Origin: an uncultured Gallionellaceae bacterium
GTDB lineage: Bacteria > Pseudomonadota > Gammaproteobacteria > Burkholderiales > Gallionellaceae
NCBI GenBank assembly: GCA_903913145.1
Contig: CAIWKC010000144.1
Coordinates: 1-51,128 of the forward strand
Reading direction: 5' to 3'
DNA: 51,128 bases
In this document: positions 1 to 51,128 of the stretch, in pieces
How positions within the stretch are numbered: the stretch's first letter is position 1
Layout of the letters: every line of letters starts with the position of its first letter
Program-made: the position numbers and the translations under genes
Notes under the pieces: model-generated
Told to the model about the DNA's origin: nothing
Seen by the model: only the letters and a program-made list of their open reading frames with translations
Databases searched by the model: none

Positions 1-151
1 AATAGCACCAAGAAGCGAGGCGCATGGACAAGAGTAAGTTTCAATCCTTTGATATCTCTCTCTCCCGCCAAACTATGCGCCTCACTTGTTGGTGTTAAGT
101 CAGCATAAAGTCAGTAGACACTTTGTAAGCCAATAGAATAAACGTTTCAAT

Positions 152-199
152 TGGATTGCAAATCCACTTAGCCCAGTTCGACTCTGGGTCGCACCTCCA
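152..199 (+). other. Partial tRNA-Cys(GCA): 3-prime 48 nt only (anticodon arm, variable loop, T-arm, acceptor 3-prime strand, CCA); putative att core
   Basis: The anticodon loop is TTGCAAA at 156-162 (GCA at 158-160). The T-arm is CCCAG-TTCGACT-CTGGG at 172-188, followed by acceptor TCGCACC, discriminator T and CCA at 197-199. Upstream sequence 126-151 is AT-rich, with no D-arm and no GGTGCGA 5-prime acceptor strand. Confidence 0.8.
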
Positions 200-390
200 A
201 AATAATCATGCACTTAGCTACATTTCCGATAATTCTCTGTTGCATTTTCCCCCACTAAGTACCATTATTACCCTCTGGTAATCGATCTCTGGGCGGTTAA
301 ACCGCCCGTTAGTTGGACAATCGTGCATCTACGTGAGTTTTGGCAGGACACATAATTTAAAGAAAGTGTGTTTTACTTGGGAGAGTAATT

Positions 391-1476
391 GTGGCTTATC
401 GTCGTCAAAGAAGTAACGGCTCGTGGGAGTTTCAAATCAAGCGCGCCATTCTACCAAAACCCATCACCTTGACATTCGATACCGAAGCAGAGGGTGACAC
501 TTACTGCAAGCAGTTGGAGAAGTTATTGGACGCCGGCATCGTCCCGGAAGAATTCAGATCGAAGTCTGAAAAATCCATCAAAACTATCGGTCAAGCAATT
601 GATGCATACATTGCAACAGTTCATATCACGGATGATGATGAGCTTTTACTCGGTAAGCTGAATAGATCATTGAATAGTAAATCACTGGCAGACGTGAACT
701 ATAGATGGGCAGAACAATGGATTAAAGAGCTTCATGCCATGGGATATGCACCTTCATCTACCCGCAAGAGAGTGGGCGCTTTGGCGCGGTGTTTTGACTG
801 GGTATTGAAGCGGTCTGATACGATGTTGGCAATTAACCCTTTGCGCCAACTCCCGAAGGGTTACGCGACAGTAAGAAGTGGCGCGCAGGATCAGGAGCGG
901 GATCGCCGTCTGCAGCCTGGCGAAGAAGAAAAGATTATGGCCATACTCAGACGCGAGAAGCCAAAAGGTCGTCAGCGTCCACTGGCCTTAAAGTACCATC
1001 AGGACTTTATACTTTTCTTTCATCTCGCTCTCGAAACCGCCATGAGAATGCGAGAGATGTATACTCTGATACGTGATCAAATAAACTTTGAGCAGAGAAC
1101 TATTTTTCTGACAAAGACCAAGAACGGTGACAACAGGCAAGTCCCCATGAGTTCAATCATTTTACCATTGTTAAAACAACATCTTGAGAGTAAAGACGAC
1201 GATAACGTGTTTGCGTTTTGGGATGGGAAAACTGATCCATATTCCCTTAAAAACTTCACGACCAGGTTGTCTGCACAATGGAAAAGGATATTTTCTGCGG
1301 CTGAGTGTGATGATCTGCACCTGCATGACCTGCGCCATGAGGCTACCAGTCGATTGTATGAACGAACCAAGTTTACTGATATACAGATCAGCAGAATTAC
1401 GGGTCACAAAAACCTTCAAATGCTTCGTCGATATTCAAATTTGAGGGGTTCGACAATGGCAGAGGAGATGTGGTGA
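391..1476 (+). CDS. int: Tyrosine recombinase / phage integrase
   Basis: GTG start with GGGAGAG 5 nt upstream. The C-terminal catalytic pattern is HDLRHEATSRL ... GHKNLQMLRRYSNL (HxxR ... Y). It lies about 190 nt from the tRNA-derived core. Confidence 0.93.
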   Translation: MAYRRQRSNGSWEFQIKRAILPKPITLTFDTEAEGDTYCKQLEKLLDAGIVPEEFRSKSEKSIKTIGQAIDAYIATVHITDDDELLLGKLNRSLNSKSLADVNYRWAEQWIKELHAMGYAPSSTRKRVGALARCFDWVLKRSDTMLAINPLRQLPKGYATVRSGAQDQERDRRLQPGEEEKIMAILRREKPKGRQRPLALKYHQDFILFFHLALETAMRMREMYTLIRDQINFEQRTIFLTKTKNGDNRQVPMSSIILPLLKQHLESKDDDNVFAFWDGKTDPYSLKNFTTRLSAQWKRIFSAAECDDLHLHDLRHEATSRLYERTKFTDIQISRITGHKNLQMLRRYSNLRGSTMAEEMW

Positions 1477-1730
1477 TGAAGATACTTTACATACTTCTGT
1501 TACTCATAGGTTGCAGTCCCACTGATAAACCGATACCTCATGTGCATAGATATGAGCAAAATTTAGACACGTTCAAATCTCATGTCTATATTATCAACGA
1601 AAATGAACACGTCACTGAATATACTATTCCGGGAAAGTACGCCCCGATTCAGTGTTGGGCTTTGGTAAATGATTTAAACCACACCCAGAGTCAACACTGT
1701 GATGAAGCTGGGGTGGATGAAAATCCTTAG
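1476..1730 (+). CDS. Small secreted lipoprotein (84 aa), possible superinfection-exclusion moron
   Basis: The ATG overlaps the int stop (TGATG), with GAGGAG 9 nt upstream. The N-terminus MKILYILLLLIGC has a lipobox (L-I-G-C). Confidence 0.7.
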   Translation: MKILYILLLLIGCSPTDKPIPHVHRYEQNLDTFKSHVYIINENEHVTEYTIPGKYAPIQCWALVNDLNHTQSQHCDEAGVDENP

Positions 1731-4700
1731 TACATCCCCGCTCTAGACTTTTCTTCTTCCGTACCGTTCTTCAACATTTCTTTTCTCATTGACTTCGTAG
1801 GTACAGTACGGATATTCCCATAAGAATTAATCTTCATGTTCGCTTCTTTAGGTGTCATTCCGATTACGTCCGTCATGATCTGGTAAGCTTTATCTGTATT
1901 GCCTTCTTTCAAAGCTTGGTTGACATCGGGCATGTGGTAATCTTTGGTGGCTTTGTAACGTTTCTCTTCCGCTCTGTACTCACCCATCAACTCACCACCG
2001 GTTGCACCTTTGGAAATAGGCACCCCAAGAATTGACATTTCAAGTTTTAGTTTGTCTACTTCAGTCGCATTCCCGTTGTGCCAATCATTGGCAGCTTTGA
2101 TTAGATCGGCAGGAATTTGGGACTTCATGAGCAACATGGCAGCATTACCGAGGTGCGTTACAGCCCCAGAAATTCCAGTTGCATCTGGATCAAATACTGG
2201 CCGGCCAAATCCTGCATCGTTGGTTGCAATTTGCACCAGAGGTTTAGCCAAGGTGCTCAGTTTCGATCCAGCCTTATCGACTGGGTGCTCCATCCAGCCG
2301 GTCATTTCCTCACCGATCTTACCAAACGATAATCTAGCGTATTCAGCGGTGCCATCTTTATCATGGCCTATCAAGATACGATTCTCTTTGCCGGGTTCAT
2401 TATCCCCCGAAGAAGATAGTGACATCAGCGCATCCAAAGGATGATTCAAAGTATCGTAAGGTTTATCTTTGAGCTTATGTCCCAGCGCGCCAAGACGATC
2501 CAAGAATGTTTTCTCATTCTCATCATCCGTTGTTCCTCTCAGATAGTTCATCGCAGACTGACCTAAAGAGGTAATGGCAACCATCATTCCAATATCTACT
2601 ATGAGAGCTTCGGCTGATTTGTATCGACCGACTTTAGTTGCAGACTTTAATGTGGCACTGGCTTGCGTGGAGGCATCTTCCGCAGACTTTCCTAATGCCA
2701 TTTGAGCTTTCTGTGCATCGACTAAAATTTTCGATTTAACGTCCTTTGGCAAGCCTGTCAGAGAATCTTTCATGGCACCCAAGTTACCCAAAGTAAACGA
2801 CTTGGAGAACATCACGAGGTTGGCAACTTTCCCAGCCCAGCCAGGCACCGACTCGGGCTTGATCGCACCTGCGTATCGATTGGCAAAGTGAGCGGCCATC
2901 ACCCCAGCGGTAGAGGCATTAAATCCTTTCTTCATCAGGTCGGCTTTGTAGTAGGTATAAATTCCCATCTGCAAATCACCGATTCTGTCCCACAGTAAAG
3001 TACCGTGCCAGAAATTTCCAAAGGCATCAGCGCCTTTCTTGAATCCCTCACCGGCTGATTTATTTACTTTGCCAATTACATTACCTACTGCACGAGTAGC
3101 CCAAGCTTTACCCGGTTGTAGATCATCTCCTGAAACCATCCCGGTTAATTCAGGCATACCTTGTGATCCGTGAATCCGGACTACCCCATCAGAGATAGCT
3201 TGTCTCATGGTAGTAGGGTCGTTTTTGGCTCGGTTACCCACAAACCACACTGCAACTATTCTGTGTTTCAAGATTGGAGCGGCACGACCGATTTCCGTCA
3301 TCAAGTGAGTGAATGGCGAGAACATAATCGCACTCATTGCCGCACCTTTAATTCCCATCAAAGCTTTATACCATTCAGGATTCTTTTCCGTCATGATTGA
3401 TTTCAACGGGCCTTCAAATTCTTTCCGAATGTAGATTGGCACTCTGTCGACTACCGGCTTACCATCTTGGTCTTTGACGATTTGAGGTTTTCCGTACTCG
3501 TCTAATTTTAATTCCCCATTTTCTTTCAGCATGCGCACTTGCTTGGTGTAGAAAGCGGGATTCTCTGGAATCGTAAAATACTGCGGATCATCGGCTTTTC
3601 CTTCAGCGACCAACTCTTCACCCTGATCTTTTCCTGCCTTCTTAATTTCGTTGATCAGTCTGCGCCCGGCAATTGCTCTTTGTAATTTCTGCATCGCCAA
3701 TGGCATCGCGCGAATATCTCTGACGTACTGAGCATCTTCTCCAAACTTGGCTTTGAGTGCTGCTTCGGACTCGTCCAATGTTTCATGTTTTCTGAATTTG
3801 AGATTCTGTGAGTTGGTTCTGATACCTCCAGTTTGCACATCGAATTCATGATTTCCGACTGAGGTGACATCGCCGCCCTTCATGTTGATAGCGGTACGTG
3901 GCACCCAGTAAGGAACACCTTCACCTTCGACCATACCCAATTTCTGCGCTTCCTTAAACAAGGCTTGTGCATGGGCATTCATCCAATCCATGACGGCTTT
4001 CATTTTCTCTGAGAGAGCGTTGACACCTTTACCTTCGATACTTTCTCCACGCAGAAGTAGTTCGTTCGTCTTATGTCCCGCTTCAAACATTTGCTTGCGC
4101 TCTTCCGGGGTGAAATTCTCTACCAACTTTTTGTCGAGAAGTTCCCAGTCGTAATCCGCTTTGCGTTGTGCAGCAGCAAAATCGAATCCGGTCGCTCTGG
4201 CGCGGTCTGAACCGAGTGAGAGAGGAGAAGTGACACTCAGAACTGAGTCGATTGTTTTAGTTGTGGCATCTTTGACATTTGAAGCCAACTCTCTACCCGG
4301 CATCTTGAATCCTGAATTGTTGTCATGCATTTCCAATTCTTTTTCTGATTCGTTGACGGGTTCGTTTCTGGAGAATAATGGCAGACCTTCGGTGGATACT
4401 TTTTCTTTTAAAGCGGGAGTGATGTCGAATCCTTGCTGTTTAGATTCTCCGATCTGGCGAATTTCATCAGATGGACTTTCCATATATTTTTTGGCTTCCG
4501 CAATACTATCAAATGGACCAGCATAAGATTCGTTAGAACCCTTCCGATAAATATCAAACATGTGAGAGTACCGATCACTACTCGTATTCATCGAAACATC
4601 ACCAACCTTACCACCCGACTTCTTCAATATATCGTTGGCAACTTGCGGAACGATCTGGTCGTAGTATGAATGCATACCCTCTCCGCCAACTTGCAGGTCG

Positions 4701-7120
4701 AGTCCTTTTAGGGATGCCTTCCCTTCCGATTCAATTTGTGTGCGCGCTTTGTCTGCAGCGTCTTTGCCGATGATGTCATCTAGCTCAGAAAGATTTGAGA
4801 TGCGTTTATTGACTACGTCAAAACCGTTGTGATTGAATGCTTGAACTTTGTAATCTGTGCCAGTTGGTGTGACTGATGAATGATCGTAGGTATTAATTCC
4901 TGATACTTTAATTTCAGAAATCGTTTTCGCTAAATTGTACCGTTCAGCTTGTTGCTTACCATTCGTCCAAGCGATGCGGTCGAAGCCGTGGTCTACTGCA
5001 TACGCAATCATTCGCTTCAGCGACAGAGCAGTGACTGATTTAGTATCTCCAATGAATGGCGCATCAGAAACATCATTTCCTTTGCGTTTCGATTGTTGCC
5101 AATCTGACTGCAACTCTTCCAGAAATAATACTTTGCGTCCTTCTGAATCAGTGCGCTCGTTGAAGCGGATGTGGGCGAGGATGTTGGGTTGGTCGAAGTG
5201 GGAAGATTGGAAATTGGTTCCGCGCTGATTCTCGGCATATTTAAATGCTTCAGCTTTATCGTCAGCCATTTTTTCTGGGAAGCTGATCGTGGTACCGTCA
5301 GCCATTTTGACATCCCAATTATGTCCATAACTTATCGCAGATTCTGCTTTGACTCCGTTTGTTTTTGGCAACGTCAGCAACAACTCTTTGTAATTCTTTC
5401 CACCGGGAGTTTGGTAGTCTTGATATTGAGCAGTTCCATAATTACTTTGGAATGCATCTCTCAAATTTGTCGGCAAATCCTCTTCTTGAACCCAATCGCC
5501 ATTTTCATCTTTGAATAGAATGTCGCCACGGTCATTAATTAATTGGTATCCGTGTTTGTCAAATATAGGTTCCATACTGCGAACAATCTCATCCGCACTT
5601 TTTGACTCATGCAAAGTAGTCTCATGAACCTGCACACCATTCCCCTTGAGGAATTCTTGTATCTGTTCTTTGGAAACTTTAGGCTGAGTTTTTACCCAAT
5701 CGGACAATCCTGTCCAATAAATTTCATCTTTCTTGACGCCGAGCTTGGATGCGTTGGCATCCAGCCACATTGAGACTTCCTTGCCAGACTTATTTAATAA
5801 ACGGTCTGGCGTGGAGTCGATTGATTTACTTAGTTGGGAGTAGAACGGAGATTCTTTTCTATCGCTAGATTCTTCCTCAGTTCTTGAATATTGCAGTTCT
5901 TTAAGCTCTGGAATCGATGGAAGGCCGATTTGTTTAAGATGGCTAACAAGGGCGGTTCTAGCTGATCCAGTTCTTGTTCTGAGTAAGGTGTTTGTGAGTG
6001 CCGCTCTTTTAAGCGATGCCACTCCTCCCGAGCCTTCGCGAAATTCCTCGAGTGCTGGGTTGTGAAGCCGATTGGCGAGCGAAACGAAGTCGTCGTTTGT
6101 GAAGACTCGTCCGTCTGCTCGGTGGAATTGGTGATCTCTTGGCCAGTAGGTGACATTTTTTATCTCCGGTGCATCTAAGGTAGTCAGATGATAGGACGCC
6201 TGTAGAGTTTCGTCAAGATTATGCATGGTGTCGCCATTTTGCCTCCAATCCATCGGCACCCCTGTTTCCTGCGCAATGTACGCTCTCTGCGTAGGATGGG
6301 GAGCGATGAACTTTGAAGTACCAAACTTCAATATCTGACTAGCCATATTCTCGGTGCGGCGTTTCATTCCCGGAACGCTAATTCCCTTTCGGTCACCATT
6401 GAACTGGTATCCATTATTGTGCGCCCAGTTATGAGCAATATTATAAATCTGCGATCCACCGTGACCCTCACCCACACCCATTACATTAATCTCAACTACC
6501 TTGGAATCATGGAACACACTGATATATGCATCCTTGGTAATAATTTTATCGTTCTTTTCAATCGGTAACCCGATGCGAAAAAGTTGTTCATCCGGAGCCA
6601 AGTTGCTTCCGGTATACATTCTAGTGACATCTTTTACCGTGGCGTTCTCATTGGTAGCCTTGGCAATTTCAGACATTTCTTTTGAAGTAGAAGTAGAGTG
6701 TTGAAAAGCATCTGCATGCGCTGAATAGTCAATCCACATTTGACGCACAGCTTTACGCTCATCATCGGTCCACTTTCTAGGCGCGTTTTTGTCTGGATTC
6801 TCGCCATCCAACGGTTCAAGATTTTGACCATGTACCAAATCATGTAGCCAGCTATCGCTACCCTCTTCATCTTTACTGAACTGAGCCTCACCTTCCTTCG
6901 CGATTAAATCAGGATGCTGTTCGGCAATTAATTTATGAAAATCTTCCCTATCCTGACGGAGTTCTGCCAGCATATCTTTGACGGCCATCGAGTGAGCTTT
7001 GGAAGCGGGGACTCCATCGTCCATATACTTGTCGGCTCGACCCAGCAAATCGTTCTGATCATGTTCTGGTAGATCGTTTACAATTTGTAAACACTTGGAC
7101 ATCTTTAAATTCATCGCCAT
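1727..7120 (-). CDS. Giant multidomain (polyvalent-type) virion/ejected protein, 1797 aa
   Basis: Unbroken 5.4-kb ORF whose start overlaps the upstream gene by 10 nt. It contains the motif FLEELQSDWQQ and hydrophobic C-terminal-half segments (GIKGAAMSAIMFSPFTHLM). It is the last gene of the late strand. Confidence 0.85.
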   Translation of the reverse strand: MAMNLKMSKCLQIVNDLPEHDQNDLLGRADKYMDDGVPASKAHSMAVKDMLAELRQDREDFHKLIAEQHPDLIAKEGEAQFSKDEEGSDSWLHDLVHGQNLEPLDGENPDKNAPRKWTDDERKAVRQMWIDYSAHADAFQHSTSTSKEMSEIAKATNENATVKDVTRMYTGSNLAPDEQLFRIGLPIEKNDKIITKDAYISVFHDSKVVEINVMGVGEGHGGSQIYNIAHNWAHNNGYQFNGDRKGISVPGMKRRTENMASQILKFGTSKFIAPHPTQRAYIAQETGVPMDWRQNGDTMHNLDETLQASYHLTTLDAPEIKNVTYWPRDHQFHRADGRVFTNDDFVSLANRLHNPALEEFREGSGGVASLKRAALTNTLLRTRTGSARTALVSHLKQIGLPSIPELKELQYSRTEEESSDRKESPFYSQLSKSIDSTPDRLLNKSGKEVSMWLDANASKLGVKKDEIYWTGLSDWVKTQPKVSKEQIQEFLKGNGVQVHETTLHESKSADEIVRSMEPIFDKHGYQLINDRGDILFKDENGDWVQEEDLPTNLRDAFQSNYGTAQYQDYQTPGGKNYKELLLTLPKTNGVKAESAISYGHNWDVKMADGTTISFPEKMADDKAEAFKYAENQRGTNFQSSHFDQPNILAHIRFNERTDSEGRKVLFLEELQSDWQQSKRKGNDVSDAPFIGDTKSVTALSLKRMIAYAVDHGFDRIAWTNGKQQAERYNLAKTISEIKVSGINTYDHSSVTPTGTDYKVQAFNHNGFDVVNKRISNLSELDDIIGKDAADKARTQIESEGKASLKGLDLQVGGEGMHSYYDQIVPQVANDILKKSGGKVGDVSMNTSSDRYSHMFDIYRKGSNESYAGPFDSIAEAKKYMESPSDEIRQIGESKQQGFDITPALKEKVSTEGLPLFSRNEPVNESEKELEMHDNNSGFKMPGRELASNVKDATTKTIDSVLSVTSPLSLGSDRARATGFDFAAAQRKADYDWELLDKKLVENFTPEERKQMFEAGHKTNELLLRGESIEGKGVNALSEKMKAVMDWMNAHAQALFKEAQKLGMVEGEGVPYWVPRTAINMKGGDVTSVGNHEFDVQTGGIRTNSQNLKFRKHETLDESEAALKAKFGEDAQYVRDIRAMPLAMQKLQRAIAGRRLINEIKKAGKDQGEELVAEGKADDPQYFTIPENPAFYTKQVRMLKENGELKLDEYGKPQIVKDQDGKPVVDRVPIYIRKEFEGPLKSIMTEKNPEWYKALMGIKGAAMSAIMFSPFTHLMTEIGRAAPILKHRIVAVWFVGNRAKNDPTTMRQAISDGVVRIHGSQGMPELTGMVSGDDLQPGKAWATRAVGNVIGKVNKSAGEGFKKGADAFGNFWHGTLLWDRIGDLQMGIYTYYKADLMKKGFNASTAGVMAAHFANRYAGAIKPESVPGWAGKVANLVMFSKSFTLGNLGAMKDSLTGLPKDVKSKILVDAQKAQMALGKSAEDASTQASATLKSATKVGRYKSAEALIVDIGMMVAITSLGQSAMNYLRGTTDDENEKTFLDRLGALGHKLKDKPYDTLNHPLDALMSLSSSGDNEPGKENRILIGHDKDGTAEYARLSFGKIGEEMTGWMEHPVDKAGSKLSTLAKPLVQIATNDAGFGRPVFDPDATGISGAVTHLGNAAMLLMKSQIPADLIKAANDWHNGNATEVDKLKLEMSILGVPISKGATGGELMGEYRAEEKRYKATKDYHMPDVNQALKEGNTDKAYQIMTDVIGMTPKEANMKINSYGNIRTVPTKSMRKEMLKNGTEEEKSRAGMY

Positions 7121-8295
7121 ATTCTCATTGCTCCAGAGGTCATCGCTTGTGCTACCAGCAATGTAATGATTTCGTCTTCTTCAATAATCTGATCATTCAA
7201 TGCCCAGTCCACTTTCGGAGCGGGTTCCATGAAATTACCGTAGTTCTTTTTCTTGCCCGAGTAACCTTTCCCATACTGCATGTTTGCAGCAAAGAAACAT
7301 TGATCAGGGTTTTCCGTTACATTAACAACAGCACCAATCGTTATTCCACCTGAATCTATCGCACCCAGTGCTACATCAGGTAGTTCGGTAACATTTACGT
7401 TACTGTCTGCAAATACATCCAATACCACGGCAGAAATATCTGGAGTTTCTGTTGCCGCTACGGAGGCATTGATACTTGATGTGCTGATAGTAACGTTTGC
7501 CGTTACTAGATCGGGTGTTTCTGTGCTGTTTGTAACTGAATCAACTTGTATCGATACCGCCGAGGCAGAGGTATCTAGAAGTTCTGTTGAGCTAACAGCG
7601 GCCCCAATTTGGGTATCAATATTCCCAATTGAGGTATCTGAATTTTCTGTAACACTGACAGTTGAATCGACCGATGGGGATACACTAATTGATGCAGTGT
7701 CATTACCCTCTGTTGCGGTGACAGAAGCGTTATTCCCTGTCGAGGTAATGGTGACATTGACGACTGCAGTGTCGACAGATTCTGTAGCAGAAGTCGTCGC
7801 CGAAATACTGATTACGACAGAAGATGAAACTGTATCTGCTAACTCTGTTGAGGTCGTTGATGTATCAATATTGATACTACTTGAACCTGATGCAGTGTCT
7901 GCTGTTTCAGTTGAAGCTGTAGTACTTGCAACTAAAATTGAAACATTTGCAACGGACGTATCCGCAAGTTCAGTAACTACCGTCGATGCGCCAATTAAAA
8001 TATTGGCTGAAGCTACCGCAGTATCGGAAGGTTCAGTTTGGGCTGTTGAAGCATTGACAAGAACATTGACAGAGGAAACTGAAGTATCGGCAAGTTCAGT
8101 TGATACAATACTTGAACCAACCTGAACATTAACTGATGCGACCGACAGGTCAACTGTTTCTGTTGCGGATACACTGGACCCAATTGAGGGGCCGGCTAAT
8201 ACGACAGCAGTATCAAGTGTCTCAGTGGCCGATACCGCACCACTAATTGAAGACGAGCTACTACCCTGCCATAAAGACTGAAGCGAGAGTAGCAT
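7111..8295 (-). CDS. Tandem-repeat structural protein (about 15 x 21-aa TE-x-D repeats), probably fibrous
   Basis: 394-aa ORF. The repeat unit resembles S-x-x-(S/A)TE-x-(A/V/P)D-T-(S/A)-V-x-x-V-x-(I/V)-x-(V/I)-x-x, with period 21 (occasionally 24) aa. The C-terminal 60 aa are unique. Confidence 0.85.
   Translation of the reverse strand: MLLSLQSLWQGSSSSSISGAVSATETLDTAVVLAGPSIGSSVSATETVDLSVASVNVQVGSSIVSTELADTSVSSVNVLVNASTAQTEPSDTAVASANILIGASTVVTELADTSVANVSILVASTTASTETADTASGSSSINIDTSTTSTELADTVSSSVVISISATTSATESVDTAVVNVTITSTGNNASVTATEGNDTASISVSPSVDSTVSVTENSDTSIGNIDTQIGAAVSSTELLDTSASAVSIQVDSVTNSTETPDLVTANVTISTSSINASVAATETPDISAVVLDVFADSNVNVTELPDVALGAIDSGGITIGAVVNVTENPDQCFFAANMQYGKGYSGKKKNYGNFMEPAPKVDWALNDQIIEEDEIITLLVAQAMTSGAMRIWR
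7303..8247 (-). repeat. Degenerate 63-nt (occasionally 72-nt) coding tandem repeat array, about 15 units
   Basis: The TE dipeptide recurs at residues 24, 45, 66, 87, 108, 129, 150, 171, 195, 216, 237, 258, 282, 303 and 327 of the 394-aa protein. Confidence 0.85.
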
Positions 8296-8302
8296 GACTT
8301 AC

Positions 8303-8938
8303 TTAGATTGGCAGTTCAAGCCATTCTGTAAAGGCCGAGATGATGTGAGTCGTACCTGCCGCCGTACAGCACAGAGCTATCATTGAACCCGGCGCAATAA
8401 TCAAATCACCTTTGTGTTCTTCTTCAAACGAATAGATACCTGCACCAACCGCTATTGCCGCAGCACCACCCAATACACGGTAAGCCGTTCCTACGGTGGA
8501 ACCTGCAACCGCTATGTTGTTAAACAAGTGAGCTACTGAAGCCGCACCGCCCCCAACAATATTAGATTGAGGAACTGTAAATGTTGCCGTAATGTTTGCA
8601 GGGTTAGGAACTAAATTCCACAACAACGGGCCGCCCGGTGTACCGGATGTCGTTGTGCTTTTGGTCTTCACCAAAATAATATTTTTGCCTGAGTTGGCAG
8701 GGTTATAAATGCTCAGTATCGGGGTACCCGTTGCCGCCGTTAATGGACTTGCATGGGTAGCAGCCAGTGTTACAGCGTTGACAAAAGCAGAAAACATAAA
8801 TCCTGCTTGATTGGCCTCGGCATACTGTGGTATCAACTCAGAAACGAGAACTTCGTTAAGCCACCCTTGAGCGATGTTGTTCTGTCCGGACTTGTTTGAC
8901 TGAGTTGGTATTGCGCCTGCTTGTGCTTGTATTAACAT
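8303..8938 (-). CDS. Hypothetical virion protein (211 aa)
   Basis: ATG with AGGAG 6 nt upstream. It lies in an operon with the neighbouring structural-type genes. Confidence 0.75.
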   Translation of the reverse strand: MLIQAQAGAIPTQSNKSGQNNIAQGWLNEVLVSELIPQYAEANQAGFMFSAFVNAVTLAATHASPLTAATGTPILSIYNPANSGKNIILVKTKSTTTSGTPGGPLLWNLVPNPANITATFTVPQSNIVGGGAASVAHLFNNIAVAGSTVGTAYRVLGGAAAIAVGAGIYSFEEEHKGDLIIAPGSMIALCCTAAGTTHIISAFTEWLELPI

Positions 8939-8950
8939 TTGATTCTCCTA

Positions 8951-9274
8951 TTAAGTTTGTGCGAAAGTGGCTGGATCGTTTCTCATGGCTTGCAGGTCAT
9001 CACGGACACGGAATTCTGAAGCAATGAGTGTGTTCAAAATTCTTAATTCGATTAGGATTAGCTTGAGTAAATCCTCATCCTCTTCGCCTTCTGCCGGGTA
9101 TTGAGACTCAACCAGCAACGCCCCGTTTTCAGTTCCTGACTGCCCATTTACCGGGTCGCCAATAACAACTGTTTGACGGTATTGAGTAGCGCCTGTTGTA
9201 GGGTTGGTGACCGTGAAAGCATCGATCTGCTTACCGCTTCCATCTACGGCAACTTGTACAAATGACTCAGCCAT
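8951..9274 (-). CDS. Hypothetical protein (107 aa, acidic)
   Basis: The start overlaps the upstream stop (TAATG). Confidence 0.7.
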   Translation of the reverse strand: MAESFVQVAVDGSGKQIDAFTVTNPTTGATQYRQTVVIGDPVNGQSGTENGALLVESQYPAEGEEDEDLLKLILIELRILNTLIASEFRVRDDLQAMRNDPATFAQT

Positions 9275-9702
9275 TACGCACCTGTAGCAGTAATCACAAG
9301 GCTAGTGAATCCGCAGTTCTGACCGGCAAGAATTGAGGTATTAGTCAGGATCATGTCGGTACCGGAAAGTCCTGCTGTACCTTGGTGTACAGCATTAGTT
9401 GTGGTAGCAGCAGTGGGATAAATTCGGTAGTAAAGCGGATTAGTACCAGTTGTTGAACCTGCGGCAACAACAGGAGTTGTCACTACCGCATTGGCCGTTA
9501 ACTGCCCGGAAGCAGCTGTGCCAAATGTGGTCGCGTTGCCTGTCCACGTACAAATTAATGTACCCAAGTCAGCGGTTGCGCAGTTAGCTGGAATAGAGGC
9601 CGTGGAGCTTTGGAATAATTTAATGACTGCGCTTGCGCCAATATCGGTCGAAAGCTGTGTCATGCAATTGGTTCTGTGGGTAACTGAATACTGAGCGCTC
9701 AA
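9274..9702 (-). CDS. Hypothetical small beta-rich virion protein (142 aa), TTG start
   Basis: TTG start with AGGAG 6 nt upstream. It is the first gene after a tandem terminator pair. Composition is T/A/G-rich. Confidence 0.7.
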   Translation of the reverse strand: MSAQYSVTHRTNCMTQLSTDIGASAVIKLFQSSTASIPANCATADLGTLICTWTGNATTFGTAASGQLTANAVVTTPVVAAGSTTGTNPLYYRIYPTAATTTNAVHQGTAGLSGTDMILTNTSILAGQNCGFTSLVITATGA

Positions 9703-9712
9703 TTGATTCTCC

Positions 9713-9740
9713 TAAATAAAAAACCCGCACGAAGCGGGTT
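9713..9740 (-). terminator. Rho-independent terminator (minus strand)
   Basis: The minus-strand RNA reads AACCCGC-TTCGT-GCGGGTT followed by TTTTATTT. Confidence 0.75.
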
Positions 9741-9750
9741 GATGGGCGTA

Positions 9751-9771
9751 AAAAAACCACCTCAAGGGTGG
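9751..9771 (-). terminator. Rho-independent terminator (minus strand), first of a tandem pair
   Basis: The minus-strand RNA reads CCACC-CTTGA-GGTGG followed by TTTTTT. Confidence 0.65.
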
Positions 9772-9800
9772 CTGTTGGTTATACTAAATTTGCTATATTT

Positions 9801-10163
9801 CTATGCTAACGGATGCGCGTCGATGTAATCGATCTGTCCTTTTTCATTTCTGTGAACAGTGAATCTATAGGGGATGGGCTTTTGTTGTTCTTGCTGTTGA
9901 CTTTGAGCAATAGCATTAACTACCATCTGCCCAAATCTTTCCTGCGCATCGGCGACAGGTTTCATGTCTACAGTAACTTGGGTTTCTTTTGGCGGTTCGT
10001 CAACTTTCGGTTGGACGACTTCTGACTTGGGAATTCTGGCGATTGGTGAGAGCTTTTCACCGGACGTGTTGAAACGTCCAGCGCCAATGTTAACAGGATT
10101 GCCATTTCTCAGGGATATGTTTTTTAAGTCATTCGTGGACTGAACTGATCTCATGCCAAGCAA
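9801..10163 (-). CDS. Hypothetical protein (120 aa)
   Basis: The ORF overlaps the stop of the 1511-aa gene by 13 nt and is followed by terminators. Confidence 0.65.
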   Translation of the reverse strand: MLGMRSVQSTNDLKNISLRNGNPVNIGAGRFNTSGEKLSPIARIPKSEVVQPKVDEPPKETQVTVDMKPVADAQERFGQMVVNAIAQSQQQEQQKPIPYRFTVHRNEKGQIDYIDAHPLA

Positions 10164-13100
10164 TCCTCCAAACGTTTCATCGCATCTTCCCTGGAGTCCA
10201 GATTATCCAATTCCTCTTTGGCATCCATTTTCATGTGGGCAGTTTCGCCCGTATCGCGGATGAGATAAGGAACAGTTACTTTTCGTCCGGAGAGTTTGTC
10301 TCTTGGGATGGACTCTGAGTCGGCGTACTTGGTCCCTTCATCTTCGTTGCGGCTGAAGCTGATTTCGCCGGGATCACCCCATCCGTACTTTTTACTGAAT
10401 TCTTCGTTGACCCGCTGGACTCTTGGAGCGAGTTCATCTCGAACCCACCGGAGTAAATCGGGTGATCCTTCGGCAGTGATCCTATCCACGTAAGCTTGCC
10501 CATTTGGGTTATCCTTCCAATTGTTGGACGGCATATCGCCGTCACTTGTAAATGTACCACCCTTCACATCAGGTAAGCTAGTTTTTGCAACTTCAGCAAT
10601 TTGCCTTAATTCTTTATTATCTAGTGCGCCAAAGTTTACTACTCTCATCCCTTTGCCTTGGGCATCGGCAATAAAAGCCAAACCTTTATCCCAAGTCTGT
10701 GTCTTTCCTTCCCAGTCCACAAAGGTATCTTTGCCTTTTGAGTGCATCCATTCACCGACATTGCTGACCAATTGTTTGGCTTCGTCTGGCGTCAAGCTTC
10801 TGCCAATATCAAGCAATAGGCCATTCTCTCCGGATTTATTTCCATTGTAGAACGGACGATGCCATCCGACACCTTCTTGCTTGCCCAGCAATCCAAGAAT
10901 AGATGAGTATAAATTCATCATCTTTTTCTGGGATGGATCAACGTGCGTTTGGCCTTCTTTCCCCATATCCGGAGCCATCGGAATATTCTTTTGACTGGAT
11001 GGAGAAACTTCATTCTCCCAAACGCCCGGCTCGATTCTTTCTCCGTCAACTAGTAAACCTAACTTTTGAGCAATTAAGTCCTCACCTTGAGGGCCATATA
11101 ATGCTTTCTGGAAAGCTTGCTGATACTCAACTTGTTTTGCATATTCGGCATCATGAATGCCAGATAGAATTCCAGATGTTCTGCCTGGACGAGCTTCAAA
11201 CGAGACTTGTCCGATGTGCCTTCTCAATCCGTCTGCAAAATCAAACTTTGCCGCTGTAGTATCATCTGTTGTAGGATCATGCTCAAAAGCATGTTTCAGC
11301 CAATTTGCCCGATGAGCTTCCTCATTGTGTATCACTCTGACAGGCTTACCTTTGGCCCCGGTTTTGTAACTGATCCAGCCTTTTTTAGCTGATGATTCTT
11401 CGGTAGATTTCTTGACATCTTTGTTTTCCATCCGGGCTTTCATCGCAACCCAGACTGCGGCTTGAACTTGTTGAGGCTCCCATCCCATTTCCTTGGCAAT
11501 ACGGTTCGTTTCATTTTCCATGAATGCGTATTGTGTATTGCTAGGCGCATCAGTTTTATAGTGGGCTGCGCGCATCATCCATATATCTATTGTCGCACCC
11601 TGATGATCCTTGGTATTTGGATCGATCATTCGTAATAGATTGGTGAAGAAATTACCTGTCTTTTCTCCGGACCAGAATTTATCCACTTCATCCAAAGCTT
11701 CTTTTGCTTTGGTATCCATGACGCCAGTTTTTACATTAATCTCTTGGCCGGCTTTATATTGCGCCCATGCTCTTAATGCAAATGTAGAATTGGTATCTAC
11801 TTTGGCTTGCGGTGAATAGATCGCGAGTAAGGCGACAAACTTCCGAGCTTCATTGACATCATGTCCAACCATTTGCAGAACGGCATGCGAACTATTCTCA
11901 TACCAGTATCTTCCGCGCTCACCTTCTTTGGTTAATTGAGTGAGCCACTTTCTGAGGTGCGTAATCTTGGCCGGGGTGTCAAACTTTTCCGGTGCGCCGA
12001 TATATTTCCCATCTTTCATGGGAAGTTTATCAATCACATGCCCGGCTCTGGAATAGGCCGTACCACGTCCTTCTAGAGCCGCACGTACTCGGGGTGCATC
12101 AGAGTGGGTAAATAATATTTTACCGTCTTGCACCCTTCCTTTTACATCGTCAGGGATGGCTGAACGAATCTCTTCAGGATCACCGTGAACCCACATCGAT
12201 CCATCTTTGTTTCTTTCAAATTGATAATCACCAACATCTTCTTTCCTGCCAAAACTAATTTCTCCATCACTCTTCGCGCCTTCAATCGCACCTGAATCCA
12301 AACGGCGTTTATATTCTGCCATTGCTTCCAGAATCGCTTCATGGGCTTTGTCTAAACTGGATTTGGTTTGCTTGGAAAGCAATTTTCCTTTGACTACATT
12401 CACCGCTTTGACAACGGCATCACGAACTGTGGTGAGGAATGTATTTGCTTCCGGTGTGGACATTCTCAACGCAAGGTCAGTGAGAAATTGCGTGTCATTT
12501 AACTTGTCACCGATTACATCTGAAACTGTTTCTTGTCTGGCAGTAGATAGAGGAGTGTCTAATTTTTTCTCGACATCCGCTTTCTTCTCACCCAATTTCC
12601 CATAGCCGCGATTGACGAAATTATCTCGGGCTATATTTTTATCGAGCGCACCTTCGGAAGTAACATTGCCATTTTCATCTTTGGTGCCAAACAAATGATC
12701 TTCAAGCTTGGCGTATAGATCACCCGCTTGTGTTTTTAATGCATGGCCGATTTCATGACCAACTACACTTAGGGCGGTGTGATTTGAAGCAGCATCCAGA
12801 TAGATAGTATTTTCATCCGCACCTATCTCGCCCCCATAGGCACCACGGAAAAATAATTTCTTACCGGCAGCATCGGCAATGTATTTAACTTTCTTTCCAA
12901 ACGCCGCAGCAATTAATTCTACTGTTCGTCTTGTGTCCGGAGAAAACCGTGCAGACAGGGCGCCGGGTTCCACTTCCTTAATATCGTAAGCGTTTGTACC
13001 AAGGTCATCGGGTGACTTGATAAGTTCCTTGGGTGGTAAGCCATCCTTCGCGCGCTGGATATTGTCTTTGGCAATTTGTTTATTGAGATTGTCGACATGA

Positions 13101-14686
13101 GCTTTATTAATCCCCTTTTCGATAGCGGTAATATCCTCGGGCTTTGATTCTACCCGATTGTCGATGGGAGTGATAATTTTTGCAGGTTCGTCAACTTTGT
13201 AATCGACTGTAGGCTCAACTTTGTTTTCGTCTGGGGTGACGGTATCGGCTATGGTTTGATCGATTACGTTCTCAAAACCTTTGGGAGTTTCTACAGGACG
13301 AGTCGTAATCTCGTTTGCTGCTTTGATTGCGTCTTCAACGGTAGGCGCGTCAGAGATCGCTTTGACTGAATTCAGTGGATCAGATTTAATCTCGTTGATG
13401 AGCGATTCTTTTTGATCAGCGAGTGGCTGTAGTTCGGTGTCGGGCTTGTACCCCATCTGTTCACGCAATTGCTGTGCGCGGTCTGCGGTAAATTCTGGAG
13501 CATGCGCGTGAGGCAAGGAAGCAAATCCTGCACCTGTCACCATATCCAACATACGGTCTTGCCATGTGCGATCTGACTTCATAGAATCAGGTAGGGCAGA
13601 CTGCTCAAACGGATGAGTTGCCTCATTCACAATTGGCATTGTTACCGCACCGGTAGCCATGCGTTGAGCTAATTTTCCACCGGCAGACATCGGGAAAGCC
13701 CCGGCAGCTACAGTCGTCAAAGCAGTTGCAGCCATCGCGTTACTGGCTTGCGTCATGTCTCCTGTCTTCTCATAAACTTGACGGCCAATATCCACTGCTG
13801 CTGTGGCGGCAGGCAAAGCCATTCCCGCAAAGGCATGCTGACCTGTTTCAATTAATGCTTTGGAAATACCTTCAGCCAGATTCTTTTCCAGCGCGGCACC
13901 ACCAGTTGTAAATCCTTCAATCATCATGCCGCCCAGACCACCTACAGTATGAGCTAGTTTTCCACCAAATCCGGTATCCTGATCGACTGCATTATTTTCT
14001 TTTCCTTGCAGGAATGGATCAGCTAAATTGCGGAAGACTGCATCTTGAACTGGCGTGTCTGGATTGTTTGTAAAGTATTGGTAAGCCCAGTCCATTGGTT
14101 TTGCAATAGTCGATGTGGCCAGCGCGCCCGATAGTCCAAGATCATCTCCAACTTCTGCCAATCCTTTAGGAATTTCATTCAGTGTGTCTGAAATGCTTTT
14201 GTCGACATACGGTCTGGCGTGATCAATAATTCCACGCGATGCATCTTGAACTTTATCATCTTCGGATAGATTCTTGTCGCTGTTCAAATATCCAAGTGCA
14301 GCTTCATCGGAATTCTGATTTTGCGCTAACTGACTTTGAATTGGTGGCGTAGGTGTACTAGCAGACTTAACTGCATTGTCCACGCCGATATCCATCTGAC
14401 GATCAGAACTAAACGAAGGTAGTCCGTTATCGCCGACATGAATAGCATCAGCACCCGGAACTGTAGCTGTTTTGGATGCGGTCGTAGCCAGATCGGATAC
14501 ATCCGGTTTCGGAGTTAGCTCATCTTTCACCGCATGATAAGCATCCTGTGCGCGGTCGAGTATGCCTTCTGATTTTTCAGGAGCGAATTGTGGGAAGTTT
14601 TTAGAAATAGCAGCAGCCATATCTGGCTCTGACATATCATCAGGGAACTGAAGTCTCTGCCCGTCAGGAAGTTGGACTAATGGCAT
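10151..14686 (-). CDS. Giant multidomain virion/ejected protein, 1511 aa, with HExxH zincin-type metallopeptidase motif
   Basis: Unbroken 4.5-kb ORF. The N-terminus is MPLVQLPDGQRLQFPDDMSEPDM. A hydrophobic Gly/Ala-rich block spans about aa 250-360. The sequence ALSVVGHEIGHALKT carries HEIGH. Confidence 0.85.
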   Translation of the reverse strand: MPLVQLPDGQRLQFPDDMSEPDMAAAISKNFPQFAPEKSEGILDRAQDAYHAVKDELTPKPDVSDLATTASKTATVPGADAIHVGDNGLPSFSSDRQMDIGVDNAVKSASTPTPPIQSQLAQNQNSDEAALGYLNSDKNLSEDDKVQDASRGIIDHARPYVDKSISDTLNEIPKGLAEVGDDLGLSGALATSTIAKPMDWAYQYFTNNPDTPVQDAVFRNLADPFLQGKENNAVDQDTGFGGKLAHTVGGLGGMMIEGFTTGGAALEKNLAEGISKALIETGQHAFAGMALPAATAAVDIGRQVYEKTGDMTQASNAMAATALTTVAAGAFPMSAGGKLAQRMATGAVTMPIVNEATHPFEQSALPDSMKSDRTWQDRMLDMVTGAGFASLPHAHAPEFTADRAQQLREQMGYKPDTELQPLADQKESLINEIKSDPLNSVKAISDAPTVEDAIKAANEITTRPVETPKGFENVIDQTIADTVTPDENKVEPTVDYKVDEPAKIITPIDNRVESKPEDITAIEKGINKAHVDNLNKQIAKDNIQRAKDGLPPKELIKSPDDLGTNAYDIKEVEPGALSARFSPDTRRTVELIAAAFGKKVKYIADAAGKKLFFRGAYGGEIGADENTIYLDAASNHTALSVVGHEIGHALKTQAGDLYAKLEDHLFGTKDENGNVTSEGALDKNIARDNFVNRGYGKLGEKKADVEKKLDTPLSTARQETVSDVIGDKLNDTQFLTDLALRMSTPEANTFLTTVRDAVVKAVNVVKGKLLSKQTKSSLDKAHEAILEAMAEYKRRLDSGAIEGAKSDGEISFGRKEDVGDYQFERNKDGSMWVHGDPEEIRSAIPDDVKGRVQDGKILFTHSDAPRVRAALEGRGTAYSRAGHVIDKLPMKDGKYIGAPEKFDTPAKITHLRKWLTQLTKEGERGRYWYENSSHAVLQMVGHDVNEARKFVALLAIYSPQAKVDTNSTFALRAWAQYKAGQEINVKTGVMDTKAKEALDEVDKFWSGEKTGNFFTNLLRMIDPNTKDHQGATIDIWMMRAAHYKTDAPSNTQYAFMENETNRIAKEMGWEPQQVQAAVWVAMKARMENKDVKKSTEESSAKKGWISYKTGAKGKPVRVIHNEEAHRANWLKHAFEHDPTTDDTTAAKFDFADGLRRHIGQVSFEARPGRTSGILSGIHDAEYAKQVEYQQAFQKALYGPQGEDLIAQKLGLLVDGERIEPGVWENEVSPSSQKNIPMAPDMGKEGQTHVDPSQKKMMNLYSSILGLLGKQEGVGWHRPFYNGNKSGENGLLLDIGRSLTPDEAKQLVSNVGEWMHSKGKDTFVDWEGKTQTWDKGLAFIADAQGKGMRVVNFGALDNKELRQIAEVAKTSLPDVKGGTFTSDGDMPSNNWKDNPNGQAYVDRITAEGSPDLLRWVRDELAPRVQRVNEEFSKKYGWGDPGEISFSRNEDEGTKYADSESIPRDKLSGRKVTVPYLIRDTGETAHMKMDAKEELDNLDSREDAMKRLEDCLA

Positions 14687-14696
14687 TCTTTATTCC

Positions 14697-15581
14697 CTAT
14701 TTAAATGTTCCAGATTTTGGGTCCCAAACTTTTACAGGTTGAGGTGGCTTCACAGTTGAATTGTCTACAGGTCTAAGGTCTGGCATTTTGAATCCAAAAC
14801 TCTTGGCCATATCAACTTGCTGCTGGCGATATTGCTGGTTCTGTGTGCGCAATTGATTAATCGTATTATGTCGATCTGTGTATTCCGGAGTTCCTTGGCG
14901 AACATTATTCAGTTCGCCATTGAGTTGGCCAATCGTTGTATTGTTGTCTCGAATCGCCTGTTCAGCACTATTAAATACAGCATGTGCCATGACTGAATCT
15001 GTACCATCTTTGGCTTCTTTCATCGCATGCAACTGCATTCCGAAATCACCTTTCATTTTGGCAATTTCAAATAAAGTGTCATATTTGTTATTGTTCATCG
15101 CTTCTTTCATCTGATTATTCATTTGAGCGATTTCTTGTTTGCTGTTCGTCTGCATTAATTTATCAGGATCAATATCTCCACTGGCGGCTGCACCGGCAAC
15201 AATATTGTCAGGATTGCTCATTAGAGATTTTTGTGTATTGTCTTTGGCCTGCTGAATCGTATCCAAAACATCTTGAGAAACCGGATTCCCAGAATTCGCC
15301 AAATCGCTGACAGCAGAATCTGAACTGTTATATTGGTTTGCCATCTGTGGCGCAATAATGCTTTTCTCTGCATCCTGAATTCTTTCAACTCTAGCCGCAC
15401 GTTGCTGATTTGCCATTTCAACATTCCACTGAGCAAGATTCTTGGCTTTCTGTTCGGCCAAGTTCTGCATGTCAATATCATGTTGTTGTGCTTGTTGATG
15501 ATCGTAAATATCTTTGCTCGCTCCCGCCACCCCAGAAGCAGCCCCCGCGACACCACTCATCATTCCATCTAAAATTCCCAT
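14697..15581 (-). CDS. Hypothetical N/Q-rich coiled-coil internal virion protein (294 aa)
   Basis: The start abuts the upstream stop. It has a Gly/Ala-rich N-terminus followed by Q/N/K-rich sequence. Confidence 0.75.
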   Translation of the reverse strand: MGILDGMMSGVAGAASGVAGASKDIYDHQQAQQHDIDMQNLAEQKAKNLAQWNVEMANQQRAARVERIQDAEKSIIAPQMANQYNSSDSAVSDLANSGNPVSQDVLDTIQQAKDNTQKSLMSNPDNIVAGAAASGDIDPDKLMQTNSKQEIAQMNNQMKEAMNNNKYDTLFEIAKMKGDFGMQLHAMKEAKDGTDSVMAHAVFNSAEQAIRDNNTTIGQLNGELNNVRQGTPEYTDRHNTINQLRTQNQQYRQQQVDMAKSFGFKMPDLRPVDNSTVKPPQPVKVWDPKSGTFK

Positions 15582-16094
15582 TTACGCCCCCTGAGTTTGT
15601 GCGCCGATGATTCCGTTTTGCGATATAGCAGATTGCGATTTCTGTGCGTGTGCTTGGGCAATCATTGAATGCATCTTGTCCGGAGTTACTCCGAATAAAG
15701 GTAACATCGCATGCCCTACCGACTGAACAGTGTGCGATAAAACCTGTGGCGTGATTTGTATCTTTCCTACTTTGGAAGACATATCCAAATACTCATAGGC
15801 AAACATCAGCGCACACGGCATCGCCAAGGGACCGTACTGGGGATTGGAGAAGATATTCCCACCTTGCTTATTAATCTCAGCCATCATTCGTGCAGCACCC
15901 TCTCCCGCTGTTTTAATCGGATTGGTGTCCGACATCAAACGGTGTTTCATCGTCTGGGCCAATTGAGGCGCTTGCATAATCGTCAATCCCGCTTTCAGAA
16001 TAGACTGAAATTCGTTCTGTAGTTGTTGGGGAATCTTCGCTTGAATGGCTTGTTCGGCTTGAGCCAAGATCGGGCTGGATGGTTGTCCTAACAT
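15582..16094 (-). CDS. Hypothetical protein (170 aa)
   Basis: Tightly packed between neighbouring genes on the same strand. Confidence 0.75.
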   Translation of the reverse strand: MLGQPSSPILAQAEQAIQAKIPQQLQNEFQSILKAGLTIMQAPQLAQTMKHRLMSDTNPIKTAGEGAARMMAEINKQGGNIFSNPQYGPLAMPCALMFAYEYLDMSSKVGKIQITPQVLSHTVQSVGHAMLPLFGVTPDKMHSMIAQAHAQKSQSAISQNGIIGAQTQGA

Positions 16095-16095
16095 A

Positions 16096-16887
16096 TTAAC
16101 CTACCTTCTTTGCGTAAGAGACTGGTTTAGGCGCGGCACCAAATGAATTCGCACCACCGTATCGGGCAGCACGGTCAGCGGCGGATTGTTCTCTTTGTTG
16201 ATCCAATTGTTTGTTTAAGTTTTGTTGTTGCATGTAACCGTTGATTAAACCTGATCCAGCTTGGATAGCCATGTACTGTTTCCAGTTCATTGGTAATGTA
16301 GTTCCGCTGCCTACTCCCGGTGAGCCTGCAGAAGGAGTATATGAAGCATTAATGATCCCGCTATTTCCCGCATTGGGAGCACCACTGATAGTGTCTGCCG
16401 TACCTAGATTGGTTGAAGTTACTCCATTCGTTCCAGATAGCGATCCCATCGGATCAGTAGTATTAATTCCCAAAGAATTTGTTTGCGGTGCGCCAGTTAT
16501 ATTGTCAACTATGCCACCCGTTCCATTCAGTGAAGTTGAACCTGTAGTCGCGCCGTCCACTCCGCTCGTAGTCAATCCGTTGGTAGTCAGATTCGATGCG
16601 AGTGGATCAGCCGCACCCAAAGAAGATGAGGCAACATCAGCACCATTCGCGGCATCCAATCCACTTCCCGCCAGAGCGGAAGGAGTTCCGTCTCCAATTA
16701 AACCCAATCCACCACCAGCCAAGAAAGCTCCACCACCGGCAAGCATCATCTGGCCGCCGATACCCTGAGTTGCTTTGTCATGTCCAATTGCACCTGCGGC
16801 GTAGGTAGCCAATCCCAACCACCCGACTGCCGCAGCCGCCCCGAGGAAACCACCGACTCCAACTGTTGCACTGACTGCTACTGCCAT
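16096..16887 (-). CDS. Gly-rich membrane-associated internal/ejection-type protein (263 aa)
   Basis: The N-terminal hydrophobic Gly/Ala segments (GVGGFLGAAAAVGWLGLATYAAGAIG; MMLAGGGAFLAGGGLGLIG) are followed by G/S/T/N-rich low-complexity sequence. Confidence 0.8.
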   Translation of the reverse strand: MAVAVSATVGVGGFLGAAAAVGWLGLATYAAGAIGHDKATQGIGGQMMLAGGGAFLAGGGLGLIGDGTPSALAGSGLDAANGADVASSSLGAADPLASNLTTNGLTTSGVDGATTGSTSLNGTGGIVDNITGAPQTNSLGINTTDPMGSLSGTNGVTSTNLGTADTISGAPNAGNSGIINASYTPSAGSPGVGSGTTLPMNWKQYMAIQAGSGLINGYMQQQNLNKQLDQQREQSAADRAARYGGANSFGAAPKPVSYAKKVG

Positions 16888-16898
16888 GATCGATCCCC

Positions 16899-16936
16899 TT
16901 CAATTAATATTTCATTCTTCAATTAATATTTCATTC
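16899..16936. repeat. Perfect 19-bp tandem duplication (ttcaattaatatttcattc x2, plus a partial third copy)
   Basis: Read directly from the sequence. One copy supplies the last codons and stop of the 145-aa gene. The other lies in the spacer upstream of the ribosome-binding site of the next gene. Confidence 0.95.
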
Positions 16937-17349
16937 TTCAATTCTAAATATTCCAATTCATCATTTGATGTAAACTGACTGATAATCTTATCCACGTCTT
17001 TTTCATCCGTTCCAAATATCGTGGTCCAAATACAATCTGTGTGGGCGTAAGCTATTCTCTTTGTGCCTGCCGGTGAAACGACTGTGGCAGGAGCGCTCAA
17101 TATTTCCATTCCTTTATCGGTCAGAACCGAAATAGTTCCCTGCAACAGAAAATTTAAATTGTCGTGTAAATGTACCGCTCCGGTTAGAACTGTGTCGGCA
17201 GGGATATGTAATTCTCTAGCACAGACACCTTTTGCAAAATGATGAAATACAGGCAGTTCAATTTGTGGCAATTTCAGAAGTTCTTTCTCCATTTGAAATA
17301 CGACTTTGCGGGAAAGATCAACGTGTGATTTGGTCATGACTTCGTTCAT
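16912..17349 (-). CDS. Hypothetical protein (145 aa), possibly cupin-like
   Basis: Clean ORF. Its 3-prime end lies inside a 19-bp tandem duplication. The fold assignment is only an impression. Confidence 0.6.
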   Translation of the reverse strand: MNEVMTKSHVDLSRKVVFQMEKELLKLPQIELPVFHHFAKGVCARELHIPADTVLTGAVHLHDNLNFLLQGTISVLTDKGMEILSAPATVVSPAGTKRIAYAHTDCIWTTIFGTDEKDVDKIISQFTSNDELEYLELKNEILIEE

Positions 17350-17455
17350 TGGAATTATTATTTAGTCGGCATGCTCATTTGCCCATGCGACAGAGGCTGG
17401 ATTATTCGGATCATTTGGGTTGCCATTTAGATTAGCTTGCGCCTATGTCATCATT

Positions 17456-17496
17456 GTTCCATCCGGATTTAAATCGGCGTTCCATCCGGATTTAAA
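17456..17496. repeat. 23-bp-period tandem duplication (gttccatccggatttaaa at 17456 and 17479)
   Basis: Read directly from the sequence. The period is not a multiple of 3, so the C-terminus of the 299-aa gene changes from ...LNPDGTMMT* to ...LNPDGTPI*. Confidence 0.9.
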
Positions 17497-18368
17497 CCGA
17501 AATCCACATTGGATTGCTGTTGTCGCGTATAACCATTTGAGTTTAATCCATCCGATCCGAAAGTATTTGGCGATGACGAACCAGTTGGTGGTGCAGCGCC
17601 TGTACTAGCAGCAGCATAATCCGGAGACTGCGGATTCAATGTAGACAGATATTTTGAAACATCAGGAATAGTCGAAGCACCGTTTGGACCTTGTTGCAAT
17701 CCCGCCATCTGATTATCAAATCCCGACAAGAGTTGAGAGATCGGAGTTTGTTTGTCTGAGATAGCGGTATTGTTCAGGATCGAATTAATATTATCCTGCA
17801 GGTCTTTATAAGCTGAAGCCGCAGAAGCATTGTTCGCAATGAGCGCTTGATTCTTCTGGCCGGCCAACGTAACGGCATTATTCGCCGCTGTATCTGCTTG
17901 AGTAATTGCTCCCTGATAAACAGTACCCGCCAATTGATTCGCATTATTTGCATTGGTAGTTGCTTGGCTGGAAGTTTGCTGCGCATCCGCTTGGGCAATT
18001 GGAGTGGCGTTCTGCATCACGGAATTTAAAATACCTGTCTGCGCCATAGACCCATTGGTGAATCCTTTACTTGCTGAATTCTCCAATCCCTGAGTCGCCC
18101 ACTTCTGATAATAAGGATTATTGGGGTCGATCATGTTCGTCATGTTCTGCGAAGTTGTCGGTGTGTTCGCGACGTTCACAGAGGTAGGTGCGCTGACTGT
18201 ATTCGGTGAACCCGTACCTGTAGAAGGTGTAGTTGGGTTGGCGTTTGTGTAAGTAGAAGGATTTCCCGTAGTCGGGGCGGTAGAATTGGATGGAGGTGTG
18301 GCAGACGATCCGGGAATATTGGGATTGTTTGGATCGGGTATTGGATTTCCAGTTGCGTCTGTTGCCAT
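17469..18368 (-). CDS. Low-complexity P/T/N/Q-rich virion protein (299 aa)
   Basis: Long ORF in the operon. The N-terminus MATDATGNPIPDPNNPNIPGSSATPP is followed by a Q/A/N-rich core. Confidence 0.75.
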   Translation of the reverse strand: MATDATGNPIPDPNNPNIPGSSATPPSNSTAPTTGNPSTYTNANPTTPSTGTGSPNTVSAPTSVNVANTPTTSQNMTNMIDPNNPYYQKWATQGLENSASKGFTNGSMAQTGILNSVMQNATPIAQADAQQTSSQATTNANNANQLAGTVYQGAITQADTAANNAVTLAGQKNQALIANNASAASAYKDLQDNINSILNNTAISDKQTPISQLLSGFDNQMAGLQQGPNGASTIPDVSKYLSTLNPQSPDYAAASTGAAPPTGSSSPNTFGSDGLNSNGYTRQQQSNVDFGLNPDGTPI

Positions 18369-18380
18369 TGCTAATCCTTT

Positions 18381-19559
18381 CTATACGTGTTCCAGCATTT
18401 CCGGAACAACTGTTGTGGATGCGACTTGTCCATACTTTTTGTGGTACGTCATCACTTCAATTTGTCTTTCTGATATCCATCCACCACGAGCGGCGTAGGC
18501 ATCTCTTGCGGCGATTGTTGAGTGCTGCTGCACCTTCATGCCTGAGTGTTCTTTTTCGTCAACGTGATGCCTGTGACCGACGTGACAATAACGTTTTGAT
18601 GTGGTACCCCACTCTGTTGGGAACATTGCCGCAAACAGCAGTGGCAAATCGTCATTCTTTTTTAGATGTCCATGGTGAAAACATAGCATTGTTTTACCGT
18701 GTTGATGAACCACATAAGGCTTTTCAGAATCGATCAATGTCACTCTGGGTTCGTTCTCATATAGCAGAGAAAATAAATGTCTCAACCATACAGATGAAGC
18801 GGTATCATGGTTGCCTTCCAGCATAATCACAACAACATGCTCATGCCTGGTCAGTGCTTTATTTATGATGTAACGCAGAATCCTCACAGCCACTTTAACC
18901 ATTTTCCCAAATCTTGAATCCGCATCTAAAGGATGTTGATTCGTCGGAGTCACGGCAGTGAGCGAGTCGTAATGTAACCAATCACCCATTTGGTTAATGA
19001 TTGCGGTTTTAGCCGGTGGTGTTGCTTCGATCAAATAATCAAAAGCACCTACCAAGGTTTCCTCGGCAATTCTTAAATCCCAATCCTCACCTGTCTCCAA
19101 ATGGAAACTCTTCATCCCTACGTGACAATCAGTCAGTGTGTACAGATTACATAAATCATCAGAGATATGATTGGGTTTGGTGATTGGTGCAACTGGAACA
19201 ATCCCATGTGTCAATTCTTCAATCGCCGATTTAAGAGCTTGATCGAGCAATTTGTCTGAAAGCTTCGTCTTAACCCACTGCAACTGCGGCACTCCGTCCT
19301 TGTACAGAGTTGAAGTCCCTCTCAGTACCATCGGACTCGGGACCACATGATTCATATCATGCTCGGGACTCCAGCCATGGGCAACCTGAATTGCTTCTGT
19401 CGGGGTGGACATGCCGCGCATTTTTGCGGTATTAAGACGACTATAAAATGTATTTTCCCGTAGACCTAAAGCAATGGCTGCAAGTTTTTTACTGCCGTGT
19501 TTTTCAAATGCGTCCAGTGCCTGCCGTGCCAGTTCATCACTTAACGGAGGTGTAGCCAT
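18381..19559 (-). CDS. Calcineurin-like metallophosphoesterase with N-terminal helical (HTH-like) domain
   Basis: The start MATPPLS overlaps the upstream stop (TAATG). The full motif set is present: TDCH (DxH), GDWLHYD (GDxxD-like), EGNHD (GNHD), FHHGH and VGHRHH (GHxH). Confidence 0.8.
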   Translation of the reverse strand: MATPPLSDELARQALDAFEKHGSKKLAAIALGLRENTFYSRLNTAKMRGMSTPTEAIQVAHGWSPEHDMNHVVPSPMVLRGTSTLYKDGVPQLQWVKTKLSDKLLDQALKSAIEELTHGIVPVAPITKPNHISDDLCNLYTLTDCHVGMKSFHLETGEDWDLRIAEETLVGAFDYLIEATPPAKTAIINQMGDWLHYDSLTAVTPTNQHPLDADSRFGKMVKVAVRILRYIINKALTRHEHVVVIMLEGNHDTASSVWLRHLFSLLYENEPRVTLIDSEKPYVVHQHGKTMLCFHHGHLKKNDDLPLLFAAMFPTEWGTTSKRYCHVGHRHHVDEKEHSGMKVQQHSTIAARDAYAARGGWISERQIEVMTYHKKYGQVASTTVVPEMLEHV

Positions 19560-19768
19560 TATGAGTGCATCCTCTCGATATGATAAACACACGGAGGATC
19601 ACGCTCCAATACTACCGCTCCCCTCGTTGAATAATCATCCCCGTTCACGTCCTGTAAAATAACAGGCGGTAAACAGTAGCAGATTAATTGTTTCTCCTCG
19701 ATTAAGGTCCTAGCGCAATTCCCACAACACGGTTGTAAATCGATACTGACCTTCTTCTTTGTAGCCAT
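19559..19768 (-). CDS. Small Cys-rich protein (69 aa)
   Basis: ORF containing CCGNC ... CYC ... C, coupled to the downstream gene. Confidence 0.6.
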   Translation of the reverse strand: MATKKKVSIDLQPCCGNCARTLIEEKQLICYCLPPVILQDVNGDDYSTRGAVVLERDPPCVYHIERMHS

Positions 19769-19777
19769 GAGTACTCC

Positions 19778-20269
19778 TCATTTGGTACATACTGTGTTCA
19801 CCCAGTTTTGCAGGTAGCGAAGTTGTAAAGCCGTGTCTAGTGCATCTTGGTAGAAAGTTGTAGTGACAACTCGTGATCCAATGGTGAAGGTTTCATCAGA
19901 TTTTCCGGAGCGTCCGGAGGCTTCGGACACTCCACTTTGGCTATGGAATCCATCTGCCACTGGCACACTTGGCTTCCGTGGCACATCTGAAACGTTTGGC
20001 TTGAGCAGGCGCTGGTTAAGATCAGCAAGCTGAGAATCGTAGTTCTGTGCAAGCAGGATCGTATTCGTAGCATGTTCATTTTCAACCTCCGTTTTATGTT
20101 TCTCATTGGCAATGGCTTGTGCTTTAACGTTTTCATGGATCGAGTCAATTACCTTTTGTTGTTTGTCAAATGCCCGGTTGTAACCCCAGTCTTCAATTTC
20201 ATAAATCCCAAATCCCAGCAGGATCAGAACCAACACTCCCGCAAAAATTCTCCAGTAGGTTTCTACCAT
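19778..20269 (-). CDS. i-spanin (Rz-like); start uncertain (20269 or 20296)
   Basis: An N-terminal transmembrane segment (YWRIFAGVLVLILLGFGIY) is followed by a charged coiled-coil periplasmic region. It contains an embedded lipoprotein ORF in another frame and lies downstream of the endolysin and holin-like genes. Confidence 0.75.
   Translation of the reverse strand: MVETYWRIFAGVLVLILLGFGIYEIEDWGYNRAFDKQQKVIDSIHENVKAQAIANEKHKTEVENEHATNTILLAQNYDSQLADLNQRLLKPNVSDVPRKPSVPVADGFHSQSGVSEASGRSGKSDETFTIGSRVVTTTFYQDALDTALQLRYLQNWVNTVCTK
19837..20079 (-). CDS. o-spanin (Rz1-like lipoprotein) embedded out of frame in the i-spanin gene
   Basis: GGAGG lies 6 nt upstream of the ATG at 20079. The signal peptide MNMLRIRSCLHRTTILSLLILTSAC ends in a lipobox Cys, and the mature part is short and Pro-containing. 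Confidence 0.75.
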   Translation of the reverse strand: MNMLRIRSCLHRTTILSLLILTSACSSQTFQMCHGSQVCQWQMDSIAKVECPKPPDAPENLMKPSPLDHELSLQLSTKMH

Positions 20270-20279
20270 TTGAATAAAC

Positions 20280-20495
20280 TCATTGAGGATCAGCATTTTT
20301 TTGATCTGTGTAAGATTTAATCGCCAGGGATGCAACGATTGCCGCAATTCCGACTGCGAAATTTTGATACTCAACCGATCCCTTGTAGATAAATTCTCCG
20401 ACCATTGCTAGACCACTGATAAACACTAAAGTCTTGCTCATCGAAAATGTTTTATTGTCTGCACTTGTAAAAATATCTGTTAAATATTTCACCAT
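20280..20495 (-). CDS. Holin-like small membrane protein (71 aa, two hydrophobic segments)
   Basis: GGAGAGGA SD lies upstream of the ATG at 20495. Transmembrane candidates are TLVFISGLAMVGEFIY and FAVGIAAIVASLAI, and the C-terminus is charged. Confidence 0.65.
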   Translation of the reverse strand: MVKYLTDIFTSADNKTFSMSKTLVFISGLAMVGEFIYKGSVEYQNFAVGIAAIVASLAIKSYTDQKNADPQ

Positions 20496-20564
20496 TTGTT
20501 CCTCTCCTCGTTCAATACAACCGTCAGCAACAAGCCAACGATTGACCAAAAAATAATCCAGTTC

Positions 20565-20768
20565 TCACTCATCGCTCATGTCCAGTATTTGTTTTTCAGC
20601 ATGTTTAAGCATCAATAAAACTGTTTCAAGCGTTAAGCCGTTGCTATTTAGGTAATGGCAGTTATCCTTGCTGTAACCAACTACAACAACATTTTCCAGC
20701 TCCCCAATCGCCTGATTAAGAGTTGAATCAGCGGTAATTCCTTCGCGCTTGAATTCAAGAACTTTCAT
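20565..20768 (-). CDS. Hypothetical protein (67 aa)
   Basis: The start overlaps the endolysin stop (ATGA). Confidence 0.6.
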   Translation of the reverse strand: MKVLEFKREGITADSTLNQAIGELENVVVVGYSKDNCHYLNSNGLTLETVLLMLKHAEKQILDMSDE

Positions 20769-21217
20769 ATCTCACCCATGAATAATTTGCGCTCTGCTTC
20801 GCGTCTATTGAGTAAACCTTGTGAAACCTCACCGTTACAGTGGCACCATTTCTTAAACTCTAATGAAGCGGCTGCAAAATTCCCCTCGTTGACCAATTTC
20901 AATAGGGTCGAGTTTTTGAGATTCTGCGATCCACAGTTGTAGGCGAAATCGACGAGGGCATCGAATTGGTTTTGGTTGATGTCTGCCGTGACACAGTGGT
21001 TGACTGCCGGGACGTAGTCGTATTGGAGCGTTGCGAATAGAATATTTTCTGCAGCAGGTTCGCTAATATCTCCATCACTAAGGCCCACAGGAGCACCATT
21101 AGCATAATGAGTAGACCCAAAACCAAGAGTAGGAACGCCAGCAATGCATAAATAAGGGTGGCTCCGAAATCCTTCAAACGTTTTAATAAGGTTGATACAC
21201 TTTTGGCTAACATTCAT
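20765..21217 (-). CDS. GH24 (T4/P22-type) lysozyme endolysin
   Basis: The sequence LIKTFEGFRSHPYLCIAGVPTLGFG carries the E-x8-C-x5-T variant of the E-x8-D/C-x5-T catalytic triad. There is no N-terminal SAR or transmembrane segment. Confidence 0.9.
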   Translation of the reverse strand: MNVSQKCINLIKTFEGFRSHPYLCIAGVPTLGFGSTHYANGAPVGLSDGDISEPAAENILFATLQYDYVPAVNHCVTADINQNQFDALVDFAYNCGSQNLKNSTLLKLVNEGNFAAASLEFKKWCHCNGEVSQGLLNRREAERKLFMGEI

Positions 21218-21353
21218 TTCTTCCCCCTAGGGATACCATAGATATTGGATCATCAAAAGAAGTGCCAGCACCCACGACACTAATCCGTGCGCGAGTATCC
21301 AATCCGTCTCGTCCTGCTTCAAATGTTTTGGATGTCTCATCATTATGGGTCAT
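21207..21353 (-). CDS. Possible small ORF (48 aa) between the membrane-protein gene and the endolysin
   Basis: It fills a 125-nt gap and overlaps both neighbours by 11 nt, but the ribosome-binding site is weak. Confidence 0.3.
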   Translation of the reverse strand: MTHNDETSKTFEAGRDGLDTRARISVVGAGTSFDDPISMVSLGGRNEC

Positions 21354-21525
21354 CTGATTTATCTTTCCAAAGATACAGCGAACCAGCAAATGTAATCAGT
21401 AGAGCAAATAAACAAATCGCTGTGGACAGATACCAATCCATGCAGCGGGTCGATGCAAGCGACATACCCATGAGCCACAGATAAATCATGATGAAGACGT
21501 AAATCGGCGTCCAATGTTTTTTCAT
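21343..21525 (-). CDS. Small two-TM membrane protein (60 aa), holin/antiholin candidate
   Basis: The ATG at 21525 follows the upstream stop after a 1-nt gap, with AGGGA 5 nt upstream. The sequence is MKKHWTPIYVFIMIYLWLMG ... AICLFALLITFAGSLYLW, with a charged C-terminus. Confidence 0.7.
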   Translation of the reverse strand: MKKHWTPIYVFIMIYLWLMGMSLASTRCMDWYLSTAICLFALLITFAGSLYLWKDKSDDP

Positions 21526-21526
21526 T

Positions 21527-21898
21527 TCAATCCCTATGCTCTCGTCTGCGCTCAACTGCTGAATCCAGTTGGCTGGTGTGATGCTGAATATCTTTCTCGG
21601 CCATCACAATCCGCATTTCAATTCTGTTTATTTCTGATGTCATTTCGGTTTTAATTTCCATTACAACGTCAGTTAACTTGGTGAGCGTGACACCCATCTT
21701 TTCAACTTGAACCGCAATGTTATTGATTGCCACACTTCCAGAAGTGGAGACTTCCTTGATGGATTTTTCAGTAGATTCTTTCAGATTATTTCCAATGAAC
21801 AAGATTGCTCGTATAAATCCGAATGCAGTTGCAATAAATATCAGTTGCATGATGTCGGAGAAAGTTGCACCTTTATACCAAGCGAGTAAGTCAAACAT
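21527..21898 (-). CDS. Membrane-anchored coiled-coil protein (123 aa)
   Basis: An N-terminal hydrophobic segment (IMQLIFIATAFGFIRAILFI) is followed by heptad-like charged sequence. Confidence 0.7.
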   Translation of the reverse strand: MFDLLAWYKGATFSDIMQLIFIATAFGFIRAILFIGNNLKESTEKSIKEVSTSGSVAINNIAVQVEKMGVTLTKLTDVVMEIKTEMTSEINRIEMRIVMAEKDIQHHTSQLDSAVERRREHRD

Positions 21899-21900
21899 TT

Positions 21901-22413
21901 TTATGTACCGTATTTATAAAATCGTATCGGAGCCATTTGATAGCTTCCAAAGGTAGGATGATTTACATCGTGAATCTGCCAGCCTGCTTCGTGAATGATT
22001 GCAGTAGAGCTGATATGCCAGATTATTTTGAGTTGGAATACACCATTGGAAGCAACCAGCAAATAGAATCCTGATATGCCCTGAGTGTCGCTGATTAAAC
22101 GATTACCTAAAGTGACAGGATTAAATCCTTTAGCCCCAAAGGGTGAATAGCAACCACCATAAAATGGATTTCTACGAATGAATGTATAAGCGAGTTTGTA
22201 ATCCGACCAATCGGGATGATCTAATTTCCACAATGTATCTATGCAACCGTAAGCAGTATCTACAGGCTGAAACCATTTCAACCACCAAGGAAGATTGCCT
22301 TGTTTGTCCATTGCGAGACAGATTATCGGAGCGAATAGAATGCACGTAATTACCCCGATTAGAACGAATGGGAAGTAGATTAGATAGCGGAGGAGTTGGA
22401 GGAGTATCATCAT
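21901..22413 (-). CDS. Hypothetical membrane protein (170 aa)
   Basis: The N-terminal transmembrane region is LIYFPFVLIGVITCILFAPIICLA. The start overlaps the tail-fibre stop (ATGA). Confidence 0.7.
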   Translation of the reverse strand: MMILLQLLRYLIYFPFVLIGVITCILFAPIICLAMDKQGNLPWWLKWFQPVDTAYGCIDTLWKLDHPDWSDYKLAYTFIRRNPFYGGCYSPFGAKGFNPVTLGNRLISDTQGISGFYLLVASNGVFQLKIIWHISSTAIIHEAGWQIHDVNHPTFGSYQMAPIRFYKYGT

Positions 22414-23807
22414 GCTCTCGCTATTAGTGACGCTTGGAAATATGTATTATTTATACCTATTGCAGAATTAATAGATGCGCCTGAACTGTGATAAATTTCA
22501 AATGTTATATAATCAGTTCCTGCCACTAAATATACTTGTGCTGAAACTGATGCACATATTTGAGCAGTCGCTGCAATTGAGTTTGCTCCGTCTTTAAACC
22601 TGCTTCCTGTTTTATAAATTGACGCAGTAAGTTGAGTCGCGCCCGTAGCAATTGAAGCCGCGCAATTAACTTGATAATAACCTGTTACAGTCGGCATGAA
22701 TGAATATGCTGGAACTGTATACCCATTAAGAGTAGCGGGAGAAGCTGTGTTATTAAAAGCTGTTACCGTATCCCACTCTTTAGTCTGCAATTGAATAATA
22801 CTAAAAGCGTTACTTGCTAAAGCTTGCAAAGCACTTTGATACGCACTAAACATCGGCACAGTAGCCGAAGAGATTTGACTTAATCTAACCGCATGCCCCG
22901 CCAAAGTTGCCGCTGCTACATTAAATACCTGTGTCGAAGAACCTGCCAGTTGCGCAAACTGAGGTGACATTAATTCCCAAGTTGTGTTGGGCAGGTCATA
23001 AGACAACACAGCGACACCTTGCACGTCTCCAATCGCAACAGCAATGTAAGCACCGTTAACGAATTTCATAATTGGGTGAGCTGTCTGCAATACCCCACCA
23101 AGAGTGGGACGGAATGTTGGGCTAGTAGTTGTGTTGGGAACGGCCACGCCAATTTGCACGGTATAACCATCCGTTAACGTTGATGGTAAATTGGAAAATG
23201 ACGCTGTAAAAACATCTGCACTATTGGTTGATTCCGCATAAATTCCCGTCAATAAAGATGCCGCCGTAGACGCCGAAGCTGCCGCATTTAGTTCTGATGT
23301 GTGTGCATTACCATAGGAGGTGGCAGCCATCCCTGCCCACGTATTGGCAGCGGTGGCATAACTTTGTGCAACCGCGACGCTAGAGGAAAGCGAACCAAAA
23401 GGGAATATCTGGAAATTCGCTGATCCGTCATATCTGACAGTGATGATCTGTCCTGCTGTAATATCATTTGCATTTAACGCAGTCCCATCAGGACGCACAA
23501 TCGGATAGGTAGACCATCCCGCAATTTGTAACACAGATGCACCGGTATTAGTATTTGCCGCTTTGAAAACTACTTCCATTCCAGCCACAAGTCCAAATGG
23601 GAAGCCGCTAGGAAGAGTCACCAAATACGTATTGGCCGTACCCGTATCCGCAGAATAATTCTCGGTTGAGGTATAGAGTTGTTTCTGTGAAGGGAGTGCG
23701 TTAAATCCCGCTTGAACAAGATCGAATTCGGCACGAACTGCGGTAGACGAACCTCTGGATTGGGCGACTGGAACACCGTCTGTGTGATTGTAGAAATCGT
23801 TTGCCAT
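22410..23807 (-). CDS. Tail fibre protein
   Basis: The N-terminus MANDFYNHTDGVPVAQSRGSSTAVRAEFDLVQAGFNALP is a common podovirus fibre anchor pattern. The remainder is A/T/S/G-rich. Confidence 0.75.
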   Translation of the reverse strand: MANDFYNHTDGVPVAQSRGSSTAVRAEFDLVQAGFNALPSQKQLYTSTENYSADTGTANTYLVTLPSGFPFGLVAGMEVVFKAANTNTGASVLQIAGWSTYPIVRPDGTALNANDITAGQIITVRYDGSANFQIFPFGSLSSSVAVAQSYATAANTWAGMAATSYGNAHTSELNAAASASTAASLLTGIYAESTNSADVFTASFSNLPSTLTDGYTVQIGVAVPNTTTSPTFRPTLGGVLQTAHPIMKFVNGAYIAVAIGDVQGVAVLSYDLPNTTWELMSPQFAQLAGSSTQVFNVAAATLAGHAVRLSQISSATVPMFSAYQSALQALASNAFSIIQLQTKEWDTVTAFNNTASPATLNGYTVPAYSFMPTVTGYYQVNCAASIATGATQLTASIYKTGSRFKDGANSIAATAQICASVSAQVYLVAGTDYITFEIYHSSGASINSAIGINNTYFQASLIARA

Positions 23808-23810
23808 CAA

Positions 23811-26120
23811 TTACCTTTCGATTCGCCGAGGAAAGAATTCCCACGTCACCCCTTGGAGTACATGGCTTCCGTCCTGCGCACGTTGTGAATAAAACATCAG
23901 AGATATATTCTTTTCCGTTCCATCAATTTCTAAACTTGGATTAGTCACCAATTGAGTGTCCCAATTGAATGAGTCCCACGTAAACTGATCCCAATATCCA
24001 CCCTGACCTGAAAGCACTTGATCAATCTGTGGCGCGGGAGGATTGATATTGTTTGTTCCGTATCCCAAGTCATAAGAAATATTGACTTGTGAAAATGACT
24101 CCACAACTAATTCAAGAACACCCCTTTGGAAACGCTTCCTGATCTGAGGTGACCCCATATTATTGAAAGGTAGTCTGACCCACGCTTCAATCGGCAGTCC
24201 GTCTTGAGATGTTCCTACTTGGTCCTGATAGACATATCCCGAGTCCGAACCGAAGTAAGTGACCTCCGCACCGTTGGACATGTTGGCCGTGAAAATAACT
24301 TGGGGAATATTCTGATAGTACAGAGGGAGAAGTGCAGTGACTTTATCTCCTGTCAATCCCACCGCCAAAGCTGAACCATCATTAAAATAAACTCGATACT
24401 GGTTCGTACTTCTTAATGTATTGGAGGCAATTTCTTTGCCCAATTTTCTGGTAATGTAAGGTTGGATCATGTGGCTAACCGATTCATAATCGAAGTCGCC
24501 ATAAGCCAGTGTTGTAATCAGAGATTGAATACCTCTGGCAGTTAAGCCATAAGCATCGTTGGATATTTGTTGCATGGTGTATTGATTGAAGCCTATTTCA
24601 AACACCGAAGGAATTAACGTTCCTGAAGGGAGTACATTTCCGTACAGCATCCATGTGGATTTTCTTGTAAAGACTGCCAGTGCAGGACCGGAAGACGTAC
24701 CACCCTGTGGTAGGAATCCTGTGACAGTATCGTTCACACCAAACTGCCCCGCTCCCGTCACGACAGACCACTGATAGGGATTGGTAATAGAAGAGAATTC
24801 TATCAACGCTCCAAACCCGCCTAGTAAATATCCCTTGTAGCAGATCATTGTCTGTGGAGTATCAGGAGACATTCCTGTTCTGATTTGATAGAAGTTCGTT
24901 CCGTCAAATTCAAAGAATGGATTCACTCCATCACAACCGTACATCTTCGTTCCCCCGGTATATCCGGAGAAGTTATAATTTTGGCAGGTATATTTTCCAC
25001 CCGGACTTCTCACCATGGGAGTATTGGTCCCGTTGGCTTGAGCCACCAACTGACCGCCTACGGTAATCGCTTCTCCCGTGACAAACGTGCCTGTCACAGA
25101 AGTCATCACAAACGTTCCCACAGGCTGAGTCGTCCAAGTCCCTGTCATTAACAGAGCACCCGTAAGCACCGCTGTAGCCAATGAAGAAACGCCGGTGATA
25201 GTCTGACCTATCGAGACTGTTCCTGCGTTGCCATAGAGCGTACAGGTCACTCCTGACCCTGTTGTTGTGGTGGTGATTGCCGCCCCACCCATTGTGGCAG
25301 AAACTTGAAATGTATTCGCTGCCGAAGCAACGACGAAATAAACTGTACCCGCAGTTAAACCACCCGGTACTGTAGTGCCACCAAATGAAACCTGTGTTCC
25401 GTTCGCGGCACCATGGGAGTTAAAAGTAACCACCCCAGGCGCGGCAGCAGTGACTGTAACGTTTCCTGTTCTGGGAACGAACTTCAGTTCAATCGGGAAG
25501 GAAACAAGACTCCATCCGGTTGATGTCGCTTTGTACATTAAGTTGGCTGTACCTGCGGCGTTGTCTCTAAATGCATAAACAACATCGTTGTACATCCACA
25601 CACCACGAACTGGGCCAGAGCCGGGAACAACTTGAATCAATGTTCTGTAATCGTTCGCCGCAAGTAATGCGTAGTCTGCATGATCACTCGGGACTGAAGC
25701 AGCATTCTGTATTGGGATGGCTAGAACCGACTGACCAGCCACCGTGTCAAGTGTCGTAAATCCTGAACCTGCAACTCGACCCAACACCAGATAGTTCGTA
25801 TAACTTTCACCAGTGACGTTGGAAAATATTCCCAGCACAACACCCGTTGTTCCAGAGCTTGATCCGGTGATTGTTCCTCCGACTGTGAATCCAGTCGCGG
25901 TAGAAACAGGGAGTATCCAGTAGGGCTGTGCTGTGGGAGAAGGTCTTCCGTCGTATCTCTCATATCCAGTGATCCTCCTGTAGCCCCCTTGTATGTACGG
26001 TTCGTAGTTCTGTGAATCAATCACTTTACCGGGATCAAGTGAAATCGCCGGGGAGACAAGATCGAGTCCACCCGCAAGTGCGGTGTGAGTCGTCTTGAGT
26101 TGGGGTAATCCTTGTGCCAT
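23811..26120 (-). CDS. Large tail structural protein (769 aa)
   Basis: Long ORF abutting its neighbours, lying between the capsid module and the fibre gene. Confidence 0.75.
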   Translation of the reverse strand: MAQGLPQLKTTHTALAGGLDLVSPAISLDPGKVIDSQNYEPYIQGGYRRITGYERYDGRPSPTAQPYWILPVSTATGFTVGGTITGSSSGTTGVVLGIFSNVTGESYTNYLVLGRVAGSGFTTLDTVAGQSVLAIPIQNAASVPSDHADYALLAANDYRTLIQVVPGSGPVRGVWMYNDVVYAFRDNAAGTANLMYKATSTGWSLVSFPIELKFVPRTGNVTVTAAAPGVVTFNSHGAANGTQVSFGGTTVPGGLTAGTVYFVVASAANTFQVSATMGGAAITTTTTGSGVTCTLYGNAGTVSIGQTITGVSSLATAVLTGALLMTGTWTTQPVGTFVMTSVTGTFVTGEAITVGGQLVAQANGTNTPMVRSPGGKYTCQNYNFSGYTGGTKMYGCDGVNPFFEFDGTNFYQIRTGMSPDTPQTMICYKGYLLGGFGALIEFSSITNPYQWSVVTGAGQFGVNDTVTGFLPQGGTSSGPALAVFTRKSTWMLYGNVLPSGTLIPSVFEIGFNQYTMQQISNDAYGLTARGIQSLITTLAYGDFDYESVSHMIQPYITRKLGKEIASNTLRSTNQYRVYFNDGSALAVGLTGDKVTALLPLYYQNIPQVIFTANMSNGAEVTYFGSDSGYVYQDQVGTSQDGLPIEAWVRLPFNNMGSPQIRKRFQRGVLELVVESFSQVNISYDLGYGTNNINPPAPQIDQVLSGQGGYWDQFTWDSFNWDTQLVTNPSLEIDGTEKNISLMFYSQRAQDGSHVLQGVTWEFFPRRIER

Positions 26121-26846
26121 TTAAGCTAAAGACGGACCAAATGAAATCGCCGGTGACTGATCCACGTAGAGTTTATCCATCAGGCGAATGTATTCAGCCG
26201 TTCCCCTCATGACCGATTCTGCCGCAGACTCATAAGTCCCGTAGTAAACCAGTGCTTTCCACACAACTGCCATGTCGTATTGATGCGGCATTGTTGTGGT
26301 GTCGGCGTCGGTCGAGAATAAAGTAGGTAAGGCATACCCTTCACCGTTGATTGTATAAATATCATCCGGAATGGGACCGAGAAGAAAGTTCTTCTGCGGG
26401 TCAATCGTAAACGCGACCGGCATCTGGGAAGTCGTTCTCATTGTTGCGTATTGGTACAAATCTCTGAACGTGTCGTAATTCAGAAATCCTATTTTTTGTT
26501 CTGATCCATATCCCATCGATACTCTGTACTGACGGAATGAATTCAATTTGTAATTTGCAAACGAAGCAATCCCCGCTTGGGCAGCGGTATAGGATTGTTG
26601 TCCTGCGACGGTGTTAAATGAAACAGGCTGGCGCATGAAGAACCAGTCCTGTTTCTCGTTTTGAATATCCTGCCATGCCGAAGCGATCCAATTAACCAGA
26701 CGCAACGACATTCCTGTCTGACCAATTGTCGTAGCCGGCACTGAGCCAGAAGAACCGCTTTCAATAGCGAGGCGCTGTACCATTTGGAGGAACGTCATTC
26801 CCCCGTTGGTATAATTTGGCTCGTTAAGGAGCGGGACGTTGGCCAT
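26121..26846 (-). CDS. Tail/adaptor structural protein (241 aa)
   Basis: The start overlaps the upstream stop (TAATG). It sits in the structural operon. Confidence 0.7.
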   Translation of the reverse strand: MANVPLLNEPNYTNGGMTFLQMVQRLAIESGSSGSVPATTIGQTGMSLRLVNWIASAWQDIQNEKQDWFFMRQPVSFNTVAGQQSYTAAQAGIASFANYKLNSFRQYRVSMGYGSEQKIGFLNYDTFRDLYQYATMRTTSQMPVAFTIDPQKNFLLGPIPDDIYTINGEGYALPTLFSTDADTTTMPHQYDMAVVWKALVYYGTYESAAESVMRGTAEYIRLMDKLYVDQSPAISFGPSLA

Positions 26847-27301
26847 TAACTACGCTCTGCCAGAATTGCCGACAACCACGCGCGACCTTTTGGATTCTTA
26901 TCCTCAGTCACGGAGAACGGATAAGCCAGTGCAGTACGTGCCTGCATCTCGGAACGATCCAGTTCAATCTGATTGCGTTGCTGGGTGTATTTTGTTTCTT
27001 TGCAACGCGCCAATATCTCGACAAACATACGTCGACATGGAGTAGGAACGTCACGGAAAAAAGTTTGCTTGAACTGGTTGCAGTCCAATACGATATGGGT
27101 GGGTTGATTCTCATCTGTGCTTGCATGAACAATCACTGTAACGATTTCATTCATGAATGCTTCACGTGCCGCCACTTCGCTCAGTGCGTCTTTGAATTCC
27201 GCATTCACAACAGGTTCGATTGACTCGTCCGTGGTAATGGTTGGAATGATAATTTCTGCACCGTTCAACTGCGAAAGTGATTCGTGTTTATCTTTTGCCA
27301 T
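26846..27301 (-). CDS. Hypothetical head-tail region protein (151 aa)
   Basis: It is the first ORF after the terminator at 27316-27350. Confidence 0.7.
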   Translation of the reverse strand: MAKDKHESLSQLNGAEIIIPTITTDESIEPVVNAEFKDALSEVAAREAFMNEIVTVIVHASTDENQPTHIVLDCNQFKQTFFRDVPTPCRRMFVEILARCKETKYTQQRNQIELDRSEMQARTALAYPFSVTEDKNPKGRAWLSAILAERS

Positions 27302-27315
27302 TTGATATTTACCTC

Positions 27316-27350
27316 AATAAAAATGCCCCACCAGTTTCCTGATGAGGCAT
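27316..27350 (-). terminator. Strong Rho-independent terminator (minus-strand specific)
   Basis: The minus-strand RNA forms a 12-bp stem, AUGCCUCAUCAG-GAAA-CUGGUGGGGCAU, with two G-U pairs that would be C-A mismatches on the plus strand. It is followed by UUUUAUU. Confidence 0.8.
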
Positions 27351-27383
27351 AGTTTTGACAGCGGGATTGCTGTCGTTTCTTTA

Positions 27384-27926
27384 TCAGCTTACTTGTGGGA
27401 ATGCTGGCAATGCCATGACGTCCACTTGAGCTGCTGTCAATCCCGTAGCGCCTGTCCAGTTATCCGACACGCCCGGAATGAAGCCACCGGTAGTCACATA
27501 AGTTGAACCCGCTTTGACCACGAAGTAGGAAACCGCAGTCAATGTGTCTGGCAGGAATGGGAATTGAGGAGGAGCGGTGAAGTTACCCGACGCATCCAAG
27601 TTGGTTTGTGTACCTGTGGTTGTAGGAGAAACTGGGATCGGGCCTTGAGCCAAACCGAAGTTACCCGAAGCATCCAGCGTCCATACATACGTGCAACCTT
27701 GGTTGGCTACGATAGGCTTGAATGCCGCAGTAGTGACAACATCGGTTGTAGGTGCAGTCTGTGTAGTAACGGCCGCTTTGTAGAACAACTTACCACCAAC
27801 TACGTAAGTGATATTCTGGGTTGTGTAGGTCTTGGCAGCAGTTACACCCACCAAGTTTGCAGTCGCGCCACCTGCTCTTGAGAGAACGACGTTACCGCCG
27901 AAATCATCACCGGTTAAATTTGCCAT
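27384..27926 (-). CDS. Capsid decoration/cement-like protein, paralogue 2 (180 aa)
   Basis: It follows the major capsid gene and is followed by a strong terminator. By eye it aligns with the 170-aa neighbour (YVVGGKLFYKAAVTTQTAP versus YMLNGQIYTLASFTTQAVP; FPFLPDTLTAVSYFVV versus DLPAIPDGIVILGLYVI). Confidence 0.6.
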   Translation of the reverse strand: MANLTGDDFGGNVVLSRAGGATANLVGVTAAKTYTTQNITYVVGGKLFYKAAVTTQTAPTTDVVTTAAFKPIVANQGCTYVWTLDASGNFGLAQGPIPVSPTTTGTQTNLDASGNFTAPPQFPFLPDTLTAVSYFVVKAGSTYVTTGGFIPGVSDNWTGATGLTAAQVDVMALPAFPQVS

Positions 27927-27945
27927 TTGAAACTCCTTTTCTAAA

Positions 27946-28458
27946 TTAGATCAATGTGTACGGATAGAGAGGACCTACCGTATTGATTACTGTGGTTGTG
28001 ATACCAGCCGCATTCAGCAGAGTTGTACCCGGCGTGAATGCAGTGGCAGCAGATTGAATGACGTACAACCCGAGAATGACGATTCCATCCGGGATAGCAG
28101 GCAGATCAACCGTAGCCAATGCGTTCGCCGCCGACACAGTCGATGACGAAATATTGGATGCATAGGTTGAAATGGTTCCTGTTTTGTCTACTCCGACATA
28201 GAACGCAGCGGCATTAAATCCGGTTGCACTCAGTGCCAAAGAAGCAGGAACAGCCTGCGTCGTGAAGGAAGCCAAAGTGTAAATCTGGCCATTGAGCATA
28301 TACATCCCGGCACTACCACCAAACGTGGCGGCAGCACCAGCAGTCAATGCAGTCGAGACCAAGTTCTGTGTATTGAACAAGGACTCGAAGCAATGCATGA
28401 TCTCAATCACTTCCTGACGGTTGTAGATCGCGTTTAAGCGTTTCTTGATAATTTGCAT
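27946..28458 (-). CDS. Capsid decoration/cement-like protein, paralogue 1 (170 aa)
   Basis: AAGGAG lies 6 nt upstream of the ATG at 28458. It is immediately downstream of the major capsid gene. Confidence 0.6.
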   Translation of the reverse strand: MQIIKKRLNAIYNRQEVIEIMHCFESLFNTQNLVSTALTAGAAATFGGSAGMYMLNGQIYTLASFTTQAVPASLALSATGFNAAAFYVGVDKTGTISTYASNISSSTVSAANALATVDLPAIPDGIVILGLYVIQSAATAFTPGTTLLNAAGITTTVINTVGPLYPYTLI

Positions 28459-28477
28459 GATTACTCCTTAATCAAGA

Positions 28478-29533
28478 TTAGAGGGCAGTGATGCCTGCCT
28501 CTAGACGAGTCATCCACGCATCATTCAAACGTACTGCGTTAAACCATGTCGAAGCCCCAACATAACCAAACATGTTGAGTGGGTTAGCGTGGTTCGTGGT
28601 CTTGGATGACAACAGAGTAGGAGAAATCGCGTTCATACCCTTCAATGCAACTTGACCCCATGCCGACTCGCCCACGATCAGGAATGGATACACGTCAACT
28701 GCAGCACCACCGATGGATACGCAACCGTTGGTAGTGGCAGAGCCAGCCGCTGTGAATGGAGACAACAATGGAGAAGTGATGAAGCGGAACTGTTCAACAG
28801 CACCGATTTCACGGTCATGGATTGGTTTGAAGTTACCGTACTCTTCCAATTTGGTGAAGCCGGGCAAGTTGCGTGTGTCAGCTTCTGCATCTGTGTGTAC
28901 AAATACAATGTACGCAGGTTGCACGGCACGAACACCGAAATCTACTCCGGGAGCAATACGCTGAGTGATACGACGCGCGCGGTTAGACTCCAGAACACGC
29001 ACAGCTTGACGCAAGCGGTTCAGAGAGATTGGCACGTTCACGCCGGCACGGGTTGAGCCGTTAGCGTAGATCACCGAAGTACCGGCTTTCAATACACCGT
29101 AGCGAACCAGCTCCAAGATTTCACCCATGGTTTCACCAACCAATTTGGTCATCTCGCCGGGAACGTCATCCTCGTACAAATTCTCAACTTTGCTGGAGAA
29201 CTTGAAAAGCACACCGAAGTTCTGCAAAGTAACTGAGACGTCTTGGAAAGAAATCGTATTGCTGTTAGGTGTGACACCTTCCGACAACACGAAGTTATTC
29301 GCGGTGATTTGTGGTGTGCCTACATACTGAGAGTTGGAAATACCGGAACCTGCTGTGGAAGCGCCGAAAGGCAACGTGCGACGGAATACCAAAGTGTCGG
29401 TTGCGTTTTGTGGCATTTCTTTTTGCTCGCCGAAATCACCAAGTACGATGATTGGCTGGGCGTGTTCCAGCATGCCTTGTGCCGCACGGATAAGGTTCCG
29501 TGACTGGGGGATGTTATAGCCTTGTGATGCCAT
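28478..29533 (-). CDS. Major capsid protein (351 aa)
   Basis: It sits after the scaffold gene and has a typical size. MASQGYNIPQSRNLIRAAQGMLEHAQP ... is typical of podovirus HK97-fold capsid proteins. Confidence 0.8.
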   Translation of the reverse strand: MASQGYNIPQSRNLIRAAQGMLEHAQPIIVLGDFGEQKEMPQNATDTLVFRRTLPFGASTAGSGISNSQYVGTPQITANNFVLSEGVTPNSNTISFQDVSVTLQNFGVLFKFSSKVENLYEDDVPGEMTKLVGETMGEILELVRYGVLKAGTSVIYANGSTRAGVNVPISLNRLRQAVRVLESNRARRITQRIAPGVDFGVRAVQPAYIVFVHTDAEADTRNLPGFTKLEEYGNFKPIHDREIGAVEQFRFITSPLLSPFTAAGSATTNGCVSIGGAAVDVYPFLIVGESAWGQVALKGMNAISPTLLSSKTTNHANPLNMFGYVGASTWFNAVRLNDAWMTRLEAGITAL

Positions 29534-29556
29534 GTTAATACTCCTTTAATTTGGGT

Positions 29557-30411
29557 TTAGCGGTTACGCTTCTCCCGCGCGCGTTTCTCATATTCCCAAC
29601 GCTCATTCGCATTCATGTCTTCCCATGACTTCTGAGTGGTGGGTTGTTTGGTAACGCCCTTCGGGGTGCCGGTGGCCGCATTGAGAACAGACTTACGCTG
29701 TTCGATAATTTGATTGACTGGGTTGTTTTCTCGGTGAGTGTCGTAAGCCTTTAACATCTTGGCCGCATCGCCTACTTTCGTAGAGGCTGCGAGTGCCTTG
29801 ATCTCATCGGGCTGGGTTGACATCCACTTGCTAAACGTCTCCGTTTTTACTTCGTCTTTCCAGTTGGGCAATACGACATCCAAAGCGCTGTCGATAATCT
29901 CTTGACGCACAGCATCTGTTTCGCCCTTGAGTTGCGCCTTGATCTCGGCTTCAAACGCTTTCGCGTCGAACTGCGGCGATGCAGGTATGCGTGACTCAAC
30001 AAACTTTTCGATGCCTACGGCCCATTCGGGGTAATCATTCTTCAGGTCTTTCCACTCGGACGGATTCTCAATGGCCTGTTTAACTTCGTCGGTCGTCGGA
30101 GCTTTCGTCCCCTTGTCGGCCACTTGCTTGCTGGCTTCCAACAGGGCTTTGATCTCTTTCGTGGACGAGTTCAGACTGCCAATGTGACCCTCGACATTTC
30201 TGACACGTCCGACCAACTTTTCAATGTCGGCCATCTTGTCGGTTAATGTCTTCAGTGGATCAGGTGTTTCCACAACTTCCGGAGCAGGCGTTTCCGTCTT
30301 GGCGGCAGGTTGTTCAACCGGTTTCTCAACAGGTTTGGAAGTGTTACCTTCACGTTCTGCGGCTATTTCATTCCAGAGTGACTGTGTATCTACCTTGACT
30401 TCTGCGTTCAT
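29557..30411 (-). CDS. Scaffolding protein (284 aa)
   Basis: E/K/A-rich helical protein immediately upstream of the capsid gene. Confidence 0.7.
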   Translation of the reverse strand: MNAEVKVDTQSLWNEIAAEREGNTSKPVEKPVEQPAAKTETPAPEVVETPDPLKTLTDKMADIEKLVGRVRNVEGHIGSLNSSTKEIKALLEASKQVADKGTKAPTTDEVKQAIENPSEWKDLKNDYPEWAVGIEKFVESRIPASPQFDAKAFEAEIKAQLKGETDAVRQEIIDSALDVVLPNWKDEVKTETFSKWMSTQPDEIKALAASTKVGDAAKMLKAYDTHRENNPVNQIIEQRKSVLNAATGTPKGVTKQPTTQKSWEDMNANERWEYEKRAREKRNR

Positions 30412-30437
30412 GAATATCCTTCGGTTAGTTTCTAGCC

Positions 30438-30463
30438 AATAAAAAAGCCCACGTGAGTGAGCT
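30438..30463 (-). terminator. Rho-independent terminator (minus strand)
   Basis: The minus-strand RNA reads AGCUCAC-UCAC-GUGGGCU followed by UUUUUUAUU. Confidence 0.65.
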
Positions 30464-30492
30464 AATGTTTTTGACTACTGAGTGAATGCGTC

Positions 30493-30681
30493 CTATTCGG
30501 AGGCGTTCGTCCATACCGGTGGAGGCAGATTTTCCATCTCGACCAGCAATGCTTTGAGTTCCGCGATACGACCGCGCAGAACAGGCGTCTCGATATCAGT
30601 TGTATCAAGTGCCTCTAATTTAATTCGGTGTGTTTCCAAACGCCGTAATGTGTATGCTTTGACATCACTGAGTGCGTTCAT
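30493..30681 (-). CDS. Hypothetical protein (62 aa)
   Basis: Small helical ORF between the 128-aa gene and the terminator. Confidence 0.55.
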   Translation of the reverse strand: MNALSDVKAYTLRRLETHRIKLEALDTTDIETPVLRGRIAELKALLVEMENLPPPVWTNASE

Positions 30682-30684
30682 TGA

Positions 30685-31071
30685 TTAGAAATGTGAACCG
30701 GCCAAATCACTTCTGTGTAAAGCACAAGTGATCGTAATCGCAGCTCCACCAGTTCCTGCCGACAGACGAGGACGCACATAAGCGGGTTTATCCTGAGAAG
30801 TTAAAACACCCGCAGCGGTGAATGGAGTCGACACACCTTGACGGTTCGACAACGGCTGCCAATCACCCAACACGATATCGTTACATCCCTCAATCACGAC
30901 AGTAGGTGTGCCGGTAAACGTACCGGTAACGATGAATGTCTTGTCACCGTAAGCCGCGAAGGATTGAGCATCACCCACATCACCCGAAGCTGCCAAGGGT
31001 GTCCACTTCAATACGAAGACTGAATCGTCCGGGGTGATACCTTTGTTAAGCGTTGCGTTAATTGTGGCCAC
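30685..31071 (-). CDS. Hypothetical small beta-rich protein (128 aa)
   Basis: ORF 2 nt downstream of the portal stop. Confidence 0.7.
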   Translation of the reverse strand: MATINATLNKGITPDDSVFVLKWTPLAASGDVGDAQSFAAYGDKTFIVTGTFTGTPTVVIEGCNDIVLGDWQPLSNRQGVSTPFTAAGVLTSQDKPAYVRPRLSAGTGGAAITITCALHRSDLAGSHF

Positions 31072-31073
31072 TG

Positions 31074-33635
31074 TTATGCTCCTTGAGTGTCAGCCTCTAA
31101 CGGCTGATTGAGTTGATTCAAATTTGATTGGTGAGTCAGCGTGTTCAGTTCGTGCATGCGATCTTTGTGGCCTTCAGATTGTTTCAAAGCCAACTCAGTT
31201 GCTGCCAATTCACGCTTGGTTCTTTCGATCATTGCGGTCTTGGCCAATTCAGCCTGAACTTCCTGCAGTGACATTTTTTGTTCATGCGCATATTGCAACA
31301 TGGCCAGTTGAAGTTGATCCTGACGCTCTTGCGCCTTGGCTTCATTGTTCATCTGAGTTTGCTGTGTCTTCGCTTGTGCATCGGCTTGAGCCATTTCAGA
31401 TTCTGCTTGAGCATACTGAATTTCACCGGCCACACGCGCTTGAGCAATCTGTTGTTGCGCCCCCGCTCTGATTTGAGCCACTTGCAATTGCGCCTGAGCT
31501 TTAACTTGTTCCGGAGTTGCTTGAGCAGGCTGATCCTGAATCTGGGCAATCTCCGCATCCGTCTTCATGATGTCGGTCGGATCGATGTGTTGCAGTTTCA
31601 GAACTTGCTTGAACCAGTTTTCCCAGTTGACGAACGGACCGATGACACCCGATCCTTGATACTGACCCAACTGAAGTAAACTTTGAGCTTGGAGATCACG
31701 AACCAGTAACGCCGATGACCCTCGAGCATCCACTTGGAAATCGCCTTTGATTCCAGGCTTATCCGAGTACGCCATGTTCCAATCATAATATCGACGTAGA
31801 TGTGGCCTTGTGATGCAATCGTCATATTGTTTAACCATTCTCGACAAAACCACATTGGATGAGTTCATCAGAATCGTAATTCCACCCACTGTGTCCGGAG
31901 CGTTACCCTTTTCCCCTTGATTGATCGCAGGAATAGAAGCTTCCTCATCAGCGAACTTCATCGCCAAATCGATTATTTGTTGTATCTCTTGACCGTGATT
32001 ATTGATATCAATCGAAGCAAACGCATCTTTAGGATTGACAGTATCGTCACACAGCCAAATTTTTCGACCGGTGATCTCCCACTGTTTATCAGCAGGTTCA
32101 ATCCCTCTGCGCTTGATGAAAATCTGTGGACCCACTGAGAGTCCGGAGTTGTCCATCAACTGACGCCACGCCGCATTCAACGCACGTTGAGCAGGGCGCA
32201 TGAGGAAAGGCACACCGTAACCCCATGGACTGCCGTCGACCGCTTCCCATGGCAGGAAATCGTAGGGAATATCACCCGTTTCAAGAGGATTCAAGAATCC
32301 TTTGATCACTACATCATTCACGAAGATCACACATCCGGATAATGAATGAACTGAACTGTCTGGAATATCTACGCCGGCAAGTCTTAAATCTTCCGGAGAG
32401 AACTCACCCCAGTATTCCCAAATCTGATAGTGATCTTTATCGTGAGTTGGAGGCGTGTTTTCATCGTGTTGCTTCTGATCCGCTTCACTCAAGTATGGAT
32501 TGGGATTCGGTCCCATCTCCAATACTTTCGAAATCTGTTCTTTCAAATATCCGGGCTGATTCGCCAACTCTCTTAATTGTTTCGCAGTCACATCGCGGTA
32601 TTCGTAAATGCCTCGACCGTTATGCACATCTGAACCACACGATGGATCAGGGAATACATTCCACGGACTCACAGCTTCTGAAGCGGGTTTCTTCTCCTCG
32701 ACAATCTCGAGAATATAAACACCGTCTTTATCCTGACCATCTGCGGGTTGCCATGCTTTACGGGTACAATTAACTACAATCGGCCCCTTCAATATTCCCG
32801 TACCTAAAACAGCCGAGTGGTGAATTAATTTTCTACCCTCGCCGTTAAACTGACAATCAATCAACTGATCATCAATCTCGTTCTGCATTGCGTTACATCT
32901 TTCGGTCGCCTCTTGTAGCTGGGCAGTCGCAGTCGCTTGCTCTTGTTGATGCGCCTGAATCATTCCCTGACCAACAGGGTTGTTTGCTACGCCATTCGCA
33001 GGAGCAGGCATACCCGGTGCCACGATCTGTGGTGGCATTCCCGGTGCAACTGGAGGAGCATTACTTGGTTGCTGAGTAACCGGAGGTGTCGTTCCCGGTA
33101 ATTGTTGTGGTTGCTGTTGCGCAGCTGGAGCGGGTTGAGGAGACTGATCAGGCTGTTGAGCCTGCGGTGCAGCTTGTGCCGCCATTGCCTTTGCTTCAGC
33201 AATAGCCGCTTTGGTTAACTCTGGAGACGGAGCGGGGATCATTCCCCAATTTCTGTCGTCCGATGGGAACAACATATTTGCAAGACGAGCTTCAACAGAA
33301 TTAGTCTTCGGTCTGGTAATATTTACATAGAGTGTAGAGCGCTGTGGCTTGGCATCTTTGTTCGTGATTGGATAGCCTTGTTCGGCTGAGTCCATCATTG
33401 AAGCGGCATGTTTAGTAGCTCTGTCTCGACCGTGATACTGATCGAGGTCTTCCATCCACCTCTTCTCAATTCCACTTGCACGTTTGGCCTGAACCCAACT
33501 GTCTTTGCGCTCGGCCAAACTCTGACCTAAAGCCTGCAGTTTTTCTTCGTCAATCATTGCCATTTCATGAGCGGTTTCCGGATCATCTGGCATAGGCTCA
33601 CCTGCCGAGATTATTCCAGCACTCATTTCAATCAT
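31074..33635 (-). CDS. Portal protein (853 aa) with P/Q-rich insert and long Q/A-rich C-terminal coiled coil
   Basis: Assigned from size, position upstream of scaffold and capsid, GAAGG RBS, and a C-terminal helical barrel-like Q/A-rich tail. Confidence 0.8.
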   Translation of the reverse strand: MIEMSAGIISAGEPMPDDPETAHEMAMIDEEKLQALGQSLAERKDSWVQAKRASGIEKRWMEDLDQYHGRDRATKHAASMMDSAEQGYPITNKDAKPQRSTLYVNITRPKTNSVEARLANMLFPSDDRNWGMIPAPSPELTKAAIAEAKAMAAQAAPQAQQPDQSPQPAPAAQQQPQQLPGTTPPVTQQPSNAPPVAPGMPPQIVAPGMPAPANGVANNPVGQGMIQAHQQEQATATAQLQEATERCNAMQNEIDDQLIDCQFNGEGRKLIHHSAVLGTGILKGPIVVNCTRKAWQPADGQDKDGVYILEIVEEKKPASEAVSPWNVFPDPSCGSDVHNGRGIYEYRDVTAKQLRELANQPGYLKEQISKVLEMGPNPNPYLSEADQKQHDENTPPTHDKDHYQIWEYWGEFSPEDLRLAGVDIPDSSVHSLSGCVIFVNDVVIKGFLNPLETGDIPYDFLPWEAVDGSPWGYGVPFLMRPAQRALNAAWRQLMDNSGLSVGPQIFIKRRGIEPADKQWEITGRKIWLCDDTVNPKDAFASIDINNHGQEIQQIIDLAMKFADEEASIPAINQGEKGNAPDTVGGITILMNSSNVVLSRMVKQYDDCITRPHLRRYYDWNMAYSDKPGIKGDFQVDARGSSALLVRDLQAQSLLQLGQYQGSGVIGPFVNWENWFKQVLKLQHIDPTDIMKTDAEIAQIQDQPAQATPEQVKAQAQLQVAQIRAGAQQQIAQARVAGEIQYAQAESEMAQADAQAKTQQTQMNNEAKAQERQDQLQLAMLQYAHEQKMSLQEVQAELAKTAMIERTKRELAATELALKQSEGHKDRMHELNTLTHQSNLNQLNQPLEADTQGA

Positions 33636-33651
33636 GTGTTTCCTTCAGTCG

Positions 33652-33672
33652 TAAAAAAAGCCCCGAAGGGCT
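33652..33672 (-). terminator. Rho-independent terminator (minus strand) between the tailspike cassette and portal
   Basis: The minus-strand RNA reads AGCCC-UUCG-GGGCU followed by UUUUUUU. Confidence 0.75.
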
Positions 33673-33776
33673 GTTAATTCTATCTACCCATACGGGCTTA
33701 AATTGGGGGCTGTATATTTTTAATATCTTTTTCGATTTCATTTTTGGTTTACCCAACATCTGGAACGGAGTGAAGA

Positions 33777-33822
33777 TGCAATACTTGTTTTTGGGTTAGG
33801 TTGATTGGTTATGCTTCGTTGG
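33777..33822. repeat. 46-nt conserved element 3-prime of tailspike B (copy 2 of 2)
   Basis: atgcaatacttgtttttgggttaggttgattggTtatgcttcgtt matches 36047-36092 with 1 mismatch. Confidence 0.95.
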
Positions 33823-33837
33823 TTAAATGGCTTGGAG

Positions 33838-36033
33838 TTAGAATGGCGCTACCAATTCCGCTATCCAATACATCGTTCCACCTGCGGTAATCGCTGCCGT
33901 GCATTTCAATATGCCACCATTCGCCGCAACAGTTGCCGTTGTCTTGGCTGCTATATTGTTAAATGTTTGAGTGCCGTTAGTGGCTACTGTTAATACTGAG
34001 GTTGATGCGTTACTGAAATAGAAGGGCATTCCAATATAAGTTTGTGAAGAGTTTGTATTTGTTATTGTTGGAAGTGTAATTGTACATATTCCTGCTCCGT
34101 TATAAACCCACCAACCACCTCCTGTAGGGGCTTGAGCAGTTACCGTGTCATTGGTATTCATCAGCATACCAACTGGGAGCATAGATTTTAACCAAGCATT
34201 AGAAGATCCTGAAGAATACGCGCCAATTAAACCCGGAGTTGTTTGTGTGAGTGTTTCATGGAAACTCCCGACTATGCAGCCATCGTTTGCTCCAAAATAC
34301 CCACTTCTAAATACTCCTGTACCGGGCGCAGAATAAAGTCCAACTGAATGGCTTAGATAACCTCTAACTGTAACAGATGATGACCCTTGAAAATCTGTAG
34401 TAAGTTGTGTTGATGAACTATCTAATAGTAAACCGCCTCCTATTGTAAGAATGCTTCTTCCGCATACAGAAACAAAGTTGCTTGCATTTGCAACTTCACG
34501 TATTGCAACCGAACCATAACAACTTTGCAGCAGAATACCTACCGTGCTTGGACCTTCTATATCAACAGAATTTAAGTCAAAATTCGGCACTTGACCCGTG
34601 CCTAGTCCAACCACTTCTATGTTGGCATAACCCCAACTATTTATTACGAAAGGAGAGGTAGAGTTCGAAGATTGCGCGGCCCCTCCTTTAGTTAAGGAAA
34701 TTTGTAAGTTAGTTCCGTTATTTGACACAACAAAATAAGTTGTGTTTGTTAAAAATCCATTAGGATTATTTATTGTTGTAATGAACAAAGGCATATCAAC
34801 AAGGAAACTTGCCAAAGGAGAACCAGAAGTATAAGTAATATTAGCACTACTTGCTGTAGCAGCCACCGTGGTAGTTATTTCTACATCGCTGTTATAGTTA
34901 TTGCATTGAACCTTCCATACGGAAATTTGATTTAAATAGGAACCGTTTAAAGCTGTAAATATAATATTTCTACTTGTCATATTTGCACCAGATTGGGAAT
35001 CTGATGTATGAAATATGTTTGAAAAATTACAATTTCCCCATTGCAGCGTAGTGTATGGATAATCAGATGCCCACCACTGTCCATCTCCTCCCCATGTATA
35101 AATATTATTTACTTCAATATGTGCGAAATTTGTTATATCTAGGCACCTATAATTTATATTCCCATTTACAAAAATATTAGTCAGTTGACTGTAAGCAATT
35201 CCACATGTATTTGTGGCTCCTATTTTAATTGCAGTATTAACATTATTAAATGCTATATTGCTTATCTGAAAACCTGTGTTTAATTCATTCATTAGCCCTT
35301 GAGACACACCACCATTAATTGTCCCAGTTCCAGTTGCCGTTATTGATGCAAACGTAGCTGCTGTTGTATTGATTCCGTCAGGTAGAGCCAAAGATATGTG
35401 AGTAGAATCTATTACCTGTAGAAAATAGGGTATTCCTGCATAGAATCCATTTGCGGTTGAGGTAACATAAGCTCTTGCTCCATTAGTGAAGAGCGCAGAA
35501 TTAGTTACTTGTATTGATGAACTACCCGCAGTAAAAGTTGCATTTTGTGCGGCTATCTGTGCAACAACGCCTGCTAATGCAGTTGCTCCATCCCAGAAAC
35601 AATAATTATTTGTTCCCTGAATAACTGTGCCCCCCGACATTTTGGCATTCCCATAGTCAGTCCATATTGAATTATTAAAACCAAATTGGCTCATTACCCC
35701 AACATAACTCACTCCAGAAGTAATCGGGATATAGTTAGAGCCTAAATTGTAAACGACTGGCAATAATTGAACAACACCCCCGCCTGCCTTTAAGCAGGCA
35801 GCACGAGCAGACATTATGCCAGCCCAGTCATTTGTTGGTGGAATGAAACCAGAGAAACCAAGTGTTGCAGATGAAGATAAAGCCCCCGTCACATTCCCAC
35901 TCGCGTCTGTGCTGTAGGTGGCGAAGTTACTCGGACTGCTACTATTATTTACACCAGCACCGACAATCTGGCCAACCTGATTCGTCAGCCAATAGTCTTC
36001 CCTATCGGCAATGGGTCTGCGATCTGTTGCCAT
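33838..36033 (-). CDS. Tailspike B (731 aa), probable beta-helix depolymerase-type receptor-binding protein
   Basis: The N-terminal 40 aa are identical to tailspike A. The body has N/G/I-rich repeats typical of parallel beta-helices (ISNIAFNNVNTAIKIG ... NIFVNGNINYRCLDITNFAHIEVNN). Confidence 0.8.
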   Translation of the reverse strand: MATDRRPIADREDYWLTNQVGQIVGAGVNNSSSPSNFATYSTDASGNVTGALSSSATLGFSGFIPPTNDWAGIMSARAACLKAGGGVVQLLPVVYNLGSNYIPITSGVSYVGVMSQFGFNNSIWTDYGNAKMSGGTVIQGTNNYCFWDGATALAGVVAQIAAQNATFTAGSSSIQVTNSALFTNGARAYVTSTANGFYAGIPYFLQVIDSTHISLALPDGINTTAATFASITATGTGTINGGVSQGLMNELNTGFQISNIAFNNVNTAIKIGATNTCGIAYSQLTNIFVNGNINYRCLDITNFAHIEVNNIYTWGGDGQWWASDYPYTTLQWGNCNFSNIFHTSDSQSGANMTSRNIIFTALNGSYLNQISVWKVQCNNYNSDVEITTTVAATASSANITYTSGSPLASFLVDMPLFITTINNPNGFLTNTTYFVVSNNGTNLQISLTKGGAAQSSNSTSPFVINSWGYANIEVVGLGTGQVPNFDLNSVDIEGPSTVGILLQSCYGSVAIREVANASNFVSVCGRSILTIGGGLLLDSSSTQLTTDFQGSSSVTVRGYLSHSVGLYSAPGTGVFRSGYFGANDGCIVGSFHETLTQTTPGLIGAYSSGSSNAWLKSMLPVGMLMNTNDTVTAQAPTGGGWWVYNGAGICTITLPTITNTNSSQTYIGMPFYFSNASTSVLTVATNGTQTFNNIAAKTTATVAANGGILKCTAAITAGGTMYWIAELVAPF

Positions 36034-36046
36034 ATTTATCCTTTAA

Positions 36047-36092
36047 ATGCAATACTTGTTTTTGGGTTAGGTTGATTGGCTATGCTTCGTTT
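36047..36092. repeat. 46-nt conserved element 3-prime of tailspike A (copy 1 of 2)
   Basis: See 33777-33822. Confidence 0.95.
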
Positions 36093-36127
36093 GCCATTTA
36101 TATGTTGTCCATTTGGGGCTTTCATGG

Positions 36128-38254
36128 TTAAACAATCAGAGTATTAACGCCAGCCGCACCAGTTGCGAGCGCATACCAATTCGTACCATTTGCAATTGCT
36201 GGCCCCTGCTGTGTTGCTCCATTCCTACCCGCAACTGCACTTGAGTGATATGCCATACTGCCCTTAGTCACAGCTACATAGTTTGCTACCAGCCCTACAT
36301 CAACATTTATATCCGCACCGATCAGAGTCACAGTTGGTGTACCTGCCGCCACATTGAACCACTTGCCAGCCGTGACAAAGTTGTTATTTCCACCAGACTG
36401 AATCGTTACCGTTGATGTGTTGCCAATATTTATCAGGCCATAGGCACTAGCGTTCAGGAATTCATTACCTTCGAAGTAGGCGGTTAGCGTTCCGGCTGTG
36501 ATATAAAAAACTGTGCTTGCAGTATTGTCAAACTTATTACCGATGAAATTGAATCGTGGATTACCCATTGAGTAAACCATAACTCCACAATAACTGTTTG
36601 CATCAAAAGTATTTCCTATAAAGTTACCAACTTTTAGGACACTGACTCCAGAGGGGTAGAATGCTCCGCAGTTATTTGCTGTGCCAAGATAATTACAATA
36701 ATTTGAATTGAGTATATTCACCCCAAGACCTAGCATCCCAACAAGCCCACGATTATTCTTAAATGTGCAGGAGTTAAAAGTAGCTATATTTATAAAACCA
36801 GAAACACCGATTACATTTTGACCATTGGCAAAATAGCTATTATTTACTATAAAATTATCAATCCAACCAGAAAGTAAGATCGGGTCATGTGTTACGTCAT
36901 ATCCAGAGGTAATTGAAATTCCATCTAGCGTTAAATTTGTAATTCTAGTTGGCCCATCAATTAACAGAAGATAATCTGTATTTGCTGTTACACTACCACA
37001 AATATTTTTTAGCCGGATATTTCCCACAAGATTTGTATAACTAGAACCAGACTCTGAAAGGAATGCGATTGCTGGGGACGTGTTCGTGGTAGTGGTCGCA
37101 ACAGAGATATTCTCAATCTCGATATTGTTCATTGTCCAACCCGCTATGTTCAACTGAGTCAGGTAGAAAACAAGTCCGTGAGCACCCTGGGATGTTGCGC
37201 TCAATCCAGACATTTTCAGCCCAATGATCGGGCCGCCTTTATTGATTCCGGCAGCCGCATAGAGAACTGAACCACCAAGACTCACGCCCAAAACATCATC
37301 AAGGCACTGTCCAGCAACATTAATTACCGTCCCATTCAATGCCGGACCATTAACATTGAACAGCGAACTTATGTGAGTTGTATCGCCGTTCTGATATTCA
37401 ATATTAGATACGAAGTAATCACGTACAGCAGACAGGTTAATAGCTTGATACAGGGTGTTTGTGTGCGCCATATCACTCAATGATAATGATGCGGCGTTGT
37501 AGATGATGATTGAGTTATCGGCCCATCCAGCAGTTATTGTTCTGTTGGGGCCATTACCATCCCAGATACCGCCGCGAACTCCTAAGTTAACATTGCACTT
37601 TTTGGCTGTGATAATTCCAGCAATCGTGATTGTTGGCGTTTCATTGAGTGTCAATACAAAGACATTAGCGTTAGTGACAGACTGAACACGGAAGACTCCA
37701 ACATAAGCACCAAGTCCGGCACTAGCGGTAGCGCCCTCAAGAGATACAAAGTCGCCAGTAATAAGTCCGTGACTGTTCCAAGTAACCGTTATCTGATTTC
37801 CAGCCGTCCACGCAGCTACAGTCACAGCATTTGCAGCAGCTAATGCTTGTTTGTTCAGCAGCATATTACCTGCTGTTGCCGCCGCCATTCTGATGGTTGT
37901 ATTCTTACCAAGAGTGAAGAATGTATTATCACCAATCAATAGGGCTGAGTTAATCGTGAATACTCCATTTTGCATCAGGGAAACATTACCACCAGTGTCC
38001 AATGCCTTCTGAATTGCCGCTGTATTAACTGCCGCACTAGCCGAAGGACTCGCACCAAACGCACCAGCATCAACCATTCCAATTACGCCATTCGTACCAA
38101 CCAACCCCGTCACATTCCCCTGCGCGTCTATGGCGTAGGTGGCAAAATTACTCGGACTGCTACTATTATTTACCCCAGCACCGACAATCTGGCCAACCTG
38201 ATTCGTCAGCCAATAGTCTTCCCTATCGGCAATAGGTCTGCGATCTGTTGCCAT
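36128..38254 (-). CDS. Tailspike A (708 aa), probable beta-helix depolymerase-type receptor-binding protein
   Basis: It shares the N-terminus MATDRRPIADREDYWLTNQVGQIVGAGVNNSSSPSNFATY with B and then diverges. It has beta-helix-like repeats (NNSYFANGQNVIGVSGFINIATFNSCTFKNNRG). Confidence 0.8.
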   Translation of the reverse strand: MATDRRPIADREDYWLTNQVGQIVGAGVNNSSSPSNFATYAIDAQGNVTGLVGTNGVIGMVDAGAFGASPSASAAVNTAAIQKALDTGGNVSLMQNGVFTINSALLIGDNTFFTLGKNTTIRMAAATAGNMLLNKQALAAANAVTVAAWTAGNQITVTWNSHGLITGDFVSLEGATASAGLGAYVGVFRVQSVTNANVFVLTLNETPTITIAGIITAKKCNVNLGVRGGIWDGNGPNRTITAGWADNSIIIYNAASLSLSDMAHTNTLYQAINLSAVRDYFVSNIEYQNGDTTHISSLFNVNGPALNGTVINVAGQCLDDVLGVSLGGSVLYAAAGINKGGPIIGLKMSGLSATSQGAHGLVFYLTQLNIAGWTMNNIEIENISVATTTTNTSPAIAFLSESGSSYTNLVGNIRLKNICGSVTANTDYLLLIDGPTRITNLTLDGISITSGYDVTHDPILLSGWIDNFIVNNSYFANGQNVIGVSGFINIATFNSCTFKNNRGLVGMLGLGVNILNSNYCNYLGTANNCGAFYPSGVSVLKVGNFIGNTFDANSYCGVMVYSMGNPRFNFIGNKFDNTASTVFYITAGTLTAYFEGNEFLNASAYGLINIGNTSTVTIQSGGNNNFVTAGKWFNVAAGTPTVTLIGADINVDVGLVANYVAVTKGSMAYHSSAVAGRNGATQQGPAIANGTNWYALATGAAGVNTLIV

Positions 38255-38271
38255 ATTTATCCTTTAGATGT

Positions 38272-40554
38272 TTACCATCCCGTTACAGCGTCCAAAACTC
38301 CCGGAGCAATGTATCTCGTATCAAATCCACCCAGTGAGCCAGCATCAGGCCATCTCAGCACAAATTCACTTCCCGGCTCGGCTATCCTGCTCAATCCGTC
38401 CATCATGTCATCATGCCTTCCAACAGGGAAAGCTAGATATTCTTCGTTGATAAACTCGCTCACCAAGTCATACACTTTATGATCAGTGCGCGTGTACCAA
38501 AATGTGTTAGGCAGGTAGAACAGATTATTTTGAAATAATGGAAGAATTCGTCTGATACGATCTTCCTTCTTCACTTGTCCAGCCACTTCAGTAATCTTGA
38601 ACCGATAGTTCTCTTGGTTCATCACTTGAGTCATGTGCTCAATATCAGCCATCATTCCATACCGTTCATAACGAACTTCATACGGACGCCACTTCTGATG
38701 CAATTCAAATAATTTTCTGGTTCGCTCGTTCAGGTTTAACCTGTCCCGAACCATGTCTAAAACATAATAATTTCTATCTTTGCCTAATCCAATCACCCAC
38801 ATCGATGTGAAATCGTTTGATGCTCGCTTCGCATTAGCAGGATCAACCAGAATAATTTTATTCATTCCGGCACCTTTGCTGGTGTCGTCGTAATACTGTA
38901 GCCATTCTCTTCTAAACTCACCACCTTCACCGGGACGAGGTTCCTGCTGATACAAAGCCGTCCACACCCGCGGATCACGCTTCGCCAGTTCTACCATATC
39001 GTCTGTGTACCATTCAGGCCACAGTCTCTCGCCGGGCTTTCGACCAACAGGATCATCTATCCCTGCTTCCATCGGTATCTTAATAACACGCGCCCTGTGT
39101 CCAAAATATGGGAGCGCCCGACCCGCTAAATCATCTTCGTGCCATCTAGTATTGTGGCTAACTAGCCCATTAGCAATGAAGTTTTCAGTCTCTTCTATTT
39201 GAACATCAAATACTTCTTCAACACCTGCTGATCTGATGTATTCAATCTTGTCCAGAGTGAAGTCTGATGTAGGCTGCGATAGCCAATGCAGTCTCTGCAG
39301 TTTTTGCATAACCGACAGCAAGATTGCAATCATTGCAGAGCAACTGTCTGACTTTGCCTGTTTCGTGGTTATGGTCGATGCATAACTTTCCACCCCAGTG
39401 GGCGCGGACATTATCGCTTGGAGGCTGATTGCAGATGGCGCATTTCCCATCCTGCTCAACAAGCAAACGCTCATAGTCTTCAGCAGAAATCCCGTAGCGA
39501 TGTTTAAGCCTAGCTTTACGCCGTGATTCACTATTTTCGGAAGGGTACTTAATACCTGACTCCCTGCATTTCTTCCCGTAATGTGAGGCGCAATATCCTT
39601 TGCATCTAACTGGCTCGTTGCATCCTTCCCACGCGCAAGTCTTGCCTTTCCATTTTCCCCACTGACTCGGCAAATTTCTTGGCTCAGGCGTAAGTCTTTC
39701 GTTCTGATCCATTTCAACTCCCCACCGTCAAACACAAGAAACGGGTGCCGTTCATTTGCTTTGACTGTTGTTCCGGATGAAGTCTTAATTTCAAATACCG
39801 TATCAAGACCATTACTTTTCCAATTCTTTACTGTTGAAAGAGATAGTTTTCCATTTTTATAAGTAGCAACCTCGTCGCCAACATTAATTTCGCGCAGTGA
39901 CTTTTCCGTTCCATCACTCATTAAGACAGGCGTATCACCTGTCATGCACATGACAAAAAGTAATTTTGCACCAGGTTTTAAACGTGTCATGAGATCGTTA
40001 ATAAACCATTCCCATGTTTTATTGCGCATTGTTTCTGAGTCGGCAATTTCACGGCTTGCAACAATGTCGTCTATACATGCGACATCCGCTCTACGGCCCG
40101 TGACGCTACCGCCCATACCGCAAGCATAGTATTCGCCGCCTTTGGTTGTTTCCCATCTACCAGCAGCAGCAGAATCAGCAGCCAACGATATGCCAAACGT
40201 TTCATTGTAGTCATCAGCACCTACAATATTTCGTACACGCCTACCAAACCTTTCGGCTAGTTCTGCTGTGTGAGAAACTGCAATTACTGATTTTTCTGGA
40301 TTCCTACCAAGAAACCAAGCAGGGAACATAACGGATGAGTAAATCGATTTGCCACTCCCGGGCGGGAGGAACATAAACAACACTTCCGTTTCACCGCGCT
40401 CTAATGCTTCTAATTCACGGATCATTAACTTGTGATGGTCAGCCGGCAATAATTCCAACTGTAATTTACTGAACTGCTCAAATGAATCTCTAGACTTATT
40501 CCGCGCCTTGATCATCATCAAACGCGCCAACTCAGCTTTCTCTGCTAGTGTCAT
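38272..40554 (-). CDS. terL: Terminase large subunit precursor (760 aa) containing a 266-aa intein
   Basis: Walker A is LPPGSGKS and the Walker B region is ADVACIDD. The motif TRWHEDD is split from LLFVM by the intein. The C-terminal nuclease-domain region carries HDDMMDG. Confidence 0.92.
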   Translation of the reverse strand: MTLAEKAELARLMMIKARNKSRDSFEQFSKLQLELLPADHHKLMIRELEALERGETEVLFMFLPPGSGKSIYSSVMFPAWFLGRNPEKSVIAVSHTAELAERFGRRVRNIVGADDYNETFGISLAADSAAAGRWETTKGGEYYACGMGGSVTGRRADVACIDDIVASREIADSETMRNKTWEWFINDLMTRLKPGAKLLFVMCMTGDTPVLMSDGTEKSLREINVGDEVATYKNGKLSLSTVKNWKSNGLDTVFEIKTSSGTTVKANERHPFLVFDGGELKWIRTKDLRLSQEICRVSGENGKARLARGKDATSQLDAKDIAPHITGRNAGSQVLSTLPKIVNHGVKLGLNIATGFLLKTMSVCLLSRMGNAPSAISLQAIMSAPTGVESYASTITTKQAKSDSCSAMIAILLSVMQKLQRLHWLSQPTSDFTLDKIEYIRSAGVEEVFDVQIEETENFIANGLVSHNTRWHEDDLAGRALPYFGHRARVIKIPMEAGIDDPVGRKPGERLWPEWYTDDMVELAKRDPRVWTALYQQEPRPGEGGEFRREWLQYYDDTSKGAGMNKIILVDPANAKRASNDFTSMWVIGLGKDRNYYVLDMVRDRLNLNERTRKLFELHQKWRPYEVRYERYGMMADIEHMTQVMNQENYRFKITEVAGQVKKEDRIRRILPLFQNNLFYLPNTFWYTRTDHKVYDLVSEFINEEYLAFPVGRHDDMMDGLSRIAEPGSEFVLRWPDAGSLGGFDTRYIAPGVLDAVTGW
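39151..39948 (-). mobile_element. Intein (codons 203-468 of terL)
   Basis: Block A is CMTGDTPVL and block B is TVKANERHPF. Blocks F/G are VEEVFDVQIEETENFIANGLVSHN, followed by a +1 Thr. Excision restores LLFVM-TRWHEDD. Confidence 0.88.
39242..39712 (-). CDS. Endonuclease VII / HNH-type homing endonuclease (156 aa), nested out of frame inside the intein
   Basis: GGGGAG lies 5 nt upstream of the ATG at 39712. It has a zinc-knuckle region CAWEGCNEPVRCKGYCASHY and an Endo VII signature CAICN ... LCIDHNHETGKVRQLLCNDCNLAVGY. The frame is offset by 2 nt from terL. Confidence 0.85.
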   Translation of the reverse strand: MDQNERLTPEPRNLPSQWGKWKGKTCAWEGCNEPVRCKGYCASHYGKKCRESGIKYPSENSESRRKARLKHRYGISAEDYERLLVEQDGKCAICNQPPSDNVRAHWGGKLCIDHNHETGKVRQLLCNDCNLAVGYAKTAETALAIAAYIRLHSGQD

Positions 40555-41192
40555 GTCATCAGTTTTTGCAATCTCGCAATTTGTTCATCTATCGCTTGTT
40601 CGGACAATTCTGAATGCCCCTTGCCTTCAATAGTTGATAAGCCGTAAGCTTCGCGCTCCAATCCAATCAGCGTCTTCAATGTATCTGAAAGCTTCTTCAT
40701 CGAATCTATCCTCGATGGGTTAGAGATAATCTTGTGATACAAATCTATTCTCATTTGCTGACCAGCCGCATCATCCTGACGCAGGAACTCGCCCAACTCA
40801 TGGAACTGAGTTTTGTTTGCGGTCATCGACTCCAACTCTTCCAGCAGCGACATCGCTAATGATCTGGACTTGCGAATATCGCCACGATGAGCCAATCGTA
40901 TGTTTGCAATTGCCTGTGCATTCGACTCCACAATCTCTTGCTCGGTTGCAGATTGCGTACTGCGTACTTCACTGCGTACCGCCTCTTTGCGTACCAGTGC
41001 TTCAGCTTTGTCTTTGATCCTTGCAGTTAGATCACGCTCCCATCCGTCACGCTTTGCGCGCTTGCGGACTGCCCCTTCTGTAATACCGTGTTCAATTCCT
41101 ATTTCTCGCAGAGACATTATCCCTGCTCTGTATTCAACCTCAATTCTCTCCCAATCTGCCTCAACCGGTTCTGGTTGTATGATCTGTGGCAT
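40551..41192 (-). CDS. terS: Terminase small subunit
   Basis: It overlaps the terL start by 4 nt. The N-terminal HTH is SLREIGIEHGITEGAVRKRAKRDGW, followed by a helical oligomerisation-like region. Confidence 0.8.
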   Translation of the reverse strand: MPQIIQPEPVEADWERIEVEYRAGIMSLREIGIEHGITEGAVRKRAKRDGWERDLTARIKDKAEALVRKEAVRSEVRSTQSATEQEIVESNAQAIANIRLAHRGDIRKSRSLAMSLLEELESMTANKTQFHELGEFLRQDDAAGQQMRIDLYHKIISNPSRIDSMKKLSDTLKTLIGLEREAYGLSTIEGKGHSELSEQAIDEQIARLQKLMT

Positions 41193-41194
41193 TT

Positions 41195-41401
41195 CTATTT
41201 CTTCCCCATTACTTTCTTGGCCTTCGCATCAATCTTGGCTTTGTCTGCAGGTGATAATTTGCCGGCCTTAACCATTTGGGTAGCGCGAGCCTCGGCGTTA
41301 ATGGCATGACTCTTATCTTCCATGGGATATTTACGTTGAGCAGGCAAGCCAAACTCGCTGGAGATGATTCCAGTACGAGTTTTAGTGGTGAGCTTACTCA
41401 T
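41195..41401 (-). CDS. Small basic protein (68 aa)
   Basis: ORF coupled to its neighbours; the C-terminus is Lys-rich. Confidence 0.65.
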   Translation of the reverse strand: MSKLTTKTRTGIISSEFGLPAQRKYPMEDKSHAINAEARATQMVKAGKLSPADKAKIDAKAKKVMGKK

Positions 41402-41751
41402 TACATCGGAGCCGATTGTTTGGACTTCTTGCTGGCCAACTGATTCCAGTAAGCTTTGGCATCCGGTTGAGCCATCTGAGTGTTGCCGTCATCGCCATCA
41501 GGAGATTCGGCGCCTTCTTCCTGTTCTTCAGCTTGATACATCTCGCCGGCAATCTTTAGCGCATCGTCAATCGAAGAGGCTTGTTGGGGTTGATCCGCTT
41601 GGTCATCAGGAGATGCATCAGAATCATCACCCATCGAGATTTGAAATGTTCCCGATCCGTCCCATGAAATAGTGATAGAGCCACCTTCTTGATCCCCTGT
41701 GTCGGGAGATGCTGTCGGGTCTGCAGGCGCAGCAGCCATTGGATTAGCCAC
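41401..41751 (-). CDS. Acidic protein (116 aa)
   Basis: D/E/Q-rich ORF with ATGA-type overlap. Confidence 0.65.
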   Translation of the reverse strand: MANPMAAAPADPTASPDTGDQEGGSITISWDGSGTFQISMGDDSDASPDDQADQPQQASSIDDALKIAGEMYQAEEQEEGAESPDGDDGNTQMAQPDAKAYWNQLASKKSKQSAPM

Positions 41752-41752
41752 G

Positions 41753-41977
41753 TTAAACCTTGATGATTGAGTTGATTACACTACCATTACCCATCGCTGT
41801 ACCGGAGGATTTGCCTTTACCCTGGATAGGATTGGACTTGGCCGGCTGCACAGCGGAGCCTTGAGTACTGGAGCCTTGATTGAATCCGCTCAATTTTCCA
41901 GTGATGGGCTGAGATTTGGCAGACATTTTCTTGCCTGAACCAATGGATACTTTGCCGGGTTGAGTTTCTTTGGACAT
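41753..41977 (-). CDS. Small G/S/K-rich protein (74 aa)
   Basis: ORF in the operon. Confidence 0.6.
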   Translation of the reverse strand: MSKETQPGKVSIGSGKKMSAKSQPITGKLSGFNQGSSTQGSAVQPAKSNPIQGKGKSSGTAMGNGSVINSIIKV

Positions 41978-41979
41978 GA

Positions 41980-42159
41980 TTATTGCTCCGTTTCTGAATT
42001 GAATTGAGAAAGTTCGATTGCTTGGACAGCCGAGGTTAATGCTTCACCAATGACTTTCGCTTGCTCAGGAGGGAAGATCGCGGTCTGACCCCCCATACGT
42101 ATCGCCACAACAGGATTGCCTTCATACTCTGCAGTATTAACCTCAACAAATTGGTTCAT
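41980..42159 (-). CDS. Small ORF (59 aa), below the ORF-track cutoff
   Basis: MNQFVEVNTAEYEGNPVVAIRMGGQTAIFPPEQAKVIGEALTSAVQAIELSQFNSETEQ. The start overlaps the upstream stop (ATGA), and it exactly fills a 178-nt gap. Confidence 0.55.
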   Translation of the reverse strand: MNQFVEVNTAEYEGNPVVAIRMGGQTAIFPPEQAKVIGEALTSAVQAIELSQFNSETEQ

Positions 42160-42344
42160 ACTTGACCAACATGTTTGGTAACTTCGGCAAAATATGCATC
42201 AACCTTCGCCTTGAAAGTTGCAGGGTCTTCATCCAGCCATGTGTCGAATGTGGTGATGTTGTTCTGGAGATTGGCCGATACCGCAGCAGACTGAGCATTT
42301 AAGCTGTCGATCTGGTCTTGCAATGCTTTACGCAAAGTAGTCAT
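42156..42344 (-). CDS. Small helical protein (62 aa)
   Basis: ATG at 42344 with AGGAA upstream. Confidence 0.6.
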   Translation of the reverse strand: MTTLRKALQDQIDSLNAQSAAVSANLQNNITTFDTWLDEDPATFKAKVDAYFAEVTKHVGQV

Positions 42345-42558
42345 GTTTTTTCCTTCTGATTTTTTGGTAAGTGGTAAAGGTGAGAGGATCAATCATCGAA
42401 ACCTCTAAAGCTTCAAGATCAATGCTAACTTCGTCTGAGAGATGTAGTTCTTCCACGCCGCCGCTTTTGTGCGCGGCGCGGTCATACGCTGAAAAGTCGG
42501 AACTCTCCCCGTCCCCATCAGATTCATGGAGAGGTTGGATTTTGTTCCAGTCGGTCAT
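42328..42558 (-). CDS. Acidic protein (76 aa), first gene after the late terminator
   Basis: ATG at 42558 with GAAAGG upstream. Confidence 0.6.
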   Translation of the reverse strand: MTDWNKIQPLHESDGDGESSDFSAYDRAAHKSGGVEELHLSDEVSIDLEALEVSMIDPLTFTTYQKIRRKKHDYFA

Positions 42559-42572
42559 GGCCTTTCAGTAGG

Positions 42573-42597
42573 AATAAAAAACCCGCCTAGTGGCGGG
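42573..42597 (-). terminator. Rho-independent terminator (minus strand) immediately upstream of the late operon
   Basis: The minus-strand RNA reads CCCGCC-ACUA-GGCGGG followed by UUUUUUAUU. Confidence 0.8.
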
Positions 42598-42759
42598 AGT
42601 GGGAGGAGACAGCAGAATTCGGTAATTAGATGGGGTTCGCAACCTTATGTCGCGCCTGTCAGCATCTCGTGTTTTCGTCATACACTTATGAGACTTTACG
42701 TTTTAACCCCATCAAACCCTATTTCATTTCCTATAGGCGCAACAAAACGGGGTAACGCG

Positions 42760-42788
42760 ACAATAATATAGAATTATCGTTCTGTCAA
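42760..42788 (-). promoter_or_regulatory. Predicted sigma70 late promoter (TTGACA-17-TATTGT)
   Basis: The -35 TTGACA is at 42788-42783, overlapping the stop of the 102-aa gene. The -10 TATTGT is at 42765-42760. It lies about 165-185 nt upstream of the terminator at 42573-42597. Confidence 0.55.
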
Positions 42789-43093
42789 GCGCGAGAGTTG
42801 ATATTTTCGTTTCGTTTCAGAATAGTGCCAATTATTGACTGATACGACAGTTTCATCACTTCATTAGTGGATTTACTGACCGCATCCTCCAACATCATAA
42901 CCAACTGCGCTCTCTCCATCTCTACTGCACCTATAGGCTGACCACACTTCACGCACACGCCCAGTTTTTTCTTTTCCTTGATCTTTAACGCAGTCCAAAC
43001 TGTATTGGTCGTCTTCAATCCAGCTACCCTCGCAGCTTCAGCAACAGACATTCCACCCTCATGCAACTCAATAGCTTTCTGTGTTTTGCTCAT
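42785..43093 (-). CDS. Small HTH DNA-binding protein (102 aa)
   Basis: GGAGG RBS. The N-terminus MSKTQKAIELHEGGMSVAEAARVAGLKTTNTVWTALK is an HTH of the transposase/resolvase-like type. Confidence 0.75.
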   Translation of the reverse strand: MSKTQKAIELHEGGMSVAEAARVAGLKTTNTVWTALKIKEKKKLGVCVKCGQPIGAVEMERAQLVMMLEDAVSKSTNEVMKLSYQSIIGTILKRNENINSRA

Positions 43094-43114
43094 ATTACCT
43101 CCTCTAAAATATAA

Positions 43115-43143
43115 ATTATCTCACCAAATACGACTGGTAGCAA
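43115..43143 (-). promoter_or_regulatory. Predicted sigma70 promoter for the HTH gene (TTGCTA-17-GATAAT)
   Basis: The -35 is at 43143-43138 and the -10 at 43120-43115. The spacer contains TACGACTG (43129-43136). Confidence 0.6.
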
Positions 43144-43207
43144 TTTTTTGCCGTTTAATAACCATTTAGTTAAGTCGGATACCGCATGGATACTTGATCT
43201 CTGCCTA

Positions 43208-43235
43208 TTGACTATCGGTAGTACGACTGTATAAT
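43208..43235 (+). promoter_or_regulatory. Near-consensus sigma70 promoter (TTGACT-16-TATAAT), plus strand
   Basis: The -35 is at 43208-43213 and the -10 at 43230-43235. The spacer contains a second TACGACTG (43222-43229). Confidence 0.7.
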
Positions 43236-43442
43236 GACAACCATCGAAACACAAATTAACTGGGAGTCTGATTAAGGGCGGTCTGCGTGGCTACACAGCT
43301 GATCATAAACGTACCCGCACCAGAGCCGTAAACAGCATCACAGAAAATGTAAGACTGAACAAGTCTTTGTGGTTCCTCGCTGAAGAGCTGGCAAAGATTG
43401 CAGCCTGAGTACCTAGCTTCATTCTCATTTCTCGGAGTGAGA

Positions 43443-43499
43443 ATGGAGATAGATAATCTATCAAGCGCCGCCTACGCTCAACAACGGCAAAGGAGTTAA
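43443..43499 (+). CDS. 18-codon upstream ORF in the leader (MEIDNLSSAAYAQQRQRS)
   Basis: GGAG lies 5 nt upstream. The ATG sits in the 3-prime arm of hairpin 43420-43445. The stop is 2 nt before the main ATG, and the SD of the main gene lies inside the uORF. Confidence 0.35.
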   Translation: MEIDNLSSAAYAQQRQRS

Positions 43500-43501
43500 T
43501 C

Positions 43502-43921
43502 ATGGGAACAAGATCACTGACTTATATCAACGATGGCGTGGAAAATATCGTCTGCCTGTATCGCCAATACGATGGCTACCCTTCAGGACTTGGCAAAGAG
43601 TTGTACGAATTTCTGAGGGATTTTAATATCGTCAACGGCTACGGCAAAGCTGCACCTACTCTCGCCAATGGGATTGGATGTCTGGCCGCTCAGGTCATCA
43701 AGAAATTGAAAGTAGAGACGGGTAACGTTTACATCTATCCACCCAACAGTACCGATTGTGGCGAGGAGTTTACCTACACTATTACTACTAAAAACGGCAA
43801 AGTGTATTTGAAGGTGGATGAAATCGGCTGGGGTGTTACTCCAACGACAACGATATTCACAGGAGAAATCAGAAGTTTTGGTGCTTTCCTTGAGTCTCAG
43901 AAAGAAAAGGTGGCAGCATGA
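43502..43921 (+). CDS. Hypothetical protein (139 aa), unrecognised family
   Basis: AAGGAG lies 7 nt upstream. Apart from the int-lipoprotein pair, this gene and the coupled 53-aa ORF are the only plus-strand coding genes in the phage. MGTRSLTYINDGVENIVCLYRQYDGYPSGLGKELYEFL ... Confidence 0.75.
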   Translation: MGTRSLTYINDGVENIVCLYRQYDGYPSGLGKELYEFLRDFNIVNGYGKAAPTLANGIGCLAAQVIKKLKVETGNVYIYPPNSTDCGEEFTYTITTKNGKVYLKVDEIGWGVTPTTTIFTGEIRSFGAFLESQKEKVAA

Positions 43922-44079
43922 CCTACACTCACCAATTCGGAAATATTACGATCCACTGGGATAGAACAGACAGGAGATCAGCTTTGAAGGTAATCAGGAG
44001 AACTCAACCACAGTTACCCAAACCACCTTCTCTGCTGGAACTTCTTACCTCAATCCACTTCACAACAAGCCCCCTCTAG
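43918..44079 (+). CDS. Small ORF (53 aa) coupled to the 139-aa gene, below the ORF-track cutoff
   Basis: It has an ATGA overlap with the upstream stop and ends in the loop of the terminator hairpin. MTYTHQFGNITIHWDRTDRRSALKVIRRTQPQLPKPPSLLELLTSIHFTTSPL. Confidence 0.45.
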   Translation: MTYTHQFGNITIHWDRTDRRSALKVIRRTQPQLPKPPSLLELLTSIHFTTSPL

Positions 44080-44098
44080 TAGGGGGTTTTTAATTTTT
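44070..44098 (+). terminator. Rho-independent terminator (plus strand) closing the plus-strand cassette
   Basis: CCCCCT-CTAGT-AGGGGG followed by TTTTTAATTTTT. Confidence 0.8.
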
Positions 44099-44336
44099 CC
44101 ACCAAATCCAACATCCCCGCAATCATATTTTCCAAACGTTTCAGCTTTCGATTTTGTACCTCCACTTCATCTTCCAACATTTCAATCTGACGTTCCAGAT
44201 ACAACACGTATTCAGGATCGATCTCTGATCCTTCGGAGTCAGTATCCTCTGCTTCAAGCTTACCTTTAATAGCATCCAGCAACCTTTGAAGTGCGCCCAA
44301 TTCTCGATCATCTAAAACGTAAATCTTTTGGTTCAT
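44076..44336 (-). CDS. Acidic coiled-coil protein (86 aa)
   Basis: ATG at 44336 with AAGGA upstream. It converges on the plus-strand cassette. Confidence 0.65.
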   Translation of the reverse strand: MNQKIYVLDDRELGALQRLLDAIKGKLEAEDTDSEGSEIDPEYVLYLERQIEMLEDEVEVQNRKLKRLENMIAGMLDLVEKLKTPY

Positions 44337-44404
44337 CTTAGTTTCCTTTTCGGTTGGTTTACGGTGTAACTTCTTTGTTTCAAACTTTTCCTCTGGCGGG
44401 ATCA

Positions 44405-44788
44405 CTACGCGACTCCTCTCAAAATTAATCCTGCATGAATTTTCTTCAACCCTTCTACTGCCAGTGCATCTACATCCAATCTACGAAACACAATTGAATG
44501 ACCCAACCACAACACACCCAGCGCCGCCCGTTCGTTCATCTCCAATCCCCTCATCGTCCCGTCGACAGCTCGTGATGCTATTGAGTCAGCTTCCTCTTCA
44601 CAGTCATCGAAGCAATTAACGCCCCAGAAGACGAATCCTTTGGATCCGGTAGGGTAACCCCTCACCGCCGACCCTTTACGCATCCAGAGCGCCCATTTAT
44701 CCATGCTGATGCCGACGATTGGAGGAACTCCGGAGAGAAGTAATACTCGATCTTGCCATTCGCGGATTTGGTCAAAGGTCTGGATCAT
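44405..44788 (-). CDS. Putative Q-type late antiterminator (127 aa)
   Basis: By eye it resembles the lambdoid Q family: KWALWMRKGSAVRGYPTGSKGF, then an acidic DDCEEEADSI segment and LGVLWLGHSIVFRRLDVDA ... GLKKIHAGL. It lies at the distal end of the early operon. Confidence 0.45.
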   Translation of the reverse strand: MIQTFDQIREWQDRVLLLSGVPPIVGISMDKWALWMRKGSAVRGYPTGSKGFVFWGVNCFDDCEEEADSIASRAVDGTMRGLEMNERAALGVLWLGHSIVFRRLDVDALAVEGLKKIHAGLILRGVA

Positions 44789-45021
44789 TTGTATGTCTCG
44801 ATTAATTTGTCTAGATAGTGACTCGCCTTTAATAAATCATCGATGCCGTTCTTTTCTTTGTACCTTGTAACGTACTTGATAATATTCCCCTCGAGATATC
44901 CGAGTTTGTTTTGAATAATGTAATCCCAAGGCTGAATAGGGAGCTGATAATGCGAGCCGGCAACTTGCCGATAATTTGCATCGCACGTGGGCATTGGTGG
45001 AGCTACGTAGTAGTCTGGCAT
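44785..45021 (-). CDS. DUF3310-like protein (78 aa)
   Basis: AAGGAG lies upstream of the ATG at 45021. HYQLPIQPWDYI ... GNIIKYVTRYKEKNGIDDLLKASHYLDKLI matches the DUF3310 pattern. Confidence 0.7.
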   Translation of the reverse strand: MPDYYVAPPMPTCDANYRQVAGSHYQLPIQPWDYIIQNKLGYLEGNIIKYVTRYKEKNGIDDLLKASHYLDKLIETYK

Positions 45022-45698
45022 TTCAACTCCTTTAGTTTGCGTTGATAGGTTTTCTTGATCTCGACTAGCTCTTCTTTCGTGTAATGTTTGGGATCGTGCG
45101 GCCCCTCTAACCAATCCAGTTTTTCTTGGCCGATAATCTTCAACAGATTTTTTCTATACTCGATCAGATTTCCACTGAGATACGAGTTACACCTCTCACA
45201 TTGCGGCCAAATATTAATTTCCTCAAACCTGGTTGAAGGCGATGATCCAACTGATCGATAGTGACCACCGTTGATCTTTCCATTCTTTGTTCCACAACTG
45301 ACACAACCCATTCCGAGAGACAAACCGTATTCTCTTCGGTATGCATTGATTGCGATTTGGGCTTCTTTTTTGTACTCGCCTAATGATTTGCATTTCAACT
45401 TCTCCTCTTTGTAGGCTTTACGTTCATCGGCTGTTGCTTTCTTGTGAAGCTTTTCTTTTTCTTGGTGAATATACAAATATGCACAATCCACAGAGCACAC
45501 AAACTGATCAGCGCGCTTCGGCTCGAATTCTGTCTTGCACACTTTGCACTTTTTCAACTTCGGCTTTCGTACCGTGGACAACTTGTCGGCATATCGCTCT
45601 GAAGTCCTACTGTAATTTTCTTGGACAGGCAAACTATCAACAGGAAGTGTCCCTTCCCTTCCGTGGTCTTGCTGCTGAGATGTTTGCATGTTGGGCAT
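45003..45698 (-). CDS. ninG: NinG/Rap-like structure-specific endonuclease
   Basis: It has Cys clusters (CKVCKTEF ... CSVDC; CVSCGT ... GGHYRS ... CERCN) and a basic helical linker typical of lambda NinG. Confidence 0.75.
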   Translation of the reverse strand: MPNMQTSQQQDHGREGTLPVDSLPVQENYSRTSERYADKLSTVRKPKLKKCKVCKTEFEPKRADQFVCSVDCAYLYIHQEKEKLHKKATADERKAYKEEKLKCKSLGEYKKEAQIAINAYRREYGLSLGMGCVSCGTKNGKINGGHYRSVGSSPSTRFEEINIWPQCERCNSYLSGNLIEYRKNLLKIIGQEKLDWLEGPHDPKHYTKEELVEIKKTYQRKLKELKCQTTT

Positions 45699-45707
45699 AG
45701 TTGGGGT

Positions 45708-46949
45708 TTATTTGATTTGATCGACAAAGTTGATCCTCTCGCCAATCCACTGCATGACATTCACCGCCATTGAATTACCCAAAGCTTTGTAACGAGATGA
45801 ATCAGTTGCACTGGGAATATCGGTATATCCGTCAGGAAATCCCTGCAATCTTTCGCACTCTGTTGGGGTAAGGCGGCGCACTTGCATTGATTGGATAAGC
45901 AGCGCATCTGACTCAACACGTTCGTTTCCAGTACGAGAATAAGGTGGACCGCTACTACCCATGCATGGGCCAACTTCTGCTGTTGCAAAACATACCGCAT
46001 GCGCATCAGTTTTGGTGAGCGTGTACGATGACCCGGTATCATCAAATCCAGTTCCGTTACCCCCATTTTCTGGTTGCCTTCCGATTGTGTTACCAGCGAG
46101 CGCAATAGCATCAACAAAGCGACCCCCGTTGATAGAAATCAATGTTTCCGTTTCGCTGTCCAATCGTGTTTTGGTGACTAGACATTTCGCTACAGACGAA
46201 CAGCCCCCCCCGGAATTGATATGCTGATTATCCAGACCATATTTGTCTGCATAGTTATCTTGTAGGGTTGGGGCTACGGATTGGATGATATGTCCTGACT
46301 CACAATCTTGGACTCCGCGACTGAGGCCAGTGCGCGCTCCAATTGTGCCGGCAACCGCTTCCCTCTTTTTTCTGCTCGGCGCAGGACTCCCGCACATGCT
46401 TTCTGAGTCAAAAAGTACCGCTGCGGCACGTCTCCAGTCTCCAAGATGTCCGACAACGAACACACGCCTTCTTCGGTGTGGAACGGCTCGGGGAAACTGG
46501 TGTGTTCGGATGTACTGAGCGTCAAGAACCCGGTAAGCGACCCCATACCCGCATTCTTCCAGCGCAGTGATAAGGGAAGCAAAATCTTTTCCTCCGTTGC
46601 TTGACAGGACTCCGGGTACATTTTCCCATGCCAGCCATTTGGGTTTAAATCGTGAAGCAATGGCAACGTAGGTAAGCATGAGGTTGCCACGTGGATCATC
46701 CAATCCCTTTCTAAGTCCTGCGATACTGAATGATTGGCAGGGCGTTCCTCCCACAAGGACATCTGGTTGTTCAATTTCCCACTCCTTAAATTTAGTCATG
46801 TCACCAAAGTTTTTTACGTGCGGATAGTGATGCGCCAACAGCTTGCATGGGAACGGCTCTATTTCTGAAAATCCAACAGGCTTCCATCCCATGTGATGCC
46901 AAGCTACAGTCGCCGCCTCAATCCCAGAGCAAACAGATAAATATTTCAT
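45708..46949 (-). CDS. dcm: DNA (cytosine-5)-methyltransferase
   Basis: Motifs seen are I (LSVCSGIE), IV (GGTPCQSFS), VI (AWENVPG), VIII (RRRRVFVVG), IX-X (RRLTPTECERLQGFP) and LGNSMAVNV. Confidence 0.93.
   Translation of the reverse strand: MKYLSVCSGIEAATVAWHHMGWKPVGFSEIEPFPCKLLAHHYPHVKNFGDMTKFKEWEIEQPDVLVGGTPCQSFSIAGLRKGLDDPRGNLMLTYVAIASRFKPKWLAWENVPGVLSSNGGKDFASLITALEECGYGVAYRVLDAQYIRTHQFPRAVPHRRRRVFVVGHLGDWRRAAAVLFDSESMCGSPAPSRKKREAVAGTIGARTGLSRGVQDCESGHIIQSVAPTLQDNYADKYGLDNQHINSGGGCSSVAKCLVTKTRLDSETETLISINGGRFVDAIALAGNTIGRQPENGGNGTGFDDTGSSYTLTKTDAHAVCFATAEVGPCMGSSGPPYSRTGNERVESDALLIQSMQVRRLTPTECERLQGFPDGYTDIPSATDSSRYKALGNSMAVNVMQWIGERINFVDQIK
46274..46774 (-). CDS. Candidate overlapping gene in an alternative frame of dcm (166 codons open; likely starts 46699 or 46621)
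   Basis: The translation is protein-like: ...FPEPFHTEEGVCSLSDILETGDVPQRYFLTQKACAGVLRRAEKRGKRLPAQLERALASVAES. AAGGGA lies 4 nt upstream of the ATG at 46699. Confidence 0.4.
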   Translation of the reverse strand: MNNQMSLWEERPANHSVSQDLERDWMIHVATSCLPTLPLLHDLNPNGWHGKMYPESCQATEEKILLPLSLRWKNAGMGSLTGFLTLSTSEHTSFPEPFHTEEGVCSLSDILETGDVPQRYFLTQKACAGVLRRAEKRGKRLPAQLERALASVAESKIVSQDISSNP

Positions 46950-47383
46950 TCTTCACTTTCCGGAAACTCAAGCTGTACTCCCCGCTTCATGAAATCCGCT
47001 TGTACCAATTCCAGATAAGTCGATAATTGCTTCTTGCTCATCAGTGATGTGACCGGTACAAATTCCATCGCGGCCAGTTTCTGCTCGTAGCTCAATACCT
47101 TCAGCCCGGCATCGTAGAACTCGCGAAATTTTTCATCGTCCATGCGTAGAATCGGAATGCCGTGGTGTAGCTTGCAGTACCGTCTCCAACCGTTTGAATC
47201 GTCCTCTCTCAACTCCAGACTGATTTGCGAGTACCAGGCGTGACTCAATGCATTCTGATCCAGACTTCGTTTGTTCACGGCCTCATACCTACCCTCAAGC
47301 TTTCCGGTCTTTTTGTAGAGCAGACGCATCTCGCCAATGACGTTGTGGAGGGATTGTTCTGTGTTGATGTAGAAAGAACTCAC
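46946..47383 (-). CDS. ninB: NinB/Orf-like recombination mediator
   Basis: KRSLDQNALSHAWYSQIS matches the NinB RSLDQN core. The GTG start at 47383 overlaps the stop of the upstream small ORF (GTGA). The stop overlaps the dcm start. Confidence 0.65.
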   Translation of the reverse strand: MSSFYINTEQSLHNVIGEMRLLYKKTGKLEGRYEAVNKRSLDQNALSHAWYSQISLELREDDSNGWRRYCKLHHGIPILRMDDEKFREFYDAGLKVLSYEQKLAAMEFVPVTSLMSKKQLSTYLELVQADFMKRGVQLEFPESEE

Positions 47384-47547
47384 AACTCCACCCCTTCCAA
47401 CTCGTGATACTGCGCCACACAAAACGCACGGTATTCTTTGTCCTCTTTGCACAACCGAATTGTCTCGGCAATGATTGCGTCATCGTTCTCACCAATGAGC
47501 TGCAGCCAAGCTAGAACTTTTTCACGAGGTTTAATTTTTATCTCCAT
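47380..47547 (-). CDS. Small ORF (55 aa), below the ORF-track cutoff
   Basis: MEIKIKPREKVLAWLQLIGENDDAIIAETIRLCKEDKEYRAFCVAQYHELEGVEL. It is coupled to the ninB-like gene, but I see no clear SD. Confidence 0.5.
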   Translation of the reverse strand: MEIKIKPREKVLAWLQLIGENDDAIIAETIRLCKEDKEYRAFCVAQYHELEGVEL

Positions 47548-47865
47548 TACAGTTATCTACTGTTATATATAGTTATCAATTGTTGATTCCTGTTTGGTGA
47601 ACAGACTTAGCCTAATCCTAAGTCCATTACATGTTTCCTCTTCGGAGCCACATGACTCGTAAGCCTTTCGATTAACGGTGCTTACTTCGCCGCCGTTTGC
47701 CCCTGTTTCAAATCTAATCCCTAGCCAGTGGGGCCTCTTCCTGTGCCGCTGTCGTTACCCGCCCAGCACAGTGCTTAATACTTAAAACCTATTCGACTTC
47801 TTTCGATTCTCTGACGCTGTAATAATTTGCAAATTTTGATGAATATGAAGACCGCTAACCTTTTT

Positions 47866-48693
47866 TCATAATTGTTTACGCAACCACTGTGATGCTTTGA
47901 ACAAACCCATTTCTTGATGAAAATCATTAAAATCTTGCCCAACCTTTTCAGGCATGAACCATTTCAATCCGGTTACTCTCGCTACTCTCTCTCCGGTCCC
48001 GGAAGCATCGTTATCCGCGCACACAATCGCATCAGGAAGGGTCTTGGCAACGCGCAAAATGTTCCCGGCAGAGAAACATACGTGGATTGAATACGGAGGC
48101 TTTAAAACGGCTTTTAAACTGAGTGCTGTGGCATATCCCTCACAGAGATAATTTTGCCCACGTGCATTGAAATTGAAAGTTGCATCATTGGTACGCTGAC
48201 CTTTTAGAAATTTTTTATTCCCATGTATATCGATCAGCTGCACACCACATATATTTCCACGGAAGTACATCGGGATGACCAGAAGCGGATCGCAATCTTC
48301 TCTGTGCCATACATTGGCAAGCAGGTCACGGAAACCTTTTGAATCAAGATAGGCATGTTGTGATAGTTCACACTGAGACAGAATCCACTTAGCTTTTTCA
48401 GATGCTTTTCTTTGTAAAGCTTGACGCTCTAACGAATGCGATTTTTTCGCCACATCCATTTTTATTTTTAATTCTTTTTGCTCAAAAGCTGTTCTTGGTT
48501 TATTGTCGAACCATGTATCTGGAGTTTCTTGAATGGCCCAATTCTGAACATGTCCATACTCACCAGCAAAGTAGTACGCGCCATTTTTGCTACGAGGATG
48601 GTCTACCGTCTTAACTCTTTTCCATTTTCCAGACACCAACCCATCATCAATGATGAGGCCGCGCTCTGCTGCAAATGATACAAAGTCGTTCAT
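47866..48693 (-). CDS. Toprim-domain DNA primase-like protein
   Basis: GKWKRVKTVDHPRSKNGAYYF is followed by the Toprim residues CEGYATALS (E) and CADNDASGTGE (DxD). Confidence 0.8.
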   Translation of the reverse strand: MNDFVSFAAERGLIIDDGLVSGKWKRVKTVDHPRSKNGAYYFAGEYGHVQNWAIQETPDTWFDNKPRTAFEQKELKIKMDVAKKSHSLERQALQRKASEKAKWILSQCELSQHAYLDSKGFRDLLANVWHREDCDPLLVIPMYFRGNICGVQLIDIHGNKKFLKGQRTNDATFNFNARGQNYLCEGYATALSLKAVLKPPYSIHVCFSAGNILRVAKTLPDAIVCADNDASGTGERVARVTGLKWFMPEKVGQDFNDFHQEMGLFKASQWLRKQL

Positions 48694-50168
48694 GCAGCTT
48701 TCCTTTTTGCGAAAGCAATGTGTTTATGTTTAATCCAATTTTTTACTTCTTCAGACGGAAACTCAGCTACTTTTTTCCACGGTGGATATATGCCGAATTT
48801 CTCTTTATATTGATGGTATGCCCACCCCTCTTGCCACCCTTTTTGTCTTGCATACCCGAGCAAGCCGCGATAGAAAGATTCTTTGTATTCGCTAGAAAAC
48901 TTTTCCTTGACCGGTTCATTGCCAAGCTCTTCCATTTCACCCGCGACTGCATGAACTGTATTTCGGACAACACGCACCGCGCCGCAGTGAACACATGAGT
49001 CAGAACCACCAACCCAAAACGCACCACACACCGGGCAATGTGCAGCTTCTTTTTCTTTTGCGGTCGGTTCTTTTTTTGTTACCTCAGAACTATCGTTAAG
49101 CTCATCAACTCCAGAGCTATACAATTTGTCCCACTGATCTTTAAAGCGCAAATAGTTTCCCGAGTGATCTAGCCATACCGCATAGGCTTTATCAGGGTGA
49201 GGGCGCATGACACGACCCAGCTGTTGAACATGACTTGAGAATGATTTAGTAAACGGTCTAGCTGATATTCCGATGCACACATCGGCCTGATCAAATCCTT
49301 TTGTCAAAATATCAGTACTGATAATTCCTACAATGTCCGAATCTAGTTTGGCGAATTCAGCTAATACCTCGGCTTTATATTCGTCAGAGTCTTTATGGGA
49401 TATATCGAGAAAGTTATATCCAGATTGTTGAAACTGAGTAGCTAAAGATTTCCCATGTTCAACACCGGCACAGAAACAAATTGTTTTACGTGGCCCACCA
49501 AATATTTCATGGGTCTTTTTCAGCCACTCGGCAACAATATCTCCAACGATCTTTGCGCCTCGTTTTGTGACTTCCGCATCTGACCATTCGCCTTTGAAAT
49601 TCTTTTCCGCGCCAGTCATATCAATTTCTTTGGCTCTAAAAACACGAAGCGGGGCGAGCATTCCTTGATCTACCAGTTCTCTCGTGGTAATTGCATTCAC
49701 GACATGCGAATAGTAATTACCGAGTCCTTTTGTAAATGGGCTAGCTGACAAACCAATAACTCTGACTTCAGGATGATTTTCAATAAACTCAATAATTGAT
49801 GCTCGATTGCAGTGAGCTTCATCGACAATTAAAAGCTTGAGTCCAGGAAAAGACTCCCGTGCTTCCAGAGTTTGCACAGAGCAAATTTGAATTTGACGGT
49901 CAGGGCGGTATCTCCAATGGCCGGACATTAAAACGCCGTGATCAATTGCATACTTTTCCAGACGTTTAGATGTTTGATCACAGAGAACACGTCGATCCAT
50001 AATCATAGCCACACGTGAACCCTTGTCTGCCGCCGCTGAAAGCAATGCAATCGCTGTTTCAGTCTTTCCTGATCCGGTGGGCGCATAAAGCATAATTGCT
50101 TTGTGGGCCGCAAAAGCACCGCGCAGCTTTTCAATACTGCTTGATTGGTAATCGCGTAGGTTAAGCAT
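48690..50168 (-). CDS. SF2 DEAH-box DNA helicase with C-terminal zinc ribbon
   Basis: Motifs seen are Walker A APTGSGKT, DEAH (LIVDEAHC), SAS (GLSASP), QQLGRVMR and CPVCG ... CVHCG. Confidence 0.88.
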   Translation of the reverse strand: MLNLRDYQSSSIEKLRGAFAAHKAIMLYAPTGSGKTETAIALLSAAADKGSRVAMIMDRRVLCDQTSKRLEKYAIDHGVLMSGHWRYRPDRQIQICSVQTLEARESFPGLKLLIVDEAHCNRASIIEFIENHPEVRVIGLSASPFTKGLGNYYSHVVNAITTRELVDQGMLAPLRVFRAKEIDMTGAEKNFKGEWSDAEVTKRGAKIVGDIVAEWLKKTHEIFGGPRKTICFCAGVEHGKSLATQFQQSGYNFLDISHKDSDEYKAEVLAEFAKLDSDIVGIISTDILTKGFDQADVCIGISARPFTKSFSSHVQQLGRVMRPHPDKAYAVWLDHSGNYLRFKDQWDKLYSSGVDELNDSSEVTKKEPTAKEKEAAHCPVCGAFWVGGSDSCVHCGAVRVVRNTVHAVAGEMEELGNEPVKEKFSSEYKESFYRGLLGYARQKGWQEGWAYHQYKEKFGIYPPWKKVAEFPSEEVKNWIKHKHIAFAKRKAA

Positions 50169-51060
50169 GGACTGCTGCCTTCTTCTTTAAACCGTCGATC
50201 TCTCTGCGCTGCATCAGAATTTGCTTGTTCATTGCCGCATTTTCGTTCTGCAAAATATTGCGAGATTCAGTCAGCGTTTTATTAATTTCTTGAAGGGTTT
50301 TAATTTGGTTGCGCAAGTCTGCAATGATTTCAGATGCACTTTGCTCTGCCGGTGGCAAGTGACCAACTGCAATTGCATCTTTGAGTTTCTGATTTTCTTC
50401 AGCCAGATCAACTATTGCTTGATGAGCTTCTTCAAGTTCATGTTCTTTTGGATCGTAAGCATCTTCAAGTGCAATTGGTTCCATGGAACACTTGCTAGAT
50501 TTAGACGCAAACTGCGGAGCAACTTGCTTGACCGCATCCTGAAATTTAACTTCACCATTAACAACCTTTTTAGCCAACTCTGGGTCGGCTTTAACTACAG
50601 CATCAGCACGTTTTTGTGTAGACAGGCTGGCTCCAGATTGTTTAGCTCTCGACGCTGTTGAATCTTGAGGGTGGTTCCATGGAACTACCCTCTGGTTGTC
50701 CTCTTGAGGGTGGTTCCATGGAACTACCCTCTGGTTGTCCCCTAACTTGTATGCCTTGGTCCAATCCTGAACACTTGCGACAATAAGCGCATGCAGATTT
50801 AAAGGAAGGTGCCTACGGTGAAAATTGGCACTCAATACATAAGCGGCAATATCGTCGCCTTCGTACTGTTTAAAAATAGGCTCAACTCCCGCCGCAAGGC
50901 ATGCCTTATAACGATTGCCACCGTCCAAAATCATTCCATCAAATAAAACGATTGGCTCACGTAGGCCATGCTCCTTAATATCCAGACGTAAACAATCCAG
51001 ATCTAAGTCCGAAAGTCTAGGAAAAATAGTGCAAAGTGGATGTAGTTCTAAAGTCTGCAT
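50161..51060 (-). CDS. ParB-like nuclease-domain protein
   Basis: GGAG lies 5 nt upstream of the ATG at 51060. The ParB N-terminal pattern is LHPLCTIFPRL ... GLREPIVLFDGMILDGGNRYKAC. It contains an in-frame 13-aa tandem duplication. Confidence 0.8.
   Translation of the reverse strand: MQTLELHPLCTIFPRLSDLDLDCLRLDIKEHGLREPIVLFDGMILDGGNRYKACLAAGVEPIFKQYEGDDIAAYVLSANFHRRHLPLNLHALIVASVQDWTKAYKLGDNQRVVPWNHPQEDNQRVVPWNHPQDSTASRAKQSGASLSTQKRADAVVKADPELAKKVVNGEVKFQDAVKQVAPQFASKSSKCSMEPIALEDAYDPKEHELEEAHQAIVDLAEENQKLKDAIAVGHLPPAEQSASEIIADLRNQIKTLQEINKTLTESRNILQNENAAMNKQILMQRREIDGLKKKAAVHA
50663..50741. repeat. 39-bp direct tandem duplication (2 copies, 1 mismatch), in frame
   Basis: cttgagggtggttccatggaactaccctctggttgtcc(t/c) occurs twice and encodes DNQRVVPWNHPQE/DNQRVVPWNHPQD. 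Confidence 0.95.
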
Positions 51061-51128
51061 GTCTGCTCCATATATAGAGTGCAAAAACTTGCTATTTCTG
51101 TTTCTTGGGCGTAATACTCTTGACCCCA

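What the first reader, a model, noticed from the sequence alone, without database searches (positions are those of the whole stretch)
46274..46774. Protein-like 166-codon alternative reading frame hidden inside the cytosine-5 methyltransferase gene
**Main frame.** The dcm main frame is clearly genuine, with motifs I, IV, VI, VIII, IX and X.

**Alternative frame.**
- A second same-strand frame is open from 46774 to 46274, overlying motifs IV-VIII and the start of the variable region.
- Unlike every other nested ORF in this window, its translation does not look like off-frame noise.
- It reads ...GWHGKMYPESCQATEEKILLPLSLRWKNAGMGSLTGFLTLSTSEHTSFPEPFHTEEGVCSLSDILETGDVPQRYFLTQKACAGVLRRAEKRGKRLPAQLERALASVAES.
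- This sequence is helix-rich and charge-balanced.
- It echoes the FxFPxP...LxDILE...KYxLS segment that follows motif VIII in many C5-methyltransferases.
- The main frame over the same nucleotides becomes low-complexity after motif VIII (SPAPSRKKREAVAGTIGARTG).

**Candidate starts.**
- ATG at 46699, with AAGGGA 4 nt upstream.
- ATG at 46621, created by the GAA-AAT-GTA codons of the WENV motif. GKMYPE is therefore the shifted reading of WENVPG.

**Recollection only, not checked.**
- Stand-alone hypothetical proteins starting ..MSPE.S.. and ending ..LS.ILE...KY.LS.KAC.GIL.RA.KRGK.LP..L..AL are annotated in unrelated prophages and ICEs.
- Back-translating a Firmicutes-type dcm (WENVPGAFSSNKGEDF) in this frame gives GKMSPEHSAATKEKT.
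- Those entries may therefore be this same hidden frame, conserved across distant dcm genes.

**Interpretation.** This is either a widespread overprinted gene or a systematic annotation artefact. Either outcome is worth resolving.
Basis: partly seen in the sequence, partly recalled or inferred. Interest (0 to 1): 0.8.

Follow-up and report, generated by a model that had tools for sequence, protein, structure and literature searches.

The report
Hidden gene inside phage cytosine methyltransferase
A second protein-coding gene lies in the +1 reading frame of this phage's DNA cytosine methyltransferase gene, is kept by natural selection in relatives from phage P1 to mycobacteriophages, and probably makes a partner of the enzyme that annotation has missed.

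Summary
Window 46274-46774 (-) is a 166-codon ORF in the +1 frame of a complete C5-methyltransferase gene (45708-46949).

It is not off-frame noise:
- All 58 non-redundant homologues (GC 0.40-0.65) keep a 149-217-codon +1 ORF at the same place. Synonymous-codon shuffles give about 54-144 codons.
- Synonymous change in the dcm frame is suppressed 2-3 fold inside the overlap.
- Alt-frame dNN/dNS is 0.45 overall and 0.34 in the last third, against 0.83-1.09 in controls.
- At dcm residues 191-212 the codon periodicity switches to the alt frame.
- A start codon is usually conserved: ATG in most homologues, TTG 46774 with AAGGAG 7 nt upstream here.

The "stand-alone hypothetical proteins" (5097 clusters) are this same frame, called by gene finders inside open dcm genes.

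New points:
- In Firmicutes, Pasteurellaceae and other lineages, a frame change in the linker fuses the alt product to the target-recognition domain (TRD) plus motifs IX-X, giving a split alpha/beta enzyme.
- In one relative, a duplicated TRD module sits in the alt frame with 10 synonymous and 2 conservative differences.
- Phage P1 dmt carries the ORF too.

Function is inferred, not shown: most likely a methyltransferase-associated module. Only the C-terminal ~50 residues (three basic helices) are confidently structured. No Pfam, NCBIfam or PDB relative exists.

The parts
45708..46949 (-). Host gene: phage-type DNA (cytosine-5) methyltransferase, 413 aa, single chain with motifs I-X. It sits between ninB-like and ninG-like genes.
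   Evidence: Pfam PF00145 E=1.2e-54. phrog_116 E=6.6e-90. TIGR00675 E=3.5e-54. Neighbours NinB and NinG.
46274..46774 (-). Overlapping +1-frame gene ('alt'), 166 codons plus TAG stop (46276-46274). It overlies dcm motifs IV-VIII and the post-VIII linker.
   Evidence: Conserved in 58/58 homologues. Alt-frame purifying selection dNN/dNS 0.45. 1143 called homologous proteins.
46782..46787 (-). Shine-Dalgarno-like AAGGAG, formed by the dcm K-E codons of the conserved K-E/D-W. It lies 7 nt upstream of TTG 46774.
   Evidence: Sequence. AAGGAG or AAAGAA is found ~10 nt upstream of the alt ATG in most homologues.
46772..46774 (-). Probable alt start codon (TTG), at about the position (dcm codon 59) where most homologues have ATG, often directly preceded by an in-frame TAA or TAG.
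   Evidence: first ATG at dcm codon 58-59 in 39 of 58 homologues..
46760..46762 (-). Alternative alt start (first ATG, M5 of the ORF). AAGGAG is 19 nt upstream, which is poorer spacing.
46316..46465 (-). Most strongly selected part of alt: residues V104-A153 (CSLSDILETGDVPQRYFLTQKACAGVLRRAEKRGKRLPAQLERALASVA). It is a predicted basic three-helix module.
   Evidence: AF2 pLDDT 74-91 for residues ~111-150 of the 162-aa form; the rest is below 50. Wobble identity 0.76-0.85. tblastn matches to 126 phage records, mostly this part.
46314..46439 (-). dcm residues 171-212: a stretch where selection acts on the alt frame only. The dcm frame behaves as an unconstrained linker.
   Evidence: dcm dNN/dSN 0.97 against alt dNN/dNS 0.34. 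At residues 191-212 nucleotide identity is pos1 0.42, pos2 0.59, pos3 0.73, so the phase has switched to alt.

Best explanation
**What it is (shown by comparative evidence).** Window 46274-46774 (-) is a genuine, ancient protein-coding gene. It is overprinted in the +1 frame on motifs IV-VIII and the post-motif-VIII linker of a phage-type C5 DNA methyltransferase gene.

**How it is made (inferred for this phage).**
- It is translated from its own start, TTG 46774, with AAGGAG 7 nt upstream. Relatives have ATG at this position.
- The product is ~160-166 aa.
- The N-terminal ~100 residues are largely dictated by the dcm motifs. For example, EERPANHS is the +1 reading of GGTPCQSFS, and GKMYPE is the +1 reading of WENVPG. 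This part is predicted to be disordered.
- The C-terminal ~50 residues form a basic three-helix module that is under stronger purifying selection than the dcm frame over the same nucleotides.

**What it does (inferred).** It works with the methyltransferase, as an accessory or assembly subunit or a DNA-binding module placed next to the target-recognition domain (TRD). Three observations lead to this:
- It is never lost from this methyltransferase clade.
- In several lineages a frame change in the variable linker fuses it in frame to TRD + motifs IX-X. This gives a split alpha (motifs I-VIII) / beta (alt + TRD + IX-X) enzyme.
- In other relatives it has acquired a TRD-like module at its own N-terminus.

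**Confidence.** About 0.9 that it is a selected coding gene. About 0.4 that its role is as a methyltransferase partner.
For: **ORF conservation**
- All 58 homologues (<90% aa identity, GC 0.40-0.65) have a 149-217-codon +1 ORF from dcm codon ~51/59 to ~206-234. Shuffle null means are 54-144 codons.
- 129 of 130 fetched loci with both features have the alt-HMM hit at +1.
- Canonical E. coli dcm and the canonical methyltransferase in L053 lack it.

**Selection**
- Synonymous codon identity given the same amino acid is 0.41-0.44 outside the overlap. Inside it is 0.58, 0.67 and 0.80 in successive thirds.
- The dcm-synonymous rate is 0.21-0.33 inside against 0.62-0.68 outside.
- Alt dNN/dNS is 0.66, 0.68 and 0.34 in successive thirds, against 1.09 and 0.83 in control regions.
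- The periodicity phase switches at dcm residues 191-212.
- dcm GC3 stays at 0.37-0.59 inside the overlap while it ranges 0.15-0.85 outside.
- R<->K swaps (CGG<->AAG) keep the alt sequence VPQ(R/K)Y.

**Start codon**
- ATG at dcm codon 58-59 in 39 of 58 homologues.

**Independent proof that the frame is read as protein**
- In L144 an 84-nt TRD module is duplicated upstream. It is in frame with alt and out of frame with dcm.
- It differs from its dcm-frame copy at 12 codons: 10 synonymous and 2 conservative.

**Fusions to the rest of the enzyme**
- L044, L025, L028, L032, L033, L035, L037, L039, L040 and L006 all have the +1 ORF continuing into the downstream part of the gene; motif IX was detected in it in six of them (L006, L032, L033, L035, L037, L044).
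- Beta-type proteins P0279-P0298, P0152 and P0375 occur in many samples.

**Breadth**
- P1 and RCS47 dmt, Enterobacter phage CobraSix, Mycobacterium phage Beem, Burkholderia phage Bcep22, Pseudanabaena phage Pan4, and Vibrio phages.
- 5097 clusters in the 1.84-billion-protein library.
Against: - There is no direct evidence of translation (ribosome profiling or peptides) for this phage or any relative.
- The product has no Pfam, NCBIfam, PADLOC or PDB relative.
- AF2 gives a confident structure only for ~50 residues (mean pLDDT 55.6).
- The beta-type model was poor (pLDDT 40.7), so no structural link to the enzyme could be shown.
- The pairs used for the selection statistics are phylogenetically non-independent, and the distances are uncorrected.
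- Much of the N-terminal conservation is a by-product of dcm motifs.
- The window's own start is TTG, not ATG.
- The single-chain dcm already has all ten motifs, so no missing part obviously needs supplying.
- The functional assignment rests on fusion and retention patterns only.
Confidence: 0.8

Rival explanations
1. The alt protein is real but works independently of the methyltransferase. Examples would be a counter-defence factor (an inhibitor of methylation-dependent restriction such as McrBC or Mrr) or a small regulator. On this view it is linked to dcm only because the two genes share nucleotides.
For: - The single-chain dcm has all motifs I-X and needs no extra part.
- Alt has no detectable homology to methyltransferase domains.
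- A disordered N-terminus plus a small basic helical module is typical of overprinted accessory proteins.
- In Mycobacterium phage Beem, alt is a separate nested ORF even though the enzyme is split elsewhere.
Against: - Alt has been fused in frame to TRD + IX-X repeatedly and in diverse lineages, and these long ORFs stay intact.
- TRD-like modules have been acquired in the alt frame.
- Alt is never lost in ~75 independent lineages of this clade.
- No PADLOC hit.
Confidence: 0.25
2. The +1 frame is used by recoding, not as a separate gene. Ribosomes (or RNA polymerase) would shift between the dcm and alt frames to make enzyme isoforms. The two-ORF loci would then be frameshift-dependent single enzymes.
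For: - Two-ORF layouts put I-VIII and TRD-IX-X in frames 0 and +1.
- A database protein (P0199) joins the dcm N-terminus to alt.
- An A AAA AAG heptamer lies in the dcm frame at 46371-46365.
Against: - Alt has its own usually conserved start codon, often directly preceded by an in-frame stop. A shift near the end of ORF A would not require ~120 open, selected codons upstream.
- The heptamer is present in only 7 of 58 homologues.
- The only hairpin found is not conserved.
- Single-chain genes are complete without any shift.
- A -1 shift from dcm enters the +2 frame, not alt.
Confidence: 0.07
3. There is no second gene. The open frame and its similarity to database proteins would be a by-product of strong dcm conservation and codon usage, and the database proteins would be gene-caller artefacts.
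For: - The N-terminal alt motifs are forced by dcm motifs IV and VI.
- The database proteins checked are alt-frame calls inside open dcm genes.
- In the window alone the shuffle P is only 0.03.
- Most of the product is predicted to be disordered.
Against: - The frame is open in 58/58 homologues, including genomes with dcm GC3 of 0.15-0.27 outside the overlap.
- The wobble positions of dcm are more conserved than its amino acids at residues 184-206.
- dcm dN/dS is ~1 where alt dNN/dNS is 0.34.
- Control regions read in the same +1 frame give ~1.
- The L144 duplicated module has a 10:2 synonymous bias in the alt frame.
Confidence: 0.04
4. The nucleotide conservation reflects an RNA or DNA element inside dcm, such as a terminator, an attenuator or a regulatory structure, rather than coding.
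For: - A terminator-like hairpin lies at 46429-46415 (-).
- Nucleotide-level similarity to distant phages is unusually high across nt 2-600 of the gene.
Against: - The hairpin is absent from most homologues.
- The constraint has three-base periodicity in the alt phase and runs for ~480 nt with no stop codon.
Confidence: 0.02

Closest known systems
M.EcoHK31I (alpha/beta C5-methyltransferase whose beta chain is encoded inside the alpha gene in another reading frame; PMC2836561, PMC3404938)
   Same: Both have a second polypeptide encoded wholly within a C5-methyltransferase gene, on the same strand, in a different frame. In M.EcoHK31I that polypeptide is a subunit of the enzyme.
   Different: M.EcoHK31I beta carries canonical motif IX, which alpha lacks, and is required for activity. 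Here the host chain has all motifs I-X. The nested product matches no canonical motif, lies over motifs IV-VIII rather than where M.EcoHK31I beta lies, and is conserved across thousands of phage and prophage genes rather than being one enzyme's peculiarity. A requirement for activity has not been tested.
M.AquI-type split C5-methyltransferases and fragment complementation of M.BspRI, M.BsuRI, M.HhaI and M.SssI (PMC3404938)
   Same: Relatives of this gene (L044, L006 and others) are split after motif VIII into a chain with motifs I-VIII and a chain with TRD + IX-X, as in M.AquI. This shows that the two halves can be separate chains.
   Different: The window gene is single-chain. In the split relatives the two ORFs overlap by ~365-500 nt, and the beta chain begins with the ~140-aa alt module. 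M.AquI beta (139 aa by my recollection) is not known to have such a module.
Overprinted same-strand genes of phages and viruses (classic examples from own knowledge: phiX174 B/K/E, lambda Rz/Rz1)
   Same: One of two overlapping frames is younger-looking and disorder-rich. Synonymous change in the host frame is suppressed. The overlapping gene has its own start inside the host gene.
   Different: Here the overlap is conserved across phages of Actinobacteria, Firmicutes, Proteobacteria and cyanobacteria. The overprinted product is alternately free-standing or fused to the downstream half of its host gene by frame toggling.
dcm-vsr overlap in E. coli
   Same: A C5-methyltransferase gene shares nucleotides with a functionally linked second gene.
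   Different: vsr overlaps only the 3' end of dcm (20 nt in K-12) and encodes a known endonuclease fold. E. coli dcm has no +1 ORF over motifs IV-VIII and gives no alt-HMM match.

Membership tests
Same-strand overlapping (overprinted) protein-coding gene | The alternative frame stays open in homologues far beyond what the host protein sequence and codon usage predict. | tested here: met
   58/58 homologues have 149-217 open codons. Synonymous-shuffle null means are 54-144 codons. 24 of 58 genes have 0 of 500 shuffles reaching the observed length.
Same-strand overlapping (overprinted) protein-coding gene | Synonymous substitution in the host frame is suppressed across the overlap only. | tested here: met
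   Synonymous codon identity is 0.58-0.80 inside against 0.41-0.44 outside. dSN is 0.21-0.33 inside against 0.62-0.68 outside. GC3 is pinned inside the overlap.
Same-strand overlapping (overprinted) protein-coding gene | Purifying selection acts on the alternative-frame amino acids (dNN/dNS < 1), with controls near 1. | tested here: met
   Overall 0.45, and 0.34 in the last third. Controls are 1.09 and 0.83. The method is approximate: uncorrected distances and non-independent pairs.
Same-strand overlapping (overprinted) protein-coding gene | A conserved start codon and ribosome-binding site of its own. | tested here: met
   First ATG at dcm codon 58-59 in 39 of 58 homologues, with GTG or TTG a possible start in several others. 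AAGGAG or AAAGAA lies upstream. In the window: TTG 46774 with AAGGAG 7 nt upstream.
Same-strand overlapping (overprinted) protein-coding gene | Direct detection of the product (ribosome footprints in the +1 phase, or peptides). | not testable with these tools
   No expression data were available, and the literature search tool failed.
M.EcoHK31I-type nested methyltransferase subunit | An ORF wholly inside the methyltransferase gene, on the same strand, in a different frame. | tested here: met
   Family description from PMC2836561.
M.EcoHK31I-type nested methyltransferase subunit | The nested product carries a canonical motif (IX) that the host chain lacks. | tested here: not met
   The host chain has RRLTPTECERLQGFPDGYT (motif IX) and GNSMAVNVM (motif X) in frame, and PF00145 matches residues 1-406. 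Alt gives no PF00145 or TIGR00675 hit.
M.EcoHK31I-type nested methyltransferase subunit | The nested product is required for methylation. | not testable with these tools
   This needs genetics or biochemistry.
M.AquI-type split C5-methyltransferase | Motifs I-VIII and TRD/IX-X lie on two separate polypeptides. | tested here: not met
   The window gene is a single 413-aa chain. The feature is met in relatives L044, L006, L033 and others, where alt is the N-terminus of the second chain.
Canonical post-motif-VIII / TRD-proximal segment of C5-methyltransferases (FxFPxP...LxDILE...KYxLS) | Statistically supported sequence or profile similarity of the alt C-terminal module to that segment. | tested here: inconclusive
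   hhalign's best local alignment is exactly this segment, but with probability 0.1% and E 0.5. The TIGR00675 alignment reaches into the alt part (HMM positions 184-189) in 2 of 11 beta-type proteins. No PDB methyltransferase hit at E<=10. The alt HMM does not hit E. coli Dcm.
Programmed ribosomal frameshift site | A conserved slippery sequence with a conserved stimulatory structure at the frame junction. | tested here: not met
   A AAA AAG is present in 7 of 58 homologues only. The hairpin at 46429-46415 is not conserved. No systematic search of the two-ORF junctions was made.
Known small partners of C5-methyltransferases (Vsr endonuclease, C-protein regulators) | A match to the corresponding family models. 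| tested here: not met
   No Pfam, NCBIfam or PADLOC family matches alt at the thresholds used.

The most novel reading that the evidence does not exclude
The alt product is an obligatory trans-acting subunit of the enzyme. On this reading it is the detached TRD-proximal element that the main chain of this clade lacks. Thousands of so-called orphan single-chain phage C5-methyltransferases, including the Dcm half of phage P1 Dmt, would then be two-protein enzymes encoded in two frames of one gene. One-nucleotide frame toggles in the linker would switch between a 'single chain + free alt' layout and an 'alpha + alt-beta' layout.
Probability: 0.25. Interest if true: 0.85.

Novelty: new variant of a known kind. 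Interest (0 to 1): 0.78.

Why it matters
**For phage and methyltransferase biology**
- If the product is made, a large and widely distributed class of phage and prophage cytosine methyltransferases carries an unannotated second gene. These enzymes are used by phages to evade restriction, and the class includes the dmt gene of the model phage P1.
- Experiments that mutate, truncate or codon-optimise these genes would unknowingly alter two proteins.

**For genome annotation**
- The finding explains a recurrent annotation problem. In GC-rich metagenomes, gene finders call the alt frame and truncate the methyltransferase, because the dcm wobble positions are pinned by the second frame.
- Thousands of 'hypothetical proteins' of ~160 aa in public databases can be reassigned.

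**For the study of overlapping genes**
- It provides an unusually deep, testable case of same-strand dual coding.
- A natural 'frame toggle' alternately leaves the overprinted product free or fuses it to the downstream half of its host gene. This is useful for studying how overlapping genes arise and how split enzymes assemble.

Tried and rejected
**Searches for relatives of the alt product**
- Pfam, NCBIfam, PADLOC and PDB-sequence searches with the single sequence, the 116-sequence profile and each member found nothing meaningful.
- The only hit was phrog_16143 'DNA methyltransferase' at E=8e-4.

**Structure prediction**
- AF2 of alt was confident only for residues ~103-150.
- A Foldseek search against PDB found nothing (best E 4.8).
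- AF2 of a beta-type protein (P0281) failed to fold (pLDDT 40.7). It could not show whether the alt helices dock on the TRD.

**Homology of the alt C-terminus to the canonical post-motif-VIII segment**
- hhalign and HMM tests were not significant.

**A stand-alone alt domain that does not overlap a dcm N-half**
- Candidates turned out to be contig-truncated genes, a 5'-truncated gene next to an integrase-like ORF (L050), or alt ORFs extended upstream.

**RNA-structure explanation**
- The hairpin at 46429-46415 is not conserved.

**Slippery-site explanation**
- The heptamer is not conserved.

**Close DNA relatives**
- Megablast of the dcm gene against GenBank phages and complete E. coli genomes found no match.

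**Literature**
- The literature search for prior descriptions failed. Every query except 'EcoHK31I' timed out.
- The original M.EcoHK31I paper (PMC306636) is not held.
- Novelty therefore rests on my own knowledge and on the absence of any curated family.
Full report
**1. The observation**

The window carries a 413-aa ORF at 45708-46949 (-). It is a complete C5 DNA methyltransferase: Pfam DNA_methylase E=1.2e-54, phrog_116 E=6.6e-90, TIGR00675 E=3.5e-54. It sits between a NinB-like gene (46946-47452) and a NinG-like gene (45003-45698) of a lambdoid nin region.

Its offset from the dcm start is 175 nt, so it is frame +1. Alt codon position 2 is therefore the dcm wobble position, and alt position 3 is dcm position 1. 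The ATGs at 46699 and 46621 exist and are in frame, and GKMYPE is the shifted reading of WENVPG.

**2. Is it more than chance?**

In the window alone, the 173-codon stop-to-stop opening is reached by 3% of 500 synonymous-codon shuffles of dcm (null mean 98). The comparative evidence is decisive.

- *Homologue set.* I fetched 80 viral-contig and 55 genome-contig relatives with the dcm protein and reduced the full-length ones to 58 sequences below 90% amino-acid identity (GC 0.40-0.65).
- *Openness.* Every one has a +1 ORF of 149-217 codons in the same place, from dcm codon ~51/59 to ~206-234. The +2 frame is mostly open for only ~25-85 codons. Shuffle nulls average 54-144 codons, and in 24 of 58 genes no shuffle reached the observed length.
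In 129 the alt hit is at +1.
- *Negative controls.* E. coli K-12 dcm has five +1 stops across the equivalent region and no alt-HMM match. A canonical methyltransferase (L053) also lacks such an ORF.

**3. Selection**

- *Synonymous codon identity given the same amino acid.* It is 0.41-0.44 outside the overlap. Inside, it is 0.58, 0.67 and 0.80 in successive thirds. At dcm residues 184-206, dcm amino-acid identity is only 0.29-0.44 while wobble identity is 0.76-0.85.
- *Nucleotide identity by codon position.* Outside the overlap the pattern is the usual pos3-lowest (0.42-0.47). At residues 191-212 it is pos1 0.42, pos2 0.59, pos3 0.73, which is the periodicity of the alt frame.
- *OLGenie-style count on 400 pairs.* Alt dNN/dNS is 0.66, 0.68 and 0.34 across the overlap (0.45 overall). 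The same +1 frame outside the overlap gives 1.09 and 0.83. The dcm-synonymous rate is 0.21-0.33 inside against 0.62-0.68 outside. At residues 171-212, dcm dNN/dSN is 0.97, so only the alt frame is constrained there.
- *GC3.* dcm GC3 inside the overlap stays at 0.37-0.59 whatever the host, while outside it ranges from 0.15 to 0.85.
- *Limits.* These statistics use uncorrected distances and non-independent pairs, but the controls behave as expected.
- *RNA structure.* This explanation is excluded. The only hairpin (46429-46415) is absent from most homologues, and R/K swaps (CGG/AAG) preserve the alt sequence VPQ(R/K)Y.

**4. Start codon**

In 39 of 58 homologues the first ATG of the alt ORF lies at dcm codon 58-59. 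It is often directly preceded by an in-frame TAA or TAG, with AAGGAG or AAAGAA (from the conserved K-E/D-W codons of dcm) about 10 nt upstream. Several others have GTG or TTG at or near that position. In the window the codon at that position is TTG 46774, with AAGGAG (46787-46782) 7 nt upstream. ATG 46762 is the next candidate.

**5. The 'stand-alone hypothetical proteins'**

The alt product finds 1143 called proteins at E<=1e-3, with the best at 55-65% identity over ~90% of its length. They are ~150-175 aa, have no Pfam domain, and are named 'hypothetical protein'. A profile finds 5097 clusters among 1.84 billion representatives.

In the long contigs examined, the called gene lies inside a fully open dcm ORF. 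The gene finder chose the alt frame plus the C-terminal remainder of dcm (L001, L002, L003). Pinned GC3 probably explains this in GC-rich genomes. In GenBank phages the alt match lay in the +1 frame of the annotated methyltransferase CDS in all five records I inspected, and none annotated it as its own CDS:
- P1-like RCS47 dmt (162-aa ORF) and Enterobacter phage CobraSix (144 aa);
- Burkholderia phage Bcep22 gp25, an Oscillospiraceae phage, and Mycobacterium phage Beem.

A P1 isolate, reached through a dcm DNA match, carries a 164-aa +1 ORF in the same place.

**6.

In many Firmicutes loci (L025, L028, L032, L033, L035, L037, L039, L040, L044) and in Mannheimia (L006), the frame with motifs I-VIII stops soon after motif VIII. 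The +1 ORF continues for 320-600 codons, and motif IX was detected in it in six of these loci. It reads: alt module, then the variable TRD region, then motifs IX and X.

Sister loci (L012, L014, L016, L029, and Kingella L005) are single-chain with a nested 144-152-codon alt ORF. Aligning L014 with L044 places the crossover in the variable linker just after the alt module.

Such beta-type proteins (261-379 aa) recur in many samples (P0279-P0298, with up to 81 members and 40 contigs). They also occur in Pseudomonas abyssi and in proteobacterial metagenomes (P0152). In Mannheimia haemolytica a 198-aa C-terminal 'DNA cytosine methyltransferase' is on 299 contigs. The split layout is therefore stable, not a sequencing error. 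In Beem the enzyme is split elsewhere and alt remains a separate nested ORF.

**7. Independent evidence that the alt frame is read as protein**

In L144 and L145, an insertion between the EWPDA segment and motif IV reads as low-complexity or Cys-rich sequence in the dcm frame. In the alt frame it reads as a TRD-like module fused to the alt N-terminus.

In L144 that module (1001-1084) is an 80%-identical direct repeat of a module read in the dcm frame downstream (1828-1911). The 12 differing codons are 10 synonymous and 2 conservative (L/I, E/D) in the alt reading.

**8. The product**

- *N-terminal part.* The sequence is largely forced by dcm. EERPANHS comes from GGTPCQSFS, and GKMYPE from WENVPG.
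- *Structure.* AF2 with a 116-sequence alignment gives mean pLDDT 55.6. Only residues ~103-150 of the 162-aa form are confident, forming three helices: LSDILE, KACAGVLRRAEKRG and PAQLERALASVA.
- *Structural relatives.* Foldseek and PDB sequence searches find none.
- *Resemblance to the canonical FxFPxP...LxDILE...KYxLS segment.* hhalign picks it as its best local alignment, but at probability 0.1%. The TIGR00675 alignment reaches into the alt part in 2 of 11 beta-type proteins. This is inconclusive.
- *Geometry.* The alt copy overlies motif VIII itself, so a simple frameshift from a canonical ancestor cannot explain it.

**9. Interpretation**

Shown by comparative evidence:
- a conserved, selected, same-strand overlapping coding sequence with its own start;
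- the same peptide is part of a longer methyltransferase chain in split relatives.

Inferred:
- that it is translated in this phage;
- that it functions with the enzyme. The grounds are that it is never lost in ~75 lineages, that it is repeatedly fused to TRD + IX-X, and that it acquires TRD modules.

Rivals are an independent function such as counter-defence, recoding by frameshifting, a by-product of dcm conservation, and an RNA element. They are weighed in the structured fields. The last two are contradicted.

**10. Comparison with known systems and novelty**

The closest precedent is M.EcoHK31I, whose beta chain is encoded within the alpha gene in another frame and supplies motif IX (PMC2836561; PMC3404938). 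M.AquI and fragment-complementation experiments show that C5-methyltransferase halves can assemble in trans (PMC3404938).

This case differs in three ways:
- the host chain is complete;
- the nested product has no canonical motif;
- the arrangement is ancient and very widespread.

I know of no description of it, and no curated family covers it. The literature tool failed on all but one query, so prior description cannot be excluded. I rate it a new variant of a known kind, with interest 0.78.

Noticed in passing
L139 865-4152 (Escherichia phage RCS47 dmt), compared with L147 (P1 isolate): RCS47 dmt is 1095 aa. An intein-like insertion splits motif IV at the catalytic cysteine (GGTPC|FTAGH...VVHN|CQAFS). 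The P1 isolate lacks it. Both keep the 162-164-codon +1 ORF, which starts just downstream of the insertion point.
   Followed up: partly
window 46365-46371 (-): A AAA AAG, the dnaX-type -1 slippery heptamer, lies in the dcm frame inside the overlap (codons AGA AAA AAG). Only 7 of 58 homologues have it, so it is probably a by-product of the alt E-K-R codons in an AT-leaning genome.
   Followed up: yes
window 46415-46429 (-): A terminator-like hairpin (GTGCCGCAGCGGTAC followed by TTTTTG) lies inside the gene, formed by the alt codons for VPQRYFL. It is not conserved in most homologues.
   Followed up: yes
L144 987-1190 and L145 1136-1420: An insertion lies between the EWPDA segment and motif IV of dcm. 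In the alt frame it reads as a TRD-like module. In the dcm frame it reads as low-complexity sequence (L144) or as a Cys-rich, zinc-finger-looking stretch (L145). Whether the dcm-frame reading of L145 is functional was not examined.
   Followed up: partly
window 46350-46948 (dcm nt 2-600): blastn finds 65-72% nucleotide identity to methyltransferase genes of very distant phages (Pseudanabaena, Roseobacter, Caulobacter, Vibrio, P1). The matches end where the conserved alt module ends. Dual coding makes this DNA unusually conserved.
   Followed up: partly
window 46946-46949 and 45699-45707: The ninB-like gene's stop overlaps the dcm start (ATGA, 4-nt overlap). Only 9 nt separate the dcm stop from the ninG-like start. 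This suggests a tightly coupled operon.
   Followed up: no
L141 1185-2304 (Mycobacterium phage Beem gp123/gp124): The methyltransferase is annotated as two adjacent 'DNA methylase' genes, one with motifs I-VIII plus part of the TRD and one with IX-X. A third, unannotated 159-codon alt ORF (1357-1836) is nested in gp123.
   Followed up: partly
L050 1-1989: A 5'-truncated beta-type gene begins within the alt module, directly downstream of a tyrosine-recombinase-like ORF. It is probably a remnant created by a mobile-element insertion.
   Followed up: no
window 47866-48693 (-) and 44785-45114 (-): A primase-like gene (phrog_2249) lies on the ninB side of the nin-like cluster. A small ORF matching nucleotide-kinase-associated phrogs lies on the ninG side. 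The dcm gene has no megablast match in GenBank phages or complete E. coli genomes, so the phage is not a close relative of sequenced coliphages.
   Followed up: no
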